A DNA stretch of 64,000 nt from contig NZ_JASBRN010000072.1 in assembly GCF_030149505.1 (NCBI RefSeq), positions 34,482-98,481 of the forward strand, written 5' to 3'. The stretch comes from Nocardioides sp. Its GTDB lineage: Bacteria > Actinomycetota > Actinomycetes > Propionibacteriales > Nocardioidaceae. Made by a program: the position numbers and the translations under genes. This document shows, in pieces, positions 1 to 64,000 of this stretch. The number at the start of each line of letters is the position of its first letter. Positions within the stretch are counted from its first letter, which is position 1. Below the pieces are notes generated by a model. It was not told where the DNA came from, ran no database searches, and was given only the letters and a program-made list of their open reading frames with translations.

Positions 1-462
1 GTTGATGACGGTCAGCACGAGGACGAAGGCGATCGTCACGAGCAGGGCCGGCGGCGCGGACCAGATCTCGGCGAAGTACGACGCGAACCCGGTCGCCAGC
101 GACCCGGCCGCCGCGAAGCTGGCCGACAGGAAGCTGACGGTGATCAGGAAGGTCAGCGCCCTGCTGCCGAACGCCTTGTTGACGTAGAGCGCGGCACCCG
201 CCGCCTGGGGGTACTTCGTCACCAGCTCGGCGTACGCCGACCCGGTGATGGCCGCGATGGTCACGCCGACCGCGAAGGCGATCCAGAAGGCCCCGCCCAC
301 GGCGGCGGCGACCAGGCCGATGAGCACGTAGATGCCCGAGCCCAGCACGTCGCCGAGGGTGTAGAAGAAGAGCTGCCGCCCGGTGATGGACCGGGTCAGC
401 TCGTGGTCCGGGGCGTCGGGCTTCGTGGTGACCGGACCCTCGGCCATGGCGTCGGTGCTCAT
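1..462 (-). CDS. APC-family amino acid permease (runs off window start; 3' end missing)
   Basis: Manual translation from ATG at 462: MSTDAMAEG...LFFYTLGDVLGSGIYVLIG...AYAELVTKYPQAAGAALYVNKAFG; G(S/T)GI TM1 and YAEL...P..GG-type motifs of APC transporters. Not in the ORF track because it is truncated. Confidence 0.85.
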   Translation of the reverse strand, partial: MSTDAMAEGPVTTKPDAPDHELTRSITGRQLFFYTLGDVLGSGIYVLIGLVAAAVGGAFWIAFAVGVTIAAITGSAYAELVTKYPQAAGAALYVNKAFGSRALTFLITVSFLSASFAAAGSLATGFASYFAEIWSAPPALLVTIAFVLVLTVIN

Positions 463-530
463 TGGGGGCCACGTACCCGGCGTACGTCGGCGCTCAACCA
501 CCCGCGGGGGTGGGCCCGGTCGTGCCCGGC

Positions 531-1211
531 TCAGAGCAGGCGGCGGTCCGAGGCCCAGCGGGTGAGCTCGTGGCGGGAAGAGAGCTGGAGCTTGCGCAGG
601 ACCGAGGACATGTGGGTCTCGACGGTCTTGATGGAGATGAACAGCTCCTTGGCGACCTCCTTGTAGGCGTAGCCGCGGGCGATCAGGCGCATCACCTCCC
701 GCTCGCGCTCGGTGAGGCGGTCGAGGTCCTCGTCGACCGCCGCGACCTCGATGGAGCCGGCGAAGGCGTCGAGGACGAAGCCGGCCAGCCGCGGGCTGAA
801 GACCGCGTCGCCGTCGGCCACCCGCTGGATCGCCGAGACCAGCTCGGGGCCGGTGATGGTCTTGGTGACGTAACCCCGCGCTCCGCCGCGGATCGCGCCG
901 ATGACGTCCTCGGCGGCGTCGCTGACGCTGAGGGCGAGGTAGCGCGGTGACCCGGACGTTGCGGCACCGGCCGAGGCGGACGTCCGCCGCATCACCTCGA
1001 CACCGCCGCCGCCGGGCAGGTGCACGTCGAGCAGGACCACGTCGGGGGCGTGCTGGGCGATCGCGGCGACCGCGGTGTCGACGTCGGCGGCCTCGGCCAC
1101 CACCTCGACCTCCGCAGCCCCCGCGGCGACCAGCTCGGCGCGCACCCCCGCACGGAACATGGCGTGGTCGTCGACGACCACGACGCGGACGGGCCTGGGG
1201 TGCACGGTCAC
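531..1211 (-). CDS. NarL/LuxR-family response regulator
   Basis: VVVVDDH receiver start, LLDVHLP phospho-Asp, C-terminal LTEREREV...GYAYKEVAKELFISIKTVETH HTH. Confidence 0.95.
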   Translation of the reverse strand: MTVHPRPVRVVVVDDHAMFRAGVRAELVAAGAAEVEVVAEAADVDTAVAAIAQHAPDVVLLDVHLPGGGGVEVMRRTSASAGAATSGSPRYLALSVSDAAEDVIGAIRGGARGYVTKTITGPELVSAIQRVADGDAVFSPRLAGFVLDAFAGSIEVAAVDEDLDRLTEREREVMRLIARGYAYKEVAKELFISIKTVETHMSSVLRKLQLSSRHELTRWASDRRLL

Positions 1212-2488
1212 GGGCTCTCCTCGGGTGACGTCTGCTCAGGGGTGCGGGGCAGGTGCAGGCGCACCTCGGTGCCCTCGCCCGGGGCGGTGCGGATCTCGGC
1301 GCTGCCGCCGTGGCGGAGCATCCGGTCGATGATGCTGCCACGGACCCCGAGCCGGTCCGCGGGCACCGCGCCCAGGTCGAACCCGGTGCCGCGGTCGCGG
1401 ACGAAGACCTCGACCGCGGCGGGCCCGACCTCGGCGTACACGTCCACGCGGCCGGTGCCGGCGTGCTTGGCGGCGTTGGTGAGGGCCTCGCGGGTGGCCG
1501 CGACGAGAGGCTTCAGCGACTCCTCGAGGGGGCAGTCCCCCACCGCGACGACGTCGATGCCGACCCCGTGGGCGTCCTCGACCTCGGCGGCGGCCGCCCG
1601 CAGCGCACCGGCGAGGCTCGTGGCGCCGGCTGCCTCACCCTCGAACAGCCAGGAGCGCAGGTCCCGCTCCTGGGCACGCGCGAGCCGCGCGACCGTGGGC
1701 GCGTCGTCGGCGGCCTTCTGGATCAGGGCGAGCGTCTGCAGCACCGAGTCGTGCAGGTGGGCGGCGACGTCGGCCCGTTCCTGGGAGCGGATGCGCGCCT
1801 CGCGCTCCGCGCTCAGCTCACCGGCCAGGCGGTAGACCCACGGGCCCACCACGACGGCCAGGGCGGCGATGCCCAGCAGCGCCGCCACCAGGACGCCCTG
1901 TGCCTGGCCGTCCCCGCCGGAGTCGAAGCCGACGATGAAGACCGCGGAGACGAGCAGCGCAGCCCCCGCGGCCACCCGGAGGTACGCCGCCCAGCCGCCC
2001 GGCCCCATCAGCACCCGCAGCGGGTCGACCCGGCCGGTGGAGTCCAGCCAGCGCTCGCGCTGGGCCTCGTCCGCCTGCCGCCACAGCAGGGCCACCCCGG
2101 CCAGGCCGATGGCCACGGGCCAGAAGACCGCGCCGCGACCGAGGGTCACCTCGAGCAGCAGCACCGCCCCGAGGCCCAGGGCGGCCAGGGCGACGACCGG
2201 GCCGAGGTCCTGGAGGCGCCGGGTGCGGCCCGGGCGGCGCCCGCCGCGGGTGGCGCTGGCCAGGCCGGGCGCCTCCTCGTGCGGGCGCGGGTCGACCGGC
2301 AGGACCAGCCAGAGGCCGGCGTACATCGCCACGCCCATGCCGCCGAGCAGCGCCGCGACGAGGAACGCCACGCGCACCCACAGGACCGGCACGGCCAGGT
2401 GGGTCGCGAGCCCGGCGCAGACCCCGCCGAGCACGGGCTCACGGGTGTCGCGGTAGGCCTTGCGGGGCATCGGGCTGGTCTGCGTCAT
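1208..2488 (-). CDS. Sensor histidine kinase with N-terminal PspC domain
   Basis: PspC motif (LGGVCAGLATHL..PVLWVR), TM helices, H-box VAAHLHDSVLQTL, N-box EALTNAAKHAG, G-box VRDRGTGF; GTGA overlap with the regulator; start moved to MTQTSP. Confidence 0.9.
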   Translation of the reverse strand: MTQTSPMPRKAYRDTREPVLGGVCAGLATHLAVPVLWVRVAFLVAALLGGMGVAMYAGLWLVLPVDPRPHEEAPGLASATRGGRRPGRTRRLQDLGPVVALAALGLGAVLLLEVTLGRGAVFWPVAIGLAGVALLWRQADEAQRERWLDSTGRVDPLRVLMGPGGWAAYLRVAAGAALLVSAVFIVGFDSGGDGQAQGVLVAALLGIAALAVVVGPWVYRLAGELSAEREARIRSQERADVAAHLHDSVLQTLALIQKAADDAPTVARLARAQERDLRSWLFEGEAAGATSLAGALRAAAAEVEDAHGVGIDVVAVGDCPLEESLKPLVAATREALTNAAKHAGTGRVDVYAEVGPAAVEVFVRDRGTGFDLGAVPADRLGVRGSIIDRMLRHGGSAEIRTAPGEGTEVRLHLPRTPEQTSPEESP

Positions 2489-2644
2489 GGCTCCCTCGTC
2501 GTCCCGCTCATCGTCACACAGCGCGGGTGCGCGGCGGGGCCGTGCGGCCCCTGGCTCGACCCCGGTCCGACCCCGGCCTCCCCCGACCCAGGACCAGGGT
2601 CGACCCCGATGGTGCGCGGCCCGGCGGAGGTCCAGGCTGGTGCC

Positions 2645-3829
2645 ATGACCGAGACACCCCTGCCCCCGGCGCCCGGCTCCGAGGGCCCCCGCACCGACGG
2701 CCCGCGCACGACGGCCCAGGAGGCCCGCGACCTGGGGCGGATCCGACGCTCCACCACCGACCGGAAGGTCGCGGGCCTCGCTGGCGGGCTGGGTCGCCAC
2801 CTGGACGTGGACCCGCTGCTGCTGCGCGTCGCCTTCGTCGTGCTGACGTTCTTCGGCGGCGCCGGCCTGATCGTGTACGCCGCGGGCTGGCTGCTCGTGC
2901 CCGAGGACGACGGCAGCGAGGCCGCGGTCCGGCTCGAGGACCGCACCCGCGGGGTCGTGCTGGCCGTGGTCGGTGTCATCGCCGGCATCTCGGTCGTCGC
3001 CGAGCTGGCGGGCAACGCGTGGGGCCCGTGGTTCCCGTGGCAGCTGGTGGTCGTGGCGGTGGTGGCGGCCGTGCTACTGAGCCGCAGGGACGGGGGCTAC
3101 CCGGCACCGACGCAGCCGGTCGGCGGACCGGCTGCTCCGGCGGGCGCCCCGGTGGGCGGCCCTGCGGGGACGGCCGGCCCGGCGTGGGGACCGCCCCAGG
3201 CACCCCTGCCGGTGGTGCGCGACCCGCGCCGCCGCGGCCCGCTGCTGCTGTGGACGACGCTGGCGCTGGTGGCGATCGCGGAGGGCATCCTGATGTCCGT
3301 CGACCTCTCGGGGGTGGCCGTCGCCGACGGCGCCTACCCGGCCCTGGCGCTCGGCATCATCGGCGCCGCCCTGGTGCTCGGTGCGTTCTTCGGGCGGGGC
3401 GGCGGCCTGGTGCTGGTGGGGCTGCTCGTGGTGCCGGTGCTGCTCATCAGCACCCTCGAGGACCGGATCGGCGGCGACCCGCTGCGCGAGACCCCCGACA
3501 CCGCGGCGTCGGTGGACCCGGAGTACCGGATGGGCGTGGGTGAGCTGGTCCTGGACCTGACCGAGGTCGCGGACCTCGAGGAGCTGGACGGTCGGGTCCT
3601 CGACATCACCGTGCAGGTGGGACGGGTCGAGGTGGTGGTCCCGGAGGAGGGGCTCACCGTCGAGGCCTCGGCCCGGATCGGCGGGCCCGGCGAGATCACG
3701 GTGTTCGGCGAGGAGCGCGGCGGGATCGAGACCCTGGTGCGCGAGGACCACGACGGCGGCCCCGGCAGCCCGGTGCTGGTGCTCGACGCCGAGACCAACC
3801 TGGGCGAGATCGTGGTGAGGACGCAGTGA
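2645..3829 (+). CDS. PspC-domain membrane protein with LiaF/DUF2154-like C-terminal beta region
   Basis: RRSTTDRKVAGLAGGLGRHLDVDPLLLRVAFVVL PspC motif, several TMs, C-terminal GELVLDLT...VGRVEVVVP; start at ATG 2645 within the longer track ORF. Confidence 0.85.
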   Translation: MTETPLPPAPGSEGPRTDGPRTTAQEARDLGRIRRSTTDRKVAGLAGGLGRHLDVDPLLLRVAFVVLTFFGGAGLIVYAAGWLLVPEDDGSEAAVRLEDRTRGVVLAVVGVIAGISVVAELAGNAWGPWFPWQLVVVAVVAAVLLSRRDGGYPAPTQPVGGPAAPAGAPVGGPAGTAGPAWGPPQAPLPVVRDPRRRGPLLLWTTLALVAIAEGILMSVDLSGVAVADGAYPALALGIIGAALVLGAFFGRGGGLVLVGLLVVPVLLISTLEDRIGGDPLRETPDTAASVDPEYRMGVGELVLDLTEVADLEELDGRVLDITVQVGRVEVVVPEEGLTVEASARIGGPGEITVFGEERGGIETLVREDHDGGPGSPVLVLDAETNLGEIVVRTQ

Positions 3830-4137
3830 GCGGGCCGGCCGACCACACGACGTACGACGACACGACCCGCGGCGAGGAGCAGTCGATGACGGAGCAGGAG
3901 CACGACGGACGACCCGGCCTGTGGGCCGCGGGCCGCCACCCGGTCAACACCGGGCACCTGGTGATGGGCCTGGCCTTCCTCGGGATGGTCGGCATCTGGG
4001 CCCTGGTGGCCAGTGGGGTCGCGGACGCCGAGGACCTGCGCTGGCTCAGCCCGCTGCCGTGGCTGCTGGCCGGGGCCGGCGGGCTCGTGGCCGCCACCGT
4101 CTCCAGCGCCTCCCGGCGCGACCGCTGGCGCGACTGA
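3826..4137 (+). CDS. Small two-TM membrane protein of the PspC locus
   Basis: RHPVNTGHLVMGLAFLG..., two hydrophobic segments; GTGA overlap with upstream gene. Confidence 0.7.
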   Translation: MSGPADHTTYDDTTRGEEQSMTEQEHDGRPGLWAAGRHPVNTGHLVMGLAFLGMVGIWALVASGVADAEDLRWLSPLPWLLAGAGGLVAATVSSASRRDRWRD

Positions 4138-4181
4138 GGCCGGACGGGCAGGACTTCCACAAAGGAGCTGCCCGCTCGGCC

Positions 4182-5255
4182 TCACGCAGGGACGTCGGCG
4201 GGGCGTTCGTCCCGGGCGGCCACACAGGTCGCCGGGTGGTCGGTGATGAGCCCATCGACGCCCAGGTCGAGGAGCAGGGTGGCGTAGCCGCGGAGGTCCC
4301 CGTGGCCGGAGCGGTCGTGGCCGCGGAAGGGACGCGGGAGGAAGCGGTCCTCCGCGCGGAGCGTCCAGGTCCGCACCTCCAGCCCGTGGCGGTGGGCCCG
4401 GTCCACCAGTCCCGTGGGCACGACCCGGTCGCCGAGGTCGCGGGCCAGCAGCGAGTGCCGCGGACCCAGTCCGGTCGCGTAGTCGGCGACAGCCGCCAGT
4501 CCGCGCGGGGAGACGAGGTCGGCGAAGGTGCGCGGGTCGCCCGCGGCCGCCAGGTCGGCGGGGCGGGCGCGCAGGTCGTCGACCAGCTGGACGAGCGGCA
4601 CCCGGGTCCGACCGGCGAGCGAGGCGAGGGCAGTCGGCTCGAAGCCCATGACGCTCACCGGGGAGTCGGGACGGTCCAGGTCGTGACGACGCAGGTCGTC
4701 CAGGAGGGCCTCCGTGGGATCCAGGCCCCGCGCCGCGGACGGCGCGACGTCCTTGAGCTCGACGAGCACCCCCACCTCGCGTCCGTGCGAGCGCGAGCTC
4801 TCCGCGACCAGCCCGAGGACCTCGTCCAGGGTCGGGACCGCCAGCAGGCCGTCGTACGCACCCGAGGCGGGGCGCTGGAGCGGCCACCGCTCCCGGGCCC
4901 TGAGCAGTCGGACCTGCTCGAGCGTCAGGTCCTCGACGAACCAGCCCTGCACCCGCCGTCCTGCGACGACGCGCTCGCTGCGCAGGTGCGCCAACGCGGC
5001 GCGCCGCGCCACGTCGGTGGTGGCCGACAGGTCGCTCTCGTGCCGAGCGACGAGGACGCCGTCGGCGGTGCTGACGACGTCGACCTCGATCGCGTCGGCA
5101 CCGAGCGCGAGGGCGTGGCGGTATGCCTCGAGCGTGTGCTCGGGCCGGTGGCCACTGGCACCGCGGTGCCCCGCCACGGAGGCGGCGAGGACGGAGGAGG
5201 TGGTGGTCGATCGGGCGTGCGGCACGAGCGTCACGACCACCACGTTCCTCCGCAC
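4182..5255 (-). CDS. glpQ: Glycerophosphodiester phosphodiesterase (GlpQ/UgpQ family)
   Basis: GHRGASGHRPEHTL, IEVDV..TADGVLVARH, VELKD, WTL, GVDGLITDHP; exact start uncertain. Confidence 0.9.
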   Translation of the reverse strand: MRRNVVVVTLVPHARSTTTSSVLAASVAGHRGASGHRPEHTLEAYRHALALGADAIEVDVVSTADGVLVARHESDLSATTDVARRAALAHLRSERVVAGRRVQGWFVEDLTLEQVRLLRARERWPLQRPASGAYDGLLAVPTLDEVLGLVAESSRSHGREVGVLVELKDVAPSAARGLDPTEALLDDLRRHDLDRPDSPVSVMGFEPTALASLAGRTRVPLVQLVDDLRARPADLAAAGDPRTFADLVSPRGLAAVADYATGLGPRHSLLARDLGDRVVPTGLVDRAHRHGLEVRTWTLRAEDRFLPRPFRGHDRSGHGDLRGYATLLLDLGVDGLITDHPATCVAARDERPADVPA

Positions 5256-5291
5256 GGGTGTCCCGGCGGTGCACGGCGGGGCGACACGCGG

Positions 5292-5319
5292 GTGAACGTC
5301 CCGTGAGGAACGGGTGGAC
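5292..5319 (-). promoter_or_regulatory. PHO-box-like direct repeats upstream of glpQ
   Basis: GTGAAC 5292, GTGAGG 5303, GTGGAC 5314 in exact 11-nt phase (GTTCAC-like on the glpQ coding strand). Confidence 0.4.
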
Positions 5320-5341
5320 CAGTCCGGCGGAGGATGCCTCC

Positions 5342-5836
5342 GTGGACGAGGACGGGCGGCGGGAGACCGAGGACGAGCGGTCGGACCGGAAGTGGGGCGA
5401 CCTGCTCCAGGAGATGCGGGTCATGCAGACCGGGACCCAGCTCATCGCCGGGTTCCTCCTGACGCTGCCCTTCCAGGGCCGCTTCGAGGAGCTCGACGGT
5501 TACCAGCGGGGGCTCTACCTGGCGGTGGTGCTGGTCGCGCTGGTCACCACGGACCTGGTCATCTCACCCATCGCGGTGCACCGGCGGCTGTCGGGCCACC
5601 ACGTCAAGGACCGCCTCGTGGCGCTCGCCGACGTCGCCGTGCGCGGCGTGCTGGCCGGCATCGGGCTACTCATCGTGGGCATCACCGTGCTGGTCGTCGA
5701 CGTCGTGGTGGGTCGTGCCGCCGGCCTGCAGGCAGGCGGCGCGCTCCTCGCGATCGTCGTGGCCCTGCTCGTGCTGCTGCCCGAGTGGGCGTTGCGGCAC
5801 GTGCGGCCGCGCGTCAGTGCGCGTCGAGACCGGTGA
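5342..5836 (+). CDS. DUF6328-family membrane protein
   Basis: R.W.DLLQEMRVMQTGTQLIAGFLLTLPFQ.RF signature; four TMs. Confidence 0.8.
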   Translation: MDEDGRRETEDERSDRKWGDLLQEMRVMQTGTQLIAGFLLTLPFQGRFEELDGYQRGLYLAVVLVALVTTDLVISPIAVHRRLSGHHVKDRLVALADVAVRGVLAGIGLLIVGITVLVVDVVVGRAAGLQAGGALLAIVVALLVLLPEWALRHVRPRVSARRDR

Positions 5837-6503
5837 TCCGCACGCCCGCGTGCGTCTTGTACTTCCGGTTGATCGAGATCAGGACAGCGGTGAACGGCTC
5901 GAGCTGACGGGCCAGGCGGAGCTTGCCGCCGTCGATGCCGCGCCGACCGGTGACCGAGGCGGCCAGGTCCATCGCGACCTCCTTGGCCTCGACCACGTCG
6001 CCGACGACGAGCACGTCCTCGTCGAGGAACTCGTCCTCGCCCCACAGCAGCACCGCGGAGACGTTGTGGAAGGCACCGACCACGGTGGCCTCGGGCTGCA
6101 GGCGCTGGGCCTCCTCGGCCGCCGATCCCTCGCCGCCGTCGACGACGCGCCCGTGGGCGCCGCGCTTGTCGAAGGCGAGCGGGTTGACGCAGGAGATGAC
6201 GGTCTTGCCCGCGAGCGGCAGCGAGGCGACGAGCTCGTCGTGGCCGTCGTAGGGCACCGCCAGCAGCACGACGTCGGCCTGCTCGCAGGCTTCGGCGTTG
6301 CTCGCACCGGTGACCGCTCCGGCACCGCTCACGTCGGCGAGACGCGCGGTGACCTCCTCGGCCACCGGGACGGCCTTCTCCGCCGCGCGGGAGCCCAGGA
6401 CGACCGTGTGCCCGGCCTTGGCGAAGCGGTAGCCCAGGCCCTTGCCCTGGGGGCCGGTGCCCCCGATGACGGCGACGCGGTAGGAGGTCTGGGTCTCGCT
6501 CAC
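5814..6503 (-). CDS. npdG: NADPH-dependent F420 reductase
   Basis: VIGGTGPQGKGL, VVLGSR, VNPL, VGAFHNVSA, IDGGKLRLARQLEPFTAVLISINRKYK. Confidence 0.92.
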   Translation of the reverse strand: MSETQTSYRVAVIGGTGPQGKGLGYRFAKAGHTVVLGSRAAEKAVPVAEEVTARLADVSGAGAVTGASNAEACEQADVVLLAVPYDGHDELVASLPLAGKTVISCVNPLAFDKRGAHGRVVDGGEGSAAEEAQRLQPEATVVGAFHNVSAVLLWGEDEFLDEDVLVVGDVVEAKEVAMDLAASVTGRRGIDGGKLRLARQLEPFTAVLISINRKYKTHAGVRITGLDAH

Positions 6504-6603
6504 GGATGGTCCTCTCGAGGGGGCGGGTGCCGAGGTCGAGACGGATCCTCCCACCCGCGGTCAACAGCGGTCCGCGAGCCTCGCCTGTTGGTACCGTCGG
6601 GCC

Positions 6604-8718
6604 GTGGCGAGCGGCTTCCGTGGGGACGTCCAAGGGCTGCGTGCCGTCGCGGTCCTGGTCGTCGTCGCCGCGCACGCCGGCGTCCCGTTCCTCCCCGGCG
6701 GGTTCGTCGGGGTCGACGTCTTCTTCGTCATCTCCGGCTTCCTGATCTCCGGTCTGCTCTACGCCGAGCTCCGCGAGGGCGGCACGCTGTCGCTGGGCGA
6801 CTTCTGGAGCAGGCGGGCCCGACGCATCCTGCCCGCGGCCACCCTGGTGCTGGTCGTGACCGTGGTGATGTCGCTGTTCTGGACCACCCTCATCGATGCC
6901 CGCGACCTGCTGGACGAGGCGCTGTGGTCGGCGCTGTTCCTCGCCAACGTCCACTTCGCCCAGCAGGGCGTCTACTACTTCGCCGCAGAGACCGGACCCT
7001 CGCCGCTGCAGCACTACTGGTCGCTCGCGGTGGAGGAGCAGTTCTACCTCGTCTGGCCGCTGCTCCTGCTCGCGCTGGTCGCGGCGGCGCGGGTCGTGAC
7101 CCGCCGGGGCAAGCAGCAGCGGCTCCCCCGCCGTACCGTGCTGGTCGCGCTGGTGGTCGTCGCCGCCGCGTCCTTCGCGTGGTCGGTCCACACCACCGCC
7201 ACCTCGCCGGCGTCGGCGTACTTCTCCACGCCGGCGCGCGTGTGGGAGCTGGCCGTCGGCGCGATCACCGCCCTGGTCGCTCCCCTGCTGGCGCCGCGGC
7301 TGCCGCGGGCGGTGGGCTGGGTGCTGTCGATCGGCGGCCTGGTCGCCGTCGGGGCGGCGGTGGTGGTGATCGACGAGGCCACGCCCTTCCCCGGGTACGC
7401 CGCCGCGCTGCCGGTCCTGGGCACCGCTGCCGTCCTCCTCGCCGGCTCCGCCGCGGGCCTGCTCGCCGCGCCCGTGCGCTGGCTCCTGGACAACCCCGTC
7501 ATGCGGCGCGTGGGCGACTGGTCCTACTCGCTCTACCTCTGGCACTGGCCGGCCCTGGTGCTCACCGAGCGCAACGCCGGCCGCCCCCTGACCGCCGTCG
7601 AGACCGCCGTCGTCGTGCTGGTCGTGGTCAACCTGGCGGCCCTGACCTACCGGTTCGTCGAGCAACCCTTCCGCACCGGCACACCGGCCCGCCGCCTCCG
7701 CTCGCGCCGCCGCCTGTCCCTGGCGCTCTACCCCGCGAGCCTGGCCGTGGTGGCCCTGGCGTGCGCGGGCAGCTGGTGGTGGACCGGCGTGCAGGGCGGC
7801 GAGCGCGGCGACAACCCCGCCATCGCGGCGGCCGCTGACGTCGCCGTGCTGGACGACCACGAGCGCACCGTGGCCCTGGTGCGCGCGTCCGTCGAGGCCG
7901 CGCGCAACCAGGTCGACATCCCCAGCGACCTCACCCCCGACCTGCTGACCCTGCGCAGCTCGATCGCCGACGTGGGCGCCTGCGACTACGAGGACGACGA
8001 CGTGCGCGCCCTCTGTGCCCGGGGCGACGTCGACGGCGACCGCACCCTGGTGCTGCTCGGCGACTCCCACGCACGGGCCTGGATCCCCGCGCTGGACCGG
8101 ATCGCCTCCGACAACGGCTGGCGCGCCTACTACCTCGTCAAGCCCCAGTGCCCGGCCGCCCACGTGGTCGTCGCCCCGGTGCGCGAGGACGTCGTGTTCA
8201 CCGCGTGCGAGGAGTTCCGCGCCTGGAGCACCGCGACGGTGGCCGGACTCCAGCCGGACCTGGCGATCGTCGCCTCCTCCCCACCGGTCAACGGCGTGTG
8301 GGTCGACGGCGAGCACCGCGAGTCCCTCGACGACGTCGCCGACGTGCTCGAGGAGGGCTACGACGCGCTCTTCGACGACCTGCAGGACTCCGCCGCCCGC
8401 ACCGTCCTCATCCGTGACGTCCCCAAGGCCGGCCACGACCCCGGTGACTGCCTGACCAGCTCCCGGCCCAGCCTCCTGGACTGCATGTTCACCCCGGTCG
8501 AGCGCTCGACCCTGCTGGGCGACGTGGCGGTGAAGTCGGCCCTGCTCCACTCCGCCGACGTCGTCGATCCCACCCCGTGGCTGTGCTGGCAGGACCTCTG
8601 CCCCGTGGTCATCGGCGGCACGCTCTCCTACCGCGACACCGACCACCTCACCACCGAGTACGCCGCTGCACTGGCCGGCGCACTGGGTCGGGCCATCGGG
8701 CTGGACGACGGCTCCTGA
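6604..8718 (+). CDS. OafA-like O-acyltransferase (AT3 membrane domain plus SGNH domain)
   Basis: FRGDVQGLRAVAV, GVDVFFVISGFLI, HYWSLAVEEQFY, SYSLYLWHWP, extracytoplasmic GDSHA and DTDH. Confidence 0.9.
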   Translation: MASGFRGDVQGLRAVAVLVVVAAHAGVPFLPGGFVGVDVFFVISGFLISGLLYAELREGGTLSLGDFWSRRARRILPAATLVLVVTVVMSLFWTTLIDARDLLDEALWSALFLANVHFAQQGVYYFAAETGPSPLQHYWSLAVEEQFYLVWPLLLLALVAAARVVTRRGKQQRLPRRTVLVALVVVAAASFAWSVHTTATSPASAYFSTPARVWELAVGAITALVAPLLAPRLPRAVGWVLSIGGLVAVGAAVVVIDEATPFPGYAAALPVLGTAAVLLAGSAAGLLAAPVRWLLDNPVMRRVGDWSYSLYLWHWPALVLTERNAGRPLTAVETAVVVLVVVNLAALTYRFVEQPFRTGTPARRLRSRRRLSLALYPASLAVVALACAGSWWWTGVQGGERGDNPAIAAAADVAVLDDHERTVALVRASVEAARNQVDIPSDLTPDLLTLRSSIADVGACDYEDDDVRALCARGDVDGDRTLVLLGDSHARAWIPALDRIASDNGWRAYYLVKPQCPAAHVVVAPVREDVVFTACEEFRAWSTATVAGLQPDLAIVASSPPVNGVWVDGEHRESLDDVADVLEEGYDALFDDLQDSAARTVLIRDVPKAGHDPGDCLTSSRPSLLDCMFTPVERSTLLGDVAVKSALLHSADVVDPTPWLCWQDLCPVVIGGTLSYRDTDHLTTEYAAALAGALGRAIGLDDGS

Positions 8719-8746
8719 GCGGCGTTCCACCGCTCCCCAGCGCACT

Positions 8747-8765
8747 GTGACACTGCTACTGTCAC
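8747..8765. promoter_or_regulatory. Palindromic operator candidate upstream of LLM oxidoreductase
   Basis: GTGACA-N7-TGTCAC, 43 nt upstream of ATG 8809. Confidence 0.4.
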
Positions 8766-8808
8766 GGTCGATCCAGAACCGTCCACCACCTGCACGGAGG
8801 TCCCCCTG

Positions 8809-9846
8809 ATGAAGCTGTCGATGCCGCTGGTCTACGCCGGCAACCCGCGCGAGACCGCGGACCAGGTCGCAGGCCTGGAGAAGGCGGGCCTGGACATGAT
8901 CTGGGTCGCCGAGCCGTACGGCTTCGACGCACCGACCCTCATGGGCTACCTCGCGGCCAAGACCGAGACCGTGCAGATCGCCGCCGGCATCCTCAACGTC
9001 TACTCCCGCACCCCCGGCGCCCTGCTGCAGACCGCGGCGGGCCTCGACAACGTCTCCGGCGGTCGTGCCGTGCTCGGCCTCGGCGCCTCCGGCCCGCAGG
9101 TCATCGAGGGCTTCCACGGCATGGCCTACGACCGCCCCCTCACCCGCACCCGCGAGGTGATCGAGGTGCTGCGGATGGGGCTGCGCGGGGAGAAGCTGGA
9201 CTTCCGGGGCAAGACCTTCTCCGTGCCGCTCCCCGAGGGTCAGGGCCTGGGACTGGGCAAGCCGTTGAAGCTGCTCAACAAGCCCGAGCGCGCCGACGTC
9301 CCGATCTGGGTCGCCGCGCTGGGCGACAAGAACGTCGCCATGACCGCGGAGGTCGCCGACGGTTGGCTGCCCTTCCTCTACTACCCCGAGAAGGCCCAGG
9401 AGATCTGGGGCGAGCCGCTGGCCCGCGGTGCCGCGAAGCGCTCCGCCGATCTCGCGCCCTTGGAGATCTGCGCCGGCGGCATGGTCGCGATTGGCGAGGG
9501 CCCGGAGACCAAGGCACTGCTGGACTTCATCCGGCCGATGTACGCGCTGTACGTCGGTGGCATGGGTGCCCGCGACAAGAACTTCTACAACCAGCTCGCC
9601 TGCGAGTACGGCTTCGAGAAGGAGGCCAAGGAGATCCAGGACCTCTACCTCTCGGGCAAGAAGAAGGAGGCCGAGGCCCTGGTGCCGATGGAGTGGCTCG
9701 AGGCCGGCAACCTGGTGGGCCCCGCCTCCTACGTCAAGGAGCGGATCGCCGCCTTCCGCGAGTCGGGCGTGACCAACCTGTCCGTGACCCCGGCCAGCGA
9801 CGACCCGGCCGCCACGATCGCGCAGGTCAAGGAGTGGGTCAGCTGA
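8809..9846 (+). CDS. LLM-class F420-dependent oxidoreductase
   Basis: WVAEPYGFDAPTLMGYLAAKT, GRAVLGLGASGPQVIEGFHG; GGAGG SD; next to npdG and fbiC. Confidence 0.9.
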   Translation: MKLSMPLVYAGNPRETADQVAGLEKAGLDMIWVAEPYGFDAPTLMGYLAAKTETVQIAAGILNVYSRTPGALLQTAAGLDNVSGGRAVLGLGASGPQVIEGFHGMAYDRPLTRTREVIEVLRMGLRGEKLDFRGKTFSVPLPEGQGLGLGKPLKLLNKPERADVPIWVAALGDKNVAMTAEVADGWLPFLYYPEKAQEIWGEPLARGAAKRSADLAPLEICAGGMVAIGEGPETKALLDFIRPMYALYVGGMGARDKNFYNQLACEYGFEKEAKEIQDLYLSGKKKEAEALVPMEWLEAGNLVGPASYVKERIAAFRESGVTNLSVTPASDDPAATIAQVKEWVS

Positions 9847-10207
9847 CCCGCTGCGGGGCCGTCGCCTCCGCGCGGGGCGAAGGCATCCGCACCTGCGAGC
9901 GCACCGCGGGTGCGACCGGCTGGTCGGGCTGCGGCTCGGCCGGCTGCTCGGCCGGCTCCTGCGCCGGCGTACGACGGCCGGTCAGCGCGCCGCGCACCCG
10001 CTGCACCAGCGACCAGGCGCCACTCAGCAGCACCAGCCACGCCGCGATCCCGATCAGGTAGGCCGGGACCACCAGGAGCGGGTGCACCCTCCAGGCCCAG
10101 ACCAGGCCGACGGGGATCGGGCCGAGCACCACGACGGCGGCGAGGAGCACCAGGACGGCGCGCCGCAGGCGCGCCCCGCGCCCCTGACGCTGTGCGGTGT
10201 CGGTCAT
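9839..10207 (-). CDS. Hypothetical two-TM membrane protein with Q/P/A/E-rich tail
   Basis: Two hydrophobic helices then QEPAEQPAEPQPDQP; fills the gap between convergent genes. Confidence 0.6.
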   Translation of the reverse strand: MTDTAQRQGRGARLRRAVLVLLAAVVVLGPIPVGLVWAWRVHPLLVVPAYLIGIAAWLVLLSGAWSLVQRVRGALTGRRTPAQEPAEQPAEPQPDQPVAPAVRSQVRMPSPRAEATAPQRVS

Positions 10208-10502
10208 CGTCTGGCCCCATGTCTTCGTGTCCCGCCGCCGGGACAGGTGCTCACGGTGCCAAACGATCGCGCGAAGGTAAAGACACGGTCCCGCTGTCTG
10301 GTCATGACCTCCAGACCGGGGTGGACAGCGGCACCCCGGGTGGTCCACCCCCGGGACGGCGCCCGGTGACGTGAGCAGGTGCCTTGGCCTCCGGTGCGCG
10401 CGACCCGGGTCGCGTCGAGGTCGCGTTGAGGTCGCGTTGAGCAGGTGTCTTGGCGGTCGGGCCCCTCCGTTGATGCTGGGGTGCCATCGTTAGCCTGTGC
10501 CG

Positions 10503-13028
10503 ATGGACGACCAGCCCACCCCGCACCAGGTACGCCGGGCACTGGCCCGCGCCGAGCGGGGCGCCCGGCTCGACGAGGCCGAGGCCACGGCGCTGCTCGC
10601 CGCCACCGGCCCCGACCTCGACCGCCTCTGCGCGGCCGCGGCCCGCGTCCGCGACGCCGGCCTGGTCGCGGCCGGTCGCCCCGCGACGGTGACCTACTCC
10701 CCCAAGGTCTTCATCCCCGTGACCCGGCTGTGCCGGGACCGGTGCCACTACTGCACCTTCGTCGAGACCCCCGCGCAGGCCGCCCGGGAGGGCCGCGCCC
10801 CCTACCTCTCCCCCGACGAGATCCTGGCCATCGCCTCCCAGGGCGCGGCCATGGGCTGCCTCGAGGCGCTCTTCACCCTCGGCGACCGGCCCGAGGACCG
10901 CTGGCCCGAGGCGCAGGCCTGGCTCGACGAGCAGGGCTACGACTCCACCCTGGCCTACGTCCGCGCCATGGCGGTGCGGGTGCTGGAGAAGACCGGGCTG
11001 CTGCCGCACCTCAACCCCGGCGTCATGTCGTGGGAGGAGATGAACCGGCTCAAGCCCGTCTCCCCCTCCATGGGGATGATGCTCGAGACCACCTCGCGGC
11101 GGCTCTTCGAGGAGAAGGGGCAGGCTCACTTCGGCTCCCCCGACAAGGACCCCGCGGTGCGGCTGCGGGTGCTCGAGGACGCCGGTCGGCTCTCCATCCC
11201 CTTCACCACCGGGCTGCTCGTCGGCATCGGGGAGACCCTGGCCGAGCGCGCCGAGACGATCTTCGCGCTGCGCGCGACCCTGACCGCCTACGGCGCCGTC
11301 CAGGAGGTCATCGTCCAGAACTTCCGCGCCAAGCCCGACACCGCGATGCGGCACACCGACGACCTCGACCTCGATGAGTACCGCGCCGCGATCGCCGTCA
11401 CCCGACTCGTCCTGGGCCCCCGGGCCCGGGTGCAGGCACCCCCCAACCTGGTCGACCTCGAGGAGTGCCGCACCCTGCTCGAGGCCGGCGTCGACGACTG
11501 GGGCGGGGTGTCGCCGCTGACCCCCGACCACGTCAACCCCGAGCGCCCCTGGCCCTCGCTCGAACGGCTGCGCGCCGTCACCGCCGAGTGCGGCTTCGAG
11601 CTGGCCGCACGGCTCACGGTGCACCCCGAGCAGGTCCGCGCCTCGCTGGCCGGCGACGCCGCCTGGATCGACCCGCGCGTGCGCGGCCACGTCGCGGCGC
11701 TGGCCACGCCCGAGGGGCTCGCGCGCCCCGGCGTACGGCCCGTGGGGCTGCCGTGGCAGGAGCCCGACGGCGGGCTGGAGTCGGCCGGGCGCACCGACCT
11801 CTTCGAGGCGGTCGACACCGAGGGGCGCTCGGCGGACCGGCGCTCGGACTTCGCCGAGGTGTACGGCGACTGGGAGACCGTCGGCGCGGCCGCTGCGCGC
11901 ACGGGTGCTCCCGCGGTGCTGCACAGCGAGGGCCGCGAGGCCCTGGCCGCAGCCGAGGCCGACCCCGGCAACCTGTCCGACGAGCACGCGCTGACCCTCA
12001 TGACCGCCGAGGGACCCCTGCTGGAGCAGGTGTGCCGGCTCGCCGACGACCTGCGTCGCGAGGTCGTCGGCGACGAGGTCACCTACGTCGTCAACCGGAA
12101 CATCAACTTCACCAACGTCTGCTACGTCGGGTGCCGCTTCTGCGCCTTCGCACAGCGCAGGACCGACGCCGACGCCTACTCCCTGTCGGTCGACGAGGTC
12201 GCCGACCGCGCCGCGGAGGCCTGGGACCTGGGCGCGACCGAGGTCTGCATGCAGGGCGGCATCGACCCGGACCTCCCGGCGTCGGCGTACTTCGACCTGG
12301 CCGCGGCGGTGAGGCGGCGGGTGCCCGACATGCACGTGCACGCCTTCTCCCCGATGGAGGTCGTCAACGGCACGGCCCGCACGGGGCTCTCGGTCGAGGA
12401 CTTCCTCATCAAGGCCCGTGAGTCCGGGCTCGGGTCGCTGCCCGGCACGGCCGCGGAGATCCTCGACGACGAGGTGCGCTGGGTGCTGACGAAGGGCAAG
12501 CTGCCGGCGCGCACCTGGATCGACATCGTCTCCACCGCGCACCGGGTCGGGCTGCCGACCACCTCGACGATGATGTTCGGCCACGTCGACAACCCGCGGC
12601 ACTGGGTCGGGCACCTGCGGGTGCTGACGCGGATGCAGGACGCCGCCCTCGAGCACGGCGCCGCCCGGTTCACCGAGTTCGTGCCGTTGCCCTTCGTGCA
12701 CACCTCGGCGCCCATCTACCTCGCCGGTGTCGCCCGTCCCGGTCCGACGCTGCGCGACAACCTCGCGGTGCACGCGATGGCACGCATCCTGCTGCACGGG
12801 CGGATCGACAACATCCAGACGTCGTGGGTCAAGCTCGGCGTGGAGGGCACCCGCGCGATGCTGCGCGCCGGTGCCAACGACCTCGGGGGCACGCTGATGG
12901 AGGAGACCATCTCCCGGATGGCCGGCTCCGAGCACGGCTCGGCCAAGACCGTCGAGGAACTGGTCGAGATCGGTGCCGGCATCGGCCGCCCGGTCCGCGA
13001 GCGCACCACCCTGTACGCCGCCCGCTGA
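10503..13028 (+). CDS. fbiC: Bifunctional FO synthase (CofG+CofH), F420 biosynthesis
   Basis: Two radical-SAM motifs CRDRCHYC and CYVGCRFC; [11 protein letters not shown] and [10 protein letters not shown]; TAGCCT -10 six nt upstream. Confidence 0.97.
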
Positions 13029-13032
13029 CCCC

Positions 13033-13142
13033 CCGCCGAGCCGTCACCTCTGAACCGCCGAACCGTCACTTCTGAACCCTCGAGCCGTCAGCTCCTGGTG
13101 CGGAACTGACGGCTCGGGGGTTCATTCCTGACGGTTCGGCGG
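13033..13142. repeat. REP-like element of 22-nt units (3 direct + 2 inverted)
   Basis: CCGCCGAGCCGTCACCTCTGAA / CCGCCGAACCGTCACTTCTGAA / CCCTCGAGCCGTCAG then two inverted copies; long hairpin between convergent genes; second copy at 40156-40274. Confidence 0.75.
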
Positions 13143-13144
13143 TC

Positions 13145-14407
13145 CTAGCCCCGGCCGGAGGACGACCTGGCCTTGCGGGAGACCGAGTCGATGGCGACCG
13201 CGAGGAGCAGCACCAGGCCGGTGACGATGAAGCGGACCGAGGAGTCCACGTTCATCAGGTTCAGCCCCGACTGGATCGACTGCAGCACCACGATGCCCAG
13301 CAGGGCCGCCCATGCCGAGCCCCGGCCGCCGAAGAGGCTGGTGCCCCCGATGACGGCCGCCGCGATGGCGGTGAGGTTGGTGTCGGTGGTGCCCGAGCTC
13401 TGCGAGACCGAGGTCAGCTGGCCGGCGATGAGGATGCCGCCCAGTGCCGCGAAGGTCGAGCAGAGCGCGAAGACCGAGACGTAGATCCCGCGCACGTTGA
13501 TGCCGGCGCGGCGTGCGGCCTCCTCGTTGCCACCGACGGCGAAGACGTGCCGTCCCCAGCGTGTGCGGCGCAGCGCCAGGTCCATCACCACGACGAGCGC
13601 GGCGAAGAGGACGAAGAGGTAGCCCCAGCCGCGGTCGATGCCGAGGTAGTAGGTCAACCAACCCAGACCCACCAGCAGCAGCCCGCCCTTGACCAGGACC
13701 ACGGTGAGCGACGGCGGCGTCAGCCCCGCGGCCCGCCGACGGCGGATCGTGAGCAGGTTGACCGCGACGTACGCCGCCACGACCAGCGCGAGGAGCGCGT
13801 AGGCCTGGACGTCGCTGAGGAACTTCTCCCGCGCGAAGGAGCGGAGCGCGGAGTCCTGCGGGAGCACCACGGTGCCCTTGTCACCCAGGACGTAGAGCAG
13901 CGCGCCCTGGAACGCCAGCAGCCCGGCCAGGGAGAAGACGAAGCTCGGCACGCCGATCTTCGTGTAGAGCAGGGAGTAGAGCAGCCCCACGGCGGTGCCG
14001 ACGAGGATACCCACGGCCATCGCCCCGACCAGGCCCCACCCACGGGAGTCCATGAGGACCGCCATCGAGGCGGCCGCGAACCCTGACACCGAGCCGACGG
14101 ACAGGTCGATCTCGCCGAGCAGCAGCACGAGCACGATGCCCAGGGAGATCACCCCGACCGGTGCCGCGAACTGCAGCATCGTGACGAGGTTCTTCGAGGA
14201 CAGGAACGTCGGCTCGTTGAGCTGGAACACGAGCGCGATGACGACCAGGCCGATGATGACCGGGATCATCCCGAGCTCACCGCCACGCAGCCGCACCACG
14301 AAGGCCGAGACCGCGCCGGAGAGTCCCTGGTTGCTGATCAGCCGCTCGTCGGCGGCGTCGGCCGCGAGGGCCGAGGCGGTCGCGTCCTGCAGGACCTGCT
14401 CACTCAT
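13145..14407 (-). CDS. Monosaccharide ABC transporter permease (XylH-like)
   Basis: GEIDLSVGS, GRHVFAVGGNEEAARRAGI, IAAAVIGGTSLFGGRG. Confidence 0.93.
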   Translation of the reverse strand: MSEQVLQDATASALAADAADERLISNQGLSGAVSAFVVRLRGGELGMIPVIIGLVVIALVFQLNEPTFLSSKNLVTMLQFAAPVGVISLGIVLVLLLGEIDLSVGSVSGFAAASMAVLMDSRGWGLVGAMAVGILVGTAVGLLYSLLYTKIGVPSFVFSLAGLLAFQGALLYVLGDKGTVVLPQDSALRSFAREKFLSDVQAYALLALVVAAYVAVNLLTIRRRRAAGLTPPSLTVVLVKGGLLLVGLGWLTYYLGIDRGWGYLFVLFAALVVVMDLALRRTRWGRHVFAVGGNEEAARRAGINVRGIYVSVFALCSTFAALGGILIAGQLTSVSQSSGTTDTNLTAIAAAVIGGTSLFGGRGSAWAALLGIVVLQSIQSGLNLMNVDSSVRFIVTGLVLLLAVAIDSVSRKARSSSGRG

Positions 14408-15209
14408 GTGTCTCTCCCCTGCGCTCGGAGGTCTTCTGGGCGCGAGCGGTCACGACGTTGTCCGAGGCGCCGGTGATGGCGGCGACGAGCTCGGCCGTGC
14501 TGGTCTGCGAGGTGACGAACTCGGCAGCGTTGCGCCCCAGCCGCAGCACGACGATGCGGTCGGAGACCGCCTGGACGTCGGCCATGTTGTGGCTGATCAG
14601 GATGACGCCGAGCCCCTGCTCGCGCAGCCGCTCGACGAGGTTGAGCACCTCGGCGGTCTGGGCCACGCCCAGGGCCGCGGTCGGCTCGTCGAGCATGACC
14701 ACCTTGGGGTTGCCCACCAGCGACCGGGCGATCGCCACGGTCTGCCGCTGGCCGCCGGAGAGGCCGGCGATGGGGATGCGCACCGAGGGGATCTTGGCCG
14801 AGAGGGTGCGCAGCAGTCGCCACGCTTCCCTCTCCATGCCGATCTCGTCGATGAACGCCCCCCGCCGCCACTCCTGCCCGAGGAAGAGGTTCGCGACGAC
14901 GTCGAGGTTGTCGCAGAGCGCGAGGTCCTGGAAGACCGTCGCGATGCCGAGGGCCTGCGCGTCGCTGGGGCCGCCGACGCTGATCCGGCGACCGGCGAAG
15001 GTGATCGCGCCGTCGTCGGGCTGGTAGACGCCCGAGATGACCTTGACCAGGGTCGACTTGCCGGCACCGTTGTCGCCCACCAGGGCGACGACCTCGCCGG
15101 CACCGACCTCCAGGGAGACGTTGGAGAGGGCCTGCACGGCCCCGAACCTCTTGTTGATGCCGGTCAGGGAGAGCACGCTCTCCCTGACCGGCGTCGCCAC
15201 GGTGCTCAT
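14400..15209 (-). CDS. Monosaccharide ABC transporter ATP-binding protein (single domain)
   Basis: GDNGAGKST, LSGGQRQ, VMLDEPT, ISH. Confidence 0.95.
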   Translation of the reverse strand: MSTVATPVRESVLSLTGINKRFGAVQALSNVSLEVGAGEVVALVGDNGAGKSTLVKVISGVYQPDDGAITFAGRRISVGGPSDAQALGIATVFQDLALCDNLDVVANLFLGQEWRRGAFIDEIGMEREAWRLLRTLSAKIPSVRIPIAGLSGGQRQTVAIARSLVGNPKVVMLDEPTAALGVAQTAEVLNLVERLREQGLGVILISHNMADVQAVSDRIVVLRLGRNAAEFVTSQTSTAELVAAITGASDNVVTARAQKTSERRGETHE

Positions 15210-16309
15210 CAGGAGATGCCTGCCGCCTCGCAGTCGTCGGCGTAGTCGCCGGTGCAGATGTCCGAGGCGTCGTAGAACCCGTCGGCGATGACGGTGTCGG
15301 CGACGTTCTCGGCGGTCACGATGATCGGGTCGAAGATGAACGACGCGACGCCCTCGTACTCGGTCTGGTCGACACCCGTCTCGGTGGTGTCGGGCACGTC
15401 CTCGCCGTTGGCGAGGTAGACCGCGACCTCAGCGGCCGTCTCGGCCTCGATCGGGATCGGCTTGTAGATCGTCATGGCCTGCTCACCGGCGAGGATGCGC
15501 TGGATCGCGGCGATCTCGGCGTCCTGGCCGGTGATCGGGGGCAGCGCGTCGAGCGCCACGCCCGAGCCGGTCAGCGCGGCGACGACGCCGCCGGCCTGGC
15601 CGTCGTTGGCGGCGTAGACGCCGTTGATCTCCGAGGCGTCGTACTTGCTCAGCTGGTCGGTGGTCCACTGCTGGGCGTTCTCCGGGGACCAGTCGGGGTT
15701 GTCGTACTCCTCGAGGATCGTCAGCCCGGACTCGTCGATCACCGAGTGGGCACCGGCCTTGAACTGGGCGGCGTTGGGGTCGCTGGGCGCGCCGTTGAGC
15801 ATGAGGATGTTGCCCTCGTCGCCCATCGCCTCGACCAGGGCCTCGCCCTGCAGCTGGCCGACGGTCTCGTTGTCGAACGACATGTAGTAGTCGGCACCGG
15901 CGATGAAGCGGTCGTAGGCGATGACCGGGACGTCCTGGCCCTGGGCCTCGGAGACCATGCCGGTGGCGCCGGCGCCGTTGACCGGGTCGAGCACGAGCAC
16001 GTCGGCACCGGCGTTGAGCGCGGTGGTGACCTGCTGCTGCTGCTTGGCCTCGTCCTGGTCGGCGTTGTAGTAGTCGACGGTGCAGTCGTCGCACAGCTCG
16101 GCGACGGCAGCCTCGAAGAGGGGCTTGTCGAAGGCTTCGTAGCGGGTGGTCTTCGACTCTGGGAGCAGCAGCGCGATGGTCGCGCCGCCCTCGGCGGAGT
16201 CGCCGGATCCCGAGTCGGCGGCCTCGTTGGCGCCGCAGGCGGTGAGGGCCAGGCCCCCGATGAGGATCGACGCCGAGAACGTGGCGACGCGGTGCAGGTG
16301 GAGCGACAC
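15209..16309 (-). CDS. Monosaccharide ABC substrate-binding lipoprotein (XylF-like)
   Basis: Lipobox LTAC, VIAYDR, SFDNETVG, NDG.AGG, TGQDA; start set at GTG 16309 after GGAGAAGG. Confidence 0.92.
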   Translation of the reverse strand: MSLHLHRVATFSASILIGGLALTACGANEAADSGSGDSAEGGATIALLLPESKTTRYEAFDKPLFEAAVAELCDDCTVDYYNADQDEAKQQQQVTTALNAGADVLVLDPVNGAGATGMVSEAQGQDVPVIAYDRFIAGADYYMSFDNETVGQLQGEALVEAMGDEGNILMLNGAPSDPNAAQFKAGAHSVIDESGLTILEEYDNPDWSPENAQQWTTDQLSKYDASEINGVYAANDGQAGGVVAALTGSGVALDALPPITGQDAEIAAIQRILAGEQAMTIYKPIPIEAETAAEVAVYLANGEDVPDTTETGVDQTEYEGVASFIFDPIIVTAENVADTVIADGFYDASDICTGDYADDCEAAGIS

Positions 16310-16388
16310 GGACCTTCTCCTTCGTGACGGCCAGGTGGCCATGAGTGACGAGTGAAGTGAACGCCGCCACATTCTTGTCGTCAAGACC

Positions 16389-16435
16389 TGAAGACAAACT
16401 TTCTTTGCGCGTAAGCGTTACCGCTTTTGTCTTCA
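16389..16435. promoter_or_regulatory. Operator region between divergent sugar ABC operon and ROK regulator
   Basis: AT-rich; TGAAGACAAA (16389-98) / TTTGTCTTCA (16426-35) inverted repeat enclosing GTAAGCGTTAC. Confidence 0.55.
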
Positions 16436-16449
16436 TAACTTAGACACAA

Positions 16450-17703
16450 GTGCTTGACCCGACGCGAGAGGCGCGTCACAGTTCCGCCATGCCCTCCGCT
16501 CCGGTCCGGCCCGCCCCGGGCTCGCCGTCCTCGCTGCGCGACGCCAACCAACGCCGCGTCCTGGACCTGCTGCGCACCCGCGCTGAGGCCGAGCAGGCGA
16601 CCGGGGGCTCCCCCGCCGCGCCGGGCGGCACCATGCCCGCCGCCTTCACGCAGGCCGAGCTCGCCCGCGCGACCGGCCTGGCTCCCGCGACGGTCTCCAA
16701 CATCGTCCGCGACCTCAGCGCGGCGGGCTTGGTGGAGGTGCTGCCCGGCAGCGGCCGGCGCGGCTCCTCGGTCCGGCTGGCCAGCCGGGCGGCGTACGTC
16801 GTGGGCATCGACTTCGGGCACAGCCACGTCGCCGTGGCGGTCGGCGACCTGCTCGGCGAGCCGCTGCGCGAGGAGCGGGTGGCGCTGGCCGAGGACCTGC
16901 CGCACGACCAAGCGCTGGCCACGGCCCAGTCGCTGCTCGACACCATGCTGGCCGACCTGCCGCCGGCGCCCGCGCTGCACCTGGTCCTCGGGCTGCCCGC
17001 ACCGATCACCGACGACGCCGTGGGCTCGCCCGCGATCTTCCCCGGCTGGGAGGGCGTGGACGCCCGGGAGGTTGCCGAGGCGGCGCTCGATCTCCCAGTG
17101 ACGGTCGAGAACGACGCCAACCTCGGCGCCCTGGCCGAGCACCGCACAGGCGCTGCGCGCGGCAACGACAGCTGCGTCTACGTCAAGATCTCCTCCGGCG
17201 TCGGCGCCGGGGTGATCCTCGGCTCGGAAATCTTCCGCGGGGCCGCGGGCTTCGCCGGCGAGATCGGCCACCTCACGCTCGACGACCAGGGCCCGATGTG
17301 TCGCTGCGGGAGCCGTGGCTGCCTGGAGGCCTACGCCTCCATCGGCGCCATCCTGGCCCTGATGTCCGGCCAGCAGCCGGGCGCCGTCCTCGACGACATC
17401 ATCGCGGCCGCCGACGAGGGCTCCTCGGCCGCGCGTCGCACCTTCGAGGACGCCGGCCTGCATCTCGGGTGGGGACTCGCGAGCATCGTCAACCTGCTCA
17501 ACCCGCACGTGCTGGTCATCGGCGGCGACCTGGCCCGGGCCGGTGACCTGTTGCTGGAGCCGGCCCGCGTGGGGCTGCGCCGGCACACCCTCGACGCGGT
17601 CTCGGCCACCCCGGTGCGCCGCAGCGCACACGGCGGTCGCGCGAGCCTCCTCGGGGCGCTGCTGCTGGCCGCGGAGTCCACCGACCTGCTCGCCCAGCAC
17701 TGA
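16450..17703 (+). CDS. ROK-family transcriptional regulator
   Basis: N-terminal HTH (TQAELARATGLAPATVSNIV), VENDANLGALAE, GEIGH, CRCGSRGCLE; alternative start 16489. Confidence 0.93.
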   Translation: MLDPTREARHSSAMPSAPVRPAPGSPSSLRDANQRRVLDLLRTRAEAEQATGGSPAAPGGTMPAAFTQAELARATGLAPATVSNIVRDLSAAGLVEVLPGSGRRGSSVRLASRAAYVVGIDFGHSHVAVAVGDLLGEPLREERVALAEDLPHDQALATAQSLLDTMLADLPPAPALHLVLGLPAPITDDAVGSPAIFPGWEGVDAREVAEAALDLPVTVENDANLGALAEHRTGAARGNDSCVYVKISSGVGAGVILGSEIFRGAAGFAGEIGHLTLDDQGPMCRCGSRGCLEAYASIGAILALMSGQQPGAVLDDIIAAADEGSSAARRTFEDAGLHLGWGLASIVNLLNPHVLVIGGDLARAGDLLLEPARVGLRRHTLDAVSATPVRRSAHGGRASLLGALLLAAESTDLLAQH

Positions 17704-17783
17704 CCCACACCGAGAGACGTCTCACCCGCTAGCCCCCTGACAGGGTGGGTCGAGCCGTCCCGCCCTCTGCCTACGGTGGCGCC

Positions 17784-18269
17784 ATGAGCCAGAGCGAGCC
17801 CAGCGACCTCGACCCCACGACCGCCGCGGAGTCCTACCACGACTACAGCGTCGACGACGAGGACCAGCCCGTCGGCCTCGACAACCTCACCGACGTCGAC
17901 GGCGACGTGGAGGACGAGCTCGACCGCGGCTACTCCCCGCCGGAGAAGTACTCCCCCGCCCAGGGCTTCGGCAACACGCCGTACGAGGAGGCCGTCGGGG
18001 AGTCCCTGGACCAGCGGATCGCCCAGGAGGAGCCCGAGCCGGACCCCTACGTCGAGGCGGCCCAGCGCGAGGCGGCCGAGGCCCTCGACGACGGCGAGGT
18101 CGGCGCCGAGCGTGCCGGTCGCCTGGTCGATCCCGACATGGGCTCGGGCGAGGACCTGGAGAAGGACCTGGTGGGCACCGACGTCGGCATCGACGGTGCC
18201 GCCGCGTCTGCTGAGGAGGCCGCCGTCCACGTCGTCCCCGACGACACCGACCCGACCTCGCTCGGCTGA
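17784..18269 (+). CDS. DUF5709-domain acidic protein
   Basis: LDRGYSPPE, GESLDQRIAQEEP, RAGRLV.PD.G, GAAASAEEAAVHVV. Confidence 0.8.
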   Translation: MSQSEPSDLDPTTAAESYHDYSVDDEDQPVGLDNLTDVDGDVEDELDRGYSPPEKYSPAQGFGNTPYEEAVGESLDQRIAQEEPEPDPYVEAAQREAAEALDDGEVGAERAGRLVDPDMGSGEDLEKDLVGTDVGIDGAAASAEEAAVHVVPDDTDPTSLG

Positions 18270-18307
18270 GCCCCTCGGTCCGACCCGCACGGCCCCGCGC
18301 GCGCCCC

Positions 18308-18321
18308 TAGAACACGTTCTA
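18308..18321. promoter_or_regulatory. KstR-type operator
   Basis: TAGAACACGTTCTA matches TnnAACnnGTTnnA; lies just upstream of TAGTCT -10 (18332-37) and GTG 18344. Confidence 0.7.
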
Positions 18322-18343
18322 GGGGCGCGCGTAGTCTGCGCCC

Positions 18344-19237
18344 GTGCGCTTCTCGATCAGCACCGCCTACCTGCCCCTGACCGAGCTCCCGGCCCTCGCG
18401 GTGGCCGCCGACCGGCTGGGGTACGACGCCATGGCCGTCCCCGACCACGTGGTGGACCTGGAGACCCTCCAGACGCCGTACCCTTACACCCGTGACGGCG
18501 CCCGGCGCTGGGACCACGACGCCGCCTGGCCCGATCCCTGGGTGCTCGTCGGGGCGCTCGCGGCCGTGACGACCCGACTGCGCTTCTTCACCTCGGTGTA
18601 CGTGCCGGCGCTGCGCAGTCCCTTCCAGGTCGCGAAGTCCGTCGGGACCGCGGCGGTGCTCTCGGGCAACCGGGTGGCCCTCGGCATCGGGATCGGCTGG
18701 TGCCGCGAGGAGTTCGAGCTGCTGGGGCAGGACTTTTCCACCCGCGGCAAGCGGACCGACGAGGCGCTGGCGCTGATGGAGCAGCTGTGGCAGCCCGGCT
18801 GGACGGAGTTCGAGGGCACCCACTACGCCGCGCCGCGGCTGGTCATGGAGCCGACCCCCACCGCACGCATCCCCGTGTACGTCGGCGGGCTGAGCGAGGT
18901 CGCGATGCGCCGGGCCGCGCGGCACGACGGCTGGGTCGGGGACCTCTACACGGTCGAGGAGGCTGCCGGGCACGCCGCGACGCTGGCCCGGATGCGCGAG
19001 GAGACCGGCAACGAGCGCGACTTCTCCTTCATCACCGCGCTGACCGACGCCTTCCTGCCCGAGCAGTTCGCGGCCGCGGAGGAGCGCGGGGTGACCGACG
19101 TGATGACGATGCCGTGGGCCTACTACCACGGCCTCGACGTGGGCCTGGAGCAGAAGCTCGACGGGATGGAGCGCTTCGCCGCCGACGTGCTGCGCCCGCT
19201 CGGCATCACGCCCGCCGCGACGGTCCCGGAGATGTAG
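18344..19237 (+). CDS. LLM-class probable F420-dependent oxidoreductase
   Basis: MAVPDHVV, WPDPWV, LGIGIGWCREEF, RRAARHDGW. Confidence 0.9.
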   Translation: MRFSISTAYLPLTELPALAVAADRLGYDAMAVPDHVVDLETLQTPYPYTRDGARRWDHDAAWPDPWVLVGALAAVTTRLRFFTSVYVPALRSPFQVAKSVGTAAVLSGNRVALGIGIGWCREEFELLGQDFSTRGKRTDEALALMEQLWQPGWTEFEGTHYAAPRLVMEPTPTARIPVYVGGLSEVAMRRAARHDGWVGDLYTVEEAAGHAATLARMREETGNERDFSFITALTDAFLPEQFAAAEERGVTDVMTMPWAYYHGLDVGLEQKLDGMERFAADVLRPLGITPAATVPEM

Positions 19238-19238
19238 A

Positions 19239-19270
19239 GAACCGCTGGGGTCTCGGGTCCCCAGCGGTTC
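19239..19270 (+). terminator. Hairpin terminator after LLM gene
   Basis: GAACCGCTGGGG / CCCCAGCGGTTC 12-bp stem directly after stop. Confidence 0.65.
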
Positions 19271-19373
19271 GAGGTCAACACTAGGCGCCGGTAGGGCACC
19301 TGTCACCCGAATCCCGCGATCGCCCACCATCCGGGCGAACTGGTCCAGGCCACCGCGGCGCTACATTCGACCG

Positions 19374-19748
19374 GTGAGCACCCCGCACGAGCCCACCCAG
19401 GCCGTCACCGACCCGCAGCCCGACCCCGCCCCGGAGTCGACGGACGGGACCCCCGAGCCGACGACGACCAGTCCGGTGCGCGGCGACGACCCGCTGCGCG
19501 GCTCGCGCACCAGCGGCGTCTGGGTGGCCACCGTCGGCCTGGGGCTGCTGCTCGTGCTCCTCGTGGTCTTCATCGCACAGAACACCGACACGACCACCGT
19601 GCGCTTCCTGGCGCTCGAGGGCGAGGCGCCGGTCGCGGTCGCGCTCCTCATCGCCACCGCCGCGGGCATCCTGCTCACCGCCAGTGCCGGCACGCTGCGG
19701 ATCCTCCAGCTGCGCCGCCGGACCCGCAAGGACCTCAAGCGTCGCTGA
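19374..19748 (+). CDS. LapA/DUF1049-family small membrane protein
   Basis: TM-FIAQNT..TVRFL-TM-LRILQLRR pattern; TACATT six nt upstream. Confidence 0.8.
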   Translation: MSTPHEPTQAVTDPQPDPAPESTDGTPEPTTTSPVRGDDPLRGSRTSGVWVATVGLGLLLVLLVVFIAQNTDTTTVRFLALEGEAPVAVALLIATAAGILLTASAGTLRILQLRRRTRKDLKRR

Positions 19749-19778
19749 GCCGACGCTCGACCCGGCCCCGACGTGGGC

Positions 19779-20294
19779 TCAGCCCAGCGTCAGGTCCACC
19801 ATCAGCTCGTCGGCGATCTGCTCGAGGGCTGCCCGCAGCGTCTCGAGGTCGCCGTCGACCGGCGCGACCAGCTCGGCGGTGACCTCGAAGAGCAGTCCCC
19901 CGGCCATCGGCGCCTCGCGCAGCCCGGTCGCCAGCGACTCGATGCCCACGCCGTGCGCGGCGATCGTGCGGGAGATCTCCGCGACGATGCCGGGGCGGTC
20001 GGTGCCGAGCAGGTGCAGTCCCACGGCGGCCACCTGCTGCTCGGCCGGCTCGTCGGTGCGGCGCACGTCGACCCGCAGGCCGTCCGCCTCGAGCGCAGCC
20101 AGGTCACGCTCGAGCGCCTCGACCTCGCCGGTCGGGACGCTCACGAGCACGATGCCGGCGAACTCACCGGCCAGCCGGGCCATCTGGCTGTGCTGCCAGC
20201 TGCCGCCCCGCGCCTCCACCGGCGCGGAGACGGCCGAGACCAGACCCGGCCGGTCGCGGCCGATGACGGTGAGCACCAGGGTCGCGGATGTCAT
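19779..20294 (-). CDS. GcvR-like tandem ACT-domain protein
   Basis: LVLTVIGRDRPGLV and LHLLGTDRPGIVAEIS ACT repeats; SQMARLAGEFAGI. Confidence 0.88.
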   Translation of the reverse strand: MTSATLVLTVIGRDRPGLVSAVSAPVEARGGSWQHSQMARLAGEFAGIVLVSVPTGEVEALERDLAALEADGLRVDVRRTDEPAEQQVAAVGLHLLGTDRPGIVAEISRTIAAHGVGIESLATGLREAPMAGGLLFEVTAELVAPVDGDLETLRAALEQIADELMVDLTLG

Positions 20295-21289
20295 GGCCCG
20301 GAGCGTACCGACGCGTGCTGGGGTGCCGCCGCCCACGGCATGAGCGGCCGCACGGGAGCCGTCACCGCCCGCGGCAGCAGGTCGATGGCGAGCAGGGCCA
20401 CGAAGCCGGAGATCGTCTTGTCCGCCAAGGAGGTCAGGATGTTGGCCGAGGCGACCGCGAGCCACAAGGACTTCACCGTCTCCTGGATCGCGTCGATCAC
20501 GTCGTCGGCGCCGTTGCCGGTCTCCCCGCCCAGGGCGATGATGATCGGGACCGCGAGGCTCGTGCAGACGAGGGCCGTCAGGCAGTTCAGCGCGAAGAAC
20601 CGCGGCAACGTGCGGCCCATCCGCCACCGTCGTACGCCGTAGCCCCAGACCAGGGCCCCGGCGACGTTGACGATGGCGAACGGGATCGAGCCGCTGCCGG
20701 ACACGGCCACGCCGAGCAGGTTGGTACTCAGGCCGACACCGGCGCCCCACCAAGGCCCCAGGATCACCGCGGCCACGGCCGTGCCGACCATGTCGAGGTA
20801 GAGCGGGATCTCCGGGATCACCACCACCAGGACCCGACCCACCATGTTGACCACGACGCAGCCCAGCGCCACGAGCAGGCCTGCCCGCACCGTCGCGGGC
20901 GGGGGTGGAGTGGCCGGCGTGGTCGGTGGCGCGGAGGTCGGAGGTGGCGGCGTGGTGTCCGAGGGGGCCGGGGCGGCCGGCTCCTCGGCGCGCGGGGGGA
21001 AGGCCTCGGCGAGGCGAGCGGTGCGGCAGCGCTCGTCCCAGTCGGCGACCTCGTCCTCGTCGGCGCCGAGCGCGCGCACGATGTCGAGGACCAGCGCGGC
21101 GTCCAGCCGCCGCCGGCCGGTGCGGAACGCGTCGTACACCGTGGTGCGGGCGGGCCGCGCCGTGGCGTCGGGCCCGCCGCGCGCCTCGCGCAGCCGGGCG
21201 ATCCGCAGGGCGATCTCGGCGTACGACGGGCTTCCGGCATCCGTGCGTCGGACCTGCAGGTCCTCCGCTATCCGGTCGAACGCCGTCAT
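20291..21289 (-). CDS. Fusion of HTH-like N-terminal domain and ECF-transporter S-component-like domain
   Basis: N-term AGSPSYAEIA...ARTTVYDAFRTGRRR; Pro-rich linker; C-term LYLDMVGTAVAAVILGPWWGAGVG...FAIVNVAGALVWG...DKTIS. Confidence 0.7.
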   Translation of the reverse strand: MTAFDRIAEDLQVRRTDAGSPSYAEIALRIARLREARGGPDATARPARTTVYDAFRTGRRRLDAALVLDIVRALGADEDEVADWDERCRTARLAEAFPPRAEEPAAPAPSDTTPPPPTSAPPTTPATPPPPATVRAGLLVALGCVVVNMVGRVLVVVIPEIPLYLDMVGTAVAAVILGPWWGAGVGLSTNLLGVAVSGSGSIPFAIVNVAGALVWGYGVRRWRMGRTLPRFFALNCLTALVCTSLAVPIIIALGGETGNGADDVIDAIQETVKSLWLAVASANILTSLADKTISGFVALLAIDLLPRAVTAPVRPLMPWAAAPQHASVRSGP

Positions 21290-21460
21290 GCCCCCATCAC
21301 GCCGAGCAGCCTAGTCGTGGCAGCCCAGTGACACCTCCCCTTCACCTCAACACGTGCCCTGGTCCCCGACGACCGCAGCGGGGGCCGGTGCGGGACCGCC
21401 GACCCGCGGCCCCCGTCGTCGCGGGGGCCACGGGTCGGCGGCGGGGATCGGCGGCGGGGG

Positions 21461-22474
21461 TCAGCGCAGGGTCACCTTACGGGGCGCCGAGGCGGACCCG
21501 GCGACCTGCGCGGAGCCGGCGTACGTCGCCACCAGCACGTGCTTGCCCGCGCGCAGCCTCGGCAGCCGCACGGTGGCGACGCCGTCCTGCACGGTGCCGC
21601 GGGCGATCTGCCGGCCCTTATCGGTGACGACGACCTCGCCGGACGCGGGCCGGTCGCTCGCGACGGTGATCCGGGCCGTGCCCTTGCGTCGGGTGGAGAC
21701 GGTGAAGTCGGCCCGGGTGGTGGAGTCGACCTGGTCACCGGGCTGGTCCTGGCCGCCGCCGGCGAAGAGCCCGACGTACGGCGTGACGTACTGCTTGTCG
21801 CCGCCGTGGCCACCGACGGTGAAGGCGATCTGCAGGTGGTCGCCGGCCTGCGAGACCGGGCACGGCGCCGTGCCCTCGCGGCGCGACTGGCACTCGGGCT
21901 GCTGGGTGGCGGGCCCCTTCAGCACGCGGGTGGCGCGCACCGGGAACTGCAGCTCCAGGATGTCGCCCTGGCGCAGCGTGAAGGGGGTGAAGTCGGCGTT
22001 GCCCACCAGGATGCCGCCGTTCTGGCCGTGGTCGAAGGCGAGCGGCTCGGTCCCGAGGTCCTGCTGCTCGCCGGCCTCGGTCAGGTCCCAGCGCACGTCC
22101 TCGTCGACGAACTCGATGCCGCTCGGCACGAGGATCTCGGGCAGCACGGCGACCTTGCCGCTGCAGGGCATCCCGACCAGGCCGATGTAGCCCCGCAGGT
22201 AGAACTTCTCGCCCACCTCGGGCACCTGGCCGTCGGGCGACCTCCAGCTGACGTTGGCGCTGACGCCGGTCGCGGGGCTGCCGGTGATGCAGGAGACGAG
22301 GGTGTCCTCGTCGTGCAGCCCGTCCTGCCACTCCGCGGTGGCGGCGGCGGCGGGGGCCAGACCGCCCCCGACCAGCGTCGCGGCAGCCAGGGAGGTGGCC
22401 AGCGAGGTGACCAGGGTGGCGCCGAGCGCTCGACGTCGGAGGGGTCGGGGGGCGGTGGTGCTGGGGGCGGACAT
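21461..22474 (-). CDS. Secreted protein with C-terminal bacterial Ig-like domain
   Basis: Signal peptide, Cys-containing unknown N domain, C-term ASGEVVV...GVATVRLPRLRAGKHVLVATYAGS; AGGAAGGA SD. Confidence 0.8.
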   Translation of the reverse strand: MSAPSTTAPRPLRRRALGATLVTSLATSLAAATLVGGGLAPAAAATAEWQDGLHDEDTLVSCITGSPATGVSANVSWRSPDGQVPEVGEKFYLRGYIGLVGMPCSGKVAVLPEILVPSGIEFVDEDVRWDLTEAGEQQDLGTEPLAFDHGQNGGILVGNADFTPFTLRQGDILELQFPVRATRVLKGPATQQPECQSRREGTAPCPVSQAGDHLQIAFTVGGHGGDKQYVTPYVGLFAGGGQDQPGDQVDSTTRADFTVSTRRKGTARITVASDRPASGEVVVTDKGRQIARGTVQDGVATVRLPRLRAGKHVLVATYAGSAQVAGSASAPRKVTLR

Positions 22475-22606
22475 GGTGGTCCTTCCTGTGGGGGGTCGGT
22501 TCGGTGGACCGACCCTCGCGGTCCCCGCGTCCCGGCCCCCAGGGGCTGCAGCACCCCTCGTGTCCCCCCGTTGTCCCGGCTCCCCGGGACACGGCTCAGC
22601 CCCGGG

Positions 22607-24190
22607 TCACTCCCACTCGATGGTGCCCGGCGGCTTGCTGGTGACGTCGAGGGTGACCCGGTTGACCTCGGGCACCTCGTTGGTGATCCGGGTGGAGATC
22701 CGCTCCAGCACCTCGAAGGGCAGCCGGGCCCAGTCGGCGGTCATGGCGTCCTCGGAGGTGACCGGGCGCAGGACGACCGGGTGGCCGTAGGTGCGACCGT
22801 CGCCCTGGACGCCGACGGACCGGACGTCGGCGAGCAGCACGACCGGCATCTGCCAGATGTCACGGTCCAGGCCGGCGCGGGTCATCTCCTCGCGGGCGAT
22901 GGCGTCGGCCTCGCGCAGGACGTCGAGCCGTTCGCGGGTGACCTCGCCGATGATCCGGATCCCCAGGCCGGGTCCGGGGAACGGGTGGCGCCACACGATC
23001 TCGGGCGGCAGCCCGAGCTGCTCGCCCACCAGCCGCACCTCGTCCTTGAACAGGGTGCGCAGGGGCTCGACGAGCTCGAACTCCAGATCCTCGGGCAGTC
23101 CGCCGACGTTGTGGTGGCTCTTGATCGTCGAGGCGCCCGCTCCTCCGCCGGACTCCACGACGTCCGGATAGAGGGTGCCCTGCACCAGGAAGGCGACCTT
23201 GTCACCGTCGTCGCCGCTGACGGCGTCGGCGAGGATCTCCCGCTCGGCGGCCTCGAAGGTGCGGATGAACTCGCGGCCGATGATCTTGCGCTTCTCCTCG
23301 GGGTCGCTGACCCCGGCGAGCGCGTCGAGGAACTGCTTCTCGGCGTCCACGACCCGCAGGTCGACGCCGGTCGCGGCCACGAAGTCCCGCTCGACCTGCT
23401 CGGTCTCGCCCTTGCGCATCAGGCCGTGGTCGACGTAGACGCAGGTGAGCCGGTCACCGATCGCGCGCTGCACGATCGCCGCCGCCACCGCGGAGTCCAC
23501 GCCGCCGGACAGCCCGCAGATGGCCTGGCCACGGTCGCCGATCTGGCTACGGATCTTCTCGATCTGCTCCTCGACGATGTTGACCATCGTCCACGTCGGG
23601 CGGCAGCCGGCGATGTCCCACAGGAAGTGCTCGAGCACCTTCTGGCCGTGCTCGGAGTGCAGGACCTCCGGGTGCCACTGCACCCCGGCCAGGCCGCGGC
23701 CGACGTCCTCGAAGGCCGCCACCGGGGTGACGTCGGTGGAGGCCAGCACGGTGAAACCGGCCGGGGCGGCCGAGACGGAGTCGCCGTGCGACATCCACAC
23801 CCTGTGCTCGGCGGGTACGTCGGCGAGCAGCGTGCCCGGCTCGGTGACCCGGACCGGGGTGCGGCCGTACTCCCGCGCGCCGGTCGCCGCCACGGTGCCG
23901 CCCAGGCCGCGGGCCATCAGCTGGAAGCCGTAGCACATCCCGAAGACCGGGGTCCCCGAGGTGAAGATCGCCTCGTCGATGCCGGGCGCGTCCTCGGCGT
24001 ACACCGAGGAGGGCCCGCCGGAGAGGATGATCGCCTTCGGGCCACGGGCCAGCATCTCCGCGACCGGCATGTGGTGCGGCACGATCTCGGAGTAGACCCG
24101 CGCCTCGCGGACGCGCCGGGCGATCAGCTGCGCGTACTGCGCCCCGAAGTCGACGACGAGGACCAGGTCGTGCTCAGGGGCATCCGTCAT
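22607..24190 (-). CDS. guaA: GMP synthase (glutamine-hydrolyzing)
   Basis: [53 protein letters not shown]. Confidence 0.98.
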
Positions 24191-24286
24191 GGGCCGCATC
24201 GTATCGGCGGGCGGCGTCCCGCTCCCCCGCCAGGTCGGCGTCTGGGCACCAGCCGGCACGGGCCGGAGGGACAGCCGTAAATGCAC

Positions 24287-24395
24287 CAGGGCCCGGCCGG
24301 GGAGGGAGGGTGGCCGGGCCCTGATCGTCCACGCTCTGCTGGACAGCGCCTGGACCGCGACCCGGCCTTGTGGGAGGGAGCATGACTGCCGGGTC
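24287..24395 (-). ncRNA. Candidate small RNA with two CUCCCUCCC-loop hairpins
   Basis: Stems 24287-98/24312-23 (12 bp) and 24359-66/24388-95 (8 bp), both loops carrying CTCCCTCCC on the minus strand, plus a central hairpin; no expression evidence. Confidence 0.4.
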
Positions 24396-24474
24396 TGACC
24401 ACCTCAACGACGGCCCGGGGCCGGGGTTACGTCCGGGTGACGCCGGTCGTGGGAAAACTTTCCCGGTCTAGACG

Positions 24475-24509
24475 TCGACCCCTCCCGGCCGGTGGCCGGG
24501 AGGGGTCGA
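24475..24509 (-). terminator. Hairpin terminator after choD
   Basis: Perfect 16-bp stem TCGACCCCTCCCGGCC / GGCCGGGAGGGGTCGA. Confidence 0.7.
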
Positions 24510-24537
24510 GGTGGGTGTCCAGCGATGCGGCTGCGGG

Positions 24538-26262
24538 TCAGGAGACCCCGACGATCGGCAGCCGCAGCGCGCCCGGGGCAGCCTCGGGCACCGCAGGCGC
24601 GGCCGGCGGCACCGGGGCGATGCGCTGGTAGTCGGCGCCGAGCGGGGGCCGCGCGTCGGCCTCGCCCTTGTTGGGCCACATCGCCATCATCCGCTCCGCC
24701 TGGGCGGTGATGGTCAGCGACGGGTTGACGCCGAGGTTGGCGCTGATCGCCGAGCCGTCGGCGATGTGCAGGCCCGGGTAGCCGTAGACGCGCTGGTAGG
24801 CGTCGATGACGCCGGTCTCCGGCGAGTCACCGATCGCGCAGCCGCCGATGAAGTGCGCGGTCAGCGGCATGTTGAACGGCTCGCCGATGTTGCCGCCCGG
24901 GGTGCCCCCCAGGACGCCGGCGATGCGGCGCACGGCGTCGTTCGCGACCGGGATCCAGGTCGGGTTCGGGGCGCCGTGGCCCTGGCGGGAGGTCATCCGC
25001 CAACCCAGCAGCCCCTTCTTGCCGTACGTCGTGATCGAGTTGTCCAGCGACTGCATGACCAGCGCGATGACGGTGCGCTCGGACCAGTGCTTGAGGTCGT
25101 AGAGCTCCTTGATGTTCGAGCGCTGCGTCCACAGCTCCTTCAGCCAGGCGCGCCAGCGCGGGCCGTCGCCGTCACCGTCGGTGAGGACGGTCTGCATCAT
25201 CGCCATCGTGTTGAAGCCCTTGCCGTAGCGGCAGGGCTCGATGTGGGTGTCCTCGTCGGGGTGGAAGCTCGAGGTGATGGCGACGCCGTAGGAGTAGTCC
25301 GTGGTGTCGCTGGACGGCGCGATCGCCCCGAGGATCGACTCGGAGTTGGTGCGCGAGAGGTAGCCGAGCCGGTCGGAGAGCTTGGGCAGGACGCCCTCGT
25401 CCTTGAGCCGGTGCAGCAGCTTCTGGGTGCCGAGCGAGGCTGCGGCGAAGATGACGTGCTCGGCGGTGAGGGTGCGCGTGGTGCGCGGCGTGGCGCGCTT
25501 GGCCTTGGTGAACTTCACCGCGACGTCGTACCCGCCGCCGTCGCGGGGGCTGACCTGGGTCACCGTGGTCAGCGGCATCACCTTCGCGCCGTTCTGCTCG
25601 GCGAGGTAGAGGTAGTTCTTGACCAGGGTGTTCTTGGCGTTGTGGCGGCAGCCCGACATGCACTCGCCGCAGTTGCGGCAGGGGTTGCGGTCGGGGCCGG
25701 CGCCGCCGAAGTAGGGGTCGGCCACGACCTGGTCGGGGTCGGCTCCGGGCCCGCCGAAGAAGACGCCCACCGGCGTCGGGTGGAAGGTGTCGCCGACACC
25801 CATGTCCGAGGCGACCTTCTCCATCACGTCGTCGGCCGGCGTGCGGACGGGGTTCTCCACGACGCCGAGCATCCGCTTGGCCTGGTCGTAGTAGGGCGCG
25901 AGCTCCTCGCGCCAGTCGGTGATGTGGCTCCACTGGGCGTCCTTGTAGAACGCCGGGAGCGGTTCGTAGAGGGTGTTGGCGTAGACCAGCGAACCACCGC
26001 CCACGCCGGCACCGGCGACGATCAGGGTGTCGCGCACCGCGTCGATGCGCTGGATGCCGTAGCAGCCCAGGGCCGGTGCCCAGAGGTACTTGGTGATGTC
26101 GAGGGTGCCCTTGGAGAAGTCCTTGTCCTCGAAGCGGGGACCCGCCTCGATGACGCCGACCTTGTAGCCCTTCTCGGTCAGCCGCAGCGCGGAGACCGAG
26201 CCGCCGAAGCCGGAGCCGATGACGAGGACGTCGTAGTCGAACCGGCGCGTGGTGTCGCTCAT
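24538..26262 (-). CDS. choD: GMC-family oxidoreductase, ChoD-like (annotated cholesterol oxidase)
   Basis: VLVIGSGFGGSVSALRL, GAGVGGGSLVYANT, GCRHNAKNTL, TAHFIGG, NLGVNPSLTITAQAER; conserved position near guaA/guaB. Confidence 0.9.
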   Translation of the reverse strand: MSDTTRRFDYDVLVIGSGFGGSVSALRLTEKGYKVGVIEAGPRFEDKDFSKGTLDITKYLWAPALGCYGIQRIDAVRDTLIVAGAGVGGGSLVYANTLYEPLPAFYKDAQWSHITDWREELAPYYDQAKRMLGVVENPVRTPADDVMEKVASDMGVGDTFHPTPVGVFFGGPGADPDQVVADPYFGGAGPDRNPCRNCGECMSGCRHNAKNTLVKNYLYLAEQNGAKVMPLTTVTQVSPRDGGGYDVAVKFTKAKRATPRTTRTLTAEHVIFAAASLGTQKLLHRLKDEGVLPKLSDRLGYLSRTNSESILGAIAPSSDTTDYSYGVAITSSFHPDEDTHIEPCRYGKGFNTMAMMQTVLTDGDGDGPRWRAWLKELWTQRSNIKELYDLKHWSERTVIALVMQSLDNSITTYGKKGLLGWRMTSRQGHGAPNPTWIPVANDAVRRIAGVLGGTPGGNIGEPFNMPLTAHFIGGCAIGDSPETGVIDAYQRVYGYPGLHIADGSAISANLGVNPSLTITAQAERMMAMWPNKGEADARPPLGADYQRIAPVPPAAPAVPEAAPGALRLPIVGVS

Positions 26263-26267
26263 GTGTG

Positions 26268-27890
26268 TCAGGCCCTTCCCAGCTTCTTCATCAGGCGCAG
26301 GTTCGCCGTCATGACGGCGGCGTACTGCTCGTCGGACATGCCCAGCATCGGGGCGAAGCGCACCAGGCGCTGCGTGCCCACCGACTGGGACTCGGTGTAG
26401 CGGTGGATGCCCTCGCTGCCCTGGCGACGGCCCATGCCGGACTCGCGCATGCCGCCCATCGGGGAGTCGATGCTCGCGAACGTGGCCCCGAAGGCCTCGT
26501 TGATGTTGACGGTGCCGCACTTGACCTGTCGCGCCATGGCCCGGGCGCGGGCCCCGTCGCGGCTGTAGATCGAGGCGTTGAGGCCGTACTCACCGTCGTT
26601 GGCACGGGCCACGGCCTCGGCCTCGTCGTGGAAGCGGTAGACCGAGATGACCGGTCCGAAGGTCTCCTCGCCGAAGCACGTCATGTCGGGGGTGACCCCC
26701 TCGAGGATCGTGGGCTCGAAGAAGAACGGGCCGAGGTCGGGGCGCGCCTTGCCGCCGGCCAGCACGCGTGCGCCCTTGGCGACGGCGTCCTCGACGTGGC
26801 GGGTCACGGTGTCGAGCTGGTCCTGGCTGATGAGCGAACCCATGTCGGTGCCCCACTCCAGGGTCGCGCCCAGGGTCATCGCCTGCGTGCGCGCCACGAA
26901 CCGCTCCACGAACCGGTCGTAGACCTGGTCGGCGACGAACAGCCGCTCGGTGGACACGCAGAGCTGGCCGGCGTTGGAGAACGAAGCCCGCACGGCCCCC
27001 TCGGCGGCGCGCTCGACGTCGGCGTCGCGCAGCACGAGCATCGGGTTCTTGCCGCCGAGCTCCAGCGAGCAGCCGATCAGCCGCTCGGCGCAGCCGGCCG
27101 CGACCCGCTTGCCGGTCGCGGTCGAGCCGGTGAAGCAGATGTAGTCGGCCTTCGCGATGACCGAGGTGCCCACGCGGGAGCCGGGGCCCGCCAGGACCTG
27201 CCACAGGTCCTTGGGGAAGCCGGCCTCCTCGAGGAGCTGTGCGCCGTAGAGGGCGGTCAGCATGGTCTGGGCGTCGGGCTTGGTGACCACGGCGTTGCCG
27301 GCGAGCAGGGCCGGGAGGCCGTCGCACAGCGCCATGGTGAAGGGGTAGTTCCAGGGCGAGATGATGCCGACGACGCCCTTGGGCACGCGGTTGACCTCGA
27401 CCCGGGTCAGGCCGGGCACCACGCCGAGCTTGCGCTGGGTGCCGAGGTGCTGCTGGGCGGTGCGTGCGTAGTAGCGCGCGGTCAGCGCGATGTGCAGCGG
27501 CTCGTCGAACGCGTGCTTGCGGGCCTTGCCCGACTCCCACACGATCAGGTCGAGGATCTCCTCCTGGCGCTCGAGCACGAGGTCGTGCAGACGCATGAGG
27601 ATCGCCGAGCGGTGCTCCAGGCTGGTGCGGGCCCAGGACTCCTGCGCGCGCCGGGCCCGGGCGAAGGCCTCGACCACGTCCTCCTCGCGCGACTGCGGGA
27701 TGTGCGCCAGCGGCGCGCCGCTCAGCGGCGTGCGCACCTCCTTGGTCTCCCCCGAGGTGGCCAGGATCCGGCGCGTCAGCGCCTCGACGTACTCCGGCTC
27801 CAGGGCGTACGCCGCGGTCGGGTCGTGCTCGGGGTCGTGCGGCCCGTCGACGAGCGGGCTGCCTGCGGGGTCGGGGCTCGAGGCGCTCAT
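26268..27890 (-). CDS. Succinate-semialdehyde dehydrogenase-like aldehyde dehydrogenase
   Basis: ISPWNYP, FTGSTATG, LELGGKNP, NAGQLC, EETFGP; 5 nt upstream of choD start. Confidence 0.92.
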   Translation of the reverse strand: MSASSPDPAGSPLVDGPHDPEHDPTAAYALEPEYVEALTRRILATSGETKEVRTPLSGAPLAHIPQSREEDVVEAFARARRAQESWARTSLEHRSAILMRLHDLVLERQEEILDLIVWESGKARKHAFDEPLHIALTARYYARTAQQHLGTQRKLGVVPGLTRVEVNRVPKGVVGIISPWNYPFTMALCDGLPALLAGNAVVTKPDAQTMLTALYGAQLLEEAGFPKDLWQVLAGPGSRVGTSVIAKADYICFTGSTATGKRVAAGCAERLIGCSLELGGKNPMLVLRDADVERAAEGAVRASFSNAGQLCVSTERLFVADQVYDRFVERFVARTQAMTLGATLEWGTDMGSLISQDQLDTVTRHVEDAVAKGARVLAGGKARPDLGPFFFEPTILEGVTPDMTCFGEETFGPVISVYRFHDEAEAVARANDGEYGLNASIYSRDGARARAMARQVKCGTVNINEAFGATFASIDSPMGGMRESGMGRRQGSEGIHRYTESQSVGTQRLVRFAPMLGMSDEQYAAVMTANLRLMKKLGRA

Positions 27891-27947
27891 GTACCGAGAG
27901 TATGTGACCGGGGTCTCCGTCACTACCCTTCGGTAGACAAGTGAGGC

Positions 27948-27976
27948 GCTTGACACATTCCTTTGCTCTGTCAAGC
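27948..27976. promoter_or_regulatory. Inverted repeat upstream of the gabD-like/choD operon
   Basis: GCTTGACA-N13-TGTCAAGC. Confidence 0.4.
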
Positions 27977-27992
27977 AGTCTGTGCCGAGCGC

Positions 27993-28023
27993 AGGCCCCC
28001 GGACCGGAGCGGTCCGGGGGCCT
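27993..28023 (-). terminator. Hairpin terminator
   Basis: Perfect 14-bp stem AGGCCCCCGGACCG / CGGTCCGGGGGCCT downstream of 28068 stop. Confidence 0.65.
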
Positions 28024-28067
28024 ACTCCCGCGGGGTCGGGACGGACCGCGCGGGTGGGGGGCACAGG

Positions 28068-29303
28068 TCAGGGCACCTCGACGTCGACGTCCTTGGTGAC
28101 CGTCGTGGTGCCACCGGCGGCGAGCACCAGGACCAGGGCGTCGACCGCGGCTCCCGGCACCAGGTCGGCGCGGCTGACCGCCAGCCGCATCGGTGTCGCG
28201 GGGCCGGAGTAGCGGACCTTGCCCGTGGCGACCCGTGGGCCCCGCGAGCCGTCGGGGTTCTGCACGAAGGCCTTGGCCACGACCGTCCCGCACGACGCCG
28301 GGAAGTTCGAGCACGTGACCCGCGCGGCGAGGAACGGCTTGCCCCCGATGACCCGCTTGTTGACCTTGTCGTTGTCCTCGGTGATGGTGCGCGGCGGCGG
28401 CGGGACCGCTGCCGAGGTGAGGCAGACGACGTCGGTGCTGACCGTGCTGGAGGCTCCGGAGTCGTTGTAGAAGCGCTGGCGGAAGTCCCGTGTGGCGGAC
28501 TCCGCCCCCAGGTGGTAGACCCCTGCGCCCAGCGTCTCGAACGTGCCGGCGACAGCCAGCGAGTCCACGGGGCAGCTGCGGGTGGCGTCCCAGCTCGACC
28601 CGTCCGCCACCACGCTGGACGTCGGCGGGACGGCGGCGGTCGGCAGCAGGCCGATCGTCACCGCCTCGGTGCCGGCGACGGCACCGTCGTCGACGCAGTA
28701 GACCCAGGAGCTCACCGCGGTGGCGCCCGCACCCTCGAAGGAGTAGGTCCAGCTCGATCCGTCGCTGGTCGAGGCGTTGAGGTAGGCGTCCCCACCGGTC
28801 AGCTCCCACCCGGCTCCGACCGCGATCGGCTGCGCCGCCGGGCAGGTCGCGGTGGTGTCGCCGAACCCGTCGAGCTCGACGTCACCGAAGGGGTCCGACG
28901 CGGCGCCCTGGCCGAACCCGAGCACGTGACCGCCGGCCGTGGTCGTCCCCAGGCAGGTCACCCGGACGTTGCCGGTGATGCGCACGGGCGAGCCGTTGGA
29001 GACCGTGGCGGTCCAGTCCCGGAAGCCGGTACGGCGGTTCTGGCCGATCCCCAGGTCGGCGGCGCGCCCCGTGTGGTCGCTGTCCACCTGGAAGCTGCCG
29101 TTGATGGCGATCGTGCCCACCGGGCAGGTGGCCGTGGCCGACGCGGTGGCGCCGGGGTCGACGGCCACGAAGGTCTGGGCCCGCGAGTAGGTCAGGTCCG
29201 ACGAGGCCGCGTGGGCCGGAGTCGTTGCTGCCGCGAGCGGCAGTGCGAGGGCCAGGGCGCACAGCAGCGCCCCCGTCCTGCGTCGAGCGCGCCAGATGCG
29301 CAT
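28068..29303 (-). CDS. Secreted protein with three Cys-paired T(A/R)xCP repeats
   Basis: Signal peptide ending AHA; ATATCPVG...W...VTC, TTATCPAA...W...VYC, TRSCPVD...F...VVC; GGAGAGGA SD. Confidence 0.75.
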   Translation of the reverse strand: MRIWRARRRTGALLCALALALPLAAATTPAHAASSDLTYSRAQTFVAVDPGATASATATCPVGTIAINGSFQVDSDHTGRAADLGIGQNRRTGFRDWTATVSNGSPVRITGNVRVTCLGTTTAGGHVLGFGQGAASDPFGDVELDGFGDTTATCPAAQPIAVGAGWELTGGDAYLNASTSDGSSWTYSFEGAGATAVSSWVYCVDDGAVAGTEAVTIGLLPTAAVPPTSSVVADGSSWDATRSCPVDSLAVAGTFETLGAGVYHLGAESATRDFRQRFYNDSGASSTVSTDVVCLTSAAVPPPPRTITEDNDKVNKRVIGGKPFLAARVTCSNFPASCGTVVAKAFVQNPDGSRGPRVATGKVRYSGPATPMRLAVSRADLVPGAAVDALVLVLAAGGTTTVTKDVDVEVP

Positions 29304-29563
29304 GGTGATTCCTCTCCCCCTGACGTGGCACCCTCCCGGGCCACGTTCCATCGCGACGCTAGCCACGGGGAGCCCTGCTGCCCACAGGTAAAGACTTCAG
29401 GTTCTCTTCACGGCGCCCGGGACGTCGCGACGGGCCCCGCGAGCCCCTCGCCCACGCTCCGGTCCAGCCCAGCTGACCAGTCACCCCGACCGGACAACCC
29501 GACCAGTCATCCGGACCAGACAGGCGGGTCGGAGGGGTGGACCGGATGGTGGCCGGTCGGCGA

Positions 29564-31018
29564 TCAGCCGGCCGGGAGCGGGGTGTAGATCGACTTCAGC
29601 TCGGTGTACTGGCCCAGGCCCTCGGGGCCGAACTCGCGCCCCAGCCCGGAGGCCTTGAAGCCGCCGAAGGGGGCGGCGAAGTCCATCGTGTAGGTGTTGA
29701 TGCCGTAGGTGCCGGTGCGGACGCCGCGGGCCACCTCGAGACCGGCCTCCACGTCGGCGGTCCACACGGTGCCGGCGAGCCCGTAGTCGGAGTCGTTGGC
29801 GATCCGCACGGCGTCCTCGACGCCGTCGTAGGCGATGACCGACACGACCGGGCCGAAGATCTCCTCCTGGGCGATCCGCATCCGGTTGTCGACGTCGGCG
29901 AAGACGGTGGGCCGGACGTACCAGCCGTGGTCGAGGCCCTCGGGCATCCCGACGCCGCCCGCGACGAGGCGGGCGCCCTCCTCCTGCCCGAGCGCGATGT
30001 ACTTCTGCACCCGCTCCTGCTGGCGCTGGGCCACCATGGGGCCGATCTCGGTGGCGGGGTCCATCGGGTCACCGACGCGCATCCCGCCGATGCCCTGGGC
30101 GATCGCGTCGACCAGCTCGGCCTGGCGCGAGCGCGGCACCAGGACGCGGGTCTGCGCGACGCAGGCCTGCCCGGAGTTCATCACCGAGAGGAACTTCAGC
30201 CCCTCGACGGTGGTGGTGAGGTCGGCGTCCTCGAGCACGATCGCGGCCGACTTGCCGCCCAGCTCGAGGGAGACCCGCTTGAGCTGCTCGCCGCACACGG
30301 CGCCGATCGCGCGGCCGGCGGCCGTGGACCCGGTGAAGGCGACCTTGTCCACGCCGGGGTGCGCCACCAGGTGCTGGCCGACCTCGCGACCGCCGGCGAC
30401 GATGTTGATCACGCCGGCCGGGACGCCGGCCTCCTGGAGCAGCTCGGCCATCAGGTAGCAGTCCAGCGGCGACTCCGGCGCGGGCTTGACCACCACGGTG
30501 CAGCCGCTCAGCAGGGCCGGCACGACCTTGGACAGCACGGTGAACTGCGGGACGTTCCACGGCGGGATGGCCGCGACCACGCCGACCGGCTCGTGCCGCA
30601 CGACCACGTCGGAGCCCAGGGCGCCGGGGCGGGTGGCCTCCCACGGGAACTCCCGGGCGATCGCCAGGAAGGCCTCGATCTGCATCCACGGCGCGGGGGC
30701 CTGGGCCAGCTGGGAGAAGGAGGTCGGCGAGCCCATCTCGAGGGTGATCAGCTCGGCCATCTCGGTGAGCTTGCCGGCGTAGAGCATCGAGAACGCCTCG
30801 ATCACCGCGATCCGCTCGGCCGGCGACATCCGCGGCCACGGGCCGTGGTCGAAGGCCTGGCGGGCAGCGGCGACGGCCGCGTCGACGTCGGCGTACGACG
30901 CCTCGGGGACGGTGGCGATGACCTGCTCGGAGTGCGGGGAGACGACCTGGATGGTCGAGGTGGTCTCGGGGGCGCGCCAGCCGCCGTCGATGTAGAAGGC
31001 GTCGCGGTCGAGGGTCAT
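29564..31018 (-). CDS. Aldehyde dehydrogenase
   Basis: AIPPWNVP, AFTGSTAAG, LELGGKS, NSGQAC, EEIFGPV. Confidence 0.95.
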   Translation of the reverse strand: MTLDRDAFYIDGGWRAPETTSTIQVVSPHSEQVIATVPEASYADVDAAVAAARQAFDHGPWPRMSPAERIAVIEAFSMLYAGKLTEMAELITLEMGSPTSFSQLAQAPAPWMQIEAFLAIAREFPWEATRPGALGSDVVVRHEPVGVVAAIPPWNVPQFTVLSKVVPALLSGCTVVVKPAPESPLDCYLMAELLQEAGVPAGVINIVAGGREVGQHLVAHPGVDKVAFTGSTAAGRAIGAVCGEQLKRVSLELGGKSAAIVLEDADLTTTVEGLKFLSVMNSGQACVAQTRVLVPRSRQAELVDAIAQGIGGMRVGDPMDPATEIGPMVAQRQQERVQKYIALGQEEGARLVAGGVGMPEGLDHGWYVRPTVFADVDNRMRIAQEEIFGPVVSVIAYDGVEDAVRIANDSDYGLAGTVWTADVEAGLEVARGVRTGTYGINTYTMDFAAPFGGFKASGLGREFGPEGLGQYTELKSIYTPLPAG

Positions 31019-31046
31019 GTCGGCTCCAGATGTGAGGGAGTGGATG

Positions 31047-31084
31047 GGTTTCGAGACGGGACTTCGTCCCTCCTCAACCAGCGG
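31047..31084. repeat. REP-like element overlapping a stop codon
   Basis: GGTTTCGAGAC-GGGAC TTC GTCCC-TCCTCAACCAGCGG; shares TCAACCAGCGG and GGGACTT with 36729-36826. Confidence 0.5.
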
Positions 31085-32224
31085 CCACGGAGAAGAAGTC
31101 GGTGAAGCCGGACGGCTCGTGCTTGCCGACGCAGAAGTGCTCGAAGAGGCCGAAGCCCTCGGCGGTGCCGCTCCCCCGCGAGGGCTCGGTGACGACGGCG
31201 CGGCCGACGTGGTCGACGCAGCCGAACATCAGCATGCTCCGCACGGCGTCGCTGGTGAGGTCGTAGGTGCGGCGCTCGACGAACTCCTCGCCGTGCCACT
31301 GCCCGTGCAGCCAGTCCTGGTCACCGCCGTACCCGCCGCCGAAGTGCAGCGGAGCCGCGAGCCGGGACTCGACCTCGAGGCGCAGCGGGCCCTGGCGGGT
31401 CTGGCACTCGATGCTCGCACCGGTGGGCAGCCGCCCGCCGGGGGTGTAGTGGATGGTGACCTGCGGCCAGCCGAGCTGCTCGACCCGACCGTCTCCCCAC
31501 ACGCGGGTGCAGTCGTTGAGGGTGCGGGTGCCCTCGCCGTCCTCCTGGATGATCAGGCAGATCATGTAGTCGTCGAAGCGCATCGGGACGTAGAGCCACC
31601 ACATGCCGTCGAAGTCGGCCGGTCGTCCGGCGGGCTCGGCCTCCCCCACCGGGCGGATGCCCCAGGAGCGGTCGCGCGAGCCGACCCAGGTGTCCGGGCT
31701 GACGGCGATCTCGGTGCCGTCGACCGACAGCGAGCCCGACCAGGTGCCGACCTGCGCGAAGCGCTGGGCGTCGAGCACGACCCGGGTGCCCTGGCGCATG
31801 ACGTGCCGCTGCTCCTGCACGACCTCGAAGGAGCCCTCCCAGGTCAGGTCGCAGGCGAGGCCCTCGGTCTCCTCGAGCACCATCCGGATCTTGTGCAGCG
31901 GCTCGATGACCTCGAGCCGGTACCCGCCGACCCGCTGGTCGAGCTGGCTGTGGCCGTCGTCGATCGCGCCGCCCAGGTGGACGGCGGTCTGCTCGGTGCC
32001 GCGCGTGACGAGGAAGTAGGCGTCCTTGGTGCGCAGGTTGGGGTAGTAGCCCATCCCGCTGATCACGAAGATGTCGCCGGTGCGGTCGTGGGCGTTGAAG
32101 TAGCAGCGGTCGTAGAAGTGCCGGTCGCTCGGCCCGGGCCAGCCGATCGGCTGCGGGACCTGGTGGATCGGGTACTCGTCGAGGGGGCCCAACCCGCCGC
32201 GGGCGCTGCCCTGAGATGCGGCCA

Positions 32225-32225
<1 letters not shown>
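31074..32225 (-). CDS. Conserved hypothetical protein (recalled as Rv3169-like; cyclase/hydratase-like beta fold by inference)
   Basis: LDEYPIHQ, FYDRCYFN, GSRDRSWGIRPVGE; ATGA-coupled to upstream phosphotransferase. Confidence 0.8.
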
Positions 32226-33385
<1,160 letters not shown>

Positions 33386-33386
33386 C

Positions 33387-33400
33387 TAGAACGTGTTCTA
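33387..33400. promoter_or_regulatory. KstR-type operator
   Basis: TAGAACGTGTTCTA (extends to CCTAGAAC-GT-GTTCTAGG), 13 nt upstream of phosphotransferase start; exact reverse complement of the 18308 site. Confidence 0.7.
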
Positions 33401-33402
33401 GG

Positions 33403-33422
33403 TGTCAACAGATTCGTTGACA
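33403..33422. promoter_or_regulatory. Second palindrome adjacent to the KstR-type box
   Basis: TGTCAAC-N6-GTTGACA; contains TTGACA on both strands. Confidence 0.5.
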
Positions 33423-33446
33423 CGTGTCAGGTGACCGGCGCCTCGC

Positions 33447-35177
33447 TCAGACGAGGTCGGTGACCTGCACCCGCGCCTCGTCGGCCTCCTGGTCGGTGAG
33501 CTTGAGCTGGGACTGCCGCTCGGCCTCGACCCGGCGCAGGTAGTGCGCGACCTCCTGGGCGATCCGGGCCTCGTCCCAGCCGAGGACCTCGGCCATCAGC
33601 CGGGCGGCGTGCGGGGCAGCCCGGACGCCGCGGTCGAAGGTCTCGATCGAGATCCGGGTGCGTCGGGTCAGCACGTCGTCGAGGTGCAGCGCACCCTCGT
33701 GGGTCACGGCGTAGACGACCTCGGCCGCGAGGTGGTCCTCCGCGCCCTCCAGCGGCAGCGCGAGCTGGCGTCGGGAGGCGACGAGGGCCAGCAGGTCGTC
33801 GACCTGCCCGCCGTACCGGCCGAGCAGGTGGTCGATCCGCGCCACGTGCAGCCCCGAGCGTCGCGCGAGCAGCACGCGCTGGTTGCTGCGGGTCTCGTAG
33901 GACTCGGCGCCGTCGAGGGGGACGCGGTCGGTGATCGACTCGCGCACCGTGCCCGTGCCGGTGGCCTTGAGGCTGTGGGCGGCGGCGTCGATGGCGTCGC
34001 GCGCCATGACGCGGTACGTCGTGTACTTCCCGCCCGCGATCATCACCAGGCCGGGCACGGGGGTCACCACGGTGTGCTCGCGCGAGATCCGCGAGGTCGG
34101 CTCGGACTCCCCCGACAGCAGCGGCCGGAGCCCGGCGTACACGCCCTCGACGTCCTCGTGGTCCAGCGGCTCGCGGAGGATCCGGTTGACGTGGTCGAGG
34201 ATGTAGTCGATGTCCTTGCGGCTGGCCGCGGGGTGGGCCTTGTCGAGGTCCCACGGGGTGTCGGTGGTGCCGATGATCCAGTGGCGACCCCAGGGGATGA
34301 CGAAGAGCACGGAGGTCTCGGTGCGCACGATGAACCCGGTCTCGGAGCGGATCCGGTCGCGCGGGACCACGATGTGCACGCCCTTGGACGCCTGCACGTG
34401 CAGGGCGCCGCGCCCGCCGACCATGTCCTGGATCTCGTCGGTCCAGACCCCGGCGGCGTTGACCACGACCCGGGCCCGGACCTCCAGGTCCTGGCCGTTC
34501 TCGAGGTCGCGGGCGGTCACGCCGACCACCCGCTCGCCCTCGCGCAGGAAGCCGGTGACCTTGACCCGGGTGGCGACGTGGGCGCCGTGGCGGGCGGCGG
34601 TGCGGGCGACCGCGACGACCAGGCGCGCGTCGTCGACCTGGCAGTCGTAGTAGCGGATGGCGCCGGTGATGGTGTCGGTGCGGAAGTCCGGGGCCATCCG
34701 GGCGACCTGGCGGCGGGTGAGGTGCCGGTGCAGCGGCACCCCCATGTCGTACTTCCCGGCCTTGGCCATGCCGTCGTACAGGGCCAGGCCGGCGCCGACG
34801 TAGGCGCGCTCCCAGACCGGCTTGGTCAGCGGGTAGAGGAACGGCACCGGGCGCACGAGGTGCGGGGCGAGCCGGGTCAGCAGCAGCCCGCGCTCCTGCA
34901 GGGCCTCGCGGACCAGGCCGAAGTCCATCATCTCCAGGTAGCGCAGCCCGCCGTGGATCAGCTTGCTGCTGCGGCTGGAGGTGCCGCTGCCGAGGTCGCG
35001 CTGCTCGAGCAGGCCGGTGCTGAGGCCGCGGGTGACGGCGTCGAGCGCCACCCCGGTCCCGGTGATGCCGCCACCGACGACGAGCACGTCCAGCTCGGGC
35101 TCACCCGCCTGTCCGGTCATCGCGGCCAGGGCGGCGTCTCGCGCGTCGGGTCCGAGGGCTCCAGGCGTGGGAGTCAT
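33447..35177 (-). CDS. glpD: Glycerol-3-phosphate dehydrogenase/oxidase (FAD)
   Basis: LVVGGGITGTG, GTSSRSSKLIHGGLRYL, SKGVH, GTTDT, YAGLRPL, AGGKYTTYR. Confidence 0.93.
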   Translation of the reverse strand: MTPTPGALGPDARDAALAAMTGQAGEPELDVLVVGGGITGTGVALDAVTRGLSTGLLEQRDLGSGTSSRSSKLIHGGLRYLEMMDFGLVREALQERGLLLTRLAPHLVRPVPFLYPLTKPVWERAYVGAGLALYDGMAKAGKYDMGVPLHRHLTRRQVARMAPDFRTDTITGAIRYYDCQVDDARLVVAVARTAARHGAHVATRVKVTGFLREGERVVGVTARDLENGQDLEVRARVVVNAAGVWTDEIQDMVGGRGALHVQASKGVHIVVPRDRIRSETGFIVRTETSVLFVIPWGRHWIIGTTDTPWDLDKAHPAASRKDIDYILDHVNRILREPLDHEDVEGVYAGLRPLLSGESEPTSRISREHTVVTPVPGLVMIAGGKYTTYRVMARDAIDAAAHSLKATGTGTVRESITDRVPLDGAESYETRSNQRVLLARRSGLHVARIDHLLGRYGGQVDDLLALVASRRQLALPLEGAEDHLAAEVVYAVTHEGALHLDDVLTRRTRISIETFDRGVRAAPHAARLMAEVLGWDEARIAQEVAHYLRRVEAERQSQLKLTDQEADEARVQVTDLV

Positions 35178-35207
35178 GGCTCCACTGTGCCAGGTCCCTC
35201 GACGACC

Positions 35208-36671
35208 TCAGCCGCCGAAGCGCGGCGGCCGGTAGTCGGTGCACTCCTCGGTCGCCGTCGGGTAGCGGTCTCGCACCGCGCAGGCCCGCCGCATCTGGTC
35301 CCGGGCGTCGGCGGGCAGCAGCCAGCCCCGCCGCACGGCCCGGTCGGTGGCCCGGGCCAGCCGCTGCTCGTAGTCGGCGTACGTCGAGTAGCGCTGCTGC
35401 AGGGTCAGCGGGTCGAACGGGACGGTGGTGCCGCCGAGCTCGCAGTCCGTGGAGCGGTACGTCGCCACCGGGACCTCCACGGGCGGCAGCCGCATCCCGC
35501 CGAGCACGTTGCCGTCGGCGTCGCGGGCCGGGGTCACGCCGTCGGCGGCGTACTCGAACCGGGGCGCGGGGCGCGGCCGCTCGCCGGTGCGGATCCACTC
35601 CTCGAGCTCGCGGAGCGCCGTGTTGACGGCGTACCTCATGGGGAAGGAGGCGCCGGCCACGATGCAGCCGGCGTAGAGCGGGTTGAGCGCGGACTGGCCG
35701 TAGTCGCCGGCGGCCTCGATGGCGTCGCGGTAGCCCTGCTCGTCGACCTGGGGCAGACCGACCACGCGCTGGCCGGAGCCGAAGACCTGCTGGTAGCCGA
35801 TGAAGAGGCCGGCGTGCGCGGAGCCGGCGACCTCCCAGAGCCGGTAGAGCGGGTCGTCGTCGGCGGTGCCGGTCGACTCGGCCCAGTCGCTGTTGAGCTG
35901 GAGCACCGGGACACGCAGCCGCGGCTCGTACTCCAGCCCGGCCAGGCCGCCGTGGACCAGGAACCCGTCGATCACGCCCGCCCCGTCGCGGAAGGCCCGC
36001 ACGATCCCGGCCAGCCGGCCCGCGGACTGCGACTGCCCCGCAGCCACGACCCGCTCGACCCGCAGCCCGCCCATCGGGCGGACGTCGCCGACCTGCCGGG
36101 TGCGGAGCGCGCGGGCGACCTGGAGGAACATGTCGTCGGCGTACGCGTCGCCGGGGTGGTCGATGGCGGCGTAGCGCACCGGGTCCCACACCTGGGGGGT
36201 CAGCGGAGTGCAGCACAGGCCGGCGGCCTGGGCGCTGACGTGGACGAACGCCCAGCCGCTGCGCAGCAGCTCCTCGCGACCCTCGAGGCTGTCGACGGCG
36301 TTCTCGAACTGGGCGGTGACGTTGACCCACTCCAGCATCACCGCGCCGTTGAAGTCGCGCTGGCGCTGGGGACGGGTGATGACCACCCGCGTGGTGTACG
36401 GCGCGGTCGACCCGTCGGCGGCGCGGGCCGTACCGGAGACGAAGAGCTCCTGCTCGGTGTAGCCGAAGGGCTCCAGCTGGTGCCAGGAGTCCCACATCGG
36501 GCGGCCCTGGATGCCGGCCGGCGGGAGGCTGAGGGTCGGGAGCGGGACCCGGGCCCGTCCGCCCTCGGCGGCTCCGGCGCTGCTGGGCGCCGCGCCCGCG
36601 ACGGTCGGCACCGGCGGCGTCGCCGCCAGCAGGGTCAGGAGCAGAAGGACGACGAGCAGTCTGCGGAGCAC
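35208..36671 (-). CDS. Secreted alpha/beta-hydrolase-domain protein
   Basis: Signal peptide; YTTRVVITRP, MLEWVNVT, GQSQSAG nucleophile elbow, WEVAGSAH, GNVLGGMRLP. Confidence 0.8.
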   Translation of the reverse strand: MLRRLLVVLLLLTLLAATPPVPTVAGAAPSSAGAAEGGRARVPLPTLSLPPAGIQGRPMWDSWHQLEPFGYTEQELFVSGTARAADGSTAPYTTRVVITRPQRQRDFNGAVMLEWVNVTAQFENAVDSLEGREELLRSGWAFVHVSAQAAGLCCTPLTPQVWDPVRYAAIDHPGDAYADDMFLQVARALRTRQVGDVRPMGGLRVERVVAAGQSQSAGRLAGIVRAFRDGAGVIDGFLVHGGLAGLEYEPRLRVPVLQLNSDWAESTGTADDDPLYRLWEVAGSAHAGLFIGYQQVFGSGQRVVGLPQVDEQGYRDAIEAAGDYGQSALNPLYAGCIVAGASFPMRYAVNTALRELEEWIRTGERPRPAPRFEYAADGVTPARDADGNVLGGMRLPPVEVPVATYRSTDCELGGTTVPFDPLTLQQRYSTYADYEQRLARATDRAVRRGWLLPADARDQMRRACAVRDRYPTATEECTDYRPPRFGG

Positions 36672-36728
36672 GCCGCCTCAACGAGCCGCGTGTGACGGCG
36701 GTTACGTCCGGGCCGGGCGACGGATGCT

Positions 36729-36826
36729 CGTCAACGAGCGGGCACACGTCGCCTGGCGACCCGAGTCGAGAGCCGAGTCCCGCGGCGAGGCGGTACCAGC
36801 TCGGGACTTGTGCCCGCTGGTTGACG
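36729..36826. repeat. REP/MITE-like structured intergenic element
   Basis: 17-bp terminal inverted repeat with one mismatch (CGTCAACGAGCGGGCAC / GTGCCCGCTGGTTGACG) and inner AGTCCC/GGGACT stem. Confidence 0.55.
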
Positions 36827-36834
36827 ACGCGGAC

Positions 36835-37068
36835 TCAGGAGCGTCCGTGACCGTTCCTGCCGTCGCCGACCGAGCGGGCCGTCATCGAGCCGAAGTCGCG
36901 GTTGATGGTCTTCTCGCCGCGCACCTGGAAGTGGTCCAGGTCGTCGCGGCCCTGCCCGCCCTGGAGCCGCCGACGCTGGCGGCGGCTGTCCCACAGGTCG
37001 ACGAGGAGGTAAGCCACCACCCCGAGCACGACCAGTCCGACGAAGATCATCCAGCCGACCGACATCAC
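36835..37068 (-). CDS. Small single-TM hypothetical protein
   Basis: GGGAGG SD, N-terminal TM, basic RRQRRR segment. Confidence 0.6.
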   Translation of the reverse strand: MMSVGWMIFVGLVVLGVVAYLLVDLWDSRRQRRRLQGGQGRDDLDHFQVRGEKTINRDFGSMTARSVGDGRNGHGRS

Positions 37069-37179
37069 ACACCTCCCGACGGGCCCGGCGCCCGGAGGAC
37101 CAGTCTGCCCCCACCGTCAACACCCACCGTCACCATGCGGCGCGATGCGCCGTCAGGATCCGTCCGTGCCGAGCCCGGG

Positions 37180-38094
37180 TCAGCCCAGGCGCGCGTGACC
37201 CGCGTCGAGGGCGGCCCGGCACCCCACCCACATCTCGCGTACGACGTCGGCGACCGGGCGCACGGAATCGATCCGGCCTGCGACCTGCCCGGTGTTGGCG
37301 AGGCTGGCGTCCAGGTCGCCGTCGAAGTAGAGCTCCTGCACCCGGTCCATCAGCTTGTCCGCGGGCGGGTCGGCCGCCCACGCGTGGGCGCGCTCGGTGG
37401 CGATGACCCGCATCGTCGGGTTGCCGGGGACGCTGACGAGCATCGTGCCGGTCTCGGGGGCCGCGACGACGGCGTCGGTGAAGGCGGGGTGCACGCCGGA
37501 CTCGTGGGTGGCCAGCATCCGGGTGCCCATCTGCACGCCCTCGGCGCCGAGCACCATGGCGGCTGCCATCGAGGTGGCGTCGCAGATGCCGCCGGCGGCG
37601 ATGAGCGGCAGCGAGGTGCGCGAGGCCACCAGGGGCAGCAGCACCATCGTGGAGGCGCCCGTCGCGCCCTTGAACCCGCCGCCCTCGACGCCCTCGACCA
37701 CGAGGCCGTCGACGCCGGCGGCCTCGGCCTTGAGCGCGGCACGCAGCGTGCCGACGACGTGGAAGACGGTGATGCCGGCGTCCTTGAGCCGGGCGGTGAA
37801 CAGCCCGGGGTCACCGGCCGAGGTGGCGACGTACGAGACCCCGGACTCCACGAGGGTGTCGACGATGGAGTGGTCGTGCTTCCAGCCTCCCACCAGCAGG
37901 TTGGCGCCGACCGGCTTGTCGGTGAGCTCCTTGACCCGCAGCAGGTCCTCGCGGCCCTCGGGGGTGAGGGTCTCGATGATGCCCATGCCCCCGGCCTCGG
38001 AGACGGCCGCGGCGAGCCGGGCCCGGGCGATGAAGGTCATCGGGGCCTGGACGATCGGGACGTCGACGCCGAGGAGCTGCTGCACGCGGTTCAC
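37180..38094 (-). CDS. Nitronate monooxygenase/FabK-like flavin oxidoreductase
   Basis: PIVQAPM, EGVEGGG, LIAAGGICD, GVQMGTRMLAT, GQVAGRI. Confidence 0.9.
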   Translation of the reverse strand: MNRVQQLLGVDVPIVQAPMTFIARARLAAAVSEAGGMGIIETLTPEGREDLLRVKELTDKPVGANLLVGGWKHDHSIVDTLVESGVSYVATSAGDPGLFTARLKDAGITVFHVVGTLRAALKAEAAGVDGLVVEGVEGGGFKGATGASTMVLLPLVASRTSLPLIAAGGICDATSMAAAMVLGAEGVQMGTRMLATHESGVHPAFTDAVVAAPETGTMLVSVPGNPTMRVIATERAHAWAADPPADKLMDRVQELYFDGDLDASLANTGQVAGRIDSVRPVADVVREMWVGCRAALDAGHARLG

Positions 38095-38176
38095 GCCAGG
38101 CACCGTAGCCGCCGCCACCGAGCGGTCGCTCGGGCGGGTGGGCGTGCCCGGGCGTACCGCGGGGAACCACAAGGAC

Positions 38177-38863
38177 ATGTGGACGACCCTGCTCTACGCC
38201 GGTGGCGCCTCCCTCCCGCTCGCGGTCGGGGCGGCCGTCGGCGTGCGCTGGCAGCCGCCGCAGCGACTGGTCGCCGCGCTGCTGGCCTTCGCCGCCGGCG
38301 CACTCGTGGTGAGTGCGGCCTTCGAGCTGTTCGAGCCGGCGTACGAGGACGGCGGGGCGGGGCGGGCGACGGCGGCCTTCCTGGCCGGCGCGGTCGTGTT
38401 CGTCGTGGCCGACGGCCTGCTGGAGCGTCGCACCGCGGGCAGCACGGCCGGCTTCGCGCTGCTGGCCGGCGTGACCCTGGACGGCATCCCGGAGAACGCC
38501 GCGCTCGGGGTCTCGCTCAACGACGCCGCGAGCGTGGCCCTGCTGGTCGCGATCTTCGTGTCCAACGTGCCGGAGGCGGTGGCCGGGGCCCGCTCGATGG
38601 TCGAGCGCGGCCGCAGCCCGCGATTCGTCCTGGGCGTCTGGTGCGCCACGACCGTGCTGCTGGCGCTCGCCGTGGTCGCCGGCCGCTACCTCTTCGCCGG
38701 GGCCGGCCCGCAGGCGCTGGCCTGGCCGCTGGCCTTCGCCGGTGGTGCGGTGCTCGCCTCGGTGATCGACACCCTGGCGCCGGAGGCGTTCGGCGAGGGA
38801 GGTCCGTTGATCGCGCTCGCGAGCGCGGCCGGCTTCGTCACGGGCTTCCTGCTCGGCGCGTGA
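38177..38863 (+). CDS. ZIP/GufA-family metal transporter
   Basis: AFAAGAL...FEL, TLDGIPEN, AIFVSNVPE, AFAGGAVL...PEA; AAGGA SD. Confidence 0.85.
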   Translation: MWTTLLYAGGASLPLAVGAAVGVRWQPPQRLVAALLAFAAGALVVSAAFELFEPAYEDGGAGRATAAFLAGAVVFVVADGLLERRTAGSTAGFALLAGVTLDGIPENAALGVSLNDAASVALLVAIFVSNVPEAVAGARSMVERGRSPRFVLGVWCATTVLLALAVVAGRYLFAGAGPQALAWPLAFAGGAVLASVIDTLAPEAFGEGGPLIALASAAGFVTGFLLGA

Positions 38864-38879
38864 CCGCGCAGTACGAAGC

Positions 38880-39371
38880 TCAGCCGACCGGCCCGGCCGC
38901 TCCCCGAGCAGTTTCGACGGCCTCGGTCAGCCCGCGCGCGGCGAGCCGGTCGGCCCGCTCGTTGCCCTCGTCGCCGGCGTGGCCCTTGACCCAGTGCCAG
39001 GTGACGTCGTGCAGCTGGCAGGCGGCGTCGAGCTCCTTCCAGAGGTCGACGTTCTTGACCGGCTGCTTGGCCGAGGTCAGCCAGCCGTTGCGCTTCCACC
39101 CGGTGACCCAGGACGTGATGCCCGAGCGGACGTAGGTGGAGTCGGTGTAGAGCTCGACCCGCACCCGACGGGTCAGCACGGTCAGCGCCCGGATCGGGGC
39201 GGTGAGCTCCATCCGGTTGTTGGTGGTCTGGCCGGCCTCGCCGCCGCACAGCTCCAGCTCGTGGGAGCCGATCCGCAGCAGCGCGCCCCAGCCGCCGGGG
39301 CCGGGGTTGGGCACGCACGCGCCGTCGGTGTGGATGGTGACGGTCTCGGGCTGGTCCTGCACGAAGGACAT
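38880..39371 (-). CDS. rnhA: Ribonuclease HI
   Basis: [50 protein letters not shown]. Confidence 0.97.
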
Positions 39372-39373
39372 CC

Positions 39374-40156
39374 TCACCCGAGTCGGTCGGCGTGCATGGT
39401 CTGGCGCGCGCGCACGTCGGCGAGCCACGCGAGGTCGACGTCGGCGACCGCCAGCCCGGGCTCGGTCCCGAGCGCCGCGAGCTCATGGCCCTCGGGGTCG
39501 AGCACGCACGAGCCGCCGGTGATCGGCCGGTCCCCGCAGCGCCCCAGGGCGGCCCCGGCGACGACGTACATCCCGTTGTCGAGCGCCCGGGCGGGCAGCG
39601 AGACCTCGCGGCCGCGGGTCGAGCCCTCGAGGTAGGCCGTCGACACGGCGTACACCTCGGCGCCGGCGGCGGCGGCCGCCGCGGCGTGCTCGGGGAAGCG
39701 GCTGTCGTAGCAGATGGCCAGGCCGACGCGGACGCCCTCGACGTCGAGCACGCACGGCCGGTGCGGGCCGGGGGTGAACCAGCCGGTCTCGAGCCGGTCG
39801 ACGTGCTGCTTGTCGTACGCCGCCTCGACCGAACCGTCGGGGCGGACCACCACGGTGCTGAGCCGCATCCGGTCCCCGCGCAGCAGGGGCGTCGACACCA
39901 GCACCGTGCAGGAGACCTCCCGAGCGGCCCGACCCAGGGGCGCGAGAAGCTCGTCAAGCACCTCCACCCGCGGTCGGCCGCTGGCACGCACCTGGTCGAA
40001 GGCGTCCCAGTCGTAGCCGGTGAGGAAGGCCTCGGGCAGCACCAGCAGCCGCACGCCACGCTCCCCGGCGTCACGGGTGAGCCCGGCGGCCAGGGCCACG
40101 TTGGCCGCGAGGTCGCCGTTCACCGGGACCGCCTGCCCCGTCGCGACCCTCAGCAC
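39374..40156 (-). CDS. Carbon-nitrogen hydrolase (nitrilase superfamily)
   Basis: [10 protein letters not shown] (Glu), YDKQH (Lys), [10 protein letters not shown] (Cys); start trimmed to GTG 40156 because the upstream part is a repeat element. Confidence 0.9.
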
Positions 40157-40274
40157 CGCCGAGCCGTCACCTTCGAACCCTCGAGACGTCACTTCCGCGT
40201 CCACGGGGTATCGGGACCGGTCCGGCGCTGGACAGAACTGACGGGTCGGTGGTTCAGAAGTGACGGTTCGGCCA
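40156..40274. repeat. Second copy of the 22-nt-unit REP-like element
   Basis: CCGCCGAGCCGTCACCTTCGAA / CCCTCGAGACGTCACTTCC ... inverted GGTTCAGAAGTGACGGTTCGGC, the exact reverse complement of 22 nt in the 13033-13142 element. Confidence 0.75.
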
Positions 40275-40277
40275 TCG

Positions 40278-41384
40278 CTACTCGACGACGACCTCGACGC
40301 GCTGGAACTCCTTGCAGTCGGTGTAGCCAGTGGTGGCCATCGACCGCTTGAGGGCACCGATGAGGTTCATCGTGCCGTCGGCGACGCGGGAGGGGCCGAA
40401 GAGGATCTCCTCGATCGTGCCGACGGTGTCGAACTGGACCCGCTGGCCACGCGGCAGCTCGGGGTGGTGGGCCTCGGTGCCCCAGTGGAAGCCCCGGCCC
40501 GGGGCGTCGGTGGCGCGGGCGAAGGGAGAGCCGACCATGACCGCGTCGGCGCCGCAGGCGATCGCCTTGGCGATGTCGCCGGAGGTGCCGATCGAGCCGT
40601 CGGCGATGACGTGGACGTAGCGGCCGCCGGACTCGTCGAGGTAGTCGCGGCGGGCGGCGGCGACGTCGGCCACCGCGGAGGCCATGGGTACGGCGACGCC
40701 GAGCACGGTCCGCGTGGTGTGGGCCGCTCCCCCGCCGAACCCGACGAGCACGCCGGCGGCACCGGTGCGCATGAGGTGCAGCGCCGCGGTGTGGGTCGCG
40801 CAGCCGCCGACGATGACCGGGACGTCGAGCTCGTAGATGAACTCCTTGAGGTTCAGCGGCTCGGCCTGGCTGGAGACGTGCTCGGCGGAGACGGTCGTGC
40901 CGCGGATGACGAACATGTCCACGCCGGCGTCGACGACGGCCTTGGCGAACTCCTTGGTGCGCTGGGGCGACAGCGACCCGGCGACGGTGACGCCCGCGGC
41001 GCGCATCTCGCGCAGCCGCTCGGTGATGAGGTCGGGCTTGATCGCCTCGGTGTAGATCTCCTGCATCCGGCGGGTGGCCTCGGTGCCGGTGAGCGCGGCG
41101 ACCTCCTCCAGCAGCGGCTCGGGGTCCTCGTAGCGGGTCCAGAGGCCCTCGAGGTTGAGCACGCCGAGGCCGCCGAAGCGACCCATCGCGATGGCGGTGC
41201 TGGGCGACATCACCGAGTCCATCGGCGCGGCGATCACGGGCAGGTCGAAGCGGTAGGCGTCGATCTGCCAGTGCGTGCTGACCTCCTCCGGGTCACGGGT
41301 GCGCCGGGACGGCACGATCGCGACGTCGTCGAAGGAGTACGCACGCCGGGCGCGCTTGGCCTGGCCGATCTGGATCTCGGTCAC
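40278..41384 (-). CDS. guaB3: GuaB3-family IMP dehydrogenase-related protein
   Basis: IEIG..KRARRAYSFDDVAIVPSRRTRDPEEVS, GFGGGAAHTTR, HVIADG, MATTGY. Confidence 0.93.
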   Translation of the reverse strand: MTEIQIGQAKRARRAYSFDDVAIVPSRRTRDPEEVSTHWQIDAYRFDLPVIAAPMDSVMSPSTAIAMGRFGGLGVLNLEGLWTRYEDPEPLLEEVAALTGTEATRRMQEIYTEAIKPDLITERLREMRAAGVTVAGSLSPQRTKEFAKAVVDAGVDMFVIRGTTVSAEHVSSQAEPLNLKEFIYELDVPVIVGGCATHTAALHLMRTGAAGVLVGFGGGAAHTTRTVLGVAVPMASAVADVAAARRDYLDESGGRYVHVIADGSIGTSGDIAKAIACGADAVMVGSPFARATDAPGRGFHWGTEAHHPELPRGQRVQFDTVGTIEEILFGPSRVADGTMNLIGALKRSMATTGYTDCKEFQRVEVVVE

Positions 41385-41464
41385 CGGAGCAGGTTATCGG
41401 CTGCGCTCTTCCGCCGTCGCCGCGGACGGAGCAGGATGCGAAGCCCGACCTCCGAGGAGCGACC

Positions 41465-43561
41465 GTGCGACTGCTGACCCTCGCCCTGACCCTCGCCCTC
41501 ACCCTCTCGGCGAGCCTCATGCTGGCGCCCGTCCCCGCCGCCCACGCGGCCACGACCTACACGTGGCAGGGCACCGAGAGCAACGACTGGGGCAACCGGA
41601 AGAACTGGCAGCCCGAGGGCGTGCCGCAGAACGGCGACTCGGTGGAACTGGGTCCCGGCCCGCGTCCGACCATCACCGGCGTCCGCGACGTCACCCTCGC
41701 CAGCCTCAAGGTCACCGGTTCCGACGCCGGCCTGGTCTCGATGTCCGGCGACGCGACGGTGACGGTCGGCAACCTGCAGTGGCAGGGCGGCGACATCAAC
41801 GTCGGGCTGACGATCTCGGCCCCGCCCTTCGACCCGCAGCCGTCCTTCATCGCGCGCCAGGAGGTGCCGATGCGCTTCGGCGGTGCGCCCGACCAGACCC
41901 TGACGGTGCTCAGCAGCCTGTCCCTGCTCACCGGGCCGATCGGTGGCGACGACCCCTGGCTCACCCTCACCAACGACGCCGACATCCGGGTCGCGAGCAC
42001 CGGCACGTTGCTGCTCGACCCCGGGGCCGAGATCCTCGGCAGCCGCTGCTGCACCGCCGGCACCTCCACGATCACCGTCGACGGGAAGCTGGAGGTCTAC
42101 TCCGTCACCGGCGCGACCGGTTTCGTCGCCGACCTGCGCGAGGTCGGCCTCGACCTCGCTGGCGACGTGACGGTGCCGCCGGGGAACACGCTGCGGATCA
42201 CCGGCGGCCCTGTCCGGGTCGGGGGTGACACCGTCGCGGGCACGGTGGGCGACGCCACGATCGGCGGCGGAGGCGTCGTCGACGTCGCGGAGACCGAGGG
42301 CCCGTCGTACGACCCGGCGAACCCGCGGCGACCGGACAACTCGATGAAGTTCCTCGACGACGGCGAGGAGCTGACGCTGCGCGACGACACCGTGCTGCGT
42401 CTCGGGCCCGCCAGCGAGGTCTCCGGCGTCGGCAGCATCGTGGGCGACGGCTCCGTCCGTCTGGCAGGTACGACGGTGCAGGGGCGCCTCACGATCGCCG
42501 ACGGCGTCTCCGCCAGCACCGAGGCCGGCACCCGCACGACCCTCGACCCCGACGGGTCGCGCCCGAACGTGACCGGTGTGCTCGTCCCCGAGGGCGACCT
42601 GCGCCTGGACCCGGGTTCCACGCTGCGGGTGCTCGGGGGCGGCGGGCGGCTCGCCGTGCCCGATGACGCGACCCTCGAGGTGCCGGCTGGGTCGGTGCTC
42701 GACTCCGGGGGCTGCTGCGTCGACACCGGGCGGGTCACGCTGGCCCCGGACGCGCGGATGGTGGTCGGTCGGGACACGGGCGGGGGCGACGGCGACCCCG
42801 CGGTGCTGCGCTGGGTCGAGCTGGGCGGCAACGGCACGATCGAGCACACCGGGGCCTCGACCTGGGACGTGCCGCCCACAGCCTTCACCAGCGGCGCCCG
42901 GATCACGGGCGAGGGCACGATCACCGGCGACCTCCCGGCCGGGCCGTCCGAGGTGCGCCCCACCGGCGTGCTGACCGTCGACGGCGATCTGACCACCAAC
43001 CCGGCCGGCAGCTACCGCCCCGAGCTCGACATCCGCCGCGACGTGCTGCTGGCCCCGAGACGGCTGGTCGTCACCGGCACCGCGGCGCTGTCCGGGCGGC
43101 TGCGACCCATCGGCGACACCACCTACCCCGCAGGACGTCGCGTGGTGGTGCTGGAGGCCGGGCGGGTCACCGGCGGCTTCCGCTGCGCGGTCGCGGGCGG
43201 CACGCTCATGGACCAGCGGGCCACGGACGTGGGACTGGTCGGCATCCGCGCCCGGGTCTCCGACTGCCTGGCGCCGGCCCCGGCGGCGCTGCCCACCGAA
43301 CGGGTCCGTGGCGGGGTGCGGGCGGACCTGCAGCCGCCGGCCGGTGCGACCGGGGTCCTCGTGGAGGTGGCACTGTCGCGGGTGCGGCGCGCCACCACGA
43401 TGCGGCTGGACGCCGGCCGGGGCACGGTCCGGGTGCAGGTGCCGCGCGGCTCCTCGACCCGGCTGCTGGAGGTGCCGATCGCGACCGGCGAGGACCTCAC
43501 CGTCCGGCTCGGCGCCTCCGGTCGGATCCGGCTGGAGCAGGTCGGCTGGGTCAGCCCCTGA
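41465..43561 (+). CDS. Large secreted beta-rich protein with autotransporter-passenger-like features
   Basis: GAGGAG SD, signal peptide (AHA), TYTWQG..NDWG...NWQPEGVPQNGD, Gly/Thr/Val-rich repeats, LVVTGTAALSGRL. Confidence 0.75.
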   Translation: MRLLTLALTLALTLSASLMLAPVPAAHAATTYTWQGTESNDWGNRKNWQPEGVPQNGDSVELGPGPRPTITGVRDVTLASLKVTGSDAGLVSMSGDATVTVGNLQWQGGDINVGLTISAPPFDPQPSFIARQEVPMRFGGAPDQTLTVLSSLSLLTGPIGGDDPWLTLTNDADIRVASTGTLLLDPGAEILGSRCCTAGTSTITVDGKLEVYSVTGATGFVADLREVGLDLAGDVTVPPGNTLRITGGPVRVGGDTVAGTVGDATIGGGGVVDVAETEGPSYDPANPRRPDNSMKFLDDGEELTLRDDTVLRLGPASEVSGVGSIVGDGSVRLAGTTVQGRLTIADGVSASTEAGTRTTLDPDGSRPNVTGVLVPEGDLRLDPGSTLRVLGGGGRLAVPDDATLEVPAGSVLDSGGCCVDTGRVTLAPDARMVVGRDTGGGDGDPAVLRWVELGGNGTIEHTGASTWDVPPTAFTSGARITGEGTITGDLPAGPSEVRPTGVLTVDGDLTTNPAGSYRPELDIRRDVLLAPRRLVVTGTAALSGRLRPIGDTTYPAGRRVVVLEAGRVTGGFRCAVAGGTLMDQRATDVGLVGIRARVSDCLAPAPAALPTERVRGGVRADLQPPAGATGVLVEVALSRVRRATTMRLDAGRGTVRVQVPRGSSTRLLEVPIATGEDLTVRLGASGRIRLEQVGWVSP

Positions 43562-43579
43562 GGCCCTCGGCCCCGGGCG

Positions 43580-45091
<1,512 letters not shown>

Positions 45092-46027
45092 CTACGGTCG
45101 GGCGAGCGGCCTCAGGTCACGGACCGGCACCCGCACGGTCAGCCGGTCCCCGGCCATCCGGATGCGACCTCGCATGCCGGCCGAGAGCACCATCGGCAGC
45201 ACCGCCTGGTTGTCGGCCTGGGTCTCCAGCACGACGTCCGTGGCACCGATCGTGTGCGCCAGCCGGCACACGTCGCCCAGCAGCCGGGTCCCGATGCCGC
45301 GACGCTGCCAGGCGGCGTCCACCCTCAGCGTGACCGGCCGCACGACCGCGCCCTCGTCGTCGGGACCGGGCGGCACCGGGGCGTGCACGGTCGCGAGCCC
45401 CACGACCGCCCCGTCGACGACGGCGCGGACCACGTCCCCGTCCACGACGTACGACGGCACCGACCCGACGCCGAGCCGCCGGTTGCCCGCCGGGGCGACC
45501 GGCGGTGGCGCCGGGGTCGCGCTGCGGCGCAGCACGTCGCTGACCAGGTCAGCGAGAGCCGCGCCACGCACCCGCTCCACGTCGGTGAAGGGCACCGCCC
45601 GGCGCACCTGCACCTGCACGTCGCCGACGGTCACCTCCAGGGCGTCGAGGACCCGGTCCTCCGGCGCGCCGGCGGGCGCGGGCTCGGACACGGCGTCGAA
45701 GAGCTGCGCGACGACCTCGGGGAACGCCTGCGGTCGTTGAAGGATCCGCCGCGCGGCCGCGACGTAGCGCGCCGGTTGGTCGGTGAGGGCCTCGGCCGTG
45801 CAGGGCAGGGCAGCGAGGTGTCGCCAGCCCGCCGACTCCACCAGCAGGGCCACCTCCGCCACCCCCCAGCCCTCAGGGGTCTCGACCACCAGCTCGTCGG
45901 TGACGGCGTCGACACCGGGGAACACCTGCACCGCACGGATGTCCACGCCCCGCTCCGCGCACTCGCGTGCGAGGTCGGCGAGGCCGCCGGGCCGGTCGGG
46001 CAGGCTGGCGCGCACTCTCCACAACAT
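45092..46027 (-). CDS. ACT-domain plus GNAT acetyltransferase fusion
   Basis: N-term LPDRPGGLADLA..CAERGVDI ACT; C-term VDAAWQRRGIGTRLL acetyl-CoA motif. Confidence 0.85.
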   Translation of the reverse strand: MLWRVRASLPDRPGGLADLARECAERGVDIRAVQVFPGVDAVTDELVVETPEGWGVAEVALLVESAGWRHLAALPCTAEALTDQPARYVAAARRILQRPQAFPEVVAQLFDAVSEPAPAGAPEDRVLDALEVTVGDVQVQVRRAVPFTDVERVRGAALADLVSDVLRRSATPAPPPVAPAGNRRLGVGSVPSYVVDGDVVRAVVDGAVVGLATVHAPVPPGPDDEGAVVRPVTLRVDAAWQRRGIGTRLLGDVCRLAHTIGATDVVLETQADNQAVLPMVLSAGMRGRIRMAGDRLTVRVPVRDLRPLARP

Positions 46028-46141
46028 GCGGCCCATGGCAGCAGGCTCGTGTTTCGCGGTTGTTGCAGCGAGGTGACCCGGGCGACCGCGCGCCCGCCCG
46101 GGGACCACTGGTCGCTGCCAGGAGGTGGCACGCTGAGCGCC

Positions 46142-47692
46142 GTGTGGAGCAGCGGGTCCTGGCGGGGGCGGGTGAGCAGGGCGGTCGAGGACCGTCGGGC
46201 GCCGCTGGTGCTGGCCCTCGTGGCGGTGCTGCTGCGCCTGGCGACCCTGGGCCGACCGCCCGGGCCCGACGAGGCGGGCCTGCTCCTGGTCGCCCGGTCG
46301 TGGGCCCCCTCCGCCGAGGAGCTCTACGGCCCGTTCTTCGTGGACCGTCCGCCCCTGCTGCTGGCACTCTTCCGGCTGGGGGACGCCCTGGGCGGCCTCG
46401 CCGGCACCCGGGTGTTGACCGCGCTGGCCTGCGGGGTCACCGTCCTCCTGGCGGCGTACGCCGGCAGGTCGGTCGCCGGCGAGCGGGCTGCCGGCTGGGC
46501 GGCCCTCGCAGCCGCGGCGACCTGCACGAACCCGCTCATCGCCGTCGGCACGGCCATGCCCGAGCTGCTCGGGCTCCCGCTGGTGCTGGGCGCAGTCGTG
46601 CTGGCCCTGTGCTCGGTCCGGCAGCGGCGGGAACACCGGTGGCGCGCCGTGGCCCTGGCGGGTGCGGCGGGCATCAGCGGGGCCAGCGCCGTGTGCGTCA
46701 AGCAGAGCCTGGGCGGCGGCCTGGTCTTCACCGGGGTGCTGCTGGTCGCGGCGACCGTGCTGGGCCGGCTGGGACCGCGCCGGCTCGTCGCGACCGTCCT
46801 GGCCGCCGGCGCCGGCGCGGCCGTGCCGGTGCTCGCCTGCCTGGGGTGGGCGGTGGCGGCCGGGGTCGAGCCGGGGACCCTGTGGTACGCCGTGGCCACC
46901 TTCCGCGAGGACGCCTCCGTCGTGCTGGCAACCCAGCCGGCCGCGGCGCCCCTGGGTCGCGCCGGAGTGCTGGTGCTGGCCGCGGTGGCGACCGGGCTCG
47001 TGCTGGTCGTCGGGGGCTTCGTCGTGCACGCCCAGGGCGAGTGGAGCGACGACCCGACGCTCACGTCCGCGGTTGCGGCGATGCTGGCCGCCGACCTCGC
47101 CGCGCTCGTGGTGAGTGGCAGCTACTGGCGCGACTACCTCTTCGCGCTGGTGCCCTCCACGGCCCTCGCGGCCGCCCTCCTGGCCCGGCGTCGACCCGCC
47201 CGACGGGGCACGGCCATGCGCGGGGCCGTGACGTTCACCGCGCTCTCGACCGTCGTCGGGCTGGTCGGGTGGGCGCTCCTCCAGGTCAGCGGGGCGCAGG
47301 GCTACCCCGAGCGCGACACCGCCCGTGCCCTGCGGGAAGCGTCCGCACCCGGTGACACCCTGACGGTCTTCGGGGGTCGGGCGCACCTGCAGCTGGGCAG
47401 CGGGCTGGACTCGCCCTACCCGCACCTGTGGTCACTGCCCATGCGCACCCTGGACCCCGACCTCGAGCAGCTGCGTCGCCTGGTGGACGGGGAGGGGCGC
47501 CCGACGTGGCTGGTGGAGTGGGTCGACTTCACGACCTGGACTCCGGCCGCCGGGACGCTGCTCGCGGACGCCGTCGCCGAGCACTACGAGCGGGCCGGGA
47601 CCACCTGCGACGGGCACCCGGTCTGGCTGGCGCGCGGCACCGACCGGCCCGCCGTCGTACCCGACTGCGGGGGGTGGGCGGACCTCGGATGA
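46142..47692 (+). CDS. GT-C (ArnT/PMT-like) membrane glycosyltransferase
   Basis: PGPDEAG, DRPPLL, about 11 TMs, SYWRDYL, C-terminal PYPHLWSLPMR; start approximate. Confidence 0.7.
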   Translation: MWSSGSWRGRVSRAVEDRRAPLVLALVAVLLRLATLGRPPGPDEAGLLLVARSWAPSAEELYGPFFVDRPPLLLALFRLGDALGGLAGTRVLTALACGVTVLLAAYAGRSVAGERAAGWAALAAAATCTNPLIAVGTAMPELLGLPLVLGAVVLALCSVRQRREHRWRAVALAGAAGISGASAVCVKQSLGGGLVFTGVLLVAATVLGRLGPRRLVATVLAAGAGAAVPVLACLGWAVAAGVEPGTLWYAVATFREDASVVLATQPAAAPLGRAGVLVLAAVATGLVLVVGGFVVHAQGEWSDDPTLTSAVAAMLAADLAALVVSGSYWRDYLFALVPSTALAAALLARRRPARRGTAMRGAVTFTALSTVVGLVGWALLQVSGAQGYPERDTARALREASAPGDTLTVFGGRAHLQLGSGLDSPYPHLWSLPMRTLDPDLEQLRRLVDGEGRPTWLVEWVDFTTWTPAAGTLLADAVAEHYERAGTTCDGHPVWLARGTDRPAVVPDCGGWADLG

Positions 47693-47693
47693 G

Positions 47694-47730
47694 GACGACC
47701 CCCGCCGGACCAGGTCCGACGGGGGTCGTC
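47694..47730. terminator. Bidirectional hairpin terminator after groEL1
   Basis: GACGACCCCCG / CGGGGGTCGTC with inner CGGAC/GTCCG. Confidence 0.7.
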
Positions 47731-47747
47731 TCGAGGAGCTGAGGCGG

Positions 47748-49403
<1,656 letters not shown>

Positions 49404-49429
49404 TCAGGGCACGGACGGGGAAAGCAGAT

Positions 49430-49473
49430 CGGGTCGTGCGCCGGCGCCCGTCGGGACACAGGCGCACGACCCG
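49430..49473 (-). other. Intercistronic hairpin between groES and groEL1
   Basis: 13-bp stem CGGGTCGTGCGCC / GGCGCACGACCCG. Confidence 0.55.
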
Positions 49474-49493
49474 GGGTCAGCCGAAGGGGTTGG

Positions 49494-49790
49494 TCAGCCG
49501 ACGATGGCGAGCACGTCGCGGGCCGAGAGGATGAGGAACTCGTCCCCGCCGTACTTGACCTCGGTGCCGCCGTACTTGCTGTAGATGACCTTGTCGCCCA
49601 CGGAGACGTCCATGGGGATGCGCTCGTCGCCGTCCTCGTTGAAGCGGCCCGGGCCCACGGCCACGACCTCGCCCTCCTGGGGCTTCTCCTTGGCGGTGTC
49701 CGGGATGACCAGGCCGGAGGCCGTGGTCTGCTCGGCGTCGAGCGGCTTGACGACGATCCGGTCCTCGAGGGGCTTGATGTTGACCGACAC
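49494..49790 (-). CDS. groS: Co-chaperonin GroES
   Basis: [36 protein letters not shown]. Confidence 0.99.
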
Positions 49791-49883
49791 TGTTGTCGAC
49801 CTCCACTTTCTGCACGGTGGGTTCACGAACGTGGGTGCCGCCTGCGGGGGTGCGCCGTCGCGGGGGCCGCACCGGTGCAAGCG

Positions 49884-49945
49884 CTGGCACACTCGGGTCG
49901 AGAGTGCCAAGGCAGAAACTAGCACTCACCCCCAGCGAGTGCCAG
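49884..49945. promoter_or_regulatory. Two tandem CIRCE (HrcA) elements
   Basis: CTGGCACAC-N9-GAGTGCCAA (49884-910) and CTAGCACTC-N9-GAGTGCCAG (49919-945) versus TTAGCACTC-N9-GAGTGCTAA. Confidence 0.9.
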
Positions 49946-50001
49946 GGGAGGCCCTCCCCCGTCCAGCCAGGTCCGGGCTCGGACCTGGGAGGATCGCCCC
50001 C

Positions 50002-51171
50002 GTGGACCTCGAGGCCTTCCGGTGGCTGCTGACCGACGACGGGCAGGCGCTCCTCGCCGAGGCGGAGGGGTACGCCGACGTCGACCCGCTGGCGGCGCAG
50101 ACCCGGCTGCGGCGTACCGCCTCGGCCGAGCACGCGGCCGCGGCCCTCACCCAGGTCAGCCTGCGTCGGCGGGCCGAGCCGAAGTTCGGCGACCTGGCCG
50201 CCCGGCTGTACTTCACCCCCGACGGGCTGGAGCAGGCCACCCGCCCGGCCGTGGCCCGGCACCGTGCGGCCCGGCTGCAGGCCTTCGAGGCCCGCAGCCT
50301 GGTCGACCTGGGGTGCGGCATCGGTGGCGACCTGCTCGCGGCCGCCGAGGTCGGGATCGTGTGCGCGGGGGTCGACCTGGACCCGGTGCGGGTGGCCGTC
50401 GCCGAGGCCAACCTGGCCGCGCTCGGGCTGCCTGGTGCGGTGATGGTGGCCGACGCGACCGAGGTCGACACCACGCCGTTCGACGTCGCCTTCGCCGACC
50501 CCGCGCGCCGCTCGGCCCGCGGGCGGAGCTTCTCGGTCGACGACTGGACGCCGCCGTGGTCCTTCGTCGCGGGGCTGCTGCGCCGGGACTCCTGCGTCAA
50601 GGTCGCCCCCGGCATCCTGCACGACCTGGTTCCGCCCGGCGTCGAGGCCGAGTGGGTCAGCGACCACGGCGAGGTCAAGGAGGCAGCCCTGTGGGCGGGC
50701 TCCCTGGCGACCTGCGCGCGGCGCGCGACCGTGATCGGCCGCGGCGGGCTGGCCACCCTCACCGACGAGGACGACCCCGGCGCGGCCGCCGTCGGCACCG
50801 GACCGGTCGGCGCCTACCTCTACGAACCCGACGGGGCGGTGATCCGCGCCGGCCTGGTCACGGCGGTCGCCGCGGGGGTGGGCGGGTGGCTGCCGGACGA
50901 GCACCTGGCCTACGTCAGCAGCGACGCGGCGTACCGCTCCCCCTTCGCGCGGGGCTACCGCGTGCGCGAGGAGCTGCCCTACCGCGAGAAGCAGCTCAAG
51001 GCCGCGCTGCGCGAGCGCGGGATCGGCCGGCTGACGATCAAGAAGCGCGGCGTCGACGTGGTCCCCGAGGAGCTGCGCAAGCGGCTGGCGCTCTCCGGCG
51101 ACGACGAGGCCACCCTGGTCATGACCAGGGTGGCCGGTGCCGGCACGGCGCTGCTCGTCGACCCGCTCTGA
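50002..51171 (+). CDS. Class I SAM-dependent methyltransferase with THUMP-like C-terminus
   Basis: LYFTPDGLEQATR, VDLGCGIGGD, FADPARR, YLYEPDGAVIRAG. Confidence 0.88.
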   Translation: MDLEAFRWLLTDDGQALLAEAEGYADVDPLAAQTRLRRTASAEHAAAALTQVSLRRRAEPKFGDLAARLYFTPDGLEQATRPAVARHRAARLQAFEARSLVDLGCGIGGDLLAAAEVGIVCAGVDLDPVRVAVAEANLAALGLPGAVMVADATEVDTTPFDVAFADPARRSARGRSFSVDDWTPPWSFVAGLLRRDSCVKVAPGILHDLVPPGVEAEWVSDHGEVKEAALWAGSLATCARRATVIGRGGLATLTDEDDPGAAAVGTGPVGAYLYEPDGAVIRAGLVTAVAAGVGGWLPDEHLAYVSSDAAYRSPFARGYRVREELPYREKQLKAALRERGIGRLTIKKRGVDVVPEELRKRLALSGDDEATLVMTRVAGAGTALLVDPL

Positions 51172-51176
51172 ACGGG

Positions 51177-51220
51177 TCGTGCCCCCCAGCGTGCGTCGGT
51201 GCGCACGCTGGGGGGCACGA
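51177..51220. terminator. Bidirectional hairpin terminator
   Basis: Perfect 19-bp stem between convergent genes. Confidence 0.75.
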
Positions 51221-51227
51221 GTCGACC

Positions 51228-51848
51228 TCAGCCCAGCAGGGCCTTCTCGGCGCCGATGGTGGTGTCGTCGCCGTGGCCGGTGTGCACGACGGTGTCGTCG
51301 GGCAGCTGCCACAGGTTCGCGCGGATCGAGGCCTCGAGGGTGGGGCGGTCGCTGAAGGAGCGGCCGGTCGCGCCGGGGCCGCCCTGGAACAGGGTGTCGC
51401 CGGTGAAGACGACCCCGAGCGCGGGCGCGTGGAAGCAGACCGCCCCCGGGGCGTGGCCCGGAGTGTGGATCGCCCGCAGCGTGGTGCCGCCGACCTGCAC
51501 CTCGAAGCCGTCGGCGAGGTCGACGTCCCACAGGTGGTCGGTGTGGGTGAGCTCCCACAGCGGCTTCTCCGCCGGGTGCAGCATGATCGGCGCACCCTGC
51601 CCACCGTTGGCGCGCTCGCGCAGCGCCGGCGCGACGCGGCAGTGGTCGTCGTGGGCGTGGGTCAGCAGGATCGCCCGGACGCTGCGCTCCCCCACCACGG
51701 CCATGATCGCCTCGACGTCGTGCGGCGCGTCGATGACCACGCATTCCTTCTCGTCACCGACGACCCAGATGTTGTTGTCCACCTCGTGGGTCTCCCCGTC
51801 CAGGGAGAAGGTGCCGGAGACGACCGCGTGGTCGATGCGTGCCGTCAT
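51228..51848 (-). CDS. MBL-fold metallo-hydrolase, partner of MscR
   Basis: THAHDDH, TPGHAPG, TGDTLF, HTGHG; TGATG overlap with mscR. Confidence 0.92.
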   Translation of the reverse strand: MTARIDHAVVSGTFSLDGETHEVDNNIWVVGDEKECVVIDAPHDVEAIMAVVGERSVRAILLTHAHDDHCRVAPALRERANGGQGAPIMLHPAEKPLWELTHTDHLWDVDLADGFEVQVGGTTLRAIHTPGHAPGAVCFHAPALGVVFTGDTLFQGGPGATGRSFSDRPTLEASIRANLWQLPDDTVVHTGHGDDTTIGAEKALLG

Positions 51849-52948
51849 CAGAGGACCACGACCGAGCGCAGCACGCCGCCGTGGTGCATCGTCTCGAAGG
51901 CCGCCTCGACGGCGTCGAGCCCGATCTCCTCGGTGACGAACGCGTCGAGGTCGAGCCGGCCCTGGCGGTAGAGGTCGACGAGCATCGGGAAGTCCCGGGA
52001 GGGCAGACAGTCGCCGTACCAGCTGGACTTCAGCGAGCCGCCACGGCCGAAGACGTCGATCAGCGGGATCTCGGGGATCTTCATGTCCGGGGTCGGCACG
52101 CCGACCAGGACCACGGTGCCGGCCAGGTCGCGGGCGTAGAACGCCTGCTTCCAGGTCTCCGGACGACCCACGGCCTCGACCACGACGTCGGCGCCGTCGG
52201 CACCGTCGTAGTACCGCGCGCAGATCTCCTTGACCGCCTCGACCGGGTCGGTGGTGCTGGAGTCGACGGTGTGGGTGGCGCCGAGCTGCTTGGCCTTCTC
52301 CAGCTTCTTGGCGTCGATGTCGATGGCGATGATCGGGCTGGAGCCGGCGAGCGCCGCGCCGGCGACCGCTGCCACGCCGACACCACCGCAGCCGATGACG
52401 GCCACGCTGCGACCGCGGGTCGCACCACCGGTGTTGATGGCGGCACCGAGGCCGGCCATCACGCCGCAGCCGAGCAGACCGACCGCGGCCGGGCGGGCCT
52501 CGGGGTCGACCTTCGTGCACTGACCGGCGGCGACCAGGGTCTTCTCGGCGAAGGCGCCGATGCCCAGCGCCGGGGACAGCTCCGTGCCGTCCTCCAACGT
52601 CATCTTCTGCTTCGCGTTGTGGGTGGCGAAGCAGTACTGCGCCTCCCCGCGCTTGCACGCCCGGCACTGGCCGCAGACCGCACGCCAGTTCAGCACCACG
52701 AAGTCACCCGGCGCCACCTCGGTCACGCCCTCGCCGACGGCCTCCACCACGCCCGCGGCCTCGTGGCCGAGCAGGAAGGGGAAGTCGTCGTTGATGCCGC
52801 CCTCGCGGTAGTGCAGGTCTGTGTGGCAGACCCCGCAGGACTGCACCTTCACGACCGCCTCGCCCGGACCCGGGTCCGGGACATTGATGGTGACGACCTC
52901 GACGGGGGCGCCCTTGCTCATGGCCACGACGGCCTTCACCTGCTGCAT
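51848..52948 (-). CDS. mscR: S-(hydroxymethyl)mycothiol dehydrogenase / S-nitrosomycothiol reductase
   Basis: [50 protein letters not shown]. Confidence 0.93.
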
Positions 52949-53050
52949 GGGTCACAGCCAACCCGATGGCCCAAGCCCATGCCAACCATCCTGTTTCCAA
53001 CCATCCGTCCGGCGCGCGCGTCCCACGGTCATGGACATCGGAGCACCACG

Positions 53051-53611
53051 ATGAGGACCGCGACGGAGGTGAGGACGACGGGCACCAGGGACGAGCAGGG
53101 GCGCGTGGACGCCGAGTTCACGGCGTACCTCCACGCCCGGCAGGGCGCGCTGCTGCGCACTGCCTACCTGCTGACCGGCGACCGGCACCAGGCCGAAGAC
53201 GTCCTGCAGACCGCACTGGCCAAGCTGTACCTCTCGTGGGACAGGGTGCGCGAGCGCGAGGCGCTCGACGGCTACGTGCGGCGGATCCTGGTCAACGAGA
53301 CCACCTCGCTGTGGCGCCGACCCTTCAAGCGGCGCGAGCGCGCGACCGACGTGCTGCCCGAGGGCGGCGTCGAGCCGACGTACGACGAGGGGCAGCGGGC
53401 GGCCGTGTGGGCGGTCGTCTCCACGTTGCCGCCCAAGGCGCGCGCCGTCGTCGTGCTGCGCTACTACGAGGGACTCACCGAGTCCGAGACCGCCGAGGTC
53501 CTCGGCGTCAGCGTCGGCACCGTGAAGTCCCAGGGCAGCCGGGCGATGGCCCTGCTGCGCGACCGCACCCCGGGCCACCTGGCCCCCGGCTCCCGGGAGG
53601 AGGAGCGATGA
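53051..53611 (+). CDS. ECF RNA polymerase sigma factor (SigE-family)
   Basis: LLRTAYLLTGD...AEDVLQTAL, VVLRYYEGLTESETAEVLGVSVGTVKSQ. Confidence 0.92.
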   Translation: MRTATEVRTTGTRDEQGRVDAEFTAYLHARQGALLRTAYLLTGDRHQAEDVLQTALAKLYLSWDRVREREALDGYVRRILVNETTSLWRRPFKRRERATDVLPEGGVEPTYDEGQRAAVWAVVSTLPPKARAVVVLRYYEGLTESETAEVLGVSVGTVKSQGSRAMALLRDRTPGHLAPGSREEER

Positions 53612-54810
53612 GCACGCACGACGAGCAGGCCTTCACCGAGGCCCTGCGCATCCAGGCGGTCGGAGCCGGTACGCCGACGCTGACCCTCGACGACGTCCGC
53701 GGCCGCGCCCGGGGCATCCGCCGGCGCCGCGCTGCGGTCGTCGCCGGCGGCGCCGCGGCGCTGGTCGCTGCTGCCGTGCTGCCGGTCGCACTGCTGGTCG
53801 GCGGGGGTTCCTCGCCGGACTCGCTGCCGCCCGCCGGGACGCCGACGGTGGTCGACACCGCGAACCCCGAGGGCTCGGGCGAGCCGGTCAGCCAGCTGGG
53901 CAGCTGGCTGGAAGGCCGCACCATCCACCCGGCCACGGGCGAGCCGTTCGAGCCGGACGTCGAAGGCGAGATCGCCAGCACCAGGTGGCTCAGCGACGGC
54001 CGCTGGCTCCTGGCGACCTACCCGGGCACCGACTACGCCCTCGTCGCGGTCGACGCCCGGGGCGAGCCGCTCACGGCGTACGAGGGGGTCGACAGCGGAC
54101 TGGCCTCCGACGACGCCGGCACGGCGGTGGCGTGGACCGGTGCCGACGGTCGTGTGCGGGTGCTGCTGAGCGGGTCCGAGGAGCCGGTCGTGCTGGCCGC
54201 CCGCCTCGACGACCGCCGTGCGGCCGCGAGGCCGCTGGAGGTGCTGCCCGGGTGCACGCCACAGGAGTGCGTGGCGCTGGTGGAGGTCTACGACGACAGC
54301 CCCGACGGCTCCAGCCAGCTGGCGGTCGGTCTCCAGGGGCAACCCCAACGCCTGGACCGCCTCGGGCTGCTGTCGATCAGCGACGTCTCCCCCGACGGCG
54401 CGCTGGTGGCCGGGCTCGTCGAGGCCGACGAGCTGGAGATGCGCTACTGCAGCGCCGTGGTCGTCTTCGCGACCGGCGAGGAGCTGTGGCGCACCTGCGA
54501 CGCGGGGACCTTCCGGTTCTCCCCGGACGGGACGCGGGTGCTCGGCATCGATCCCAACCTCGACGGGCTCGGACACTCCTTCACCGAGGTGCGGGACGCA
54601 CTCGACGGAACGGTGGTCGGGCGCTACGAGGGCGGCACGGTCTTCGACGAGACCTGGGCGAGCGGCGACTCCTACCTGGTCTCGATCCAGACGAACGCCG
54701 GGGAGAACCTGCTGCTGCGGGTCGGCGTGGACGGCGACGAGCCGGAGGTGCTCGAGCGGGTTGCGGGGACGCCGGGCGACCCCGAGGGGATGGTGCGTCT
54801 CACCGGGTGA
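53608..54810 (+). CDS. Putative anti-sigma/sensor: short cytoplasmic N-term, one TM, extracytoplasmic beta-propeller-like domain
   Basis: ATGA overlap with sigma; RRRR before TM; VSPDG and FSPDG repeats. Confidence 0.65.
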   Translation: MSTHDEQAFTEALRIQAVGAGTPTLTLDDVRGRARGIRRRRAAVVAGGAAALVAAAVLPVALLVGGGSSPDSLPPAGTPTVVDTANPEGSGEPVSQLGSWLEGRTIHPATGEPFEPDVEGEIASTRWLSDGRWLLATYPGTDYALVAVDARGEPLTAYEGVDSGLASDDAGTAVAWTGADGRVRVLLSGSEEPVVLAARLDDRRAAARPLEVLPGCTPQECVALVEVYDDSPDGSSQLAVGLQGQPQRLDRLGLLSISDVSPDGALVAGLVEADELEMRYCSAVVVFATGEELWRTCDAGTFRFSPDGTRVLGIDPNLDGLGHSFTEVRDALDGTVVGRYEGGTVFDETWASGDSYLVSIQTNAGENLLLRVGVDGDEPEVLERVAGTPGDPEGMVRLTG

Positions 54811-54826
54811 GGCTCGCCGGTGGGCG

Positions 54827-55882
54827 TCAGCCCGCCAGCACCTCGGTCACCGGCAGGCTGGAGTCGGCGGGGAGGTCGAGCGAGGACGGGGTGCGGCCCC
54901 GTGCGACCATCTCCGACCCGAGCGCGGCGACCATGGCGCCGTTGTCGGTGCACAGGCCCGGACGCGGCACGCGGACCCGGATGCCGAGCTTCGACGCACG
55001 CTCCTCGGCGAGGTGGCGCAGCCGGGAGTTGGCCGCGACGCCACCGCCGATGAGCAGGTCCTCGATCCCCTCGCTGGCGGCGGCGTCCAGCGCCTTGCGC
55101 ACCAGCACGTCGCAGACCGCCTCCTGGAAGGAGGCGGCGACGTCGTTGACGGGGACCGGCTCGCCTGCGCGCTCCTTGGCCTCGACCCAGCGGGCCACCG
55201 CGGTCTTGAGCCCGGAGAAGGAGAAGTCGAAGCGGTGCCGCTCCAGGTCGCGACGGCTCGTGAGGCCGCGCGGGAAGTCGATGGCGACGGTGTCGCCCTC
55301 ACGGGCGGCGCGGTCGATGTGCGGGCCGCCCGGGAACGGCAGCCCGAGCAGTCGCGCGACCTTGTCGAAGGCCTCGCCGGCCGCGTCGTCGATCGTCTGG
55401 CCCATCGGGTCGACCCCGCCCTCGTGGCCGGTCACGTCGGTAACCCGCAGCAGGCTGGAGTGGCCGCCGGAGACGAGCATCGCGATGCAGGGCTCGGGCA
55501 GCGGGCCGTGCTCGAGCTGGTCGACGGCCACGTGCGAGGCGAGGTGGTTGACCCCGTAGATGGGCTTGCCCAGCCCCAGCGCGAGCGCCTTCGCGGCGGC
55601 GACACCGACGAGCAGCGCGCCGGCCAGGCCGGGGCCGTTCGTCACCGCGATCGCGTCGACGTCGTGCAGCCGGATGCCGGCGGTCTCGCAGGCGCGCTCG
55701 ATGGTCGGGACCATCGCCTCCAGGTGGGCCCGGCTCGCGACCTCCGGGACGACGCCACCGAAGCGGGCGTGCTCGTCGACGCTGCTGGCCACCGCGTCGG
55801 CCAGCAGGGTGTGGCCGCGGACGATGCCGACACCGGTCTCGTCGCAGGAGGTCTCGATGCCGAGGACGAGGGGCTCGTTCAC
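54827..55882 (-). CDS. tsaD: tRNA t6A threonylcarbamoyltransferase
   Basis: [58 protein letters not shown]. Confidence 0.98.
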
Positions 55883-55914
55883 GGGCTCATCGTGCCACCG
55901 GTGAGGATGGGCGC

Positions 55915-56664
55915 GTGGAGGGCCTGCGCGAGATCGATCCCCACGAGCTGGTGGCCACGTCGCAGCACCCGTTCGTCCGGCACCAGGTGGACCCCGACGA
56001 CACCGTGCTCGTCCTGTCGCTCGGCGACGCGCTGGTCGTCGACGGCAACCGGAACCGCACCGGCCCCTCCGACGGGCGGCCGTCGCTGTGGTGCCTGGGC
56101 CCGCCCGCCGACCTCGCGCGCCTCGCTCACCTCGCGGTCGACCGGGTGGACCCGCCTGGTCGCGTGAGCGTGCAGGCGGCGTCGTACGACGGGTTGCCGG
56201 AGACGTGGCGCTTCCCGACGGAGGGCCACTGGCACTGGATGCTCACCCACGACCAGCCGCCGGCGCACCCGCTCGAGGGCTCGGTCGTCGAGGTCGACGA
56301 CGCCGCGGCGATCGACGCGCTGCTCGACGTCGCCAACCCGGGCTCGTTCGCGCGGCCCGGCTCGCGCGGGGTCGAGTGCTGGCTGGGCGTCCCGGGTCCG
56401 GACGGGCTGCTCTCCGTCGGTGCCCTCTACCGCGACCCCTCCGGCGCCGGGCACCTGCGCTCGGTCACCACCCGTCCCGACGCCGCCGGCCGCGGCCTCG
56501 GCACGGCGGTCTCCGCCGCACTGACCCGGCGGGCGCTGGGACGCTCGGGCACCGCGACCCTGGGGGTGTACGTCGACAACGCCCCCGCGCTCGCGGTCTA
56601 CGACCGGCTGGGCTTCCGGACCGTCGTCACGTTCCGCTCGGGTCGGGCTCCGGGTCGAGGATGA
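55915..56664 (+). CDS. GNAT-family acetyltransferase
   Basis: [31 protein letters not shown]. Confidence 0.85.
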
Positions 56665-57268
56665 TCGAGGCCCGCTCGCGCGGGTGCTCCTCGGCGACGT
56701 AGGTCCGGCAGGCCGCCTGGTAGCGGGCGTCGTACGCCGCCGCGGCCGCCTCCGGTCCGCCCAGTGCCTCGGCATCGCGGGCGATGCCGCGCGCGGTCGC
56801 GGTCGGCTCGTCGGTGTCCACCCACACGACCTCGTCCCACAGGTCGCGCAGCGCCCCGCGCTGGACGAAGGTGGCCGCGAACACCACGACCGCGTCCTCG
56901 GGCACCACGACCGTGCGTCCGGTCAGCACCTCGTCGGTGGCCAGGTCGTGCACAGCGGTCGCGATCGTGCGGTCACCGCCGGGCCCGAGCGGTCGCAGCA
57001 CCCGCTCGGCCAGCGCCTCGAGGTCGTAGGCGTCGTCGTAGTAGCCGCGGGCCGAGTCGCGACCCTGCCGGTAGCGGCGCTCCCTGACGTGGTGGAAGCC
57101 GTCGGAGTCGACGTGCAGCGCCGGCCGCCCGGCGCGCCCCAGCTCCGCGACCAGCCACCGGGCGAGGGTGGTCTTGCCCGCGCCGCAGTACCCGTCGATC
57201 CCCACCCGCACCGGCCGTCCCAGGTCGAGGTCGCCCAGGTGGGCGAGGAGCTCGTCGCGGCTGCTCAC
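56627..57268 (-). CDS. Uridine-kinase-like P-loop protein
   Basis: VGIDGYCGAGKTT, DSDGFH, LWDEVVWVD; GTGA overlap with upstream TauE gene. Confidence 0.8.
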   Translation of the reverse strand: MSSRDELLAHLGDLDLGRPVRVGIDGYCGAGKTTLARWLVAELGRAGRPALHVDSDGFHHVRERRYRQGRDSARGYYDDAYDLEALAERVLRPLGPGGDRTIATAVHDLATDEVLTGRTVVVPEDAVVVFAATFVQRGALRDLWDEVVWVDTDEPTATARGIARDAEALGGPEAAAAAYDARYQAACRTYVAEEHPRERASIILDPEPDPSGT

Positions 57269-58038
57269 GACACTCCCTGGGCGAGGTACAGCGCGCCGAC
57301 CACTGCGGCCAGCACCCCGAGGAGCACGCGCAGCCCACGCTCGGGCAGGTGCGGCTGCAGCCGCGCCCCGAGGTAGCCGCCGACCAGGCCTCCGAGGCCG
57401 CACGCGATGCCGACCGGCCAGTCGGGGGCGACCGGCCCCGGTGCCACCGTCGCGAGGACGGTGAAGGAGGCCGCCCCGACCAGGGACGTCAGGAACGTGG
57501 AGGCCAGCGCGGCCGGCGCGACGGCGGCCAGCGTCATGCCGGAGCCGACGAGGACCGGGCTGAGCAGCGAGCCGCCCCCGATGCCGTAGACCCCTCCGAC
57601 CAGGCCGACGCCCAGCGCCAGGACGACGATCGCGCGGGGTCCGAGCGGGCGCAGGGCACGGGGCGGACGCATCGTCCGTCCCACCAGCCACCCGCCGAGG
57701 GCGAGCAGCACCAGCCCGGCCACGACCCGGAAGGTGTCGGGACCGGGCAGCAGGTAGACCCGCACGAGCGCGCCGAGGACGACGCCGGGGAGGGTCCCTG
57801 CGACGAGGAGACGGGTGAGCGGGGTGAGGAGGAGGCCGTCGCGGCGGTAGCGCAGGAGGGCGCCCGGCGTGGCGATGACGTTGTAGAGCAGGTTGGTGGA
57901 GGTGACGGCCGGGTTGGGTACCCCCAGCACGCTGAGCTGGACGGGCAGCACGAAGACCGCACCGGACACGCCGACCGGCGCGGTGAGGGTGGCGATGAGC
58001 AGACCCGCGGCGAAGCCGACGAGCAGGTCCGCGAGCAC
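57265..58038 (-). CDS. Sulfite exporter TauE/SafE family
   Basis: GVSGAVFVLP, GGVYGIGGGSLL, GGYLGA; about 8 TMs. Confidence 0.88.
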   Translation of the reverse strand: MLADLLVGFAAGLLIATLTAPVGVSGAVFVLPVQLSVLGVPNPAVTSTNLLYNVIATPGALLRYRRDGLLLTPLTRLLVAGTLPGVVLGALVRVYLLPGPDTFRVVAGLVLLALGGWLVGRTMRPPRALRPLGPRAIVVLALGVGLVGGVYGIGGGSLLSPVLVGSGMTLAAVAPAALASTFLTSLVGAASFTVLATVAPGPVAPDWPVGIACGLGGLVGGYLGARLQPHLPERGLRVLLGVLAAVVGALYLAQGVS

Positions 58039-58099
58039 ACCCGGACCCTAGCGGCGCCCGCGACGGACGGCCGGTGCGGACCCCGCCGCCGGGGCCGGG

Positions 58100-58585
58100 T
58101 CAGCCGCCGCAGCGCGGGCCGACGCCCAGGCGCATCACGACGGCGGTGGCGCCGTCGCGGTAGTAGCGCGGGCGCCGGTCGACCTCGGTGAAGCCGCGGG
58201 CGGCGTAGAAGCCGAGGGCGCCGGCGTTGTCCTCACGGACCTCGAGCAGCAGCCGGTCGGCGCCACCGGCACGGGCGGCGACGACGCAGGCGTCGAGGAG
58301 CGCGGAGGCCACGCCACCGCGGCGGTGGTCGACGTCGACGGCGATCCGCTGCAGCTCGGCGACGTCGACGACCACGGAGACGACCGCGTGCCCGACGACC
58401 TGACCACCTGTTGCGCCACCCACCTCCGCGACGAGGTACGACGTGTGCGGCACCCGGCCGGCCACGCCCTCGGCCAGCAGCCCGGGCGACCAGGCGTCGG
58501 CGCCGAGGTTGGCCTGCTCGGACGCGACGACCGCGTCGAGGTCGGCCTCGACGGCTGCCCGGACCTGCACCGGGCGGGTCGTCAC
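58100..58585 (-). CDS. rimI: RimI-like N-acetyltransferase
   Basis: RIAV...RRGGVA, LLEVREDNAGA..FY...GF...RRPRYY; directly after tsaB. Confidence 0.9.
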   Translation of the reverse strand: MTTRPVQVRAAVEADLDAVVASEQANLGADAWSPGLLAEGVAGRVPHTSYLVAEVGGATGGQVVGHAVVSVVVDVAELQRIAVDVDHRRGGVASALLDACVVAARAGGADRLLLEVREDNAGALGFYAARGFTEVDRRPRYYRDGATAVVMRLGVGPRCGG

Positions 58586-59229
58586 GAGACCTGCTTGCGC
58601 TCGCCGGGGGCGACGGCGTCGGGGCGCCGGAGGTACATCGGCTCGGGGTCGAGCAGCTCGGCGCGCTCGTCGGCGACGACCCGCGCCAGCCAGCCGGCGC
58701 TCGGCCGCACCGGGCCGACGGAGGTCGGGAAGTGCTCGGGGTAGAGCAGCGCCCCCTCCCCCACGACCGGCAGCGCGGAGGCAGCGGCGGCCGGCTTCAC
58801 GACGACCGGGTCGGTCAGCCGCACCCCGTCCCCGTCGTACGACGCGAGGTAGACCTCCTTGCGCCGGGCGTCCGTGGCCACGAGGAACTCCTCGGTGCCG
58901 GCGGGCAGCGCGCCGGTGTCGGCGGCCTCGACCGCGAGCACGTCGAGCGAGCACACGCCGTAGACGGGCACCTCGAGGACGAAGCCGAGGGTGCGCGCGG
59001 TGACCAGCCCGACCCGCAGGCCGGTGAAGGGCCCGGGGCCGACGCCGACCCCGATGGCGGTGAGGTCCTGGCGGACGATGCCGACCCGGTGCATGGCGGC
59101 CTCGATGAGCGGGGCCAGCTGCTCGCCGTGCTTCATCGGTCGGTCGGCGACCAGCTCAGCCACGACGTCCGTGCCGTCGTGGAGGGCGACCGTGACGAGC
59201 GGGGTGGCGGAGTCGAGCGTGAGCAGCAC
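58582..59229 (-). CDS. tsaB: tRNA t6A biosynthesis protein TsaB
   Basis: LTLDSAT, HGEQLAP, GVGPGPFTGLRVG, DARRKEVY, PMYLRRPDA. Confidence 0.96.
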   Translation of the reverse strand: MLLTLDSATPLVTVALHDGTDVVAELVADRPMKHGEQLAPLIEAAMHRVGIVRQDLTAIGVGVGPGPFTGLRVGLVTARTLGFVLEVPVYGVCSLDVLAVEAADTGALPAGTEEFLVATDARRKEVYLASYDGDGVRLTDPVVVKPAAAASALPVVGEGALLYPEHFPTSVGPVRPSAGWLARVVADERAELLDPEPMYLRRPDAVAPGERKQVS

Positions 59230-59261
59230 GACCGAGAGGCTACTGCGCGACTGCGGGGCGG

Positions 59262-60008
59262 CTACTGCCCGGCGCGCTCGGCGTAGGTCGTGGCCGCGGC
59301 GTGCACGGCGTCGACGTACTCCCGGCTGCGGTTGTAGCTCAGCACGGCGTCGGTCCAGGCCGCACCGTCGGTGAGGTCGCGGCCCGAGGCGCACAGGTAG
59401 CGCGCCGCGGTGGCGGCGGCGTCGTCGAGGTCGTGGGGGTCGGTGACGCCGTCGTCGTCGCCGTCGGCCGCCCACGGCTCCCACGAGGAGCGGAGGAACT
59501 GCATCGGCCCGACCGCGCGCTCCCACACCTCGTCACCGTGCCAGGCCGCAGAGGCGGGGGTGGAGCGGATCGCCGCGACCGGGCCGCGACCGTTGAGCGG
59601 GACCCCGATGATCGGCGGGTCCGAGCGCCCGTCGAGGGTCAGGACCCGGTCGTCGATGGTGCCGTGGTGCGACTCGACCCAGCCGATGCCGGCCAGCGTG
59701 GTCCAGCCGAGCTCGCAGCCACCGACCCCGGAGAGCTGCGCATCGGCGTACGCCCGGAGCGCGGGGAGCGGGATGCCGGTGCGGCGCGAGGTCTGCTCGA
59801 GCCACCGCTGGTCGACCAGCTGCCCGCCCGCTGGCGCCGCGGCCGGAGCGTCGGCCGTCACCGGCACGGGGGCGGAGAGATAGGCCACGGGCGGCGTGAG
59901 GTCCAGAGCGCGCGGCGTGGCGTAGAGCCGCGAGAGCGCGAACGCGGCCGCGGTCACCACGACCAGCAGCGTCGCGAAGAGCGCGATCGAGCGCGGGCCG
60001 GAGATCAC
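59262..60008 (-). CDS. Membrane-anchored lytic transglycosylase-like protein
   Basis: LAGIGWVESHHG, AVGPMQF...W, DGD.DG..DP, AARYLC, SYNRS. Confidence 0.88.
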   Translation of the reverse strand: MISGPRSIALFATLLVVVTAAAFALSRLYATPRALDLTPPVAYLSAPVPVTADAPAAAPAGGQLVDQRWLEQTSRRTGIPLPALRAYADAQLSGVGGCELGWTTLAGIGWVESHHGTIDDRVLTLDGRSDPPIIGVPLNGRGPVAAIRSTPASAAWHGDEVWERAVGPMQFLRSSWEPWAADGDDDGVTDPHDLDDAAATAARYLCASGRDLTDGAAWTDAVLSYNRSREYVDAVHAAATTYAERAGQ

Positions 60009-60056
60009 GAGAAGAGTGTGCGGCAGGTCACCGGAGGTCCGGAAATCCGTCTCGGC

Positions 60057-60926
60057 TCAGCCGAAACGGCCGTGGACGTAGTCCGCGGTCCGGGAGTCCT
60101 GCGGGTTCTCGAACATGGCGCGGGTGTCGCCGTGCTCGACGATGACCCCCGGGGTGCCGTGTGCGGCCAGGAAGAAGGCGCACTGCGAGGAGACCCGCGC
60201 GGCCTGCTGCATGTTGTGGGTGACGATGACGATGGTGACCTCGCGGGCCAGCTCGAGCATCGTCTCCTCGATCACCCGGGTCGAGGTCGGGTCCAGGGCC
60301 GAGCAGGGCTCGTCCATCAGCAGCACCCGCGGCTTGACCGCCAGCGAGCGGGCGATGCACAAGCGCTGCTGCTGGCCACCGGAGAGCCCGCCGCCCGGTG
60401 CGTCGAGGCGGTCCTTGACCTCGTTCCACAGTCCGCCCTTGGTCAAGCAGGACTCCACGAGGTCGTCCTTCTCCGAGCGGGACGCCTTGGTGCCGGTGAG
60501 CTTCAGGCCGGCCAGGACGTTCTCCCGGATCGACATCGCCGGGAAGGGGTTGGGCTTCTGGAAGACCATGCCGATGGCCCGGCGGGCGTCGATGAGCTTC
60601 TTGGCCGGGTCGTAGATGTCCTCCCCGTCGAGCCACACCTCGCCGGCGAGCTGGGCCGAGGGGACCAGCTCGTGCATGCGGTTGAGGATGCGCAGGAAGG
60701 TCGACTTGCCGCATCCCGAGGGGCCGATGAGCGCCGTGATCGCACCGGCGGACATGGTGAGCGAGACCCGGTCGAGGACCTTGCGCTCCCCGAACCACGC
60801 CGTGATGTCGCGGGCGTCCAGCTCCGCGAGCCGCTCCGCTCCTGCGGGGGCGTCCTGGCCGGGAGCCCCGGGCACGGAGCCGCCGGGAACGGCGGGGAGG
60901 ACGGTGGTCGCGTCGGTGCTGCTCAT
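60057..60926 (-). CDS. pstB: Phosphate ABC transporter ATP-binding protein
   Basis: [63 protein letters not shown]. Confidence 0.96.
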
Positions 60927-60964
60927 CTGGGGTCTCTTTCGTGGGCGATCTGGTGCAACCGGGT

Positions 60965-61003
60965 GTGCGGGCGACCGCCCTCGCGGAGGGAGGTCGCCCG
61001 CAC
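60965..61003 (-). terminator. Hairpin between pstS-like gene and pstB
   Basis: 12-bp stem GTGCGGGCGACC / GGTCGCCCGCAC. Confidence 0.6.
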
Positions 61004-61017
61004 TGGAGGAGCCGGGA

Positions 61018-62532
61018 CTACTTCTTGACCTTCACCAGGACGGTGACGGTCTGGTCGCCGAAGGCGACGGTGTAGCGGGTGTTCTTCTTGACCTTCTTCG
61101 CCAGCAGCGTGGCCTTCCCGCCGGACAGGGTCGCGGAGTCGATCTCCTTGGCGCCCTTGAGCAGCGTGACCGTGCCGGTCGCGCCGGCGATGGTCACCTG
61201 GATCTTGGCGGTCTTGCCCTTCGCGACCGGCTTGGCCTGCGCGGCGATGTCAGCGCGGTCGGAGACCGTGACGGTGACGTCGTCGGTGGAGCCGAGGAAG
61301 CCGTCGCCGGGGTTCAGCGTGGCGGTGTAGGTCCGCGAGCCGGCCGCGACGCCGTTGAGCGTGGCGGTGGCACGACCCTGGACGATCGGGACGTCGGCGG
61401 CGACCACGGTGCTGCCCTCGGTGAAGGTCACGGTGCCGGTCGGCGTACCCGCCGCGGAGGCGACGGTGGCCACGAGCACGACCCGACCCGGCGAGGGGTT
61501 GGTGGCGGTGAGGTCGGTGGTGGTCTCGGCGACCTCGTTGACGGTGAAGTTGCTGGTCGAGGACTGGGTGGGCACGCCGCACGCACCGCCGTTGGCCTCG
61601 CGGGCGAGCTGGAAGAATCCGGCAGCCTCGATCAGCGGCGCGGCAGCGTCGGAGCAGAGGAAGCCGTCGGGGCCGAACGCCGCCAGCAGGTCGGCACGGC
61701 CGACGTCGGCGCCGCGCACCACGTTGTAGAGCGCACGGTTCGCGGAGAAACCGTCGGTGAGCTTGATGACCGGACCGGCGGCACCGGCGCGACCGGTGGA
61801 GAACGGCGCGACGGCGTTGGGGTCGGACTGGACCGGAGCCGGGTCGTGCTCCTGGACCTCCTGGACCGACGCGGCCAGCGGCACGGCCACACCGCCGTTG
61901 GCGGCCTGCAGCTGCGCGACGAAGAACGAGCGGGTGCCCGAGCCGGCCTGCGGGATGAGCGGCTTGATGACACCGGGCTGGCCGCCCAGCTCGCTCCAGT
62001 TGGTGATGCTGCCGTCGTAGATCTTGACCATGTCGGCGGCGGAGATGCTCGCCGGCGCGTTGGTCGCCACGGTGTTCGACACCGCGAGCTTGAGGCCGTC
62101 GACGGCGAAGGGGAAGTTCTGCAGGCCCGCGGCGCGCTCGGCGTCGTTGAGTCCGGAGGAGGATCGGGCGAAGTCGATCTCGGGGAGGTTGTTGGCGCCG
62201 TACAGGCGACCCTTGCCGGCGCCCGAGCCGTTGGGGCGGGTGATGGTGGTGCCACCCGGGATCGTGATCTCGCCGCCGCCGCCCGCCTGGAAGGAGGCGA
62301 TCCGGCCGGTGCTGCGGCCCTCGTTGTAACCGGCCGTGCCCTCGAAGCCCTCGGCGAGGTAGTGCATCGAGATCTCGGTGGTGTCCGAGCCGACGCCCAC
62401 CAGGTCCGCGGAGGCGGGGGTGAAGGTGGGGTCGAAGGGCAGCGCGGCCGACGCGGTCGGGGCGCTGAGGGCGATCGCCGACGCGGCGAGGGCCGCGGTG
62501 ACGAGTCCGCTGAGGGTCTTGCTCGACTTCAT
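61018..62532 (-). CDS. PstS-like periplasmic-binding-fold protein fused to C-terminal Ig-like domains, no lipobox
   Basis: [40 protein letters not shown]; C-term PTGTVTF.EG...GRATAT Ig-like repeats; SPase-I-type signal (ASA). Confidence 0.85.
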
Positions 62533-62651
62533 GGATTCGCTCTCTCTGGTGGGGGTGCTTCCTGGGTGGAGCCGGGTGGAGCTGCTCCGCAAGCCCCGAG
62601 ACCTGCGGCGGCGTGGTGATCGTGGGGGGCGCGAGCCGGTCACGGCAGCGA

Positions 62652-62701
62652 CTTCGGACGGGGTTGCGCGACGGTTCACGAAGGCGTCACATCACGTTCG
62701 G
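62652..62701. promoter_or_regulatory. PHO-box-like 11-nt phased repeats upstream of pstS-like gene
   Basis: CTTCG 62652, GTTGC 62663, GTTCA 62674, CGTCA 62685, GTTCG 62696. Confidence 0.4.
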
Positions 62702-63697
62702 CAGCAGTCGGACCAGGACCTCCGTCGTGGCCCAGGCCAGGGCCGCGACCACCGGGCTGGCCAGCAGCCACACCTGGACCGTCGACCAGCGCTGGCGCGC
62801 GGAGATGATGGTCAAGGTGGCGAGCACGAGGGCGGCCAGGCAGGTGGCCAGCAGCGGCAGCACCGCGGTCTCCCCGGCGAGCAGCTGCTCGGCGGCCGGC
62901 ACGGCGGCAGGTCGGCCCGCGGGTGCGGGGAAGGCGTCCTCGGCCTCGGCGTCGACGTAGACCGCCTCCCCCGGCGTCAGCCCGGCCAGACGCCCCTGAC
63001 CCTCGGCGCTGGCCAGCACGAGCCGGGCCACCCCGGTCGCGCGCGGCTGGGGCAGCGGGTCGCCGGTCCGGCGGACCCCCAGGACCCGGAACTCGCGGGT
63101 TCCCTGGGCGACGACGACCTCGATGACGTCTCCGGGCCGCAGCTCGGTGATCCGGGCGAAGGGGCCGCCGTACGTCGCGGCGCGGCCCATCACGACGGAG
63201 GTGCCGTCCTGGCCCGGGAGCACGGTGTTGCGCTGGTGACCAGGGCCGGCCCGCAGGTCGCCGGACGCCGTGCCCTCGACGACCACCTGCTCCAGGTCGA
63301 TGGCAGGGATGCGCAGCAGCGCGACCGGGGCGCCGACGGGGACCACCGGGCCCACGGGCGCCGTCGCAGCGGCTACCTCGGTGCGGAACCGGTCGTAGAG
63401 CAGGTCCTGGGAACGCTCGTGCTTGAGGTCGCCGAGCAGCAGGAGCTGGACGAACACCCACAGGCAGACCACGGCCAGCATGAAGGCGGCCGACTGCGTG
63501 GCGGCCTGCGCCCCGGTGGGCAGCGGCCGCGCCGGCCGCGGACCAGTACGGCCCCGCCGTAGCGACGAGCGGCGCGTCGGCTTCGCCAGGCGACGGGCGC
63601 GGGGCGACCGGGGCGGGCCGACAGGTGCGGCACCGGCTCCGGCGACGTCGGGTGCGACCGGCCCGGACGGGGGGCTGGCCGGCTCTGTCATCGTCAT
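62687..63697 (-). CDS. Sortase-fold membrane protein lacking catalytic His and Cys
   Basis: LLRIPAIDLEQVVVEG, GPGH..T.LPG, PF..I.ELRPGD sortase scaffold; MGRAATY instead of AGHRTTY; LVLASA instead of LTLTTC. Confidence 0.8.
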   Translation of the reverse strand: MTMTEPASPPSGPVAPDVAGAGAAPVGPPRSPRARRLAKPTRRSSLRRGRTGPRPARPLPTGAQAATQSAAFMLAVVCLWVFVQLLLLGDLKHERSQDLLYDRFRTEVAAATAPVGPVVPVGAPVALLRIPAIDLEQVVVEGTASGDLRAGPGHQRNTVLPGQDGTSVVMGRAATYGGPFARITELRPGDVIEVVVAQGTREFRVLGVRRTGDPLPQPRATGVARLVLASAEGQGRLAGLTPGEAVYVDAEAEDAFPAPAGRPAAVPAAEQLLAGETAVLPLLATCLAALVLATLTIISARQRWSTVQVWLLASPVVAALAWATTEVLVRLLPNVM

Positions 63698-64000
63698 CGG
63701 CCCAGGCCCGCCCGGGGAGGTCGGACGAAGAAGCGGCCGGCTGCGACGACGAGGGCCCCGAGCAGTCCGCCTAGGAAGAGCAGCGGCAGCAGCATCCCGG
63801 CGACCCGCGAGGAGATCGGCGTGGTCGCCGGCATCGCCACGGGCTCGGTGCTCGCCTCGACCGGGTCCAGTGCGGGCCCGGCGGCCGGCTCCTCGGCGGC
63901 GTCCGGGACCTCCGCGACCGGCACGTCGGGCAGGTCCAGCGGGCCGCCCGCGCCCCCCGGCGTACCCCCGCCTGTGGTGTCGGGTCCCTCGGTCTCCTCG
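63694..64000 (-). CDS. C-terminus of a membrane-anchored surface protein (start beyond window)
   Basis: Frame open to the window edge; Gly/Pro/Ala/Glu-rich stalk, TM, basic tail; ATGA overlap with the sortase-like gene. Confidence 0.7.
   Translation of the reverse strand, partial: EETEGPDTTGGGTPGGAGGPLDLPDVPVAEVPDAAEEPAAGPALDPVEASTEPVAMPATTPISSRVAGMLLPLLFLGGLLGALVVAAGRFFVRPPRAGLGR

What the first reader, a model, noticed from the sequence alone, without database searches (positions are those of the whole stretch)
19779..21289. HTH + ECF S-component fusion translationally coupled to a tandem-ACT protein: possible membrane nutrient-sensing regulator
The 332-aa protein joins an actinobacterial HTH-like domain (AGSPSYAEIA...ARTTVYDAF), a Pro-rich linker and a multi-TM domain resembling ECF S components. 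S components normally bind micronutrients and need T and A modules, and none is in the window. Its TGA overlaps the ATG of a GcvR-like double-ACT gene (ATGA, 20291-94), although TACGCT 7 nt upstream of the ACT gene hints at a separate promoter too. Hypothesis: the S domain is repurposed as an extracellular ligand sensor driving transcription, and the ACT protein reports intracellular amino acids.
Basis: partly seen in the sequence, partly recalled or inferred. Interest (0 to 1): 0.65.

Follow-up and report, generated by a model that had tools for sequence, protein, structure and literature searches.

The report
Membrane-anchored regulator with vitamin-transporter-like sensor
This gene joins a DNA-binding domain to a membrane domain that has the fold of a vitamin-importer binding subunit; hundreds of actinobacterial species carry the fusion as a lone gene beside its own likely DNA target, so it is probably an undescribed membrane-bound gene switch and not a plain transporter part.

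Summary
Window 20291-21289(-) encodes a 332-aa protein made of an XRE-type HTH (residues 1-97), a Pro-rich linker, and a membrane domain with the ECF S-component fold. Its TGA overlaps the ATG of a 171-aa tandem-ACT gene (19779-20294).

The fusion is a widespread, unstudied actinobacterial family, with at least 216 species hits. It is always a stand-alone gene: no EcfT lies within 10 kb in any of 80 loci.

The new evidence for DNA binding is a cis element of tandem 10-bp units (TTCCCGAACAACCCCGAACA) that travels with the gene.
- It lies upstream in 36 of 80 loci and just downstream in about 19 more.
- In three of five other genomes a strict form of the motif occurs nowhere else.
- It also precedes 5 of 9 NB-ARC/TPR genes, which share only the HTH domain with this protein.

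The window's own promoter lacks the element. Its genome has four strong sites elsewhere: before a Tad-type secretion ATPase, before a vWA protein, and before an unknown gene.

The ACT partnership is lineage-specific. The pair is adjacent only in the window and two close relatives, and ACT orthologues elsewhere live alone.

Best reading: a membrane-tethered one-component regulator (BcrR-like logic) whose sensor is an S-component fold. A dual transporter-regulator role cannot be excluded. This scan had not found the fusion on other DNA.

The parts
20291..21289 (-). CDS of the 332-aa HTH/S-component fusion protein (P0001)
   Evidence: ORF and translation. 516 homologues at E<=1e-3. 216 species hits in GTDB genomes.
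20999..21289 (-). N-terminal XRE-type HTH domain, residues 1-97. The presumed recognition helix is ARTTVYDAFRTGRRR, residues 47-61.
   Evidence: HTH_31 in 22 of 29 members. The AF2 model with Foldseek gives XRE folds. R48, T50, V51, D53, F55, G58 and R59 are invariant. The same domain heads NB-ARC/TPR proteins.
20891..20998 (-). Pro/Ala/Thr-rich linker, residues 98-133, variable in length and low in model confidence
   Evidence: Alignment A1 shows it is unconserved and of variable length. pLDDT is 50-72.
20360..20890 (-). Membrane domain with the ECF S-component fold, residues 134-310. Conserved motifs: PLYLDMVGTA, GPWWG, NVAGALVWGYG, N..TS..DK.ISG.
   Evidence: NF045596 E 4.5e-25; PF12822 E 4e-6; weak PF07694 5TMR-LYT E 0.002. 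FolT by profile. Foldseek top 16 hits are S components. 30% identity to an S-only CD3073-like protein.
19779..20294 (-). CDS of the 171-aa tandem-ACT protein (P0002). Its ATG overlaps the TGA of the fusion gene.
   Evidence: ACT_6 E 1.6e-22 plus ACT E 6.6e-9. GcvR model only 44 bits against a cut-off of 267.
20291..20294 (-). ATGA stop/start overlap (translational coupling)
   Evidence: Read directly. Conserved in L007 and L008.
21308..21313 (-). TAGGCT, a candidate -10 hexamer 18 nt before the ATG of the fusion gene
   Evidence: Sequence. The same box at the same place in L007. The consensus sigma-70 scan found nothing, so this is an inference.
21408..21429 (-). G+C-rich hairpin (8-bp stem) after the upstream Ig-like gene. 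It probably separates that gene from the fusion gene's transcription unit.
   Evidence: Inverted repeat GGCCCCCG-N6-CGGGGGCC. The palindrome was also picked up as spurious Rfam matches on both strands.
20302..20307 (-).
   Evidence: Present and conserved in L007 and L008, but it lies in the conserved Val-Arg-Ser codons. Unresolved.

Best explanation
The 332-aa protein is a membrane-tethered one-component transcription regulator.

Anatomy:
- A cytoplasmic XRE-type HTH sits on a flexible Pro-rich tether.
- The tether joins it to a polytopic membrane domain with the ECF S-component fold (in solved ECF complexes the N terminus of S is cytoplasmic).

Proposed mechanism:
- The HTH binds arrays of two to four head-to-tail 10-bp units (consensus TTCCCGAACAACCCCGAACA). 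In most species these lie beside the regulator's own gene.
- The S-like domain binds a small molecule in the membrane, possibly a nucleoside-like compound, and thereby changes how the HTH occupies these sites.

In this genome the gene's own promoter has lost the array. Strong arrays lie instead before a Tad-type secretion ATPase gene, before a vWA-protein gene, and before an unknown gene. These are candidate targets.

The downstream tandem-ACT gene is co-translated with the regulator here, but it is a recent neighbour and not a family-wide partner.

Shown here: domain identities, family distribution, absence of ecfT linkage, and the association of the cis element with the HTH domain. Inferred: DNA binding by this HTH, ligand sensing, the direction of regulation, and the ligand class.
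For: Domains.

Stand-alone gene:
- No neighbour cluster is shared by more than 13 of 80 loci.
- tblastn with four EcfT proteins finds nothing at E<=1e-3 within 10 kb in any of 80 loci.
- One carrier genome (Ornithinimicrobium panacihumi) has no detectable ecfT at all.

Cis element:
- CGRAC-N5-CGRAC occurs 105 times in 1.44 Mb of loci. 43 of these lie in the 300 nt before the gene, where 1.75 are expected.
- A PWM site of 21 bits or more lies upstream in 36 of 80 loci. About 19 further loci, not used to build the PWM, have one just after the stop codon.
- The strict 15-mer occurs 1-3 times per genome in five genomes, always including the site at this gene, with 0 control hits. The extra hits score below 14 PWM bits.
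- The same array precedes 5 of 9 HTH-NB-ARC-TPR genes, which share only the N-domain. It is also present in 5 of 15 S-type loci that were not in the training set.

Recognition helix and candidate targets:
- The presumed recognition helix is invariant across genera.
- This genome encodes only one protein with this HTH.
- It has four sites of 24.6-33.6 bits, against a control maximum of 20.7.
- The site before the cpaF-like gene recurs in a relative's genome.

Other: no riboswitch lies upstream. Charged loops fit an N-in/C-in topology (read from the sequence).
Against: - No experiment of any kind supports this reading.
- The window's own promoter has no array, so autoregulation cannot be claimed for this copy.
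- Only about 55 of 80 loci have a recognisable site nearby.
- XRE proteins usually bind inverted repeats, not direct ones.
- The HTH_31 match of this protein is below threshold, and the Foldseek E values for the small domain are weak (0.2 or worse).
- ecfT exists in 9 of 10 carrier genomes, and S-only relatives work in true ECF operons. Docking to an ECF module, and hence transport, remains possible.
- The PWM was trained on the upstream sites, so the upstream count is partly circular. The downstream, STAND and own-genome hits are not.
Confidence: 0.58

Rival explanations
1. Dual-function 'trigger transporter'. The protein is a working S component that docks onto an EcfAA'T module encoded elsewhere and imports a substrate. 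Its HTH couples transport status to transcription, including of its own gene.
For: ecfT is found in 9 of 10 carrier genomes, with two in this genome. The closest S-only relatives, which give the same NF045596 score range, sit in ECF operons next to EcfT, an ECF ATPase and RihA-like nucleoside hydrolases. The S fold is fully preserved.
Against: The gene is never linked to ecfT (0 of 80). Both ecfT genes of this genome already have their own adjacent S gene. One carrier genome has no ecfT. HMM scores are below family cut-offs. No conserved A-x3-A motif is evident in TM1 (judged by eye only).
Confidence: 0.25
2. The fusion and the tandem-ACT protein form a two-part sensor: the S domain reads an outside ligand, the ACT protein reads cytoplasmic amino acids, and both act on the HTH.
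For: The ATGA overlap is conserved in the window, L007 and L008. This implies co-expression in this clade.
Against: The ACT gene is adjacent in only 2 of 80 loci and 2 of 121 genomes of the genus. ACT orthologues sit elsewhere in five genomes that also carry the fusion, and occur in about 30 that lack it. Their neighbourhoods are unrelated to each other. The apparent S-ACT fusion P0044 is a frameshifted gene call.
Confidence: 0.1
3. The N-domain is not a DNA-binding module here. It acts as a protein-interaction or regulatory cap on a solitary S-type transporter or channel, and another factor binds the nearby repeats.
For: The HTH_31 match is weak for this protein. The window copy has no array nearby. 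Solitary S components such as BioY can transport alone (established knowledge, not tested here).
Against: No conserved neighbour could encode another binder. The array follows the N-domain into a different architecture. The array is nearly unique in whole genomes.
Confidence: 0.07

Closest known systems
BcrR of Enterococcus faecalis, and transmembrane transcription regulators in general (ToxR, CadC; census in PMC10269533)
   Same: One polypeptide with an N-terminal XRE-type HTH in the cytoplasm and a C-terminal polytopic membrane domain that is thought to bind the signal directly. No kinase or partner is needed. BcrR is listed as a transmembrane regulator in PMC10269533; its HTH type and four TM helices are from my own knowledge.
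   Different: BcrR has four TM helices with no transporter fold and senses bacitracin. Here the membrane part is a complete S-component fold on a long Pro-rich tether, and the predicted operator is a head-to-tail repeat array. No sequence relationship was tested or claimed.
ECF transporter S components of the CD3073-like / folate (FolT) group (NF045596, TIGR04518, PF12822; PDB 5d0y, 5d3m)
   Same: Same fold (Foldseek probability 1.0). Shared motifs PLYLD.(V/I)GT, GPWWG and DK.IS. 30% identity to an actinobacterial S-only member.
   Different: An added HTH and linker. Scores are below the curated cut-offs (88 against 180 bits; 27.4 against 30.7). It is never clustered with ecfT or ecfA, whereas S-only relatives are.
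N-terminal HTH modules of actinobacterial NB-ARC/TPR STAND proteins
   Same: Homologous N-domain (E down to 1e-35; alignment). The same tandem CGAAC array lies upstream in 5 of 9 cases.
   Different: The C-terminal signal-processing part is a soluble NTPase with TPR repeats instead of a membrane domain.
5TMR-LYT sensor domain of LytS/BtsS-type histidine kinases (PF07694)
   Same: A membrane domain used as a sensor, with a weak profile match to residues 133-251 (E 0.002, 18 bits, below cut-off). From memory, Pfam places it in the same clan as S-component families. That would be a precedent for this fold class in sensing.
   Different: The output there is a histidine kinase, not a fused HTH. The similarity is below threshold, and the clan membership was not checked here.
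GcvR (glycine cleavage repressor), for the ACT neighbour
   Same: Two tandem ACT domains in a protein of about 170-190 aa.
   Different: Not an orthologue: 44 bits against a cut-off of 267. No gcv genes are nearby.

Membership tests
ECF transporter S component (PF12822 / NF045596 CD3073 family) | Six-helix S-component fold | tested here: met
   AF2 pLDDT 87. The top 16 Foldseek PDB hits are ThiT, FolT, RibU and BioY, probability 0.99-1.0.
ECF transporter S component (PF12822 / NF045596 CD3073 family) | Score above the curated family cut-off | tested here: not met
   PF12822: 27.4 bits against 30.7. NF045596: 88.3 against 180.
ECF transporter S component (PF12822 / NF045596 CD3073 family) | Works with an EcfT/EcfAA' module (genomic linkage or a shared module in the genome) | tested here: inconclusive
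   No EcfT within 10 kb in 0 of 80 loci. ecfT is present somewhere in 9 of 10 carrier genomes and absent from one.
ECF transporter S component (PF12822 / NF045596 CD3073 family) | High-affinity substrate binding and transport | not testable with these tools
   Needs binding and uptake assays.
XRE / Cro-C1 type HTH (PF13560 HTH_31) | Profile match | tested here: inconclusive
   The window protein scores E 0.05-0.66 (10.8-14.3 bits against 27). 22 of 29 family members match, best E 1.6e-5.
XRE / Cro-C1 type HTH (PF13560 HTH_31) | Five-helix XRE fold | tested here: met
   Domain model pLDDT 87. The best Foldseek hits are ClgR, M. smegmatis XRE, C.Esp1396I and HipB, probability 0.9-0.99, TM-score 0.6-0.7 on the target, E 0.2 or worse.
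XRE / Cro-C1 type HTH (PF13560 HTH_31) | Sequence-specific DNA binding | not testable with these tools
   Indirect support only: a conserved repeat array travels with the domain.
Transmembrane transcription regulators (one-component, e.g. BcrR, ToxR, CadC) | A DNA-binding domain and transmembrane segment(s) in one polypeptide | tested here: met
   The HTH (residues 1-97) and a membrane domain of about six helices (residues 134-310) lie in one ORF that is conserved in full length.
Transmembrane transcription regulators (one-component, e.g. BcrR, ToxR, CadC) | Regulates transcription while membrane-bound, in response to a signal | not testable with these tools
   Needs reporter, ChIP and fractionation experiments.
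GcvR (NF008612), for the ACT neighbour | Equivalog-level score | tested here: not met
   44.1 bits against a cut-off of 267.

The most novel reading that the evidence does not exclude
An importer's substrate-binding subunit has been converted into the ligand sensor of a membrane-tethered transcription factor. This factor no longer needs an ECF module. It reads a membrane-accessible small molecule, perhaps a nucleoside. It switches genes through head-to-tail CGAAC arrays placed next to its own gene, where a membrane-bound protein can reach them. In this genome it has been rewired to control cell-surface loci: a Tad-type secretion ATPase and a vWA/adhesin-like gene pair. The same HTH-plus-array module was independently joined to NB-ARC/TPR NTPases, so it would be a portable output device for different sensors.
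Probability: 0.35. Interest if true: 0.75.

Novelty: new variant of a known kind. Interest (0 to 1): 0.62.

Why it matters
Membrane-bound one-component regulators are a recognised but thinly studied class, and few have a defined sensing domain. Here the sensor is a fold whose ligand chemistry is well understood from ECF transporters, so the ligand question becomes tractable.

The predicted operator gives an immediate, cheap test (EMSA, reporter). The family is annotated everywhere as "ECF transporter S component" or "hypothetical", which would mislead metabolic reconstructions of vitamin or nucleoside uptake in Nocardioides, Arthrobacter, Microbacterium and relatives.

The shared HTH-plus-array module also offers a handle on the many unstudied HTH-NB-ARC-TPR proteins of actinomycetes.

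Tried and rejected
- ACT as a conserved partner: rejected.
- P0044 as a natural S-ACT fusion: rejected. It is a frameshifted call from the same Red Sea MAG as L008.
- The 198-211-aa "S-only" close homologues (P0059, P0099, P0102): their sequences begin inside the linker or TM1 of the full-length protein, so they are probably truncated gene calls. Not checked on their contigs.
- A riboswitch upstream: none found.
- Consensus promoter and terminator scan: nothing found.
- Palindromic operator search upstream: only scattered G+C hairpins, nothing shared between loci.
- The array in the window: none with up to 3 mismatches or at 14 PWM bits or more.
- The extra strict-pattern hits in the Arthrobacter and Paeniglutamicibacter genomes as further targets: rejected, because they score below 14 PWM bits.
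- guaA linkage: seen in only 9 of 80 loci, and explained by local synteny within Nocardioides.
- Literature searches for HTH/S-component fusions, CD3073, and ECF plus nucleoside hydrolase: no relevant papers found.
- Membrane topology: no predictor was available, so it rests on charge distribution and on known S-component structures.
Full report
**1. What is in the sequence**

On the minus strand, an ORF runs from the ATG at 21289 to the TGA at 20291 and encodes 332 aa. The open frame extends only 7 codons above the ATG, so the start is well defined. The last four bases, ATGA (20294-20291), contain the start of a second ORF that ends at 19779 and encodes 171 aa.

The surrounding genes are as follows.
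- Upstream on the same strand: guaA (22607-24286) and a secreted Ig-like protein (21461-22474, Big_3_5).
- Between the Ig-like gene and the fusion gene: a G+C-rich hairpin (21408-21429).
- Before the fusion gene: a TAGGCT box 18 nt ahead of the ATG (21308-21313).
- Downstream and convergent: a LapA-domain membrane protein (19374-19748).

No riboswitch or other Rfam family lies in 19000-22700. The simple promoter and terminator scan finds nothing.

**2. The two domains**

*C-terminal part, residues about 134-310.*
- It matches NCBIfam "CD3073 family putative ECF transporter S component" at E 4.5e-25, Pfam ECF_trnsprt at E 4e-6, and the folate and ThiW S families more weakly. All are below the curated cut-offs.
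- A profile of 27 family members hits the folate S component FolT (5d0y, 5d3m) at E 8e-4 to 3e-3, sharing the GPWWG motif.
- The AlphaFold model (pLDDT 86.8) retrieves ThiT, FolT, RibU and BioY as its 16 best PDB matches, probability 0.99-1.0.

*N-terminal part, residues 1-97.*
- It is highly conserved. R48, T50, V51, D53, F55, G58 and R59 are invariant.
- It matches HTH_31 in 22 of 29 members, best E 1.6e-5. The window protein itself scores only E 0.05.
- Modelled alone (pLDDT 87), its best PDB matches are XRE-family repressors: ClgR, an M. smegmatis XRE protein, C.Esp1396I and HipB, probability 0.9-0.99.

*Linker and topology.* Between the domains lies a Pro/Ala/Thr-rich stretch of low confidence and variable length. 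Arg-rich segments (220-231 and the C-tail) alternate with acidic loops (158-167, 253-262). This pattern fits the N-in/C-in topology known for S components and would put the HTH in the cytoplasm. That is an inference from the sequence plus established structures.

**3. The family and its neighbourhood**

The fusion is common. There are 516 protein clusters at E<=1e-3, annotated "ECF transporter S component" or "hypothetical". At least 216 GTDB species carry it, in Nocardioides, Aeromicrobium, Janibacter, Ornithinimicrobium, Arthrobacter, Paeniglutamicibacter, Brevibacterium, Microbacterium, Leucobacter, Salinibacterium and others. Within the window's own genus it is patchy: 23 of 121 genomes.

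In 80 loci with up to 10 kb on each side:
- No neighbour family is shared by more than 13 loci.
- tblastn with four EcfT proteins finds nothing at E<=1e-3.

ecfT does exist somewhere in 9 of 10 carrier genomes tested, and none was found in Ornithinimicrobium panacihumi. This genome has two ecfT genes on other contigs, each beside its own S gene.

S-only proteins of the same subfamily have similar NF045596 scores and are 30% identical to the window's membrane domain. They do sit in real ECF operons:
- RihA-like nucleoside hydrolase, S, EcfT, in two genomes.
- S followed by an ECF ATPase, in a third.

That gives a weak lead to a nucleoside-like ligand. It agrees with earlier notes of this scan on ECF importers in nucleoside-salvage islands that share short words with this protein.

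**4. The ACT neighbour**

The 171-aa protein has two ACT domains (ACT_6 at E 1.6e-22, ACT at E 6.6e-9). It is not a GcvR orthologue: 44 bits against a cut-off of 267.

It is adjacent to the fusion gene only in the two closest relatives, L007 and L008 (85% and 68% protein identity). Both keep the ATGA overlap.

In 121 genomes of the genus:
- About 38 carry an orthologue at 49% identity or more, most of them without the fusion gene.
- In five genomes that have both, the two genes lie far apart.
- Adjacency occurs only in this genome and in G361, the L008 organism.

Elsewhere the orthologue has unrelated neighbours that are not conserved. The 471-aa "S-ACT fusion" P0044 is a frameshifted call from that same MAG.

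So the coupling is real here but recent. It does not define the system.

The TACGCT 7 nt before the ACT start is conserved, but it lies within the conserved Val-Arg-Ser codons of the upstream protein. A separate promoter can be neither supported nor excluded.

**5. A cis element that follows the HTH**

Upstream regions of the orthologues share an array of two to four head-to-tail 10-bp units, consensus TTCCCGAACAACCCCGAACA, about 80-150 nt before the start codon.

*Enrichment in the loci.*
- CGRAC-N5-CGRAC occurs 105 times in the 1.44 Mb of fetched loci. 43 of these are in the 300 nt before the gene, where 1.75 are expected.
- I built a 22-nt weight matrix from 38 upstream sites. With it, 36 of 80 loci have a site of 21 bits or more upstream.
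- About 19 loci that contributed nothing to the matrix have a 22-32-bit site right after the stop codon. These sites precede varied co-directional genes: an FAH-family gene followed by gltX, a 244-aa secreted protein, and membrane proteins.

*Near-uniqueness in whole genomes.* I searched the strict 15-mer in five whole genomes: Arthrobacter sp. C2, two Paeniglutamicibacter, a Propionibacteriaceae MAG and N. psychrotolerans.
- It occurs one to three times per genome.
- The hits always include the site at this gene.
- The reversed control gives none.
- The few extra hits do not reach 14 bits on the matrix.

*Association with the HTH alone.*
- The N-domain also heads NB-ARC/TPR STAND proteins of about 800-1000 aa.
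- Library-wide, 795 clusters carry this N-domain. Their lengths fall at either about 300-400 aa or about 780-875 aa.
- 5 of 9 such STAND genes examined carry the same array upstream.
- 5 of 15 S-type loci outside the training set also carry it.

No conserved neighbour could encode another binder. The simplest reading is therefore that this HTH binds the array, and that the array is normally kept beside the regulator's gene. That placement would suit a protein that cannot leave the membrane. This last point is inference.

**6. This genome is an exception, with candidate targets**

The window has no such site. The closest relative, L007, has only a decayed one. L008 has three perfect units on the opposite strand at -93 to -64.

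The window protein keeps the family's invariant recognition helix and is the only protein with this HTH in the genome.

A whole-genome scan gives four sites of 24.6-33.6 bits, against a control maximum of 20.7.

| Site | Position relative to genes |
|---|---|
| C43:6130 | about 120 nt before a T2SSE (CpaF/TadA-like) ATPase gene |
| C66:51771 and C66:51804 | between a surface protein with CarboxypepD_reg/SdrD-B domains and a vWA protein |
| C35:8628 | before an unknown 213-aa gene |

The site before the ATPase gene recurs in the L008 genome (30.2 bits) but not in the L007 genome. These are leads, not established targets.

**7. Comparison with what is known**

Functionally the closest analogues are transmembrane one-component regulators such as BcrR, which is listed in the census PMC10269533.

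Structurally the membrane part is an S component, but it fails the curated family thresholds and shows no genomic ecfT linkage. I therefore do not file it as a working S component.

A weak, below-threshold match to the 5TMR-LYT sensor domain of LytS-type kinases hints at a precedent for related folds acting as sensors. The clan relationship behind that hint is from memory only.

I found no paper on an HTH/S-component fusion, and the scan had not noted it on other DNA.

**8. Verdict**

- Observation: confirmed.
The regulator idea is strengthened; the ACT partnership is not a family trait.
- Best explanation: a membrane-tethered regulator with an S-fold sensor (confidence about 0.58).
- Main rival: a dual transporter-regulator that uses an ECF module encoded elsewhere (about 0.25).
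- Novelty: a new variant of a known kind.

Noticed in passing
G000 contigs C43:6130-6151, C66:51771-51825 and C35:8628-8649 (outside the window; loci L094, L092, L091): Four strong matches (24.6-33.6 bits, control maximum 20.7) to the tandem CGAAC array. They lie before a CpaF/TadA-like ATPase gene, between a surface-protein gene and a vWA gene, and before an unknown 213-aa gene. They are candidate targets of the window's regulator.
   Followed up: partly
L094:1655-1667 (G000 C43), with matching positions in L137 and L138: A conserved TTATCCACAGATT box, which includes a perfect E. coli-type DnaA-box 9-mer. It lies between the CGAAC array and the promoter of the CpaF-like gene in three related genomes.
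   Followed up: no
L089, L090, L123, L124, L132 (other actinomycete genomes): NB-ARC/TPR STAND proteins of 800-1000 aa start with the same HTH domain and carry the same tandem CGAAC array upstream. The HTH plus array looks like a portable module.
   Followed up: partly
L015, L022, L024, L042, L050 (about 840-1800 nt after the start of the fusion gene): In several Nocardioides loci the array sits after the fusion gene's stop codon, in front of an FAH-family gene followed by gltX or in front of a 244-aa secreted protein. L042 has two arrays.
   Followed up: partly
window 21461-22474 (-): A secreted Ig-like (Big_3_5) protein gene lies between guaA and the fusion gene. It has no tblastn match in any of the 80 related loci. 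In the closest relative, L007, guaA directly precedes the fusion gene, so this looks like a recent insertion that replaced the old upstream region.
   Followed up: partly
window 22586-22668 (-): A weak, below-threshold Rfam match to ASdes sRNA (23 bits against 40, E 0.044) at the 3' end of guaA and just after it.
   Followed up: no
L100 and L101 (genomes G003, G243): CD3073-like S-only components sit in operons of RihA-like nucleoside hydrolase, S, EcfT, with an aldo-keto reductase next door in G003. This looks like an uncharacterised nucleoside-linked ECF importer.
   Followed up: partly
P0044 / L008 about 10700-11000: The Red Sea Nocardioides MAG has a frameshift in the last helix of the fusion gene, and public gene calls merge the gene with the ACT gene. 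Close homologues of 198-211 aa look like truncated calls.
   Followed up: partly
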